This document shows, piece by piece, positions 1 to 64,000 of a stretch of 64,000 bases of DNA (its first letter is position 1; each line of letters opens with the position of its first letter). The stretch comes from Octopus vulgaris (taxonomy: Eukaryota), in assembly GCA_951406725.2 (NCBI GenBank), contig OX597840.1:1612001-1676000 (forward strand), given 5' to 3'. Under the pieces are notes generated by a model. That model was given only the letters and a program-made list of their open reading frames with translations. It did no database searches and was not told the DNA's origin. A program made the translations under genes and the position numbers.

Positions 1-246
1 TATACTTCACGATGTGTTGCAGCTACTGTTTATATCTCGTTCAGAGATTTATTATTGCTTAATAATACTGTCACAAAGTAAAAAGTGCCGATCGCAATCT
101 TTTAATCTTAAAGATTTTTATTAAGAGTGTAATTCACACAGGATGTAGACATGATGCTGGTAGCAAAATTTGAAGAAATTGAGTGCAATGCAAGACATCA
201 ACGTTGACTGAAGAGAGTAAAATTAAAATATACAAAATAATATAAT

Positions 247-770
247 TCTAATGCAAACAAGAATTGCAAAAGAGATTATATATATTTACTGCAGTATATG
301 ACAAGAACCTTAAAAAAGTTATATCGGCCACACAGGAGAGAATCAAATGAAGCGACTCAGGTTGCATAAACAACACATACCTGATTGGCTGGTCACGGAG
401 GTGGCTTCCTTCTTCCTGCTCTGTCACAGTAAACAAGTTTGTAGAGATACCGGGTAGCTGTTTTAGAACTGACATCGACGTGTTCTGCTATGTCAGAGGC
501 CTTGCAGCGAGGATTATCCTCTAATGCAAATAAGAATTGCAAAAGAAATTATATATATTTACTGCAATATATGACAAGAACCTTAAAAAAATTATATCGG
601 CCACACAGGAGAGAATCAAATGAAGCGACTCAGGTTGCATAAACAACAAATACCTGATTATTACATATCTTACGCAGACATCACCTTCTGCTTCCAGAAC
701 AAATTGGCTATCAGGACCTAAACACACAACTGTGCCACTGATGTTATTTATAAATCCAAAACTTAACTTC
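247..770 (+). mobile_element. Penelope-like retroelement GIY-YIG endonuclease remnant, internally duplicated
   Basis: Manual translation gives AKEIIYIYCSI*QEP*KSYIGHTGENQMKRLRLHKQHI (IY...YIGxTG...R..H pattern). The ~140 bp segment occurs twice (247-386, 521-659); stop codons present. Confidence 0.6.
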
Positions 771-1368
771 ACACATCAATGAATAAATAAGAACAAAATT
801 ATAATTTTCAAACCAGCCAAACGGAACGTTTTTTAGCATAGACGAAACACATTTATGGTTTTAGAATTTCACAATATCAAAACACAATCGAAGATGTGAC
901 AAAGCATACATTTCACACAACAATCATAGAAGCATCAAAAAAACATATCCCACAAGACACCATAAATAAAACAATATCAATTGCGCATCTGAAATAAGCT
1001 GTCTGATAAATAGAAGAAATTACCTCAGGCAAAGTACACTAGTATCACACGAAGTAGAACTAAACAACTCACAGCGTTGAACAGATAACAAAGAAAAGGC
1101 TGCGAAAATACGCTATAGAAAACTACAAAAAAACTGGCAATATTTTTGTTCAGTATAAACCACAAAAATATGACAGAAATAATATATGGAATAACTAACG
1201 GCATAAAGCAAGAGTGTGTTTGCTTGATAAGCACATGTTTTATAGTTCAATCCTTGCTCTCCACGATTTGATTAAATTTAGTTACCTTTATTATGATCTT
1301 TAGATACTGAATAAGTCAATGAGGAGGGAAATTTTAAAGTGCAAAGCATTAGAAACACGCCACATACA

Positions 1369-1418
<50 letters not shown>

Positions 1419-1433
1419 CATTTATATAGGTGA

Positions 1434-1664
1434 AGGCGGTAAGCTGGCAGAAACGTTAGCACGCCGGGCGAAACGCTTAGCTGTATTTAGTCTGCCGTTA
1501 CGTTCTGAGTTCAAATTCCGCCGAGGTCGACTTTGCCTTTCATCCTTTCGGGGTCGATAAATAAAGTACCAGTTACGCACTGGAGTCGACGTAATCGACT
1601 TAATCCGTTTGTCTGTCCTTGTTTGTCCCCTCTATGTTTAGCCCCTTGTGGGCAGTAAAGAAAT
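1434..1664 (+). mobile_element. tRNA-derived SINE, family A
   Basis: Head ggcggtaagctggcagaaacgttagc, B-box-like gagttcaaattcc, core gcctttcatcctttcggggtcgataa, tail gccccttgtgggcagtaaagaaat; about 12 copies in the window. Confidence 0.9.
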
Positions 1665-1695
1665 ATATACATATAGAGATTTATATATATATAAA

Positions 1696-2075
1696 GGAGT
1701 GGCTGTGTGGTAAGTAGCTTGCTAACCAACCACACGGTTGCGGGTTCAGTCCCACTGCGTGGCATCTTGGGCAAGTGTCTTCTGCTATAGCCCCGGGCCG
1801 ACCAATGCCTTGTGAGTGGATTTGGTAGACGGAAACTGAAAGAAGCCTGTCGTATATATGTATATATATATATGTAAGTGTGTGTGTGTATATGTTTGTG
1901 TGTCTGTGTTTGTCCCCCTAGCATTGCTTGACAACCGATGCTGGTGTGTTTAGGTCCCCGTCACTTAGCGGTTCGGCAAAAAGAGACCGATAGAATAAGT
2001 ACTAAAAGGTGGTGCTCCAGCATGGCCGCAGTCAAATGACTGAAACAAGTAAAAGAGTAAAAGAGTAAAAGAGTA
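1696..2075 (+). mobile_element. tRNA-derived SINE, family B (CORE-like), small internal deletion
   Basis: Head ggagtggctgtgtggtaag, B-box-like gggttcagtccc, CORE-like cttgggcaagtgtctt, internal TA/TG tract, (gtaaaaga)n tail. Confidence 0.9.
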
Positions 2076-2096
2076 ATATATATATATATATATATA

Positions 2097-2285
2097 TAGG
2101 GAAAGTTTACGAAAAAAACAAAAGACGATGACAGGTGGTGTACAAAACAAACAGATGTATTAGCATAATGCTCAGGAACAGAAAAAGTCTTTTACGTTTC
2201 GAGCCTATGCTCTTCTACAGAAAGGTACACAGAAAAAAACAAGGAGATAAAAAAAGTGTGTAGAGGCTAATGATCTATCATTGCT
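2097..2285 (-). mobile_element. Dispersed repeat family D (Penelope pLTR-like, hammerhead-like motif)
   Basis: Near-identical copies at 31268, 35026 and 45267; three of the four start directly at a (TA)n tract. Minus strand reads cttt-CTGTAGA-a-gagc-atag-gctc-GAAA-cg-TA-aaag. Confidence 0.65.
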
Positions 2286-2305
2286 TCATATATATATATT
2301 TGTGT

Positions 2306-2351
<46 letters not shown>

Positions 2352-2352
2352 C

Positions 2353-2383
<31 letters not shown>

Positions 2384-2384
2384 G

Positions 2385-2898
<514 letters not shown>

Positions 2899-3111
2899 TA
2901 TAAATATGTATGGCCCTACAAATAAAAACACACACGTACATATAATGCTTATATATGAGTATTAATAGATTTATCTAACATCTGCTTCTCTTTCTGTGTC
3001 TTTCTCCCTGTGCAATGCAATATGTGTATACGTATGTATATAGGTAGGTAGACAGGCAGGCAGGCAGGTAGGTAGGTAGGTAGGTAGGTAGGTAAGTAGG
3101 TAGGTATCATA

Positions 3112-3346
3112 AGGCGGCGTGCTGGCAGAAACGTTAGCACGCCGGGCGAAATGCTTAGCGGTATTTCGTTTGCCGTTACGTTGTGAGTTCAAATTCCGCC
3201 GAGGTCGACTTTGCCTTTCATCCTTTCGGGGTCGATAAATTAAGTACCAGTTACGCACTGGGATCGATGTAATCAACTTAATACCTATGTCTGTCCTTGT
3301 TTGTGCCCTCTGTGTTTAGCCCCTTGTGGGTAATAAAGAAATAGGT
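3112..3346 (+). mobile_element. SINE family A
   Basis: Full-length match to 1434-1664. Confidence 0.9.
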
Positions 3347-3399
3347 ATCACTTTTCGTACGATTGTATACAGATAATTGTATTCCAGGGCAATATAATA

Positions 3400-3615
3400 A
3401 TAGTTTCAAATTTTGGTCGCAATACCAGTAATTCCCGGGGTGATGCAAGTCGATTACATGGAAACCAATGCTCACCTAGTAGTTATTTTATCGACCCCGA
3501 AAGGATGAAATGCAAATCGACCTCTGCTGAATTTGAACTCCCAAATTAAAATTGGGCGAACTGCCCGTATACATTTTGCCTGGAATGCTAACGATTTTGT
3601 CCTCTCGCCGCCTTA
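3400..3615 (-). mobile_element. SINE family A-related, diverged
   Basis: tttatcgaccccgaaaggatgaaa...atttgaactc...tgctaacgatt...ctcgccgcctta. Confidence 0.75.
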
Positions 3616-3641
3616 CAGATAAATACAATAATGAAATCTAA

Positions 3642-3855
3642 GTCGGCTAACACGTAGAATCGTTAGCACGCCGAACGAAATGCTTAGCAGCATATCGTCC
3701 GTTTTCATGATCTGAGATAAAAATTCCGCTGAGATCGATTTTGCTTTTCATTATTTCGGGCGCAATAAACTCAATACAAGGTGAGCACTAGGAGTGATGT
3801 AATCGAATTGGCCCCTTCGCCGAACGTGTTGATCTTGTGCCAAAATTTGAAATCG
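3642..3855 (+). mobile_element. SINE family A-related, diverged
   Basis: agaatcgttagcacgccgaacgaaatgcttagc...aaattccgctgagatcgattttgcttttcat. Confidence 0.7.
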
Positions 3856-3863
3856 ATATGATA

Positions 3864-4243
3864 TCGTTATATATAAAAGTGAAGTTGTGTGTCTGTCTCC
3901 TACGAATTAGATTCCTAACTACTCCCACATTTTGCGGTGCAGTGTAACCAAAAGCAAGTATCTTATAGTCGTGATTCATATCGAGCCCTTCTGGGTATTA
4001 GCGCGCGTCTACGATGAGTCTACGATTTTTAAAAAATTTACCATCATTTTTTTCCATTTTAATGCTTTTTTCGCTATTATATAAGGGAAGTAACTCTCTA
4101 AAATATCTACAATGAGTCAACGATTACCATAATTTTTTTCCATTTTTAATGCTTTTTTTGCTATTTTTTGGCTATAACTCTTTAAAAATGCTTATATAGT
4201 TATTTCCCTTACAAACCCGAGCAAAGCCGGGCGATACTGCTAG
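3864..4243 (+). mobile_element. Non-autonomous Helitron
   Basis: 5' TC end (tcgttatatataaaag), subterminal hairpin cccg-agcaaagc-cggg (4216-4231), 3' CTAG, inserted between A3863 and T4244 with no TSD. Confidence 0.75.
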
Positions 4244-4611
4244 TTGAAATATAAATTCTAGCATAATCCGAGTCTCTTGTTTTGTTTTTATATATATTTT
4301 GTAATCTTAAAATATTACACACACTAATATCAGATTTCATGGTTACCGTAATCTACAAGTTTGTGTAGTAACGCTGATTGACAACGGTGATGGCAGACAA
4401 TGATGTCTACGCCGCGTGTGGTTTGGTTAAAATGTTCCTCTCAATACGCGCTGTAAATGTCATCTGGGATGGAAGATCTAACTCACAGCGACGCCTAAAA
4501 TGCACAATGATTGTTTAACACACTGTTCAGAAGATCGAGCCTGCTGGAATCTATTACATACTATTTAAAAGACGAATACAACCAGTATACGAAACACATC
4601 TTTCAATTAAT

Positions 4612-4996
4612 TGGAAGCACTCCGTCGGTTACGACGACGAGGGTTCCGGTTGATCCGAATCAACGGAACAGCCTGCTCGTGAAATTAACGTGTAAGTGGC
4701 TGAGCACTCCACAGACACGTGTACCCTTAACGTAGTTCTCGGGGATATTAAGCGTGACACAGAGAGTGACAAGGCCGGGCCCTTGAAATACAGGTACAAC
4801 AGAAACAGGAAGTAAGAGTGAGAGAAAGTTGTGGTGAAAGAGTACAGCAGGGATCGCCACCATCTCCTGCCGGAGCCTCGTGGAGCTTTAGGTGTTTTCG
4901 CTCAATAAACACTCACAAAGCCCGGTCTAGGAATCGAAACCGCGATCCTACGACCGCGAGTCCGCTGCCCTAACCACTGGGCCATTGCGTCTCCAC
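4612..4996 (-). mobile_element. tRNA-derived SINE, family C (tail type 1), with TSD
   Basis: Minus-strand head gtggagacgcaatggcccagtggttagggcagcggactcgcggtc...gtttcgattcc; flanked by direct repeat tttcaattaat (4601-4611, 4997-5007). Confidence 0.9.
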
Positions 4997-5149
4997 TTTC
5001 AATTAATATTACTACGTAAACCCGAAGCTCGTGGAAAGCATGAAAGCACTTGTACTATTATGGTATGTACTATTGTAAAATTGTAAAAAAATAGACGATG
5101 GAAGTTAGACGATGTTAGACTTTCATATAGACACATATATGAGCCGATG

Positions 5150-5240
5150 GAGCACATGCACCGGTTACGTTGGACTCGACACCTTATTAGAATGAGGTCT
5201 AGCAGGATCCCTAAGCAGATGCTGTATGGGGAACTGGTAA
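5150..5240 (+). mobile_element. RTE-clade LINE C-terminal fragment
   Basis: HRLRWTRHLIRMRSSRIPKQMLYGEL matches the RTE motif RLRWxGHxxRMxxxRxPKxxLYGEL. Confidence 0.75.
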
Positions 5241-5335
5241 AATGCACAATATTCAAATTATTTCAAGTTATTCCTAGAGTGCACAATGTTCCTGAAGGTC
5301 AGCAATGGCCTTCCTCCGTACGAGTGGACTGCCAT

Positions 5336-5377
<42 letters not shown>

Positions 5378-5399
5378 ATTATATATATATATATATATA

Positions 5400-5622
5400 T
5401 GCATGTGTGTGTTTGTGTGTCTGTGTTTGTCTCCCTAGCATTGCTTGACAACCGATCCTGGTGTGTTTACGTCCCAGTCACTTAGCGGTTCGGCAAAAGA
5501 CACCGATAGAATAAGTACTGGGCTTACAAAAATAAGTCCCGGCGTCGAGTTGCTCGATTAAAGGCGGTGCTCCAGCATGGCCGCCGTCAAATGACTGAAA
5601 CAAGTAAAAGAGTAAAAGAGTA
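5400..5622 (+). mobile_element. SINE family B, 3' half
   Basis: ctagcattgcttgacaaccg...ggcggtgctccagcatggcc...gtaaaagagtaaaagag. Confidence 0.85.
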
Positions 5623-5799
5623 ATAAATATAGAACAATGAAACCTTTATTTAGTGTGTGCTGAATACAGTATCATTTATAATGTATTTCAGTTATTGTGA
5701 CCATGCTTGGTGGCAACCTTGAAAGGTTTTGTCGCAAAAATCGATCCCAGTACATATTTTATTGTAGAATGTGTGTGTTATTCGATCAGTCTCTTTCTT

Positions 5800-6388
5800 A
5801 TTTCTTGGTTGCCAAAACGGGGCTAAGCATAGAGGGGACAAACAAGGACAGACAAAGGGTTGAAATCGAAATACCTATTTCTTTATTACCCACAAGGGGC
5901 TAAACACAGAGGGGACAAACAAGGACAGACATAGGTATTAAGTCGACTACATCGACCCCAGTGCGTAACTGGTACTTAATTTATCGAACCCGAAAGGATG
6001 AAAGGCAAACGACCTCGGCGGAAGTTGAACTCACAACGTAACGCAGACGAAGTACTGCTAAGGGTTGAAATCGAAATACCTAATTCTTTACTACCCACAA
6101 GGGGCTAAACACAGAGGGGACAAACAAGGACAGACAAACGGATTAAATCGATTATATCGACTCCAATGCGTAACTGGTACTTAATTTATCGACCCCGAAA
6201 GGATGAAAGGAAAGGTTGACCCCGGCGGAATTTGAACTCAGAACGTAACGGCAGACGAAATACGGCTACGCATTTCACCCAGCGTGCTAACGATTCTGCC
6301 AGCTCGCCGCCTTTTGAAATCAAAATACCGCTAATCATTTCGCCCGGCGTGTTAATGTTTCTGCCAGCTCGCCGTCTCTCTTCTGCCA
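5800..6388 (-). mobile_element. Stacked/tandem SINE family A copies
   Basis: Two near-full copies (about 5873-6060 and 6077-6312), each preceded by aagggttgaaatcgaaataccta, plus partial tail and head duplications. Confidence 0.85.
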
Positions 6389-6391
6389 AAC

Positions 6392-6428
<37 letters not shown>

Positions 6429-6429
6429 T

Positions 6430-6495
<66 letters not shown>

Positions 6496-6672
6496 TGATA
6501 TAGAACCGTAAGTTACATTTCCTGAAGACGAGATAAGGTAAAGATGTATATGAATAAGGTAAAGATGTACTACATATATTTCCAAGTTAGTTTAAACAGG
6601 TTTTACGTAACAAAGAAGTGGAAAATGTATTCGGCTTATCTCGTCTTCAGGCAATGTAACTTACAGTTTTAA

Positions 6673-6745
<73 letters not shown>
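6392..6745. repeat. Fold-back: ~37 bp inverted arms flanked by inverted (GATA)n/(TATC)n tracts
   Basis: 6501-6537 tagaaccgtaagttacatttcctgaagacgagataag pairs with 6635-6671 cttatctcgtcttcaggcaatgtaacttacagtttta. Confidence 0.8.
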
Positions 6746-6793
6746 CCTACCTAAGTATCTATCTGCATTTATATATATGTATATATATAAGTA

Positions 6794-6852
<59 letters not shown>

Positions 6853-6869
6853 CCTAAGTATCTATCTGC

Positions 6870-6916
<47 letters not shown>

Positions 6917-7549
6917 TTTACTTTTATACGTGTCAGTTTGTGTATGTATGCGTGTTTCTGCGTATGTGTATGTTCATTTATATAGATGCATGAGTGAGGT
7001 GGGTGATGTCCTTATAATAATGTATGTACGTACATAGGATTGGCTCTCAGTAAGTCAACCTTTGAACGTATATCACAGTCATTGTACAATGCTTCCAAAA
7101 CTCCACATCTACACAGTTTATTTTTTTCATATAATTTCATTTTTAAATACACAATAACAATAAAGTACTGAATCATATATATGTAATCTACAAATAAAAT
7201 ATATTAATTTACAATATGAATAGCCTTAAAGCAAGTTTTTATTATGAATATATATCTATCGCTGTAATGTGATTACAAAATACATACGATAGCTAACAAT
7301 AATTACTTTATATATATATATTGTAAAGAAGAATAATATGCAATAGAATTAGATACAATACGATGATGTATAATATTTGCATAAAATAATATACTCTTTC
7401 AATAGACTATTTAACAAAAAAATATATTGTGAAAGCTTATGAATGTAAAAGTGTAATAATGCAAATATCACAAAAAAGAAACATCGTGTATGTATATACG
7501 TATGGATGTACGTGTATATCTATATCTATATCTATATCTATCTATCTCG

Positions 7550-7617
<68 letters not shown>

Positions 7618-7618
7618 T

Positions 7619-7692
<74 letters not shown>

Positions 7693-7960
7693 TATATGTA
7701 TATAATTACCAGCGGGGTGTCTACACCAGCCCCACCGATGTCATATTCAGCATCGCCATCACTATGATGATAATCTATACAACCACTTTGTCGTCGATGT
7801 TACAGTTATATGTATAAAAGTATCGCATCCGTTCTTCTATAAAATACACATACGTCTGTCTTTCTGTGTATCTCTCACACACACATATATATACATATAT
7901 ATGTACACATATATATATATATACATACATATATATATATATAAATGCATACAAACACAG

Positions 7961-8046
<86 letters not shown>

Positions 8047-8259
8047 CTGTATGTGTATGCATGTATGGATGTATATGTATGTATATTTTAAAATTTATAT
8101 TTATATATAAAGTTATACAAATATATTTATATATAAATTTATACGGATATGTATATACATATGTATGTACATATACACATATATGAGCGTATGATATATG
8201 AGATATATATATATATACATATATATATGTGTGTGTGTGCGTGTGTGTGTATATACATT

Positions 8260-8310
<51 letters not shown>

Positions 8311-8499
8311 GTATGGTAATATGTTCGTACTTATGTGTCTGTGTAAGAGAGTGCCTGTGTGGGGAAAAATTTATAACTGAAGAAAAGTATTATTTCGATG
8401 CATAGACATACGGCTATACCGAAATACAAAGACTGTCTATAAGCTTATATATACTTACCTATATACACACATAGATATTTATATATACTCACATACTTA

Positions 8500-8881
8500 G
8501 ACTTGAAAATGTACATGATCACATGACACGTAACATATGGCCTGCTAATTCCACAGATCTCAATCCATTGGACTTTTACATGCGAAGCGTTGTTGATAGA
8601 GAGGTCAATGAACACGCCCATAACACCAAAGATTGTTTGAATGCTACAATACTCAGAGTAATGTTCAAAATGAACCAGGACCACTTGATTCGAGCATGTA
8701 GATGATTTAGATCTCATATAGAAGCAGTTGTTGAAGCTGAAGGTGCCTTTATTGAATAATATTATAGAAAAGGTTTATTTCTACCCTCATAGCATTTTTT
8801 GATAAATAAAGTTATCATCTGTTATCATATTTATATTTTTATAAACATAAATCTGTCCTCAAATATCTTACGCACATTGTG
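8500..8881 (+). mobile_element. Tc1/mariner-superfamily (maT/DD37D-like) transposase 3' remnant
   Basis: WPANSTDLNPLDF (WPxxSPDLNPxD motif) then LIRACR*FRSHIEAVVEAEGAFIE*, followed by a probable 3' terminal sequence. Confidence 0.8.
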
Positions 8882-8888
8882 TATATAT

Positions 8889-9288
8889 TACTCTTTTACT
8901 CTTTTACTTGTTTCAGTCACTTGACTATGGCCATGCTGGAGCACCGCCTTTAGTCGATCGAGCAAATCGACCGCGGGACTTATTCTTTGTAAGCCTAGTA
9001 CTTATTCTATCAGTCTGTTTTTCCGAACCGCTAAGTCACAGTGATGTAAACACACCTGCATCCCTTGTAAAGGGGACAAACACAGACACACGAACAAATA
9101 CATACACATACATATATACATATATATGACGGGCTTCTTTCAGTTTCCGTCTAAGAAATTTACTCACAAGGCTTTGGTCAACCCGAGGCTATAGTAGAAA
9201 ACACTTGCCCGAGGTGCCACGCAGTGGGACTGAACCCGAAACCATGTGGTTCGTAAACATGCTACTTACCACACAGCCATTCCTACAC
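8889..9288 (-). mobile_element. SINE family B
   Basis: Reverse complement of the full element including (tcttttac)n tail. Confidence 0.9.
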
Positions 9289-9296
9289 CTATATTT

Positions 9297-9341
<45 letters not shown>

Positions 9342-9342
9342 G

Positions 9343-9476
9343 CAAGGGTTAAATATCTCAGAGACAGAGAGAGAAAGAGTGAGAGATGTATGTTACATAT
9401 GAATACGTGTTTTCGTATATACGTATATATATATATCTCTCTCTCTATATATATATATACAAGGGTTAAATATCTC

Positions 9477-9507
<31 letters not shown>

Positions 9508-9549
9508 GAAAGAATGAGAGATGTATGTTATATATTGATATGTGTTTTC

Positions 9550-9560
<11 letters not shown>
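9343..9560. repeat. Tandem duplication, ~117 bp unit x2
   Basis: caagggttaaatatctcagaga...gagagatgtatgtta...gtgttttcgtatata occurs at 9343 and 9460. Confidence 0.8.
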
Positions 9561-9581
<21 letters not shown>

Positions 9582-10089
9582 GTGTGTGTGTCTGTTCTGT
9601 ACGTGTGTTTTTGAGTGTGTATGTATGTGTGCGTGTGTATTATTATATTACTATACATCATTCCAGTGTATTGCGATGATTGAAAAGAAATAGGAAATAC
9701 ATAAAAATAGGTTTCTTTAAACATTAATGAATGACAGAAGATTCCATCACCTAAATTCTCGATCTTACAACAATGTCTAGAATTGGAAGGAGTGAATAAT
9801 TTTGAATAAAACCTTTGAAATTGTACTCGGCAAATGACAGGTGCATCTTTGAGCAAAGAGGATGGGAGACGGCCAATTTGTTCAACGTATTGAAAATAGC
9901 TGACGGAATGATTTACTAGGTTACTGTAATGTCATTCAAAGAGTTGAAGAACATGTTGGATTTACAAAGTATAACGCCGAAAAGCTTACGAATACAAAGT
10001 GTAAAATTGAGGTCATAACTTGAGTATTATAGAATTTTCTTACACCTCTCTTCCAATTACTAACAGCAGCAGAAGCAGCAACAGCATCA

Positions 10090-10720
10090 GGAGGTGCAAT
10101 GATGGTTAGGGCAGCGGACTCGCGGTCGGTTGATCGCTGTTTCGATTTCCAGACCGGGCTTTGTGCGTGTTTATTGAGCGAAAACACCTACAGCTCCACG
10201 GGGCTCCGGCAGGTGGTGGTGGCGACCCCTGTTGTACTCTTTCGCTCCAACATCAAGTGGAGGCGCAATGGTCCAGTGGTTAGAGCAGCGGACTCGCGGT
10301 CGGTTGATCGCTGTTTCGATTCCCAGACCGGGGTTTCTGTGCGTTTATTGAGCAAAAACACCTACAACTCCACGGGGCTCCGGCAGGTGGTGGTGGCGAC
10401 CCCTGTTGTACTCTTTCGCTCCAACATCAAGTGGAGGCGCAATGGTCCAGTGGTTAGAGCAGCGGACTCGCGGTCGGTTGATCGCTGTTTCGATTCCCAG
10501 ACCGGGGTTTCTGTGCGTTTATTGAGCAAAAACACCTACAACTCCACGGGGCCCCGGCAGGTGGTGGTGGCGACCCCTGTTGTACTCTTTCGCTCCAACA
10601 TCAAGTGGAGGCGCAATGGCCCAGTGGTTAGAGCAGCGGACTCGCGGTCGGACGATCGCTGTTTCGATTCCCAGACCGGGCTTTGTGTGTGTTTATTGAG
10701 CGAAAACACCTACAGCTCCA
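10090..10720 (+). repeat. Tandem array of SINE C heads, 174 bp unit, ~3.6 copies
   Basis: gtggaggcgcaatgg starts at 10257, 10431 and 10605 (period 174); the first copy starts near 10090. Confidence 0.92.
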
Positions 10721-10735
10721 TCAGACAGACAGAAT

Positions 10736-10860
10736 AAGACCGATAGAATAAGTACTACGCTTTAAAAAAATAAGTCCTAGGATGGTTTTTTTAGACTAAA
10801 AATTCTTTAATGCGGTGCTCCCGCATGGCCGCAGTGGAGTGACAGAAGCAAATAAAAGAA
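10736..10860 (+). mobile_element. SINE family B-type 3' tail fragment
   Basis: agaccgatagaataagtact...gcggtgctcccgcatggccgcagt...aataaaaga. Confidence 0.7.
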
Positions 10861-11002
10861 TTAAAATAGAATCTTGCAAATGATTCGTGTAGGTCCAAGC
10901 AACCCTGCTTTGTGCAGATACCCCGACTTCTTCAAATTATCTGCTTTCATCATATCTAACTCTTTTGTGAGTCAGTTGCATACAGATCACACAGCACCGA
11001 CA

Positions 11003-11430
11003 AGTGGAGGCGCAATGGCCCAATGGTAAGGGCAGCGGACTCGCAGTCGGAGGATCGCGGTTTCGATTCCCAGACCGGGCGTTGTGTGTGTTTATTGAGC
11101 GAAAACACCTAAAAGCTCCACGAGGCTCCGGCAGTAGTAGGTGGCGACCCCTGTTGTACTCCTTCGCTTCAACTTTCTCTCGCTCTTTCTTCCTGTTTCT
11201 TGTCCCCGACGTCATACGCAACCGCTGAGCCTGGATGCGCATTCATCCATCCGTCGATGCTCCCGGTGTCGGGGGTTGATCTGCGTTCTCTTCTGCGGTT
11301 CTTACGAATAGCAAAGGACCACGTTTCGGACTTCTCCCACTACTTGCGAGCTCTGGGACGAAGACCGCTTCGCTCAACAGACAAACAAACGAACAAACAA
11401 AGCAACAGCATCAACAACAACAACAATAGC
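11003..11430 (+). mobile_element. SINE family C (tail type 2, ends in caaa/caa repeats)
   Basis: Head identical to other C copies; the body after ~11200 differs from the other C copies. Confidence 0.85.
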
Positions 11431-11494
11431 AATATTAGCAATTATATTTTTGGTTCCTTCTTTTGCACAGGGTCAGCCATTTTTTGGTGAGGAA

Positions 11495-11660
11495 GGGGAT
11501 AAGTCGTATCCATCGATAGCAGTGTATCACTGGTACTTCTTTTATCGACCTCCAAATGATAAAAACCAAAGTCAATCTCGGCAGAATCTGAACTCAGAAT
11601 GTAGCAGCAGACGAAACGACGCAAAGCATTTCGCCCGGCGCGCTAACGATTCTGCCATCT
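11495..11660 (-). mobile_element. SINE family A-related, diverged
   Basis: ctggtactt...ttatcgacc...tgaactcagaatgtagcagcagacgaaa...gcatttcgcccggcgcgctaacgattctgcca. Confidence 0.75.
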
Positions 11661-11667
11661 CACTCTC

Positions 11668-12089
11668 TCTTTACTCTTTTACTCTTTTACTTGTTTCAGT
11701 CATTTGACAGCGGCCATGCTGGAGCACCGCCTTTAGTCGAGCAAATCGACCCCGGGACTTATTCTTTGTAAGCCCAGTACTTATTCTATCGGTCTCTTTT
11801 GCCGAACCGCTAAGTAACGGGGACCTAAACACACCAGCATCGGTTGTCAAGCAATGCTAGGGGGACAAACACAGACACATAAACACACACACACATACAT
11901 ACACACAGATATATATACATATATACGACGGGCTTCTTTCAGTTTCCGTCTACCAAATCCACTCACAAGGCTTTGGTCGGCCCGAGGCTATAGCAGAAGA
12001 CACTTGCCCAAGATGCCACGCAGTCGGACTGAACTCGGAACCATGTGGTTGGTTAGCAAGCTACTTACCACACAGCCACTCCTGCGCCT
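11668..12089 (-). mobile_element. SINE family B, full length
   Basis: Complete reverse-complement copy ending ccacacagccactcctgcgcc. Confidence 0.92.
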
Positions 12090-12579
12090 ATCGAATAATA
12101 TTGCACAACGAAAAATAATATGGCCGCCATTCTAGGAAGATGTACTCAGTTTGAGCTCCGTAAATTGTTAGTTTTAATTAATCATTTCGGCTGGTTGCAG
12201 CCTGCCCGTTAAAAATTTCATTTAACAAGTATTTTGCTTGCATTGTTTGGATAGTAGTGGTAGCATTTTGTATAATTTCATCCCCTTTTTGGGGCTGTAA
12301 TAATCGTTTTGCAATTTTGTATTTTTTGTGAAGACAAGATTCTATTCATTATTCCAATTTTTTAAAACAAAATGTCAGATTTGCGAGAAATAGTTAATAA
12401 TTGACCAGGAGCAGCGTTTTGTTGAAACTCCGAAGAGAAATGTCGCGGAAGGTGAACTGAATTTCTCGCTGAAGAGAAATACAATTTACTCTTGTTGCTA
12501 CGACGACGGTAACAAGGGTGGAAGAATTGGAAGGAAAGATAATGGCGACGACAATTACTGCAGCATCAGCAGCAGCTGC

Positions 12580-13222
12580 ACCACCAACACTACAACCACC
12601 ACTCCACCACTACCACTACCACCACTACCACCACCACCACCACCACTACCACCACCCACCACCACTACCACTACTACCACCACCATCACCACCACCACCC
12701 CCAACACGACCACCCCACCCCACCACTACCAGTACCACCACCCCCACGACCACTACCACTACCACTACCACCACCACCACCACCACCACCACCACCACCA
12801 CCACTACCACGACCACCATCACCACAATCACCATCACCACCACCATCAGGTATTTAAGGTATTGTATTTTCTTTGTATTTAAGGTATTGTATTTTCACCA
12901 CCACCACCACAACTACCACCACCACCACCACCACCACCACTACCACCACCACCACCACCACCACCACCACCACCACCACCACCACCACCACCACCACCAC
13001 TACCACCACTACTACCACTACCACCACTACCACCACCACCACCACCACAACTACCACCACCACCACCACCACCACCACTACCAGTACCACCACCACCACG
13101 ACCACTACCACTACCACTACCACCACCACCACCACCACCACCACCACCACTACCACGACCACCATCACCACAATCACCATCACCACCACCACCATCACCA
13201 CCACAACCACCACCACCACCAT
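12580..13222. repeat. (CAC/TAC)n trinucleotide array
   Basis: Poly-His/Thr/Val ORFs in all frames; the unique junction caggtatttaaggtattgtatttt recurs. Confidence 0.95.
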
Positions 13223-13429
13223 CAGGTATTTAAGGTATTGTATTTTCTTTGTTTCTCTTCCTCTATACGATCCTATAATCAAACGTGCATGCGATAAGTA
13301 AATAGTTTCACGTTTCCTTATCTTTAATCGTTATATTTTGTCTAACTTCGTAATAATTTTAATTAAAACATTACGACCTTTATCTCAGTAATTGCTTCAA
13401 CAATACGTTTCTAGCGAAAAACCCTACCA

Positions 13430-13880
13430 GCAATGAGCTCGTCTTGTTTTGGATGGTCCGTTTCAGTATTAATCAATTTTCCCATTCTCCTCCTCGATGT
13501 ACTTTCACTTTCGAATTCTCTTCTTTGTACTGCTTTCTCTTCTATTTCATCTTGTCACCTTTGCAATAGAGAATATCTAATTCTTGGATATTCTCTATTC
13601 AATGCTGCTTACTCTTCAGTTTCACCTTGGCGCATTTGTGCTGCTCTCTCTCTTTGGATATCTCTCTTTGTACAATTAGGTCCTCCTTTTCATTTTGACG
13701 TCTTCGAGCCTATCTTCTTGCGTCCTACGCTCGTCTCTCTTGTTTTACTTCTTGTTATTGATTTAAAAACCTTAATGTATTGTTTAATCTCCTTGCGTCC
13801 AGCTCTTCCTCAGAGACACTGGCTGTTCTTCGCCGGTGTCTCTCTATCTAGCTAAGCATCGCCTTCTGTCTGATTCTTTC
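13430..13880 (-). mobile_element. Possible Helitron RepHel N-terminal (R/E-rich repeat) remnant
   Basis: Minus strand gives degenerate RAAQMRQGETEE*AALNRE...DEIEEKAVQRREFESE, resembling ETxEQ-type repeats; several stops. Confidence 0.3.
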
Positions 13881-13944
13881 TACATAGCATGTGGATGAGG
13901 ATATTTAATACAACGGAACACAAACTTAAAAACAATTGAGTACA

Positions 13945-13975
<31 letters not shown>

Positions 13976-13979
13976 ATTA

Positions 13980-14372
13980 GTTTACTCTTTTACTGTTTTA
14001 CTTGTTTCAGTCATTTGGCTGCGGCCATGCTGGAGCACCGCCTTTAGTCGAGCAAATCAACCCCGGGACTTATTCTTTGTAAGCCCAGTACTCATTCTAT
14101 CGGTCTCTTTTGCGAAACCGCTAAGTGACGGGGACGTAAACACACCAGCATCGGTTGTCAAGCAATGCTAGGGGGACAAACACAGACACACAAACACATA
14201 CACACACACATATATACATATATACGACAGGCTTCTTTCAGTTTCCGGCTACCAAATCCACTCACAAGGCTTTGGTTGGCCCGGGGCTATAGCAGAAGAC
14301 ACTTGCCCAAGATGCCACGCAGTGGGACTGAACCCGGAACCATGTGGTTGGTAAGCAAGCTACTCACCACAC
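13980..14372 (-). mobile_element. SINE family B
   Basis: Near-full reverse-complement copy. Confidence 0.9.
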
Positions 14373-15059
14373 ATTCGTAACAACACAAAGTCCAAAATTA
14401 CACAGGATTACTTTAACGGCAGACACACAGAGACGTTTTATTTTTTCCAGCAAAGTCTACGCATTCTCTCTCTCTCTTCTCTCTCTCTCTCTCTCTCTCG
14501 CTCTCTCTCTCTCTCTTCTTTACCGCCAGAAACGGAAAAAGATCTTGAAGACAAACTTCACAAGCTTGTCAAAATTCTTCATTCATAAATATTTACAAAC
14601 ATCACTGTATCTGTAAGTATTTGTAGATAGTAATAATTACCTTCCTTTTAATATTTATCTTTCTCTAAACAGACAATATTATCAAGCTTTCTTTCAATAG
14701 ACAATATTTTAATTTTATGACTGAAAAATTACCACTTATTTACTTATCTTATATTCTATTAACTTTGCAACTTTTTAAGCAGAAAAATCTTCCTGAACAG
14801 TCAAACATCTATAGAGAGACAGAAAAAGCAATTTTCAGGTGCAAAAATCTTATTTACTTATCTTGTATACTGTTATTAATGTTTACCAGAAAAAAAAATT
14901 AGCATTCATCGAATAAAAATGAAAATGTTGTTGAGAGAGAAAGCGGGTGAGAGAAATAGCGAGAGAGTTTGTGAAAGAGAGAGCATGAGAGAGAAAGAGT
15001 GTGTGTGTGCGTCTGTAGATAAATAGACAGAGAGATAGTAAGAGAAAAGTTTTTGTTCC

Positions 15060-15109
<50 letters not shown>

Positions 15110-15239
15110 CTATTTGATACCACTCCTTCTCTCATTGTTATTACCATTTTGCCGCTTTTCTTTATTACTCTTACTCACTCATTCGGGATTTTTGACAAAC
15201 TTACAAACAGGATTAGTATTATAATAGATTTTATGGGGG

Positions 15240-15878
15240 TGGAGGTGTGTCGATCAGCTGCTGTCACGTGTGCGACGGACCCGTCTGTCGGCCGAATCTA
15301 TAGTGATGATCATACCGCCGCCTTCTTTCAATAGGGCAGACAAGGCAATTTTCCTTTGCCTGGTGGCTGTGGCGAAAGAGGTTGTATGGTGGACAAAGCT
15401 GAAAGGCACGAGGACAGATACATTCCTCTTTGGTAGAGCTCTCATTGACTTCTTCAGGTTTCATCTGAAAGGGAAATTGAGAGTGGAGAGGGAGTAGGTT
15501 TCCAGAAAGTTGGGTGAACGTGGCCAAAATGTCAAGAGTGGGTGGTACCTCTCTAAATATAGATCTCTGAGTCGGAGAAAAGGAATTGGAAAGAGGACTT
15601 GCTATTGGGGTTTCAGGGAAATCTCGGACGGTGGGGTTGCTCGGTTATCGTTAGAGACCTCGCCAAAGGAGGTGGGCCACATCTCAATCATCCTCCCCGC
15701 CACTTTGTTTTATATACCGGTGTATGCTATGCACACGTCCATTCATTTTCACTGTATACCCTGTTTACTTACTTCTTTGCATCTTTTATCATTTCATTAC
15801 ATGTAAACCCCCTCACGTTATGACTCTCTTTGCGTTGTCCCCTTCATCCGTGGCCCTTGTGGCAAATAACTGAAATCG
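15240..15878 (+). mobile_element. L1/Tx1-like LINE 3' end remnant
   Basis: PPSFNRADKAIFLCLVAVAKEVVWWTKLKG...LIDFFRFHLKGKLRVERE, then a 3' UTR ending gcccttgtggcaaataactgaaat. Clade assignment is from recalled similarity. Confidence 0.55.
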
Positions 15879-16212
15879 TCATCATCATTATCACCATCAT
15901 CATCATGATCATGATCATATAATTTGCAGAACTATACACAGGACGTCCGCTTGAGATTGAACATGCATATAGTTCTACCGATTACATTTGGGATTATATT
16001 TCAAACCTCTTCGTTTTGGCACGCCAAAATACCGGAAATAAATCTACAGAAAATATATCTCTGCAGTGAATTTTGCTGGTTAGAGAACATGGTTATATAA
16101 GTTTAAATAATAAAGGTGGAAATTTGAATAATATTTCGATTAACATCAATTTAAAACCAGTGGTCTAGCATATTGAAAAATCTGAAGATTCATAAAAAAT
16201 ATATTACATACA

Positions 16213-16393
16213 TATAAGAGGGATGACCAATAACTTGACATCCATTATGCTAGAAGTAGACCCCCTCTGGTCTTACCACTAAGAAAAGATTGTTCTGAAG
16301 AAAATTCATCAAACGCCAGAATGTAAGCAAGCAAGAAAATGAAAAGCTACTTCTAGCATAATGGATATCCACTTAGTAGTCATCCCTCTTATA
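16213..16393. repeat. Imperfect fold-back, ~47 bp arms
   Basis: tataagagggatgacc...tccattatgctagaagtag pairs with ctacttctagcataatgga...gtcatccctcttata. Confidence 0.8.
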
Positions 16394-16769
16394 CATATAT
16401 AGGTATATATAAATATATATATATATTTGTGTGTGTATACTTATATATATATTTGCATTTATATAAGTATACACATAGAATATATATAATTTCATAGGTT
16501 ATAAGAATATAAGCTTTAATATACGTATAACTATTATGTATTAGTTGTATATGTGCATACATAAATAGATATGATAGTATAAGGGATATATATATATATA
16601 TATATACGGATATATGTAAGTATATATATACACACACATAAAAAAATATATATACATACATATATATATATAGATACATAGATTGATAGATATATAGACA
16701 GACATACTGGAAAAGGATTGGTAGATAAATAGATAGATAGATGCACATATATATACATATATACATAAA

Positions 16770-16805
<36 letters not shown>

Positions 16806-17399
16806 TAAATGACACATATTATAAGCAATTTGTGTATATATAAATATGCATACATATTAGCATTTATACATGCCAGTATACAGCATGAAAGATATAAAGT
16901 GGAACAGAGAGAGTAAACGAGGATGGGATTAATAACGAGTAAAATAGGGGAAGAAAGAGTAAAAGAGAGATAGGAGGCGGAGAGTAAGTATTAGAAGATA
17001 ACTAGGAGAGAGAGGGAAAGTAAAAGAGACAGAAGAAATATGGACGTTTGCAAGCAGCAGGAGAGAGAGAGAGAGAGAGATAGAGAGAGAGAGGGGAAAA
17101 GAGGAAAAGAGGAGACAGCGACAGCGAGTGTCAGAGGCACGGTGTCATTAAGAGAGAGAGAATACATATGTGTGCGTGACAGATAGAGAAAGAGAGAAGG
17201 AGAGACAGAGAATGAAAGTAAGACAGGATTCAGTGAAAAAGAGCAGGATGGAAAGTAGCAATGTCGGACACGCTATTTCTTACCCTTTAGCAGAACACCA
17301 TAATTGGTTTGTTAAGGAACCATTGGTATCGCTAATTACCGTCACCGACTGGAATATTTTATTAATGCCAAGAAATATAATAACTTGATTATATAGTAA

Positions 17400-21560
<4,161 letters not shown>

Positions 21561-21854
21561 AAATATTTTAATTCTGTGTAAATATTCTTTCGTAGATTTA
21601 GTATAATTGTGTGTTATATTCCATTTATTTAATCATTCTTTTTTTTTTCATTTTACAGTTTGAAATTTAATTCAATTTTCAATATTTTATATATTTTTCG
21701 TTATTATATTTATCAAAATATAATTTTAAATAATTTTTGACGACTTTTCATTTTATCGTCTGCCACATGTTTACTTCTTATATTCTTGGAACATAATTTT
21801 CATTCATTTTGTTTCTTTTATTTACGCTTCACTTCAACGTCTTCTTTATCACCC

Positions 21855-23854
<2,000 letters not shown>

Positions 23855-23855
<1 letters not shown>

Positions 23856-24230
23856 AATAGGTACCAAAAATCAATTATTGACAGACAAAATCAGAATGGA
23901 AGACTGTAAACGAAGGAGAACAAATCTTGGAATATGCCGGGATTGACTATTACAAAGCTTATGATATGATTCCACATTCGTGGATCATCGAGTTCTGAGA
24001 TCTGTTTGCTTGGAACTTCGAACGATATACGTGTTTCCTGAAGAGAAGTGTGGTGTGATGGAAAACTGAAGTGACATCTCACGGAAAAATTTTGGACACA
24101 CTGGGTATCAGAATAGGGATTTTCCAGGGTGACAGCCAATCATCGTTGTTTTTGTTGTCTGCATGGTACCCCTTGGTACTCAGAAAAATGAACCACGGGT
24201 CCAATTAAGGTGAAAAACCGAAGCAATCAA
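23855..24230 (+). mobile_element. R4/Dong-type (RLE) non-LTR reverse transcriptase remnant
   Basis: GTKNQLLTDKIRMEDCKRRRTNL, IDY.KAYDMIPHSWI and IRIGIFQGDS motifs, with frameshifts. Confidence 0.8.
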
Positions 24231-24420
24231 ACATATTTATATATGTATATTCATGCATATGTGTCGGTATATATATATATATGTATCAATGATTATGTGA
24301 ATATATATGTATACATATATATGTATATATATATACACACATATATAAACGTAGAAGCAGTTGGGCGGTAGGGGACAGAGGGATAGAATCATAATCACAT
24401 TAAGAGGGAGAAATCATATA

Positions 24421-24547
24421 CAGTACGTTTCAAAATACGAACGTTTTTTTTCCATACGTAGCAAGGGTGTTCCCTCAATCAACACTTAATACACACTACG
24501 AAAGAATTTTAAATCTCACCACCTTCGTGGGACACTAACTTGAAGTG
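24421..24547. repeat. Dispersed repeat shared with 26367-26490
   Basis: cagtac...ttcaaaatacgaacgttttt...ccctcaatcaacacttaatac...ccaccttcgtggg...cttgaagtg at both sites. Confidence 0.75.
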
Positions 24548-24824
24548 TCTAATTGAGAAGAAAAACCAAATACTTATTTCCATTTAAATCTAGTACGTAT
24601 TTAACCATCACTTCTGCCGAACTATTATGTTCCATGACGTAAAGAAAAGTACCAATTGCAAAGCGGTTTCGGCAACATGCGACACGCTTGAAACTCAGAG
24701 TACCAATGAGTTTGAATCAAACTGCCTTATCCCTTTGTGGATGATTGAAACTGTATGTCAAACTCTAAGCCATGCGCCTTCACAATACACACATATATAA
24801 TGTATACTGTTACTATTTATTCAC

Positions 24825-25037
24825 TTTACTCTTTTACTTGTATCAGTCATTTGACTGCGGCCATGCTGGAGCACCGCTTTTAGTCGAGCAAATCGACCCC
24901 GGGACTTATTCTTTTGTAAGCCTAGTACTTATCCTATCGGTCACTTTTGCCGGACCGCTAAGTGACGGGGACGTCAGCACACCAGCATAAGTTGTCAAGC
25001 AATGCTAGGGGTGGCAAACACAGACACACAAACACAC

Positions 25038-25068
<31 letters not shown>

Positions 25069-25317
25069 CACATATACGGCAGGCTTCTTTCAGTTTCCGT
25101 CTACCAAATCCACTCACAAGGCATTGGTCGGCCCAAGGCTATATACATATATACGACGGTCTTCTTTTAGTTTCCGTCTACCAAATCCACTCACAAGGCT
25201 TTGGTCGGCCCGAGGCTATAGGAGAAGACACTTGCCCAAGATGCCACGCAGTGAGACTGAACCCGGAACCATGTGGTTGGTTAGCAAGCTACTTACTACA
25301 CAGCCACTCCTGCGTCT
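24825..25317 (-). mobile_element. SINE family B with internal duplication
   Basis: The segment cttcttt...gtttccgtctaccaaatccactcacaagg...ggctata is present twice (~25075-25141, ~25152-25220). Confidence 0.9.
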
Positions 25318-25488
25318 ATAATATACAATATATAACATATTGCTATTTTGCAATTGATTGTGCGTGTATGCATGTGTATGTGTTTGTCTCTGTGTCTTTC
25401 AACATCTAAACTTTCGGTTTGAACAATTTATGAAGGTACGTGATTATTAACAAATATTTATATCGGCAGCATAGCGACGGGAAACCAT

Positions 25489-25521
<33 letters not shown>

Positions 25522-26487
25522 TTAAATACTGATAATAACAGGGAGTGTGTAGATGTTCTCGAAGGACGCAGTGAAAGTTAAATAGAAGCAGAATGGGCAA
25601 CAAATACAGTGTTTTTGGTCTTTTGGTTGCTTACTTTTCCATAGGTACATACGTACCCACGCATCCATAAACACACATGCACACACACACACACACAGTT
25701 ATATATATTCTTGTAAATCTATGAACAATCTATCTCTGTCACCCTACCTCTTTCTCCCTATCTCTCTATCTCACTCTCTCTTTCTCTCCATATATATATA
25801 AATGCATTTATTTATTTATTTTTGTATACAAGTAGATTGATTTACAGGTAAACCCTCAGCTAGAGTGACCGAGAGCATTACATAAAGTCATATAAAAACC
25901 AGAGTTCAAGCACTTGCAGATTTGGGAAAAGAACGTTAAATATGCTTGTGGCTTGTTACACACTCACACGTAGGAACACATACGTTCACATTATATATAT
26001 ATATATATATATACCTGTGTGTTTGTGCACATGTGTGTGCGAGAGCGTGCGTGAGTGTGTATGTGTTCTCAGCAATTTTTCTCTCTCGAAAGATTCGATT
26101 TATTTGGGTCTTTTGTATGTATTCTCACTGACTCCCTATATTCATCGATGTATGACAATATGGCGAATTTATAGCGCAGTTTTTATATCCTTTATCCCGA
26201 AAACAATCTCCATTGATAATCTTGAATATTTTTTTCTCTGGATAGTATACCCGCTGACTCAGATCACCACCAATATTCTTCCTTTTGCAGTGTCTCTTGC
26301 ACAAAAAAACCCCACCGATTCCCTGTTGAGATTCTTCGATACTAACAACTCCGAAGAAATCATTTACAGTACCCTTCAAAATACGAACGTTTTTCTCTAC
26401 CTAGCATGGGTGATCCCTCAATCAACACTTAATACAAACTAGGAAGGTATTTGAAATCTCTCCACCTTCGTGGGGCATCACCTTGAA

Positions 26488-26532
<45 letters not shown>

Positions 26533-27079
26533 GCATACATACATACATACATATCTATATATATATATATATATATTTTTTTTTATATCAGTAAATATGT
26601 ATGTATTGGGAGGGGGTGTACATTCATTTCTCATGATTACCTGATGTAATCCACGGTATTTGCACATTTTGGCTGGATCTACCTCAAGAATTCCTCAGTG
26701 TACGTTGAGTATATAAAAATAGAGACGGAAACGGAATATAAGTGAATCCTTACCGCACACAACGATCGTTTCGACCTATGCGAGTGGAATACTGTGCGAC
26801 TGGTTGTATAGCATCTCTGGGTGCAAAAGTGTCTTGTCAACTGATGATATAAAGGGCGTCTCATTAAATATACCCTGTTAGGATCAGTTTTAATACAGAA
26901 TATTGTTTGTGACCGTAGGAATAAACTGATTTTATTTTCTGAGATACTCCTTATAACATGACGATACACTTCTTCACCGTCGTATGTACAACAACCAGAT
27001 GTACAACATCCCATAAGCGAAGGATCAATGCAGCATGGGTCTAAATGATCGTTGTGGACAATAAAGTTTATTGTATATT

Positions 27080-27494
27080 AAGGCCAAAAAGTCGGATATA
27101 GTTGTAAGAGATCATCCAGGAAAATAATTTGTAATCGATGTATCAATATCAAAAGATGATAATATTACTCTAAAAGAAACGAAGAAACTTTCAATACACA
27201 AAAAACGTGGAAATATATGTAAATCGAGGTAAAAGCAGAAACAATTACTATCATAGTAGGCACATTAGATACGATAAAAAACATTTTCAGAAACAAACAC
27301 AAGAAAATTACCAGGGCTAACAAATGTATTTAACACAGAAATTATCACTATTAGATGCTTCAGACATCCTAGGTAAAACACAGTCAATACAGTAAAAATA
27401 CGAGCATCACAAATAAACCACTACACATACCCAAGGTACAGAGATCTGCGCTCGGCAGTGCAGGAAAATCACGTGATAAAAATAAGACTACGGG

Positions 27495-27495
<1 letters not shown>
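27080..27495 (+). mobile_element. R4/Dong-type LINE 3' end (restriction-like endonuclease remnant), ending at (TAA)n
   Basis: IKAKKSDIVVRD...FVIDVSISKDDNITLKETKKLS...ITIIVGTLD resembles RPDIV...IDVxIPxD..KE.EK...IVGALG. Confidence 0.7.
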
Positions 27496-27558
<63 letters not shown>

Positions 27559-28654
27559 TAAAAACAACAACAACAATGATGATGATGATAATGATAATAA
27601 TATTAATAATATGAATAATAATGTTAATAATAATAATAAATTCCAAATCCAAATCCAAAAGATGATTGTGTTAAAAATTACAGGCTAAAACGTATTGATT
27701 TATGTGTATGTGTATGTATGCATAAATACATATATGTTTATATAAATTTACACGCACACACTCACACACATGCACACACACACACACATATATATATATA
27801 TTTATACATAAACCTACATACACAATTATATTTTGCATATATATATATATATATATATACACAAACCTACATACACAAGTATATTTTTGCATATATATAT
27901 ATACATTTAATGAGCATACGTATGCAATATATATATATACGTATGTACATACAACATGCATACGTATCAAACGAATACATATAGATATATATTCAGGTAT
28001 TTATATACTCGCATGTGTAAGCATATATAGGTATATATGCATACAAACATACAGACATACATAAATGCCTATATACGAATATACATACATACATAAATAC
28101 ATACATACGTACATATATTCATATGATGCATTGATTGGAAAACAAAATGTTAAGATCACATCAAACTGCAACAAAAAACAGAAAACTGAAAAAATTTTAA
28201 AACGAACGTAAATATAGAAACGTGTGAAAATTTAGTAATACAAAGAAGATAGAATTTTAATGATGATTAAAATTGATAAATTAGGTAAATAGAATTTCAT
28301 CCTAAAATTCGATACAGGGAGGTAAAAAAACTTTTTACGTGTTATTTTATTTTTCTCCGATTTTTTTTCTAATTATTCAACGAAATTTTATTTCTTCCTT
28401 CTATGTTTAATAATGTAGAATTTTTATAGTGTATCGTAACTCTTAAATTTTTCTTTCTAGGCTTTGTTCTTTTGTTTTAATTAGTATTTCATAAATATAA
28501 TTCTCATCTACAAAATTACAAAAAAAAAATAATAATAATAAGTGTAAATATAAAAAAAGAATTATACAAGACAAACCAAATAAAATTGTACTTGAACATC
28601 TTAAAAATAATTACAACAAAAGCAACAACGGTGACTACAACAAAAACAACAACA

Positions 28655-28980
<326 letters not shown>

Positions 28981-29287
28981 GATGATGAGATGATGATGTT
29001 GGTGACGATGGTATTACTGCTAATAATAATGGAGAAGAACGAAAAAACTGCTTTAACGTAAACGAGAATTAGCGATAAAAAGGTATGTACAATCTGTATG
29101 AGATTTCAGAAAATCAATCACGAACTTTTTATGTTTTTTTCTCCCTTAGTTATATGTTGGAACATAAATGTTAAAATAAGTATTTATGTATAACAATAAT
29201 CACACAACCGACTCCAGCTACACTAGTATATACTTACATAAAAAAAAACCACACACACGCGCACAAACACGCACACACACATATATA

Positions 29288-29695
29288 GGAGTGGCTGTGT
29301 GGTAAGTAGTTTGTTTACTAACCACATGGTTCCGGGTTCAGTCCCACTGTGCGGCACCTTGGGCAAGTGTCTTCTACTATAGCCTCGGGTCGACCAAAGC
29401 CTTCTGAGTGGATTTGGTAGACGGAAACTGAAAGAAGCCCGTCGTATGTATGTATATATATATATATATATATTCGTGTGTGTGTTTGTGTGTCTGTGTT
29501 TGTCCCCCTAGCATTGCTTGACAACCGATGCTGGTGTGTTTAGGTCCCCGTTACTTAGCGGTTCGGCAAAAGAGACCGATAAAATAAGTACTGGCCTTAG
29601 AAAAGAATAAGTCCCGTGGTCGAGTTGCTCGATTAAAGGCGGTGCTCCAGCATGGCTGCAGTCAAATGACTGAAACAAGTAAAAGAGTAAAAGAG
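29288..29695 (+). mobile_element. SINE family B, full length
   Basis: Head through (gtaaaaga)n tail. Confidence 0.92.
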
Positions 29696-30279
29696 AGATA
29701 TACGTAGGTTTTCATGTGTACATATGTATGTATCAATATGTATGTCTCTATAGACATATATTTCATTTTAGGTTCGTCGAAGTGGGAGTTAGATGCTATA
29801 TCATTTGGAGTGCAATAGTATATGACTATTAAAAAGGTTGCCGGTGCTATGGCATTATTCCTGAGGGAATACAAGGAATGATTTGGAGAGATCTGAGAGA
29901 CAACAATTCAACGGAAAAAGGCACATCGAAGTCAAATTATCTCATTCTCATATAGAAATTTTAAATACACCCGCACACATATACATACATACGTATACAC
30001 ACAAACATATATAGTAAGTAAAATGGAGGAATTTCGATTATCTCCACCTGGTGGGTTCTAATACAAAGGAGACATGAAATAAAAGGGAAACGCACACGCA
30101 TAGTTAAATAAACTTTCAAATGTATTTGATATCATGGTTGTCAACCGGTTTCGCTTTCGCTAATCACGACATTGAAAGTGTTGTACGTTCCTTTATATAT
30201 ACATGATGCGTCTGTGAGTGTAAACACGTAACTGTACATATTATCTTTTACAGCATATATATATTCAAAATGTGACCTC

Positions 30280-30468
30280 TGGTGTACCGCTGGCGATTTT
30301 TTGCCTCTGTCTTCCCTTCTCTGGATCTTTCCTTCTCCTATGTTTCCGACCAAGAGCTCCGCTCAAAACGTTAAACCCTCCTTCTTCCCTTCTTTCATGA
30401 GCGTCCAATAATACTTTATTTGTTCCACGTCCTCGCGTTGTTGTGTTTTCTTGTTTCGAATAAATTTA
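30280..30468 (+). mobile_element. Family D-related pLTR-like repeat with decayed hammerhead-like motif
   Basis: gtttccgaccaagagctccgctcaaaacgttaaac...tgagcgtccaataatac...ttgtt has the same layout as the reverse complement of family D. Confidence 0.5.
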
Positions 30469-30478
30469 TATATATATA

Positions 30479-30694
30479 CTTTATTTAAAGCAGCAGAAAA
30501 TTCAACAAAATCTGTTACTCTGAGTTTCTCGTTGCCGTTCATCAGACAGTTTTTGCTACAATGGAACCGATATATCAATTCAATCCGGATTGAATTGATA
30601 TATCGGTTCCATTCTAGCAAAAACTGTCTGATGAACGGCAACGAGAAACTCAGAGTAACAGATTTTGTTGAATTTTCTGCTGCTTTAAATAAAG
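30479..30694. repeat. 216 bp spacerless palindrome (108 bp arms, one mismatch)
   Basis: Centre caatcc|ggattg at 30586/30587; arms run from ctttatttaaagcagcag to ctgctgctttaaataaag. Confidence 0.95.
30619..30666 (+). ncRNA. Type I hammerhead ribozyme motif (mirror copy on minus strand, 30507-30554)
   Basis: aaaaactgt-CTGATGA-a-cg-gcaa-cg-a-GAAA-ctc-a-ga-GTA-acagatttt: stem I ctgt/acag, intact core, weak stem II, GUA cleavage triplet. Confidence 0.7.
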
Positions 30695-30765
30695 CATATT
30701 ACTCTACCACTGGTATTTGAGTACACTTTTTTCCACCTTGTTTCACATTTATGTGTTTACTCCGG

Positions 30766-30810
<45 letters not shown>

Positions 30811-31267
30811 ATATTTCATAGTTTGTCTCCCATAGATACACATTCATGAGTATATATATATTTGCCTCTCAACCACATGTTCCCAGCTTCGTTCCCAGTG
30901 GGTGACATTTCCGGATATACATGTCTTTTACCTTTTATCTTTTTTATGCCAAATGGTGACGAAGATCAACCTCAATACACAAATAATGAAATCCTATCCA
31001 ACATTTATATATATATTATATATATATATATATATGTGTATGTGTATGTATGTGTGTGTGTGTGTGTCTATGTATACGTATTTTCCCTTCAATTTGGTTT
31101 GCAAGATTCTCTATGTGAATCCGTTTTTAGAAGCATATTTTACTGTCTGGCGAAAGTCATTCTCTTTTAGTGCCTTATTAATTTAACACACTCATTTCTT
31201 TATTTCACTAAAATTTTCGTTGCGTCTTGCAACCTTTTCAACCAGATCCCAAAACGAAATACATAAA

Positions 31268-31520
31268 TAGGGAGAGTTTACGAAGAAAAAGACGAAGACA
31301 GGTGGTGTACGAAACAAACAGATGTATTAGTATAACGCTCAGGAATAGAAAAAGTCTTTTACGTTTCGAGCCTACGTTCTTCTACAGAAAGGGATGTAGA
31401 AAAAACAAGTTGAGAAACAAGGAGAGAAAAAAAAAACATGTTTAGTGGTTAACGATCTATCATGGCGTCTGCCAGACAGAAGGGTCACACACGAGGGGAG
31501 ACGAGAAAATATAGGATGGT
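31268..31520 (-). mobile_element. Dispersed repeat family D
   Basis: Matches 2097-2285. Confidence 0.75.
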
Positions 31521-31577
31521 TTAGAAAGTATAAATATAAAATAATGATAATAATAACAGTTTTACGCAAAGTTCAAA

Positions 31578-31608
<31 letters not shown>

Positions 31609-31857
31609 TAATAACTAAAACATATGCATATATATAAATATATATGTACGTACCTACCTCTACATGTACATATACACGCATATATGAGTACAGGACACCA
31701 AAAAGACGTCGAACACAATGAGAAACGAAAACATAGACACAAGCCCAAGGAACTGGACATTTTTCAAACAGCAAAAAAAAAAAAAAGTACAGGACAAATT
31801 AACACAAAGAAAAAACCCCTTCTTCAGTCGCTATGGTTTCATCTACTCTACGTTTCG

Positions 31858-31931
<74 letters not shown>

Positions 31932-32124
31932 AAACGTATATTAATAACAGTTGTATCGGTGTGTATATGCGCGAGTTGTGTGCCTGTATGCGTGGCTTTT
32001 CTAGCTGCGTGTGTATGGGTATGTCTAGGTGTATTATAATCAACAATATTTGACGTACATCTGCATCACGAGGAACTTCAAAGACTTTTCTAGTCCGCAA
32101 GACATTCCTTGACGTCTGTCTCTC

Positions 32125-32126
32125 AG

Positions 32127-32165
<39 letters not shown>

Positions 32166-32215
32166 GTCAATCTATCTATCTATCTATCTATCTATCTAAC
32201 TGTCTATCTATCTAA

Positions 32216-32267
<52 letters not shown>

Positions 32268-32280
32268 GTATGTATGTATG

Positions 32281-32328
<48 letters not shown>

Positions 32329-32565
32329 AGTATGGTTATCTATCTTTACTCATCTGGTATATGTGTGAGTGTAGAAAGAATAAAATCTCATTATCTCACT
32401 CATCTTCATCATTATTGGCATCGTTCTCAAAGATCCTTTTTATCTGGAATTTATTTTTCAACTTATCCAAATTCCTTTGCCTCTTCTTCTTCTTCTTCTT
32501 CTTCTTCTTCTTCTTCTTCTTCTTCTTCTTCTTCTTCTTCTTCTTCTTCTTCTTCTTCTTCTTCT

Positions 32566-32612
<47 letters not shown>

Positions 32613-32662
32613 GTCTTCTTCTTCTTCTTCTTCTTCTTCTTCTTCTTCTTCTTCATATTTGA

Positions 32663-32704
<42 letters not shown>

Positions 32705-32708
32705 ATTT

Positions 32709-32739
<31 letters not shown>

Positions 32740-32847
32740 TAGTAGTAGTAGTAGTATTGTTATTCTTCTTGTTCTTCTTCTTCTTCTTCTTCTTATTATT
32801 ATTATTATTATTATTATCATTATTATTATCATTATTATTATTATTAT
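32125..32847. repeat. (TATC)n, (TTC)n and (TTA)n microsatellites
   Basis: Direct reading. Confidence 0.95.
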
Positions 32848-33333
32848 TGAGTGAGAGAGCAGTTCATGCCATCAAAGTGACACTGGGATAAAATATACGA
32901 AGCCCAATATACCCATCATGACTACCCGTCTGATAAGGGTACACCAGGCACATGCATCACAACCATATGTGCGTGACATGGCGATCTCATATCAAGATAA
33001 ACGGCACATGACCTTGCAGGTGGGGCCCAGTTAGAATTTTCTTCCGTTCGAGTAACACATCCTGCTCAAAATATCCCTGAATAAGGGTTGTTTAAGAATG
33101 ATGAACGAAACACCCATGTTTCCAGAGGTGAATTATCCAAACCCTAAAGAATCCCTCTCAACACATGGCTATGATGCTCCCCCACTGCTTCTGCTCGTGA
33201 TCATAGATGCACATATTGTCAGCCACTAAGGGACATGCTCAACTGGTTATGGTCAAACAACTGACAAGCAAATCTGTGGTATTGAGCAGAATATTTGCTG
33301 TAGCCCATCTTTTATATCAAGATAAAATGTACA
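32848..33333 (-). mobile_element. Probable non-autonomous interspersed element embedded in a (TAA)n tract
   Basis: About 490 bp of complex non-coding sequence bounded on both sides by (TTA)n-like tracts; the minus strand ends ...ctctctcactc(aat)n. Single copy here, class unresolved. Confidence 0.45.
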
Positions 33334-33378
33334 TCATCATTATTATTATATTTATCATTATCATTATTATTATTATTA

Positions 33379-33427
<49 letters not shown>

Positions 33428-33447
33428 TGTTGTTGTATTTCACCCAT

Positions 33448-33600
33448 TGCTACGCTCTCTGTTCAAATTCCACCGAAGTCGACTTCGCCTTTCAAACTTT
33501 CGTTGTTGGTAAATTAAGTACCATTTGCGTATTGAGGTAAATCTAATCGAGTGGTCCCCTCCAACAAAATTTTATGCCTGTGCCTATAATAGAAAGTATT
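33448..33600 (+). mobile_element. SINE family A-related, partial
   Basis: gttcaaattccaccgaagtcgacttcgcctttca...taaattaagtacca. Confidence 0.7.
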
Positions 33601-33607
33601 ATTATTA

Positions 33608-33686
<79 letters not shown>

Positions 33687-34199
33687 CATCATCACTATCC
33701 TCATAATCATTATCATCTACACAATCATCATCATCTACACAATCATCATCATCTACACCATCATCATCATCTACACTATCATCATCATCATCATCATCAT
33801 CATCGTCAATATCATTGCCAATATTTTCTAGCCACCATTGTAACTTTATATTCGAATTTATGTTTTTTTGTGAATTTTTTTGTGGGGGAGGGCACAGTAT
33901 TTTAATATTTTACACGTTCTACACTCGGCCACCCCGCCTATACTAAATAATTGTCTTTGCAAAATATCCTTACATATTCATATTTTAAGAGCAATGAGGT
34001 AATTACCATTAATAATCTGCGATACTCAGTAATCAAAAATTACAATTAAATATGCATACGTATTGATAAATACACGCACGCATACATACAGACACATACA
34101 TTTTCATATAAATATACTTATACATATACGTATCGATACATATACATACACATATATACATGTATCTACCTGTATCTATCTACCTATCTATCTACCTAC

Positions 34200-34268
<69 letters not shown>

Positions 34269-34308
34269 CATCTGTGTATGTCTCTATAACTCTATCTATC
34301 TATCTAAG

Positions 34309-34340
<32 letters not shown>

Positions 34341-34987
34341 AATATATATATATATATGTATATGCACACAGAGAGATAGAGAGATAGGTAGAGAGAGAGA
34401 AAGAGATATAGGTAGATAGATATATCTATTGTATTATATACGAAAGAAGGTGGGTTAGAAAAGTATAACAAAACACTACACTAATTATCTAATTAGACTT
34501 ACAGCAAATGAGACTTAATTAAACAGGAGCGAATGAAAATTATATACATATAAATATATATATATACATATATATATTTCTATTTATATATATACATATG
34601 CATATATATATGTGTATTGGAATATATGTATATATGTCCAAATATATATATATCTTACATATTACATATATATATATATTTATATATATACATTATATAA
34701 GTATATATATACATACACATATATACACATACACCCATGCATATAGAAGCCTCTATATATCTATCTATCTATCTATCTATCTATCTCTATATTTTTATTT
34801 CTAATATATATATATATACACATGCTTATGTGTACGTTTGTATGTATATATACATACATATATTTGTAGAAGGCTGTATTTTAATTTTCATTATATATTA
34901 AATATCATGGGACCACATATGTTATAGATATCTAATTCTTCATAAAAGTACACTGAATCGGTCCTTATCTGTATCTCAAATCTCATC

Positions 34988-35025
<38 letters not shown>

Positions 35026-35030
<5 letters not shown>

Positions 35031-35180
35031 AGAGTTTACGAAAAAAATAAAAGACGAAGACAGGTGGTGTAGAAAACAAACAGATGTATTAGTATAACGC
35101 CCAGGAATAGAAAAATCTTTTACGTTTCGAGCATACGCTCATCTACAGAAAGGGACACAGACAAAACAGGGAGAGAAACA
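35026..35180 (-). mobile_element. Dispersed repeat family D
   Basis: Matches 2097-2285; hammerhead-like motif at 35117-35152. Confidence 0.75.
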
Positions 35181-35699
35181 CCGTGTGATGTGTAAATTGT
35201 CAACATTATTTATTTTAAATTTCGCATTGATTCTTTCTAATTTTGTCAACTACACAGTAGAGTAGGGTCAGTTGACCACCGGTCTATGAGAGAAACAATT
35301 CTATGATGCAATTCGCTCTGATTGGCATTCGCGCCGGAATCTCTAATACGAACAAATGAGTGTGTATTGCATGTCAATTTGAGGAGAGTTCAATCTGAGG
35401 ACAGGTAACGTGAGTAATAAAAATCAAACAACCAGTCAACATCATGGCATTTGGAGTGACCGCTAGTTATAGTGATTTTGTAAATAAAACATGTTCTTTG
35501 TCTATCTCGTTATCCACTTGGAGATTTCGAGTAGAATTACGCTAATGTGTCCTTCTAATTTAAACAAATTCTATGTTTTGGTGCAGCTGATGTTTGCTCT
35601 ACATTTTAAATTGATGTAATGAAATGATTGCATTGTTCATTTAAATGGAGTCGCATGAAATGATCGTACTGCATTACCTCTTGATATCCTTGTTGTTTA

Positions 35700-35912
35700 A
35701 GGCGGCGAGGTGGCAGAAACATTAGCACGGCGGGCGAAATGCTTAGCCGTATTTGGTTGGCCGTTACGTTCTCAGTTCAAATTCTGCCGAGGTCGAATTT
35801 GCCTTTCATCCTTTCGGGGTCGATTAAACAAGTACCAGTTACGCACTGGGCTCGCCGTTTTTTTCCTTGTTTGTCCTCTCTGCGTTTAGCCCTTTGTGCG
35901 TAGTAAAGAAAT
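35700..35912 (+). mobile_element. SINE family A
   Basis: Head to tail match with a small deletion. Confidence 0.88.
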
Positions 35913-36018
35913 AGATATCCCTGTTGCTTATTTTGATTTTACTCACCTTATTTTCAAATTGTGTGTGTAATAGCATACTAAATTCTGGTGCCTCAACTTA
36001 AGTACCATATTCACTTGA

Positions 36019-36587
<569 letters not shown>

Positions 36588-37021
36588 TATACATATATAT
36601 GTGTGTGTGTGTGTGTGCGTGCGTGTGTGTGTGTGTGAGTGTGTGTGTGCGTCTATGTGTGTGTGTGTCTACCTCCGAGTACAGATATATTTGTAAAGAG
36701 CTTGTTTGCGCTATCATAATATTTCTTCTTGAAATTTCTACTTCAAATGAATATGATATATTTAGCGGTGTTTGTAAAAGTTTGCAGAAATTTCTATTTG
36801 ATAATTGTAAGAATGCGCGAAATTTGTCTGATACGTTTTCATATACTTGAGTTCATATAGATATATATATGTGTTTGCATAACTATGTGTTTAGTTATGT
36901 GTGAAACGAGTGTTATTCGTTAGGTTAGGAAAATAAATATGTGTATTCAATTCGAACGACTGGAAATTTACATATATGCGCGAAAACGCTTCATGTATTT
37001 CCACTCATTGCATATATATGT

Positions 37022-37072
<51 letters not shown>

Positions 37073-37369
37073 TATATATATATATATATATGTACACACA
37101 CACACATATATATATATGTGTACACGTATATGTACACATATATATATGTACATATATATATATGTACACATATATATATGTACACATATATATATATGTA
37201 TATATATATATATAGATATACATACATACATATACACATATATATATATACATACACGTATATACATAGGTATATACATATATATATGTATATTTATATG
37301 TATATGTGTATATATATATGTGTTTATCTATCTATCTATATATATATATATACATACATACAGTCATAC

Positions 37370-37400
<31 letters not shown>

Positions 37401-37664
37401 CATTTAATGCGTGTGTACATATAATTGACAGATACACAGAATCATATGCTTGCACATATACATGCATGTATGCAAGTGCATATATAAATATAAATATATA
37501 GATATACATATATTTGAATGTATGTTTGCTTACGTATGTTTAACATTCAGAATCATGTAAATATATACAGGCAAATATGTGTTTGTATGCATAAACGTTC
37601 TGTTTTACTTACTCAAAACTCATCTATTTAACACATAATATATGTCTACCTGTAGGCGTCCACC

Positions 37665-37775
37665 TGTAGGGGTCATTACCGCGCCCTGCAAGATACTTAC
37701 AAGATTTCGTCCGTATGTGCGTTCTGAGTTCAAATATTCCCGAGGTCGGCTGTGCCTTTCATTCTTTCGGAGTCG
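37665..37775 (+). mobile_element. SINE family A-related, 5' fragment
   Basis: atttcgtccgt...gttctgagttcaaatattcccgaggtcggctgtgcctttcattctttcggagtcg. Confidence 0.65.
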
Positions 37776-39901
37776 TACATACATATATACATACATACAT
37801 ACATACATACATACATACATACATACATACATACATACATAAATGCATACATACATATACAATATAACAAGAATCAGCTGATTGAAGTAATTCAAGGTGA
37901 GGTATCTACTTAGGTCGGAATAATATGCACACACAACAATTATAGACAAATACCAATTGTGGCAGATAAGTCCTGCAACTATGATATTCAGGTAATGTGT
38001 GCAGTTAATTTGATCCCAGGGCCAGTCGTAGAATCGCTAAATATTTATATGCCGTGGATTTTAAATAATTTTTAAGGTATGTGATTGTAAAATTCATGTA
38101 TTCATATCCTTGATTCTAAAATTCAACTGAAGAAAACGGTATTCTATAACGATATAATGTACTCGTTAATCAATGAAAAGATTTCGTTAGAAACGGCTGT
38201 TATGAATTATCATCTATCCATCAATTATTTGGTCATACACACACGCGCACGCAGACACACACACATATATGTATATTGGTGTGGGTGTGTCTGTGTGTAT
38301 GCATGTGTGTGCGTCTGTGTGTTTGTTTTTGTGTGTATGCGTGTATATGCATGTCCATATATGTATATGTGAATATATATATAATGAATCATTATCTTAT
38401 GCATAACGAGAAAAAAGTATGTATTTGAAAATATAATAGCAATATGACTTCTAAGATATGCAAAATAAACAAATATATTAAAAAATTGCTTTCCTAATTT
38501 CCGAATAAAGATGATGGAGGAATTGAAGTTACGAGTAACTGGCAACTTTTAGAGATTAAGTACGGGTAATACACCTAGTTGTGAAGAGAATAGAGTAGTA
38601 ATCGCTATATAAAAGAAACAAAAACGGGAAACTATCTCAAATTACTAGAAATTTGAATATAGTGCATTTTCAAAGTGTATGATTAATAAAGTGATTTTTA
38701 TGCACCGATAGCCTTTACTGGAAAAACTTAAGATAAATTTTATATGATTAACCTATAGTTTACATGACTCAGGCTTTAGTAAATAAATAAATAAATAAAG
38801 ATACACGTATTGATTTTCTTTGATATCGAGCGTTGTTTGTTTCTCCCATTATCTTGTCCTTCTTCTCCTTCGTCGTCGTCATCATCATATCAGTTATCGT
38901 GGTTGGAATTCTCGTTAATCCCCATAATCCTCCTCCTCCGACTCATCATCACCATCATCATCATCATCCTCATCAATGCATCAGCTGTCGTTGATATTGT
39001 AAATATTTCATGTTTTCTCTGTTTCACTCTTTCTCTCTCTCTCTCTTTCTTTCTCTTTCTCTCTCCGTCTCACATTGATTTCCTCTATCTCCTCACATTC
39101 TCTCATCACACATTTTCTTAATTTCCCTCTCAGCCTCCTCCCATTTCTCTTTCACCTCCCCTTATAATACTGTTTTTGATTGCCGTCTTTTTTCTTTCAT
39201 TTCGGGCAGATTGCATCCCTGAAGGAATCACCTTTACTTATCCATCAACTCCAGTAAACATTAATACCTCACAGTATCCGCAGTAAATGGATTACTAAAG
39301 ATTTTCGCTTAGATGTTTTAATACAAGTGTAGAAACATCACTTAAGAAACCTGGTGTGATGTAACTATGGTCAACCAGCTGAGAGCCTTCATTTTAGCTC
39401 CTCTCTTACAAAACTGATTCGTTTGAAAATGAAAACTGTTTATTTGCGACCAAATTACATTTTCCTCTTGGGTTTACAAACCAAACCGCTATTATTCAAC
39501 GTATTAAGCTTCCAGAAATTTCCCATTGTGAGAGATCGTTTCTCATAACTTCTTTCGTATACGCCGTTACCCACCTTCAGGCATTAATGCATCGTCTTTC
39601 ATATTTAATAATTTTATTTTGAATGTTAGATTGTGTATGTATTCATTTTATATATTTATGCAGACCTTTTGCCTTTTTGTCCAACAGAACCATTCCCACT
39701 TATGCTGCTATCACCTTCTTCTGTAACCCTATTTGTTTGGGATACGTATATAAATATACACATATAGTTATCTATATATGTGTATATTTGGACGTATGTG
39801 CATGTACACAAACGCATATGTACATAGATACCTATGTATATATATATGTCTATATATATATCTGTCTATGTCTCTCAATCTATCTAACTACATCTGTACA
39901 C

Positions 39902-39938
<37 letters not shown>

Positions 39939-40959
39939 TACATATATATATATACATATATAGATATATATATATAGGTACACATAGATATATATATATA
40001 TATATACATATATACATATATATATATACATATATAGATATATATATATATATATAGGTACACATAGATATATATATACATTTATACATACATATATATA
40101 TATATATATCTTAAAACTTGCATATGTATATATGCACACAGACACGCATAAACGTATATGTACATAATTACATATGTATATATACTTATATATCGAAATG
40201 TATTTAAATAGAATAGAATAGAAGAGAAGAGAGAGGTGTAGTGAGGGTAAAACACTTATATATACGTGTATGTGTGTATGTTTTGTTTATAGAGACATAC
40301 ACACACATATGCGAGCACACACGCACACACATATATATATATAGAGTGATAAATATGTGCATATGTAAGTATATATACATGTTTGTGTGTTTTAACTCTG
40401 TTTCACTTTCTCTTTTCCCTCACCCTCAACTTCGTCTTTTTCTAGCTTCTCTATCTCTCCATGATTCTCTCTCTGCCTTACTTTCTCTCACACACATTCT
40501 CTTTTCTTCTTCTTTCACTCTCCTTTTTTCCCTTCATATTTTTACTCACAATATATATTAAAAGAAATCCCTACCAACTTTGAAGTCTCCCTGCTCAATT
40601 ATACTGGCTACATGCATTCGGGGTACATAACACTTATCTTTCGTTTCTATATTTGTACTTTCAACGTAACAGAAAATCGGTGCTAGATTATCACGCCATC
40701 TTTTTGCCATTTCCTCAGAGGCGTTCTCAATGTATTTGCTTATCAAATACCGCTAGATGTTTATTCCAATAGACGTTTTACGTTCAAACATATTCAACGT
40801 AAATGGTAAATTCCAATGTTGTGGATTTCCTGTGTAATGCTTCTAAGAGACTCATTCTCCATGTCTGATACTGGTAAACAAAACCAAAAAAAACAAAAAA
40901 AAAAAAAAAATTGCAATATGAAGATAAATGAAAATATCAATAAATAATACAAAAGCGGC

Positions 40960-41002
40960 TATTACTATGACTGCTGCTGCTGCTGCTATTACTACTACTA
41001 CA

Positions 41003-41057
<55 letters not shown>

Positions 41058-41159
41058 ATGATAATAATAATAATAATAATGATAATAATAATAATAAAAG
41101 TAATACTAATAATAATAATAGTAATAATGATAATAATAATAATAATAATAATAGTAATA

Positions 41160-41223
<64 letters not shown>

Positions 41224-41502
41224 TAATAATAATAATATTAAAAGTAATACTAATAATAATAATAGTAATAATGATAATAATAATAATAATAATGATAATA
41301 ATAATAATAATGATAATGATCATACAATAATAATAATACTGATAATAATAATCACAACTAAAATAATAGTAACATTATATTAATAAAATGTTAAAATAAA
41401 TATATAACAATAATCATAATTAAGATGATAATAAAAATAATATCAATAATGATAATGATAATAATGATAATAATAATAATAGTAATAGTAATAATAATAA
41501 TA

Positions 41503-41595
<93 letters not shown>

Positions 41596-41805
41596 GCGTT
41601 AGTGATGAGTAAAATAACAAAAACCATTTATAATGAATAACAATAATGTGATATAAAGAAAAACAGCACTAAACCTAACAAATAAAAAATAATTAATAAT
41701 GATAATAAAAATGAATGATGATGGTGATGATGACGACGAGGACGATGATGATGCTTATTATTTTCATTATTCTTATTATTAATAATAATAACAATAATAA
41801 TAATA

Positions 41806-41894
<89 letters not shown>

Positions 41895-41895
41895 G
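40960..41895. repeat. (TAC)n/(TAA)n/(GAA)n microsatellite field
   Basis: Direct reading. Confidence 0.95.
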
Positions 41896-42481
41896 AAGAA
41901 AAACAGACGAAATGAGCAAATAATATTAATACTATATATAAAGAATAAACGCAAACGATGCCGTGTCCAGAGATAAAATTTCATAATTTATCATAAGCTA
42001 TGGCGCTTTTCTCTTTTATTTTTATCTTGTTCTTTCACTGCAACCAGTCATTGAAGTGCGGCCATCTTGGTTTATAACCTCCATGTGTTTAATCACTCTT
42101 ATACACACCAGTTCATATTATTTACTTCGTGTGGGTATATTTGTTGTCATTTACCATTTGTTTGTTGTTTGTGAATTTCAACTGCTATTTCCAGGAAATT
42201 GAATAATGCACAGCAGGATTCCACCGTTATACACAAATACAGACACGTACATTGATAAACATTCCGCTACAAGAATATTCTCCCCTGCACACATACTCGT
42301 GTCTTTCTGTGTTGGTGTTTGTTAGTAATCAATCAACATGTGTATAAATGCATGCATACACACAAAAACACATACATGTATACATGATACATGGATGCAT
42401 ACATACGTACATACATACATACAGATGTGTGTACGTTCGTACACTCGAAGCGACAAGTCACGTATTTGGCGTGCGAGATTA

Positions 42482-42706
42482 TTTACTCTCTTTACTCTTT
42501 ACTGTTTTACTTCTTTCAGCCATGTGTCTGCGGCCATGCTGGAGCACCGCCTTTAGTCGAGCAAATCGACCCCAGGACTTATTCTTCGTAAGCCCAGTAC
42601 TTATTCTATAGGTCTCTTTTGCCGAACCGCTAAGTGACGGGGATGTAAACACACCAGCATCGGTTGTCAAGCAATGCTAGAGGAACAAACACAGACACAC
42701 ACACAC

Positions 42707-42772
<66 letters not shown>

Positions 42773-42935
42773 GACAGGCTTCTTTTAGTTTCCGTCTACC
42801 AAATCCACTCACAAGGCTTTGGTCGGCCCACGGCTACAGCAGAAAACATTTGCCCAAGATGCCACGCAGTGGGACTGAACCCGGAACCATGTGGTTGGTT
42901 AGGAAGCTCCTTACCACACAGCCACTCCTGCACCT
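42482..42935 (-). mobile_element. SINE family B, full length
   Basis: Complete reverse-complement copy. Confidence 0.92.
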
Positions 42936-43002
42936 ATGTAAGAATATACATAAAACAAAACATACAAAACTACACATATGCATACATACATACCAAAATA
43001 CC

Positions 43003-43292
43003 CTATCCTTAAATCCTTAACAACATGTTTCTGCCCGAAGGCTGCGGCTATGCTGGGGCACCACCGTTGAATGAGCTACACTTGTATGTGAAAGCACCTC
43101 TGATACGTGGCACTTGATCAACAAGGGAGTTCGATGCCGCTTCCCGCATCTGTGTTTCCTGCCGAGAGGTAGGTTCATCTGGGACCCCTGACAAGAAAAG
43201 ATTCAGTTTAGTTTTATCGAAACTCACATCCGCACCATGCACGTCTCTCAGGCATTTAGGAAGGATGTTGAAGAGCTGTGGTCCTCTGAAAC
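43003..43292 (-). mobile_element. CR1-superfamily-like LINE 3' end (shares tail with SINE B)
   Basis: SFRGPQLFNILPKCLRD...KLNLFLSGVPDEP...REAASNSLVDQ, then ggtggtgccccagcatagccgcag...gaaacatgt and a (ttaaggat)n tail. Confidence 0.75.
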
Positions 43293-43675
43293 TTATTTTT
43301 TTAATAGGTCTATTCCTAGGTCTAATTTTATTATTCACATTATTAGAATTATAAAAAAAAAATAGACCAAACAAATATAAAATAGCCTTAAAAATAGACC
43401 TCAAAAAATAATATGGTTCTTCCCACCTTGGCGTTTGGAGTTCTAGATACGTTTAATACACGTATTAAAAGCATTCAAAATATCAATACTTGGTTTGAGT
43501 TCATTCATATATTTTATGATATTATGTCTTATACAAACTATCCACTCCTAAATCTACACATGATATAACAACGATATTTGGATTTGTTTGATCGAAGCGG
43601 ATCGATTCGGAAATCCTGGCAACCAGCGTCGTTTCTCAGCATAATAAAATCTATATATACGTACATGGATACAAA

Positions 43676-43721
<46 letters not shown>

Positions 43722-44199
43722 TACACGCACGCTCACACATGCAAACACACACACACACACACGTACGAACATGCAAATATATATGTATGTATATATACAC
43801 ACACAGAAACACACACACACACACACAGGTTGCAGTCAATAAACTGCCGTCTAAATTACGCTGAAATGAAAATAACACTGACATCTTATTTTAAGAGATA
43901 TAGTTACCAATATTACATAAACAAATCTTGAAATTCTAAAGAGTAAATTTATTCAATAAAATCGCCATTGGGTTCAACTACCCCCTTAAGACGACTTTGG
44001 AATCTTCTACAACTCTTCTGGACGGTCTCCTTGTTTCAGCTGGTTTATGCTTGCCTTCAGGTAATTTTTGGTTGTTAGAAGGATTTTTGTTGGTCTCTCG
44101 CTCAACTGTGCCCCAAACATAATGATCAAGGGGGAGTTAGCTAGCCAGATGTTAAGGGCGATGTAGTTGCACAAATAATCTGACAGCCATGACTGGGTC

Positions 44200-44580
44200 C
44201 TCTTGCTTGCGTGACATGGCACAGTTCTTTTACCAGCGATAGTATTTTCAACAGCCACGGAGTTATATACAGGGAGGGTGTTCATGCAAAGAGTTCAGGC
44301 CATATCTGGTCAAGAGAGACTTTGGACCGAGCGGTCGTCGGCATCTTCACTATCGCGTCTGGCAGTTTATTCCACGGATTCGCAACCCGGACGGAGAAAG
44401 CCCCTCTCCTTCGATTGAGATGAAATCGTCGCAGATAGAGCTTTTCGGAGTGACCCCGCAGCCTACGCTCTGGAGTAGGAGTGAAGAACAACTCTTTCGA
44501 GAGGTTACACTTCCCACTTATGATGTTGTGAGCGAGATTGAGATCACTACGGCGTCGTCGTTTTTCTAGAGAATAAAGGT
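44200..44580 (-). mobile_element. CR1-type LINE ORF2 C-terminus
   Basis: LYSLEKRRRRSDL...RLRGHSEKL...RRGAFSVRVANPWNKLP, a typical CR1 C-terminal motif. Confidence 0.85.
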
Positions 44581-44760
44581 CGACCACAACTTCCTTCAGG
44601 CACGTGATGTAGGACTCCACTTTGAGTCTGAGGCCGTGTGAGAAGATGGATGGCGGCATAACGTCACCGTCACTCGTGGTCACTCCAAAGACCATGATGT
44701 CAACTGGATGTTTGATTTTTATCATCCTCAGTACGTTTCCTCAGATTGCAATATTCTCCG
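44581..44760 (-). mobile_element. Tc1/mariner (maT/DD37D-like) transposase fragment
   Basis: KIKHPVDIMVFGVTTSDGDVMPPSIFSHGLRLKVESYITCLKEVV. Confidence 0.75.
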
Positions 44761-45233
44761 GTTGTCACAGAAACACTCTGAAATGTTCGTATTGAAGCTT
44801 CCAGCGCTAATGCCATACAATACTAAATGTCCTACCCAAATTGTCCTACCCAAATTTCTGGTGATATTTTTCTCCCAGAGGGTTTCCAGCTGATCCTACA
44901 ATACTGTGTGGTCGACAAAATCAGAAAGGAACAATGCGTATAAGCGAAATTGAAAATAGAAAATTTACCCATCGCTTATATATATATATATGAGGGTATG
45001 AGTAAGTATCTCATTTATTTCTTTGCCACAATTATCACTGACGAAGGGAGGGTTCTTACGAACTAATCCTGAAATCGGTCCGATATGGTAATAATGGAAT
45101 TTTTTAGAAATTTCTGGCGGCTTTTTTTCGAGTAGCATGCGTATTGTGAAAAATTACATGGTAATGGACAATATGTCCAATTTTCGGCATATTTGGCATT
45201 AGAATTTTTTTCGTTTGCCCTTATTTATAAGTT

Positions 45234-45266
<33 letters not shown>

Positions 45267-45271
<5 letters not shown>

Positions 45272-45367
45272 AGAATTCACAAAGAAACAAAAGACGAAGA
45301 CAGGTGGTGTAGACAACAAACAGATATTCTATTGGTATAACGCTCGGGAAGTGAAAAAGTCTTTAAC
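45267..45367 (-). mobile_element. Dispersed repeat family D, truncated
   Basis: agggagaattcac...aagacgaagacaggtggtgtagacaacaaacagat...tataacgctc. Confidence 0.7.
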
Positions 45368-45683
45368 TGGGTATTAGTATATTTGGTCAATAACTAACGA
45401 AGTCAGTTGTGTCTGTCCTACGTATACGTTTTGTAGTATTTAATGCATTTTCGATTTATGGAATATCTGAAAGTTACACATCCCGATTATGTTAACAGAA
45501 AGTTTGTATATATTTTTGGCGTTTCTTTCTTTGCTTCTTACTTTCTTTCATTCCTTCTCTCTTTCTTTTTTCTCTTTCTTTCTTCCTTTATTTTTTCCTT
45601 TCTCCCGTCCTAATATTCCTTTTCTAGCATATCTGTCCGTATGTTCTTATTGTCATGTGTTACCTTCGAATTCCATTTTTTGG

Positions 45684-45724
<41 letters not shown>

Positions 45725-45890
45725 TAGATAGATATCATAGACATAATATATAAATATATCCATCTATACACGCATATATGGGCATACCTATATGTATATA
45801 TACATTCATATATGGGTATAGGAGAAAAAAAAAACGTTGAACCCAATGAGAAATGTATACATAAAAACAAAAACATAGAAACGAACTATA

Positions 45891-45933
<43 letters not shown>

Positions 45934-46618
45934 CGGCGTACGTACACTTTCGCTCACCTTGTAAGTAAGTATATATCTAAATTCTATACGACTTTTTCCC
46001 CTTTCTTTTAGTCCCCTTTATATTTTCTTCTATGTTTCCTCTATTCTTTTTCTCGGTCCCTTCCCTCAAATTTCTTGGTTTTCTCTTTCTTTAATCCCTC
46101 TATTTTCCTTCATTATCCCCCTTATACTTTATCCGCTCTCTCTTCCTCTCCCTCTAGTTCGTTCCCGAATTCTTCAATGCCTCTGTTCCCTACCTCTCTC
46201 TTTTCCTTCTACGTGACTGGTGTTCAGGAAAGCATGGTCTTTCTTTCTTGACCCAACCGCCGCCCGTACAACACCTTATTTTCCTGTCTCCTGAATTTCA
46301 CCTATGTTTGTGCTTGAAGGCTTTCACTCCACACGCCAGCTCAACTTAATTCGTCCTTATTAATCGAAAGACACCTGTTGTTATTCTCTTTTTGCTTGTA
46401 TTTGTATCTCTGTAATCGTGTAATATTTTCTCCGTTTTCACGTTTTATGTTTCTGTTTTGTCGTACACATTCGTCAGCTTTCTTCCAAAAGATTTCAAAA
46501 TTGGCTTCGACATAAACAGTAATGATAATGTCGAAACTTGGCAGATTAATAGAAGGCCGCGAATGATCCATCCTTGTTTCTCCTGTCCGTGTTTGTAACG
46601 TCTAATATAGTTCTATCT

Positions 46619-47072
46619 GTACCCTGAAAACATAAGGCCTAGTGCCTAGTCAAAAGAAATGATATGCTAGTACCCTGACAACATAAGGCCTAGTGCCTAG
46701 TCAAAAGAAATTATATGCTAGTACCCTGAAAACATAAGGCCTAGTGCCTAGTCAAAAGAAATTATATGCTAGTACCCTGAAAACATAAGGCCTAGTGCCT
46801 AGTCAAAAGAAATTATATGCTAGTACCCTGAAAACATAAGTCCTAGTGCCTAGTCAAAAGAAATTATATGCTAGTACCCTGAAAACATAAGGCCTAGTGC
46901 CTAGTCAAAATAAATTATATGCTAGTACCCTGAAAACATAAGGCCTAGTGCCTAGTCAAAAGAAATTATATGCTAGTACCCTGAAAACATAAGGCCTGGT
47001 GCCTAGTCAAAATAAATTATATGCTAGTACCCTGAAAACATAAGGCCTAGTGCCTAGTCAAAAGAAATTATA
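46619..47072. repeat. Minisatellite, 51 bp unit x ~9
   Basis: gtaccctgaaaacataaggcctagtgcctagtcaaaagaaattatatgcta at 46619, 46670, 46721 ... 47027. Confidence 0.97.
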
Positions 47073-47568
47073 GTTCTATCTGTACGTCTCAGTACAATAG
47101 TCGATGGAGATGATCACGGATGGAAAGAAACTTGATCTCGGACCACGTTTATCAGGACGTACTTGGGGCTAAGCAACTAACGGATTAGAAGAACTAAATT
47201 TACATTTGTTTCATCAAGGCAAACCAAAGATATATAACCAGCTACGAAAACATAAGCAACAAGCAAACTGTTTACAAAACGATAGAATTACATTTTCTAC
47301 CATATTCTATTAATGCCAAGTAATTATTCTGTCGCAGACTTATTCCAATTCCTGGAAGGAATATCTGTGTTTAGAAGTAAATACTTTATATTTTTCAAAA
47401 CCAAAATATGACCAAATTCCTGGATTGCTATGGAGAATGTAATTACTATATTTTTGGAATATATTCTCCTTGAGTCTCTTAGCAGTAACTTTAATTACTT
47501 TTTCATGTTATTTCAACTTTACAGCGTCTGATAATTTTCGTAATATTATTAATATTATTATTATTATC

Positions 47569-47629
<61 letters not shown>

Positions 47630-47644
47630 TTATTATCATTATTA

Positions 47645-47689
<45 letters not shown>

Positions 47690-47711
47690 ATTATTATTAT
47701 TATTATTATCT

Positions 47712-47746
<35 letters not shown>

Positions 47747-47849
47747 GTTATTATTATTATCATTATTATTATCGTTGTTGTTGTGGTTGATGTTATTATT
47801 TACTATTGTTATTACTATTATTATTATTATTGTTGCTGTTGTTATTTAC

Positions 47850-48260
47850 TTTTAATCTACATGTTTGTTATAATCACTTGGTGAGACACACCCTGAGTCT
47901 TAGGGCGAGTGAAGGATAAGAGATGTTATAGTTTGGCTCAAAACTTGAAGTGAGGCAGTTGCAGGGACAGAAGCGATATAACTTTCTGTAATATAACAGG
48001 CATTTAAATTGATAGGCTTTTTCTGAGGTTGTGGGAAGTACTTTTCAGCATAATCTTTTTAGGTTTCTCTGAGATATGGTTCTCCTGGTATGTTATCTAG
48101 ATATTTCTTACATCGACATTTAGTCATATCTCGGACACCTACAATAACAGGTACAGTTATTGCTTTAAGATACCACATTTTTTGTATTTCAATTTCCAGG
48201 TCCTTATAATTACTTAAGTTGTCAAATTCCTTTACAGATATATATTTTATCAGCGGGAAC
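47850..48260 (-). mobile_element. R4/Dong-type LINE 3' end (RLE domain), running into a (TAA)n field
   Basis: VPADK...SVKEFDNLSNYKDLEIEIQKMWYLKAITVPVIVGV...IPGEP...HNLRKSLSI*. Confidence 0.8.
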
Positions 48261-48299
48261 CCTCTTTTTAAAGACCGCTTCGTTTTATTTTTCTCTTGT

Positions 48300-48920
48300 A
48301 AATTCTGAGAACGGACAGCAGCCGGCTGTGAGACGTTACACAGGAATTCTTTGCACTGCGCACATTATAAGATTTGATACTTGATTGTTAATTATCATGG
48401 AAGACATTCTACTTCAAAGTATCAATTTCAATATCCTAGCTGTCCCCAGCAGAGGAGTAATTTGGGGTGAGGAGAAATTATATGCTAGTACCCTGAAAAT
48501 ATAAGGCCTAGAGCCTAGTCAAAAGAAATTATAGTTCTATCTGTACGTCTCAGTACAATAGTCGATGGAGATGATCACGGATGGAAAGAAATTTGATCTT
48601 GGACCACTAGATCAGAGGAGTAATTTGGGGCTTGCTCTACTCTCAAATCAATTCCCATTTCTCGGACATATTTCTCGAACGCGATTGTTAGTGTTCCGAG
48701 TGCCCCCTACAACGACTGGAATGACAGACACTTTCCTCATAGTCCACATGCTTGCGATGCCGTCTTTTAACAGTATGTATATTTAAATTTTTATACTAGT
48801 TTCTCACTAATATGTGCATCCCCAAGTATTGCAGTATCTATAATTTTGGTTACTTTATTTCCTTCAAAAGCTTCGTAGCGTGGTCTTTTCTCTCCTCCTG
48901 GATGGCGTGGGAAAAAATAA
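48300..48920 (-). mobile_element. Second R4/Dong-type LINE RLE remnant, interrupted by a 145 bp insertion
   Basis: KIIDTAILGDAHI...IASMWTMRKVSVIPVVVGALGTLTIAFEKY...EQAQ / LLGTARILKLIL, split at the duplicated cagaggagtaatttgggg. Confidence 0.75.
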
Positions 48921-49392
48921 CCTGATACTTTCTAATCTCATGAATACAGAATGTCTTCATTCAATACTTGCATGGTAAGAAATTCAGACAATCCCATGTA
49001 CCTAACGACGGATCTGATTGACTCGAAGAGATCGTTGATAATCATGGCCTGGATCGCACCAGCAAATCCATGAGTCAGAAGTATCACAGTCACTTTCTCC
49101 AGGTGCTGAACCTTCGAAACCTCCGTTAAACTTATCCAAGTCTTTCCGAATCCTCTGCACTCTCCACAGTTTGACACCCGAAACATTCTAAAATGGTCTT
49201 ATTGGAGCTATCGGAGCGAATGCCAAGTAGTACAGCACGCCTTTACGAAATTTCTGGCAGATGGAATTGCATTATTGCACTGTTTTTATTACAGACTGGG
49301 CCCAACTGACCCAACTATATTATGTGGTCAACAAAATTTAAAAACAAGCAATGACCAAAATGTACAATCGCGAAAATTTACCCATCGCAACA

Positions 49393-49458
<66 letters not shown>

Positions 49459-49484
49459 AATATATATGTATATATATGTATATG

Positions 49485-49523
<39 letters not shown>

Positions 49524-49687
49524 CTATACAGAGATAGATATATATATATATATATATATATACATAGATACAAACACACACAAACATATACAGGCTCATA
49601 TAAACACGCACGCATACATGTATATATTTATGTAAAAAGTCCGACGATGTCTAAATAGCGGAATTTTCGAAGTCTCCCTCAATTATT

Positions 49688-49725
<38 letters not shown>

Positions 49726-49755
49726 AACATATGTATACACACACACACATATATA

Positions 49756-49821
<66 letters not shown>

Positions 49822-50872
49822 AATATATTTACATATAGATATATATTTATACATATATGTATATATACATATACATACATATATGCATATATATATATAT
49901 ATGTGTATATATATATATGTGTGTGTATATGCATATATGTATATATGTATATATATACATATATATGTATGTATACATATACACATACACACATACACAC
50001 GCACATGTATATATGTATATATATATTTATATATATATATATATATAAATATATATATGCATATATGTGATATTGCCTTGAAATCCATTATGCAATTAGG
50101 GCCTAATAAGCTAATATAGAGGATTGTATATTCATTTATTCATTCCTTCACGTATGCAGGTATGTATACATATACGTATGCATACATATCTATATCTATC
50201 TATACTTATATGTAAATGTAAATAGATAAGTAGTCATACGTATTTACCCACTAATACGTATATAGACAGCGAAGCAGACGCCAACGCACGTATATATGAT
50301 TATATCAGCTCTGTGTTTTTCCTTTTCCTACTAATAACATGTATCTCGTGGCGTTCTTAACGTTATTGTTTCTTATCAAACAGATACCATTCTCAGTAAT
50401 TACTTTATTTAATGAAGACGGGATGCAAATGGTATCACCACTTTCCCCGCTAATAGACGACTTTTGTTTGAAATAGTTTTTTTCGCTTGGCTGTGTCAAG
50501 GCCAATAATATCAAAACAAATTATATCGTTGAGATTATCGGTGACGTCTTTGGTTTCTCACAAAACCCGAGGGTATAACGATGTAAATTACCTGTAAATA
50601 AAGACGAAATTTCATCGTTATCGGCTGTTGTTGTTTTTGTTATTGTTGTTGTTATAATTATCATTATCATTAATGATATTAACAGTCCTGTTTTTTGTTT
50701 GTTGTTGCCAGTCATTAATGGAGTCTTCAGTGGAGTGAAATATAATGCTTGATCTCTGTCTTTCGTTGAGAATGCCAATCATATGTTGATGTATATAAAC
50801 ATAAATATATAGCATAATTATCATGTATATAAATGTCTATCTATCTATCTATATTTTTATCTGTCTATCTAT

Positions 50873-50929
<57 letters not shown>

Positions 50930-50934
50930 ATTCT

Positions 50935-51150
50935 ATTAAAGCCGCAACATTATTACAAAACTATTACTAGGTGTTTCACGTTCCCGTTCGTCAGGCAGTT
51001 GTTATGAAAACTGAATTCTGTTTCCATCACAACTCTCAAATGAACGGGACGGTTAAACATTGAGTAACAGATTTTGTGATAATTATGCAGCTTTAACAAA
51101 GGTATATCACTCTACCATTCCTATTCGAGTACTGCTTTTTCCAACTATTT
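50935..51150. mobile_element. Diverged fold-back element related to 30479-30740, with hammerhead motif on minus strand
   Basis: Imperfect palindrome 50935-51096; minus strand aactgc-CTGACGA-acg-ggaa-cgt-GAAA-caccta-GTA-atagtt; same 3' flank (actctacca...gagtac...tttttcca). Confidence 0.7.
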
Positions 51151-51480
51151 TTTGCATTTATGTGCTTGCTTTTAGTCGGAAGACAACTGTTATTATGTCC
51201 TGTTATTTGCATTTGTATTTGTGTAACATTTCTCCGTTTTTTTTTCCGTCTTTGTTTTCGTATACATTCGCTGCTTTCTTCCAAGGAAGCTAATGCTCTT
51301 AGCTTAGGTTTTCCTCGGAGCTAGCCAGATTGGTGCAATCTCGAGTATAACTAGCCGAAATTGCAAAGATAATCTGGAACTAGACTCAATGACCCGTCCA
51401 TGTTTTTTTCTTGTCCCTCTTCTGTATCATCAGTCTAAATACTTTGCGTTATTCTCCCATTTTTTTGTATTCCTTTATAT

Positions 51481-51670
51481 ATCACCTTGACCGACCAGTC
51501 CGTCGTGCGTCCATTTGACACCGCTGGTCACAGCACACTCTCCACTCCTATCTGGATTGCCCCTTCCTCATCCACGTGGTCCCAATCGCCCTCCTAAAAT
51601 CGTAACTCCACCGTAGTGGAGGCTTTCCGAATGGTCGCCTCCGCTCGCGAGGTTACCACTCCTGATTCCT
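51481..51670 (-). mobile_element. Probable LINE 3' UTR sharing terminus with SINE C tail type 3
   Basis: Minus strand tgtgaccagcggtgt...gacggactggtcggtcaaggtgat versus 59097-59147 tgtgaccagcgatgt...gatggtctggtcggtcacggtgat. Confidence 0.55.
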
Positions 51671-51681
51671 TTATATATATA

Positions 51682-51759
<78 letters not shown>

Positions 51760-51919
51760 TTCAGCAAAAGTTTAGATTCAAATGAATATGGTACTTAATT
51801 TAGATTCACCAGAATTCTGTATGGTGTTATCCATATAAATCCGTGGGGTGATTATAATCAAAATAAGCAACCATTCTTGTTGCTTATTTTGAATATATAT
51901 ATATATATATGTATGTATG

Positions 51920-51990
<71 letters not shown>

Positions 51991-52159
51991 GTATGTATGT
52001 ATATATTTATATGCATATATATATGTGTGTGTGCATACATATGTTAATGTCTACAAGGAAAATGTTGACAGTAACGTCGAAGTTCCGGCTTAGAATATGT
52101 CATCCACTGAAAGTCTATTTAGTAATACTTGAACCACATCAGCTCATTGTTATTTTTTC

Positions 52160-52345
52160 TCGCATGTTTCATTCAGTAGACTGCGGCCATGCTGGGGTAT
52201 CCCTTCGAGAATTATTAATACTTTTTTCATTTAACCTGTTCACTATTATATCCATCACATTTGCCGATCTCCTAAGTTACATGGACGTAAACGCACCAAC
52301 ACCGGTTTTCAGGCAGTGGTGGGTGACAAAACCGAACCCAAAGAC
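52160..52345 (-). mobile_element. SINE family B-related, diverged 3' part
   Basis: gactgcggccatgctgggg...ttgccga...ctaagttac...gacgtaaacgcaccaacaccggtt. Confidence 0.65.
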
Positions 52346-52760
52346 TCTCTCTCTCTCCCTTTCTCTCTCTGTGTTACACACACATACACGCAGATACACA
52401 CGTATACACACATACACGCAGAAACACACATATACACTCGTATATATATATATATATATATAATATTTTAGGCACTGGCATAATTTGGGTTACTTTCGTT
52501 GTTTGTCCCCTCTGTGTGTAACCCCTTGTGGGCAGTAGAGAAATAAGAATCGGTCTGGGTATATTTCCGTTTGCTCCACTTCAAGAACTCTGCAGTGTTG
52601 GTTGAGATAATACTATTTTACGCTTTTACTTGTTTGAGTCATTTGAATGTGGTATGCATGTATGTATGCATGCATATATACATACATACTTACATAGGCG
52701 CACCGCCGAATAAACACATACATACATGGACAAATACACACACATATATATGTATAGATA

Positions 52761-52991
52761 AGGCGGCGAGCTGGCAGAAACGTTAGCACGCCGGGCGAAA
52801 TGCGTAGCCGTATTTCGTCTGCCGTTACATTCTGGGTTCAAATTCCGCCGAGGTCGACTTTGCCTTTCATCCTTTCGGGGTCGATAAATTAAGTACCAGT
52901 TACGCACTGGGGTCGATGTAATCGAATGAATCCCTTTGTCTGTCCTCGTTTGTCTCCTCTGTGTTTATCCCCTTGTGGGTAGTAAAGAAAT
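52761..52991 (+). mobile_element. SINE family A, full length
   Basis: Head to tail match. Confidence 0.92.
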
Positions 52992-53031
52992 ATATATATG
53001 TATAGATATATATATCTATCAAATGAAATAA

Positions 53032-53306
53032 AAAAAACAGAGCACAAAGGATGTCGCGGTACACATGTTTCGAGCTTTATAAAACAACCTATTCTTACAT
53101 CAATGTATAATCGACATAACAGATAGATTAAAGCCCTCTTCAGCCGCACCTTTCATAATGTGCTAGTTGTCTTTGGTGTAGCAATTGCATGCGGCTGCAG
53201 AGGGCTTTAAACTATGTGTTATGTCGATTATACATTGATGTAAGAATAAGTTGTTTTATAAAGCTCGAAACATGTGTACCGCGACATCCTTCGTGTTCTG
53301 TTTTTT
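53032..53306. repeat. Fold-back element, 117 bp arms, 41 bp spacer
   Basis: 53032-53148 is the reverse complement of 53190-53306 with a few mismatches. Confidence 0.95.
53056..53147 (-). ncRNA. Type I hammerhead ribozyme motif with enlarged stem II
   Basis: gcgg-CTGAAGA-gggcttta-[49 nt]-taaagctc-GAAA-catgt-GTA-ccgc; the plus-strand twin (53191-53282) has a mutated core CTGCAGA. Confidence 0.8.
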
Positions 53307-53730
53307 AAGCACTAGAAGGTGCTTATACTTATCAAGTATTCACCCTGAATTTATTGTATAGATATATAGATATATAGAGAGTTCGCTTAATATGAGTCAA
53401 AGATATTGTGTCTACAAATTAAGATACTTCACGTCTGCTGTCAACATTTTGTTTACCTTATGTCCGTGAAATGTATTTAAAGCATCCATAGAAAATCCAA
53501 AACGACTAAAATGGTGTGAAGGAGGCAGAATAAACGCACCTGGCACTCGAGAAATATGTTTTCTGTCTTATCAGCATTATCGATTTTTGCTCATACAATC
53601 TCATCTCTGTACGTGATCTCTATGTGTGTGTCTCTCTTACACACATACAAACACATTCAGAATCACACAAGCGTATATATAATCATTTATTTATATTTGT
53701 GTCTGTCTTTCTGTACATACGTGCGCATGC

Positions 53731-53790
<60 letters not shown>

Positions 53791-53896
53791 CTAACTGATA
53801 AGGGTGAGAAAATTGGATACTAATTTAATAGTACATCCATTTAACACCAAGTGGCCCAGTGCACAAAAAAACCTGGATTATGACAAAATTTTATAC

Positions 53897-54402
53897 ATAA
53901 ATATAAGAGAGTGGTCACTAAGTGGCTCACTCTGGCACTAGAAATAGATCCGATAGGTTTCAGCCACAAAATAAATGTTTCCAATGAAAGTCAGCACGAC
54001 TGTTAGCTCAAACGAACAGGACAAAGAAAAATAACAAAAATACAGATTATTTTGGGACAATTGTTTCGCTATTAATGAATTGAATGTAATTTTACTCACA
54101 GTAATTCACTTGTAGCTCATCGTTATGGTAAAATCTGGCATGCGATTTAGTATATTGTATTTTAGATGGTTTTGGCTGATGAGCTACAAGTGAATTACTG
54201 TGAGTAAAATTACATTCAATTCATTAATAGCGAAACAATTGTCCCAAAATAATCTGTATTTTTGTTATTTTTATTTGCCCTGTTCGTTTGAGCTAACAGT
54301 CGTGCTGACTTTCATTGGAAACATTTATTTTGTGGCTGAAACCTATCGGATCTATTTCTAGTGCCAGAGTGAGCCACTTAGTGACCACTCTCTTATATTT
54401 AT
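53897..54402. repeat. Fold-back element, 225 bp arms, 56 bp spacer
   Basis: 53897-54121 is the reverse complement of 54178-54402 with about 2 mismatches. Confidence 0.95.
54170..54249 (+). ncRNA. Type I hammerhead ribozyme motif, canonical core
   Basis: ttttgg-CTGATGA-gcta-[41 nt]-tagc-GAAA-caatt-GTC-ccaaaa: 6 bp stem I, 4 bp stem II base, palindromic stem III (acaattgt), predicted cleavage after C54243. Confidence 0.88.
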
Positions 54403-54625
54403 ATATATATATATATACATCTGAAGTATCGCCGTTGAAGCAGCAGAAAAAGTGGATATTATTGCCATCATTATTACAAGGCGGAAGAAGTTGTTGAAGG
54501 CTTTTTCTTGACAACTTTTCCCACCCTCTAAGGGTAACAATATTCAATTTCTTGTTTGTATCGTAGGCTACACTTCCGCTGCTTCTCTAAAATGTTTATG
54601 GTTGTTTATATAAATACGTAGTTTT

Positions 54626-54699
<74 letters not shown>

Positions 54700-54845
54700 G
54701 GTCTTCTTCCAGATTTTGTCTACCAAATCCACTCATAAGCTTTGGGCGGCCCGAGGCTATAGTAGAAGACACTTGCCCCAGGTGCCACGCAGTAGGACTG
54801 AACCTGGAACCATATGGTTGGAAAGCAAACCTTTTACCCCACACG
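54700..54845 (-). mobile_element. SINE family B, 5' part
   Basis: tctaccaaatccactcataag...gaggctatagtagaagacacttgcc...ggactgaacctggaacc. Confidence 0.8.
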
Positions 54846-55575
54846 CACACACACACATATATATATATCTAACCAAGTAAAAAGATGTCCTTGAAAGTGA
54901 TATATAACATCTAATTTTCACTGGCACTTCAGTTGGAGACCACAAATAAAAGGCAATACTTACAATATACAAATATTAAAAGAAATAGAAACATACTATT
55001 GATTTGTTAAAAATGTATTACGTTATAATATAATATAAAAATATATACTACAATACAATATATCAAATAATTAAAACAAATATAAATCCAACAATTTACT
55101 TCGACTCATATTCACGAGTGAATTTATAAAAATTCAAATTTATACATACGAGTCTCCTCGGGGTAATATTCGTTTAAACAAAAACCAGAAAAGTCAATGC
55201 AAGGACTAGTAAATTATAGAATTGACTGATTTAAAATATATCTATGTTTACAAGTATGATCGTTAATAATTCAAAAATATAATAAGTAGAAAAAAAATGC
55301 AGCTGCAAAATTCAAATGGATAAAATAATTACGTTCGGAATATTTACAACGGTCATAAAATGTTCTTTTGGATTCCAATAATATTAAGCTAAAGAGATTT
55401 TAATCGAAAATAATCACTGGCCATTTTATTATATAATAATATCTATATAATGTACTAAACATTTATGGTGGAGTAGGAAATATATTTTATTTAAAATTAC
55501 AACTGAATTCGCAGATGTTAAGCAAATATATAAAGTTACGTTTTTTCTAACCTATACTATTTCTTACATTATAAT

Positions 55576-55674
<99 letters not shown>

Positions 55675-56286
55675 AAGAATTTAGGTAGTGGGTAGCGATT
55701 TTCTTCACTACTTCAGGGAGTGACGACCCTGCCTGACACGAATCCCGGGCTCAGTTGGCTCCGGTTCACAGTACCCTGAATTAGCCCCTATCCAGGGTTA
55801 AGGAAAGGAGACAAAATTCAAAGAAATCAAAAGTGGAGCCCCGTATGCGGTTTAGTGTTCGACACTCTTCCGGCAGCTCCTGCAACCAAACGTCTGCCAA
55901 ACGTAATGCTCTGCACTCCTTTGGACTACGTCAGCAAGGTCGAGAGAGGAATCCCAACGATTGGGTTTCCCAGGATTCTCGTACTTCTAGCCCAGGCATT
56001 CGCAAAACTGGAGAGGAAACTAGAGAGGACGCTTCCTTGCTGCCGTAAAAAGTGGTAGATGCGGAACTCCATCATCTCCCGAGACAAAATGATGCCAACA
56101 ACAGCAACAAGGATAATAATATATAAGTAACTAACGTATCAGAACTTTACTCAGTTTCACAGAAGGAAATGAATTGCAGTAAGTCAATAGTATTATTATT
56201 CTATAATTTTGTATGTGACCACACGTTCGAAACAACATATGATTATATATACTAAATATTATAGGATTTACAAGAAATATTCATAT

Positions 56287-56502
56287 ACTCTTACTCTTTA
56301 CTCTTTTACTTGTTTCAGTCATTTGACTGCGGCCATGCTGGAGCACCGCCTTTAGTCGAGCAAATCGACCCCGGGGACTTATTCTTTGTAAGCCCAGTAC
56401 TTATTCTATTGGTCTCTTTTGCCGAACCGCTAAGTGACGGGGACGTAAACACACCAGCATCGGTTGTCAAGCAATACCAGGGGGAAAAACACAGACACAC
56501 AA

Positions 56503-56537
<35 letters not shown>

Positions 56538-56710
56538 CATATATACGACAGGCTTCTTTCAGTTTCCGTCTACCAAATCCACTCACATGGCATTGGTCGG
56601 CCCGGGGCTATAGCAGAAGACACTTGCTCAAGATGCCACGCAGTGGGACTGAACCCGGAACCATGTGGTTGGTTAGCAAGCTACTTACCACACAGCCACT
56701 CCTGCGCCTA
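56287..56710 (-). mobile_element. SINE family B, full length
   Basis: Complete reverse-complement copy. Confidence 0.92.
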
Positions 56711-56919
56711 TGCATAATTATGCATAATTATTCCAAAATATATATAATTATATTAAAAAATATAATTATTCTAATTTTATAATATGAATCGTTGGATTTA
56801 TATTCGTTTTAATTACTTGTTATAATATATTATGTTATAATGGAAATACATTTTTAATATGTCAATTGTACAATTGTATCTATTTACTTTAATATTTGTA
56901 ACACACATATATATATATA

Positions 56920-57340
56920 TTCTTTTACTCGTTTCAGCCATGCAGTTACAGTCTTACTTGAGCACCATTGTTGTCTCTTTGATTTCCTCAATCTGCGCTG
57001 TTTCACATCACCAGTCCCGTATGTGCCTTTGTCCAAACTGTTGGTACATTTGGTGTATAAGGGAGATTTATTCCGTTGCCCTCGTCTGCACGTCTTGTAA
57101 AGCCGTTGGTTCTTCCGGAATTGTGAAGAGCAGGATGTCTAGTTCCTTTTTGAAGACATCTACTTCCATCTTATTTAAATTTCTTAATTTCTGTTGGTTT
57201 ATTCAAAATCTCTGGGCCTTTGAACCCGAGATTATTAGATGGCGACCAGTTCTGGCATTTGTATAACACTCAATTCCAAAATTAAGTACTAGCCCTTCCA
57301 AAATTTTCCATATGGAGATTATTGCATGTTCCTCAGGCCT
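56920..57340 (-). mobile_element. LINE 3' end related to 43003-43292
   Basis: IWKILEGLVLNFGIECYTNARTGR...LGFKGP...VDVFKKELDILLFTIPEEP...RA; tail ...ggctgaaacgagtaaaaga. Confidence 0.7.
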
Positions 57341-57347
57341 ATACTCA

Positions 57348-57751
57348 CTTTTACTCTTTTATTTGTTTCAGTCATTTGAATGCGGCCATGCTAGAGCACC
57401 GCCTTTAGTCGAGCAACTCGACCCCGGGACTTATTCTTTGTAAACCCAGTACTAATTCTAGCGGTCTCTTTTGCCGAACCGCTAGGTGACGGGGACGTAA
57501 ACACACCAGCATCGGTTGTCAAGCAATGCGAGGGGGACAAACACAGACACACAAACACACATACATATATATATATATACATATATACGACGGGCTTCTT
57601 TCACTTTCCGTCTACCAAATCCACTCACAAGGCATTGGTCGACCCGGGGCTATAGCAGAAGACACTTGCCCAAGATGCCGCGCAGTGGGACCGAACCCGG
57701 AACCATGTGGTTGGTTAGCAAGCTACTTACCACACAGCTACTCCTGCGCCT
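57348..57751 (-). mobile_element. SINE family B, full length
   Basis: Complete reverse-complement copy. Confidence 0.92.
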
Positions 57752-57869
57752 ATGCATGTAACTCATTCACTGCACTGTTTCAGTCTTTTTAGTTTGATAA
57801 TTTTGGACAGCTTCAGGTTCCGCTGTTAGTTGGGAAGTCGATAACAATAAATAATAGAAACGGATAAGC

Positions 57870-58827
57870 AGGGCTATGCAACTATACTATACAAAAGAGC
57901 ATGCTCGTTGCACTCAAGCTGTTACCCTAAGAATTGTGTATATAGATGCAAAGATAACTCGGAGGGAAAATAATACTTTGATATAGGGGCCAGTTCTTTC
58001 TCTCTTTTCTTTTTTTGTTTTGCAAAAAGAGACAAGCTAATCATTTAGATTCTTGGAAAGAGAGGAAGAAAGCAAATGATACGGGCGTAAGTAAACTAAT
58101 TTGGCTAATTATAGGCAAAAGCAATTCCTATTCTATCTATTGGGGAAAAATTAGTATTGCTAAGCCTTAAGGAGTCGGGGGAAATAGATACGACCTATCC
58201 GGAAAAGGACCTTAGAAAATATTTATATCAAAATACGTATTAATTAATACAAGTCACGAACAAGCCGCAAGATGTTTACACAAACACGGTAGGACGCTTT
58301 ATACGATATAGGTATAATTCTAGACAGTCAACGCCCCAGCAAGAATTGAGGTTGACATAAGAAATTAAATAACACAACTTTAACACAAAAATATATAACC
58401 ATCGTTAATAAAAAAAGCATTGCTAAATTTATAACACAAAACATGAGCGGCCCAACAAAGAAATGAATATAAACAAATATGAATCCTTCAATACAAGCAC
58501 TAAATTCGAAATCGAAAACCTAACAGAAGCAACACACACAACCAGTCAAACGAACAAGGTGCCTAAGACAGAAATAATTTCGACCTTAATCTAGTTTACA
58601 CCGAGCCCTAACTTCGGACGGCGACTAGGGTAAATTTGGGTCCATCAGCACATAATTGTAAATAACAACATCCCACATCCCATGGAACACTAACAACGGT
58701 TTACTTCAATCAGTTCAATTTGGGGAGGATCAAAGGGACAGACACTGATGAAGCTGCACCGACAATATATCAATGTTGCATTTGCAACAGTGAGGCTTCG
58801 CCGCTGTGAAACCACAAGTAGGTCATT
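57870..58827 (+). mobile_element. Penelope-like retroelement 3' remnant (GIY-YIG endonuclease plus 3' UTR)
   Basis: Manual translation: CSLHSSCYPKNCVYRCK...YFDIGAS, KRQANHLDSWKERKKANDTGVSKLIW...YSIYW...AKP*, LINTSHEQAARCLHK; matches the Penelope endonuclease layout, with stops and frameshifts. Confidence 0.7.
58741..58824 (+). ncRNA. Decayed hammerhead ribozyme motif at the end of the Penelope-like remnant
   Basis: gaca-CTGATGA-agc...gct-gt-GAAA-ccacaa-GTA-ggtc; core intact, stems imperfect. Confidence 0.5.
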
Positions 58828-58839
58828 ATAATATGCTGT

Positions 58840-59154
58840 GTGGAGGCGCAATGGTCCAGTGCTTAGGGCAGCGGACTCACGGTTGTAGGATCGCGGTTTC
58901 GATTCCCAGACCGAGCGTTGTGAGTGTTTACTGAGCGAAAATATCTACAGCTCCAGGATGCTCTGACAGGGGTTAGTGGCGATCCCTGCAGTACTCTTTC
59001 ACCACAATTTTCTCTCACTCTTTCTTCTGTTGGTTGGCCTGCTCGCTTAGCCAGCGGGGTGACGTCATTTGAAGGCTGAAACAATGCGAAGCGCATTGTG
59101 ACCAGCGATGTGTAGCAACATCTGATGGTCTGGTCGGTCACGGTGATCGCGATG
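58840..59154 (+). mobile_element. SINE family C (tail type 3), with 12 bp TSD
   Basis: C head; flanked by ataatatgctgt at 58828-58839 and 59155-59166. Confidence 0.9.
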
Positions 59155-59166
59155 ATAATATGCTGT

Positions 59167-59330
59167 ATCTACCGCTATGTTCTGAGTTCAAATTCCGCCG
59201 AGGTTGATTTTGCCTTTCATCTTTTTGTGGTCGATAAATCAAATACCAGTTGAGCATTGGCGTCGATGTAACCGACTGGCCCCTTCCTCAAAAATTGCAG
59301 GCCTTGTGCCGATAGTAGAAAGTATTATAA
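59167..59330 (+). mobile_element. SINE family A-related, partial
   Basis: gttctgagttcaaattccgccgaggttgattttgcctttcatc...gtcgataaat. Confidence 0.75.
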
Positions 59331-59489
59331 TATGGAATATATAACTATAAATTAAATTTTTGTGGATGTACAAGTCTTCATACTCTTTATTCTTATTGAT
59401 ATTTTTAAGCGTACATACATATATGTGTGTTTGTGTGTGTGTTTTTGTGTTTGTGTGTGTGTATAAATATATACACATGCATATACATA

Positions 59490-60605
59490 CGCACGGAGTG
59501 TTCAAGCTATATTCGATAATTTGCCTAATAGGAAAAGAAACCGCAAGATCCCATCCAAGACGAAAATTATTTAATTATTTTGAAATGAAAGCAAATAAAA
59601 TTAGCTAAAACTTGGTTTGTAAAAAACAGTTTCCTCAAAATAGACGCATTAATGTTTCACGACAGCCCCAAAACGCCTCTGGACACTGTTTCTCTGTGAA
59701 GATCTTCAAACATGTCTGTGGTTATGACTAGAAGCTCGGACTTGATTTTGCAGGCACTGCGGATGGTATCGTCTTAAATGGAACCCTACATTTAGTAAGT
59801 GGAAGCACATGGCCTAGTGGTTACAACAGCGGACTCGTGGGGTCGAATCTCAGACGGGGCAAACTGTGTTTTTATAACCAAAAAAAACTAAGCTCCACGC
59901 GGCTCCGGCAGAAAGTAATGGCAAACTTCTGCTGACTCTTTCGCCATAACTTTCTCTCACTCTTTCCTTCTGCATCATGCAGTTCACCTGCGATTGACCC
60001 GCGTCCCGTTCAAGCGGGGAACCTATACGCCAAGGAAACCGGGAAACCGGTCCTTATGTGACAGCCGTGGCTCGAGAAGGATCAAACAACATTTAGTCAA
60101 CTATGGAATTACTATCGGAGAAATTAGAAGGCTGGGAATTGTGATTGGTGAAATCATATTCATTCTTCGTAAGCCACTTCTGTTTTTTTTCCGGATTTAT
60201 ATCAAAGAACCATCATCTGCTGCTTCACATGTGGCCTTCCAACAGCAACCCCCTCCAGCGAGATTTTGTTTACAGTCTCCAGCAATTTCACATAGCTGTC
60301 TGAATGTAGTCTAAAGCCTATTTAATCAGTTCTCCAGTGAACCAAGATTTGCTGACGCAGACAGCGACTGTTGAGTCATTTCTTGCAGGCCTAGTTTTTT
60401 TGCCGGATTATGTCAAAAAACCATTATCTGCTGCTTCACATGTGGCCTTCTAACAGCAACCCTCTCCAGCCAACCTTTGTTCACAGTCTCCAGCAGTCTC
60501 ACATAGCTGTCTAAATGTAGACTAAAGCCTATTTAATCAGTTGCCCGATGAACCAAGACGTGCTGACACAGACAGAGCCACTGTTGAGTCACTTCTTGCA
60601 GGCCA
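59490..60605 (-). mobile_element. Tc1/mariner (maT/DD37D-like) remnant, interrupted by SINE C, with ~211 bp tandem duplication
   Basis: GFRLHSDSYVKLLETV...LEGVAVGRPHVKQQ...QKWLTKNEYDFTNHN..PSNFSD; duplicated block ~60183-60393 / ~60395-60604. Confidence 0.65.
59799..60088 (+). mobile_element. SINE family C-related (tail type 4), with TSD
   Basis: gtggaagcacatggcctagtggttacaacagcggactcg...aagctccacgcggctccggcag; flanked by acatttagt (59788-59796, 60089-60097). Confidence 0.8.
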
Positions 60606-60625
60606 CAGTTTCGTAATCTATATTA

Positions 60626-60852
60626 CGAGCTGGCAGAAACGTTAGCACGTCGGGCGAAATGCGTAGCCGTATTTCGTCTGCCGTTAAGTGTTCTGGGTTC
60701 AAATTCCGCCGAGGTCGACTTTGCCTTTCATCCTTTCGGGGTCGATAAATTAAGTACCAGTTACGCACTGGGGTCGATGTAATCGACTTAATCACTTTGT
60801 CTGTCCTTGTTTGTCCCCTCTATGCGTAGCCCCTTGTGGGTAGTAAAGAAAT
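60626..60852 (+). mobile_element. SINE family A
   Basis: Head to tail match. Confidence 0.92.
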
Positions 60853-61189
60853 ATATATTATAGATGTAGTTATAACTTTTGCATTGCGCACAAAGAATTG
60901 AACAGCAGTCATGATGCTGGCGTTCTGGTAGCTGGAGTGACTCGTTAAGATACAGGTAACTATTTTCCAATCTTCTAACAACTTCCACTCTTTCCTTTCA
61001 GTTAATGTGTTATCAACTACAAATTTAATTACTATGTCCCAAAGCCGTTGACAATCCACCAAAAAAACATATACATTAATATACCAATATAGATATATAT
61101 ATATATATATACATTTATAAGTAAGCATACAGATATATTTGTGTCTCTCATTCTCTCACCCTCTCTTTCTATACACACAAATGTATATA

Positions 61190-61240
<51 letters not shown>

Positions 61241-61294
61241 GTGTATGTATATATGTATGTGTGTGTGTATATATATATATAAATATATATATAA

Positions 61295-61354
<60 letters not shown>

Positions 61355-61694
61355 ACGTGTATATGCGTGCTTGTGTGTATGGCTCTGTGTGTATATGTAT
61401 TGATATATGTATATGCATGTATATATATATATATATATATATACATGTGTGTGTGTATATATATATATAAATATATATACATGCATATACATATATCATA
61501 TACATATACACACGTGTATATTATGCCATACACACAAGCACGCATATACACGTATATATATATATATATATATACAGGTATATATATATATAAATATATC
61601 TTCTCTGTCACCTTGATTTCAATTATTGGTAACATTTGTTTTTGCTTGTTTTCAATGATAAATCGTTCACGACAGCATCTCCATCATATGAACA

Positions 61695-61761
61695 CCATCA
61701 TCGCCACCACAACCATCACCACATCTACCACCACTACCCCTATCATCATCACCATCACCAC

Positions 61762-61836
<75 letters not shown>

Positions 61837-61870
61837 TATCATCACCATCATCATCATCAATAAAATCGTC

Positions 61871-61937
<67 letters not shown>

Positions 61938-62001
61938 ATAAAATCGTCATCATCATCATCATATCATCACCATCATCATCATCAATAAAATCGTCATCAT
62001 C

Positions 62002-62033
<32 letters not shown>

Positions 62034-62073
62034 CATCATCATATCATCACCATCATCATCATCAATAAAATCG

Positions 62074-62109
<36 letters not shown>

Positions 62110-62171
62110 ATAAAATCGTCATCATCATCATTATCATCACCATCATCATCATCAATAAAATCGTCATCATC

Positions 62172-62242
<71 letters not shown>

Positions 62243-62900
62243 AAAATCGTCATCATCATCATCATCATCATCACCATCATCATCATCGCCGTCATCATCA
62301 TATTAGGAGCACCGTTTCCGTCGCCATCGTGATCAATACATCGCGCTCCTTGTTAGAGAATCAATCATCGACGGAAACGTCATTGTCACATTCATTATAT
62401 TCGTTATCAACAAACCTGACGCCTCAGAAATACATCACCACCACCACCATCACCACCACCACTACAACCACCACCACTGCCACCACCATCACCAGCACCA
62501 GCCCTGCTACCACTACCACTAACACCACTACCATCATCACGTATCATCCTCACCATTCATCACCATCATCGCCATCATCATCATCGCCATCATCATCATC
62601 ATCATCGCCATCCTCCTCCTCCTCATCATCATCATCATCCTCACCATTCATCACCATCATCGCCATCACCATCATCGCCATCCTCCTCCTCTCCTCCACA
62701 TCATCATAATCATCATCACCATCATCGCCATCCTTCTCCTCCCCCTCCTCATCCTCATCATCATCAACAGGGCCGCAATTTTCATCCTCTTCATCAGAAT
62801 CACCGCTATCAACGCCATTATTGCCATCATTGTCGAGCCCATCAACATCCCTATCGTTATCATCATCACTACCACGACCACTACCAGTACATCAATCTCT
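61695..62900. repeat. (CAT)n/(CAC)n field with recurrent caataaaatcgt interruption
   Basis: The interruption recurs about 7 times between 61858 and 62250, indicating higher-order duplication. Confidence 0.9.
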
Positions 62901-62999
62901 TCCATACCATCAACATTAAGATGAAGATGATAATGCTAATGGTGGTGATGATGATGATGATTATGATGATGATGATGAGGGTAATGATGGTGATGACGA

Positions 63000-64000
63000 T
63001 GTCGCTAAGACTGACGAAAATCCACTAAGACGGACGAAATGCCACTAAGACTGACGAAATACCGCTAAGACTGACGAAATGCCGCTAAGACTGACGAAAT
63101 ACCCCTAAGACTGACGAAATACCGCTAAGACTGACGAAATGCCGCTAAGACTGACGAAATGCCGCTAAGACTGACGAAATACCGCTAAGACTGACGAAAT
63201 GCCGCTAAGACTGACGAAATACCCCTAAGACTGACGAAATGCCGCTAAGACTGACGAAATGCCGCTAAGACTGACGAAATACCGCTAAGACTGACGAAAT
63301 ACCGCTAAGACTGACGAAATGCCGCTAAGACTGACGAAATGCCGCTAAGACTGACGAAATGCCGCTAAGACTGACGAAATGCCGCTAAGACTGACGAAAT
63401 GCCGCTAAGACTGACGAAATGCCGCTAAAACTGACGAAATGCCGCTAAGACTGACGAAATTCCGCTAAGACTGACGAAATACCGCTAAGACTGACGAAAT
63501 GCCGCTAAGACTGACGAAATGCCGCTAAGACTGACGAAATACCGCTAAGACTGACGAAATGCCGCTAAGACTGACGAAATGCCGCTAAAACTGACAAAAT
63601 GCCGCTAAGACGGACGGAATGCCGCTAAGACTGACGAAATGCCGCTAAGACTGACGAAATACCGCTAAGACTGACGAAATGCCGCTAAGACTGACGAAAT
63701 GCCGCTAAGACTGACGAAATGCCGCCAAGACTGACAAAATGCCGCTAAGACTGACGAAATACCACTAAGACTGACGAAATGCCGCTAACTGAGACTGACG
63801 AAATGCCGCTAAGACTGACAAAATGCCGCTAAGACTGACGAAATACCGCTAAGACTGACGAAATGCCGCTAAGACTGACGAAATGCCGCTAAGACTGACG
63901 AAATGCCGCTAAGACTGACGAAATACCGCTAAGACTGACGAAATGTCGCTAAGACTGACGAAATGACGCTAAGAATGACGAAATACCGCTAAGACTGACG
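63000..64000. repeat. 20 bp satellite, ~50 copies, runs off the window end
   Basis: Unit (g/a)ccgctaagactgacgaaat, head-to-tail with no spacers. Confidence 0.98.

Follow-up and report, generated by a model that had tools for sequence, protein, structure and literature searches.

Among the repeats of an Octopus vulgaris chromosome segment, a hammerhead ribozyme motif lies in one arm of a long inverted repeat, and the locus raises the question of what kind of element left the pair behind and whether the ribozyme could act where it now stands. The locus spans 53899-54400 of the window, by which we mean the whole 64,000-nt stretch of contig OX597840.1 that was analysed. The window is AT-rich, dense in (TA)n, other microsatellites and short interspersed repeats, and has no convincing gene over its 64 kb. 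Some of its repeats may be related to octopus SINEs, and the short minus-strand frames at 43048-43452, 44282-44740 and 48059-48364 may be remnants of the reverse transcriptase or endonuclease ends of LINEs; Pfam gives no match for these frames. The answer that we consider probable is that a complete type I hammerhead sits in the terminal part of a very abundant repeat, that the head-to-head pair arose through reverse transcription by a Penelope-like element (PLE), and that this copy of the ribozyme is, as predicted from folding, inactive.

Sequence reading and a script both bear out the original prediction of a complete canonical type I hammerhead at 54170-54249, in which the CUGANGA core, GAAA and UH lie where three helices meet, helix I being the open one. 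Its parts are as follows.

54163-54175, plus strand: 5' strand of stem I in full, with 4-5 distal base pairs, one mismatch and 7 proximal base pairs (folding)
54170-54175, plus strand: 5' strand of stem I, minimal 6-bp part (sequence reading)
54176-54182, plus strand: catalytic core, C3 to A9 (sequence reading)
54183-54231, plus strand: stem II of 4 bp (54183-54186 with 54228-54231) and its insert (54187-54227)
54232-54243, plus strand: GAAA (54232-54235), the eight bases of stem III (54235-54242) and C17 (54243), after which cleavage is predicted
54244-54249, plus strand: 3' strand of stem I, minimal part (sequence reading)
54244-54256, plus strand: 3' strand of stem I in full (folding)

A type I descriptor (stem I of at least 5 bp, CUGANGA, stem II of at least 4 bp, GAAA, stem III and UH), written after the motif had been seen, finds three matches in the window and one in total across 200 dinucleotide shuffles, and the hammerhead is therefore not a product of chance. 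The 6 bp originally given for stem I are present, but the stem is predicted to be longer, with 7 bp, a 1x1 mismatch and a further 4-5 bp (54163-54175/54244-54256), so that its extended form reaches about 12 bp. Stem III had been described as a palindrome preceding GUC; the octamer is self-complementary, with a computed self-duplex energy of −6.4 kcal/mol, but the palindrome already includes the G and U of GUC as its final two bases. As a monomer, stem III consists of 2 bp and a tetraloop, and it reaches 8 bp only as a dimer. The 41-nt insert of stem II folds into a 2x2 internal loop, an 8-bp helix, an internal loop and a 5-bp hairpin; stem II and insert together have a folding energy of −12.1 kcal/mol (z −3.38), which none of 200 shuffles equals. 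Rfam returns no match at gathering score in the window, the hammerhead motifs at 45.0 kb and 53.0 kb being likewise below it, and none of its 16 sub-threshold matches at 53800-54500 is to a hammerhead model; the long insert probably explains the miss of 54170-54249. Plant microRNA matches in the same interval were rejected, since they lie far below gathering score and reflect the long hairpin only.

The fold-back that holds this motif is made up of these features.

53892-53898, no strand: 7-mer that may be the left copy of a target-site duplication, repeated at 54414-54420
53899-54121, minus strand: left arm, an inverted 5'-truncated copy of the element's end, antisense to the ribozyme in a plus-strand transcript
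54119-54121, plus strand: 3-nt microhomology between the left arm's end and the family's own upstream sequence
54122-54177, plus strand: unpaired 56-nt spacer, the extra 5' part of the right copy, including the 5' strand of stem I and C3U4, and covered by family contigs
54178-54400, plus strand: right arm, a sense copy of the element's 3' end, with the same base at its outer end as the left arm
54401-54420, no strand: 13-nt (AT)n run and, at 54414-54420, the 7-mer again as putative right copy of the duplication

The two inverted arms are nearly identical, as had been noted, but their length is 223 bp (230 bp with the flanking TA) and not 225 bp. They differ at two positions, 54273 and 54278, and are separated by the 56-nt spacer. 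A young insertion, as first proposed, is probably the right reading of two differences in 223 bp; repair between the arms could also preserve their likeness. The 7-mer of the possible target-site duplication is common, with 214 occurrences on both strands of the window, where it ends 50 of the 139 (TA)n runs, and its recurrence here may be due to chance; target-site duplications of PLE insertions are variable. The outer ends of the two arms correspond to one and the same element base, 225 nt from the start of the hammerhead core, so the pair is head-to-head, and the 53899-54400 locus has no one-sided tail. The hammerhead is indeed complete in one arm only. The left arm stops at 54121, opposite G5, which leaves the minus-strand copy without C3U4 and the 5' strand of stem I, and the left copy is therefore unable to form the ribozyme. 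A minus-strand ribozyme that borrows C3U4 from the spacer was considered and rejected, the needed bases being absent.

Twenty of the 24 public runs listed contain the stretch or part of it, and four hold at least half of its words; runs with half or more come from three organisms, and a fourth organism stands at 0.41. Contigs of four runs (240, 505, 64 and 44 contigs, all figures being among the matches listed) were aligned to 54092-54620. The 44-contig run, which may be RNA, shows presence at the family level and not strand, ends or this locus. Across 54385-54427, an (AT)n run, the contigs are interrupted. The highest contig depths are 519,861, 655,415, 31,631 and 10,865 in the four runs, as against 0-281 in the right flank, and the summed depth over the ribozyme 3' half exceeds that of the right flank by three to four orders of magnitude, neither figure being a copy number. 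The family is a very abundant repeat, present in runs of several organisms. An exact 22-nt core motif has no match in metagenome, viral and prokaryote contig collections.

These contigs also separate what belongs to the family from what belongs to this insertion. In all four runs contigs align from 54119 onwards and share a common upstream loose end (7, 6, 3 and 2 contigs among those listed); no contig among those listed covers 54092-54109, and no joints are found among them in any of the four. Since the contigs at 54119 run into common non-inverted upstream sequence, the fold-back junction belongs to the insertion and not to the family, and the same shared sequence identifies 54119-54121 as a 3-nt microhomology. 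Both arms carry family-minority states at 54202 and 54316 (among the changes listed), so the arms derive from one subfamily or from one RNA. Over the last 70 nt (54326-54400) depth drops about 50- to 100-fold relative to the ribozyme; this end may be subfamily-specific, common to several families, or an optional tail. Some contigs join the element's end in this interval to different upstream sequence.

Variation within the family was compared with the predicted structure. Among the family loose ends listed, core position 7 is A, G or C besides U, and the other six core bases are kept. Pairing, whether Watson-Crick or G-U, survives each of the six placeable stem changes (54164, 54186, 54190, 54193, 54194 and 54202), as judged against the partner base of the window and not against the partner contig by contig. 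Stem covariation, which had been put forward as a check, is represented by six one-sided changes that all keep their pairs, but no two-sided compensatory change is among those listed. Listed substitutions fall at 0 of 39 positions of the minimal ribozyme and 18 of 224 elsewhere (Fisher p 0.08, not significant); for all paired positions the counts are 3 of 75 against 15 of 188 (p 0.29). Fossil A-to-I editing was rejected as a source of the A>G stem variants, there being no A>G excess among the listed changes (one place per DNA run).

The fold-back is most likely an ordinary head-to-head stump of a Penelope-like insertion, a layout that has already been described. PLE insertions often include an inverted, 5'-truncated copy beside the pLTR, mostly head-to-head and with an optional tail of 30-40 bp (PMC3846280, PMC8557442), and opposite-strand hammerhead pairs 100-700 bp apart are reported near truncated PLEs (PMC4209133). 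The octopus locus has an inverted, 5'-truncated terminal copy in head-to-head arrangement and a hammerhead in the terminal repeat near the 3' end, and its AT-rich, (TA)n target is occupied by a member of a dispersed multicopy family. The purified Poseidon PLE protein nicks AT-rich DNA and begins synthesis on both strands at one shared internal position; it inserts uncut RNA, so that ribozyme cleavage is not required, and the Poseidon hammerhead cleaves only with the protein (PMC11167929).

We infer a comparable course of events here. A PLE endonuclease would have nicked the AT-rich DNA on both strands, and reverse transcription would have started on each side at a single position near the 3' end of the element's RNA, which would account for the shared base at both outer ends. 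Neither cDNA would have been completed: synthesis of one would have ended opposite the core's G5, that of the other about 57 nt further, and the two would have been joined via the 3-nt microhomology; for the inverted copy, self-priming on an antisense template is a published model that could apply instead. Since both cDNAs pass C17 (by 66 and more than 120 nt), their templates would have been uncut or re-ligated RNAs. Cleavage after C17 probably takes place in the source elements, most efficiently when two hammerheads dimerise through stem III, and the long stem II probably does no more than swap loop 2 for an internal loop.

Some features fit this course less closely, among them the inner junction, which has a spacer in contrast to the palindrome described for many PLE junctions, and the geometry of helices I and II. 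In canonical animal type I motifs helix I has 6 bp and helix II 4 bp, and helix III is short and palindromic (PMC4209133); this 6-bp/4-bp form is tied more often to retrozymes than to minimal PLE motifs (PMC4209133, PMC7229834), so that it would count against a PLE source. In the Pfam scan, which took the 100 ORFs of at least 55 aa among the 141 complexity-filtered ORFs of the window, reverse transcriptase and GIY-YIG matches occur in 0 of 100, the five weak sub-threshold matches (in four ORFs) belonging to neither family; nor is a gene of either kind linked to the family in the window ORFs or in the short family contigs.

The source element would probably be an autonomous PLE, and a retrozyme-like derivative is an unlikely one. 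Retrozymes are tandem, non-coding relatives of PLEs with repeats of 170-400 nt and circular RNA (PMC7229834, bioRxiv 10.64898/2026.07.22.740005). Under the retrozyme explanation, which we regard as doubtful, the locus is an inverted monomer copied by PLE proteins from the RNA of a non-coding head-to-tail repeat of a non-LTR retrozyme family; the route of insertion is that of the PLE reading, and only the source element differs. The 6-bp/4-bp geometry together with a stem III of 2 bp and tetraloop is typical of animal retrozymes (PMC4209133, PMC7229834), the family is very abundant, and retrozymes are reported to derive from PLE pLTRs and often to occur as monomers (bioRxiv 10.64898/2026.07.22.740005); a circular template would also fit copying past C17. 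Set against this, the window has no tandem copy, and no joint leading from the 3' part back to the 5' part is listed in any of the four runs; short contigs, or a monomer longer than 280 nt, would hide such a joint.

The PLE reading is also helped by comparison within the window, where unrelated sequences repeat the layout in at least two further hammerhead-centred, (TA)n-flanked fold-backs. The features concerned, with two that are decayed or isolated, are listed here.

16199-16410, no strand: decayed fold-back in TA-rich DNA, with a degenerate core in the spacer
30474-30699, no strand: palindrome without spacer, 98% perfect, with a short hammerhead in each arm
45031-45092, plus strand: lone type I hammerhead-like motif with a stem I of 7 bp, a stem III of 4 bp with a 3-nt loop, and an AUA triplet
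53032-53306, no strand: hammerhead fold-back of an unrelated family, with 117-bp arms, a 41-nt spacer and a hammerhead at the inner end of each arm

The fold-back at 53032-53306 has an intact minus-strand motif at 53055-53148, whose stem II hairpin totals about 75 nt (z −3.0) and whose stem III is self-complementary if G-U pairs are counted; its plus-strand hammerhead has A6 changed to C. This family lies 900 bp away from the main locus and has a stem II extension of about 60 nt, similar to the 41-nt insert, and on the right side only the fold-back is extended by about 50 nt, like a PLE tail. In the palindrome at 30474-30699, stems I and III of the hammerheads fit the pattern tabulated for Hydra-2_aMil, and an extension of about 65 nt precedes (TA)n on one side only, again like a PLE tail; it is likely to be the end of a Hydra-clade PLE. 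Elements of that clade prefer (TA)n as target, and their hammerheads, with a palindromic stem III, lie some 100-200 nt from the 3' end (PMC8557442 supplement). To the left of this palindrome, a possible decayed minimal-hammerhead end of another repeat is seen by eye at 30300-30460. The decayed fold-back at 16199-16410 has outer ends similar to the final 40-45 nt of the main element, with 75.6% identity across 45 nt (E 0.03). The motif at 45031-45092 lies outside any fold-back, with a predicted active-fold cost of about 8 kcal/mol. Elsewhere, a fold-back at 6398-6776 stands between (GATA)n and (TATC)n and has a CUGAAGA core in each arm, pointing inwards, opposite to the other fold-backs. A long tandem array at about 63000-64000, whose 20-bp unit contains CTGACGA and GAAA, floods loose hammerhead scans.

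A fold-back or MITE-like DNA transposon, moving as one 500-bp unit with the hammerhead in its terminal inverted repeats by chance, would share the near-perfect long inverted repeats, the TA-rich target and the high copy number of the locus. It is nevertheless very improbable: the family contigs lack the fold-back junction by which membership of such a class would be recognised and run from 54119 into other shared sequence in all four runs, and the unrelated fold-backs of the window all hold their hammerhead at the inner end.

Whether the ribozyme could work depends on its surroundings. The original prediction named this motif the best candidate for an active ribozyme in the window; excised, it does have the lowest predicted active-fold cost of the four complete motifs, but in place the claim is not supported. 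The excised cost is 3.5 kcal/mol over the ensemble, compared with 5.3, 5.5 and 8.3 kcal/mol for the three other motifs, and 2.5 kcal/mol with stem III open for a dimer, these and all folding energies given here being nearest-neighbour estimates that ignore tertiary contacts and proteins. This lowest cost makes an in vitro cleavage assay reasonable, and cleavage may well appear in it. A plus-strand transcript that enters from the left yields the antisense arm before the ribozyme, and with the left arm included the active fold costs about 95 kcal/mol; if no more than 30 nt of the arm are present, the cost is about 30 kcal/mol. Pairing with the inverted arm is thus predicted to keep the ribozyme at this locus inactive; by the same calculations a promoter or transcript start inside the spacer would be the sole way to free the motif in place, and under the PLE reading the ribozyme at 54170-54249 is a passenger. 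The earlier statement that such motifs cleave as dimers is compatible with stem III but too strict, since a published motif with 2 bp and a tetraloop is 22% cleaved in 1 h as a monomer, and cleaves much better as a dimer (PMC7229834). A second hammerhead copy, head-to-tail and able to form the dimer, is absent from the window.

The same arrangement could be taken for a switch used by the host, in which the antisense arm blocks the ribozyme until another start site, splicing or duplex editing frees the motif. The truncation does place C3U4 and stem I outside the duplex, and read-through of 53899-54400 would give a 223-bp double-stranded RNA. Against such a role, for which we see very little probability, the locus is a young repeat insertion in repeat-dense DNA with no gene found nearby, its inner junction is spanned by no contig in four runs, and truncation points vary between the fold-backs of the window. 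Least probable of all is an assembly or library artefact such as a chimeric read: the inner junction is unspanned by contigs even in the best-matching run, but the arms differ at two bases, the two flanks are of different sequence, the microhomology at the junction is defined by the family, and the same layout recurs in several unrelated fold-backs.

Read as a PLE stump, the locus itself carries little weight, being one among very many retroelement stumps with a known layout. Its junction, on that reading, records reverse transcription through the cleavage site on both sides, which matches the in vitro insertion of uncut RNA by a PLE protein, and an uncut template bears on the open question of what purpose PLE hammerheads serve. 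Only the long stem II, found here in two unrelated families, deserves a further look; it departs modestly from the usual form and has been seen before. In the supplement to PMC8557442, loop 2 of the Hydra elements listed has 3-10 nt and that of two plant PLE-X motifs about 29 and 35 nt, and the plant motifs provide the precedent for a long loop 2. The family supplies a natural hammerhead whose stem II is long and structured, a motif suited to probing substitutes for the contact between loops 1 and 2. A bolder proposal, which we rate as conceivable but rather unlikely, is that this is an undescribed abundant animal retroelement family in which a conserved 41-nt double hairpin replaces loop 2 as a working part. 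The PLE protein would then dock on the double hairpin, or the hairpin would bring helices I and II into contact in a new way, and head-to-head stumps would be a genome-wide source of long double-stranded RNA; the similar extension of about 60 nt in the unrelated family 900 bp away suggests that long-stem-II hammerheads may be a design of the whole lineage.

Our search of the literature on hammerheads, Penelope elements and retrozymes in octopus or other cephalopods found no report on this family; Repbase and Dfam lay outside it and may catalogue the family. Literature on long stem II hammerhead variants likewise gave no report of the family, and the supplements of PMC4209133, PMC7229834 and the retrozyme preprint may hold it or similar long-stem motifs. 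Three short motifs from the window have no match in the supplement to PMC8557442, in which line breaks could hide one.

Compared with known systems, the locus shares features with three. With dimer-acting hammerheads (newt satellite 2, ASBVd; PMC6155905, PMC3088659) it has in common a palindromic stem III and a loop able to pair between copies; unlike them, it has an antisense copy nearby and no second sense copy. Animal non-LTR retrozymes (coral, mussel, axolotl HHR_Amex2; PMC7229834) resemble it in their canonical type I geometry, in a stem III of 2 bp and tetraloop, and in being non-coding and very abundant, but the octopus locus is not head-to-tail and has a long hairpin in place of loop 2. 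PLE units differ from it in that this copy lacks both an ORF and a one-sided tail of 30-40 bp; it departs from the Hydra PLEs listed in the 41 extra nt in stem II of 54170-54249. It agrees with the units of endonuclease-positive PLEs (Penelope/Poseidon, Neptune, Hydra) in the head-to-head inverted ends, one of them shorter at its 5' side (PMC3846280, PMC8557442), and with PLE units also in having, close to the 3' end, a type I hammerhead whose stem III is palindromic, and in the AT-rich, (TA)n target and the microhomology at the inner junction.
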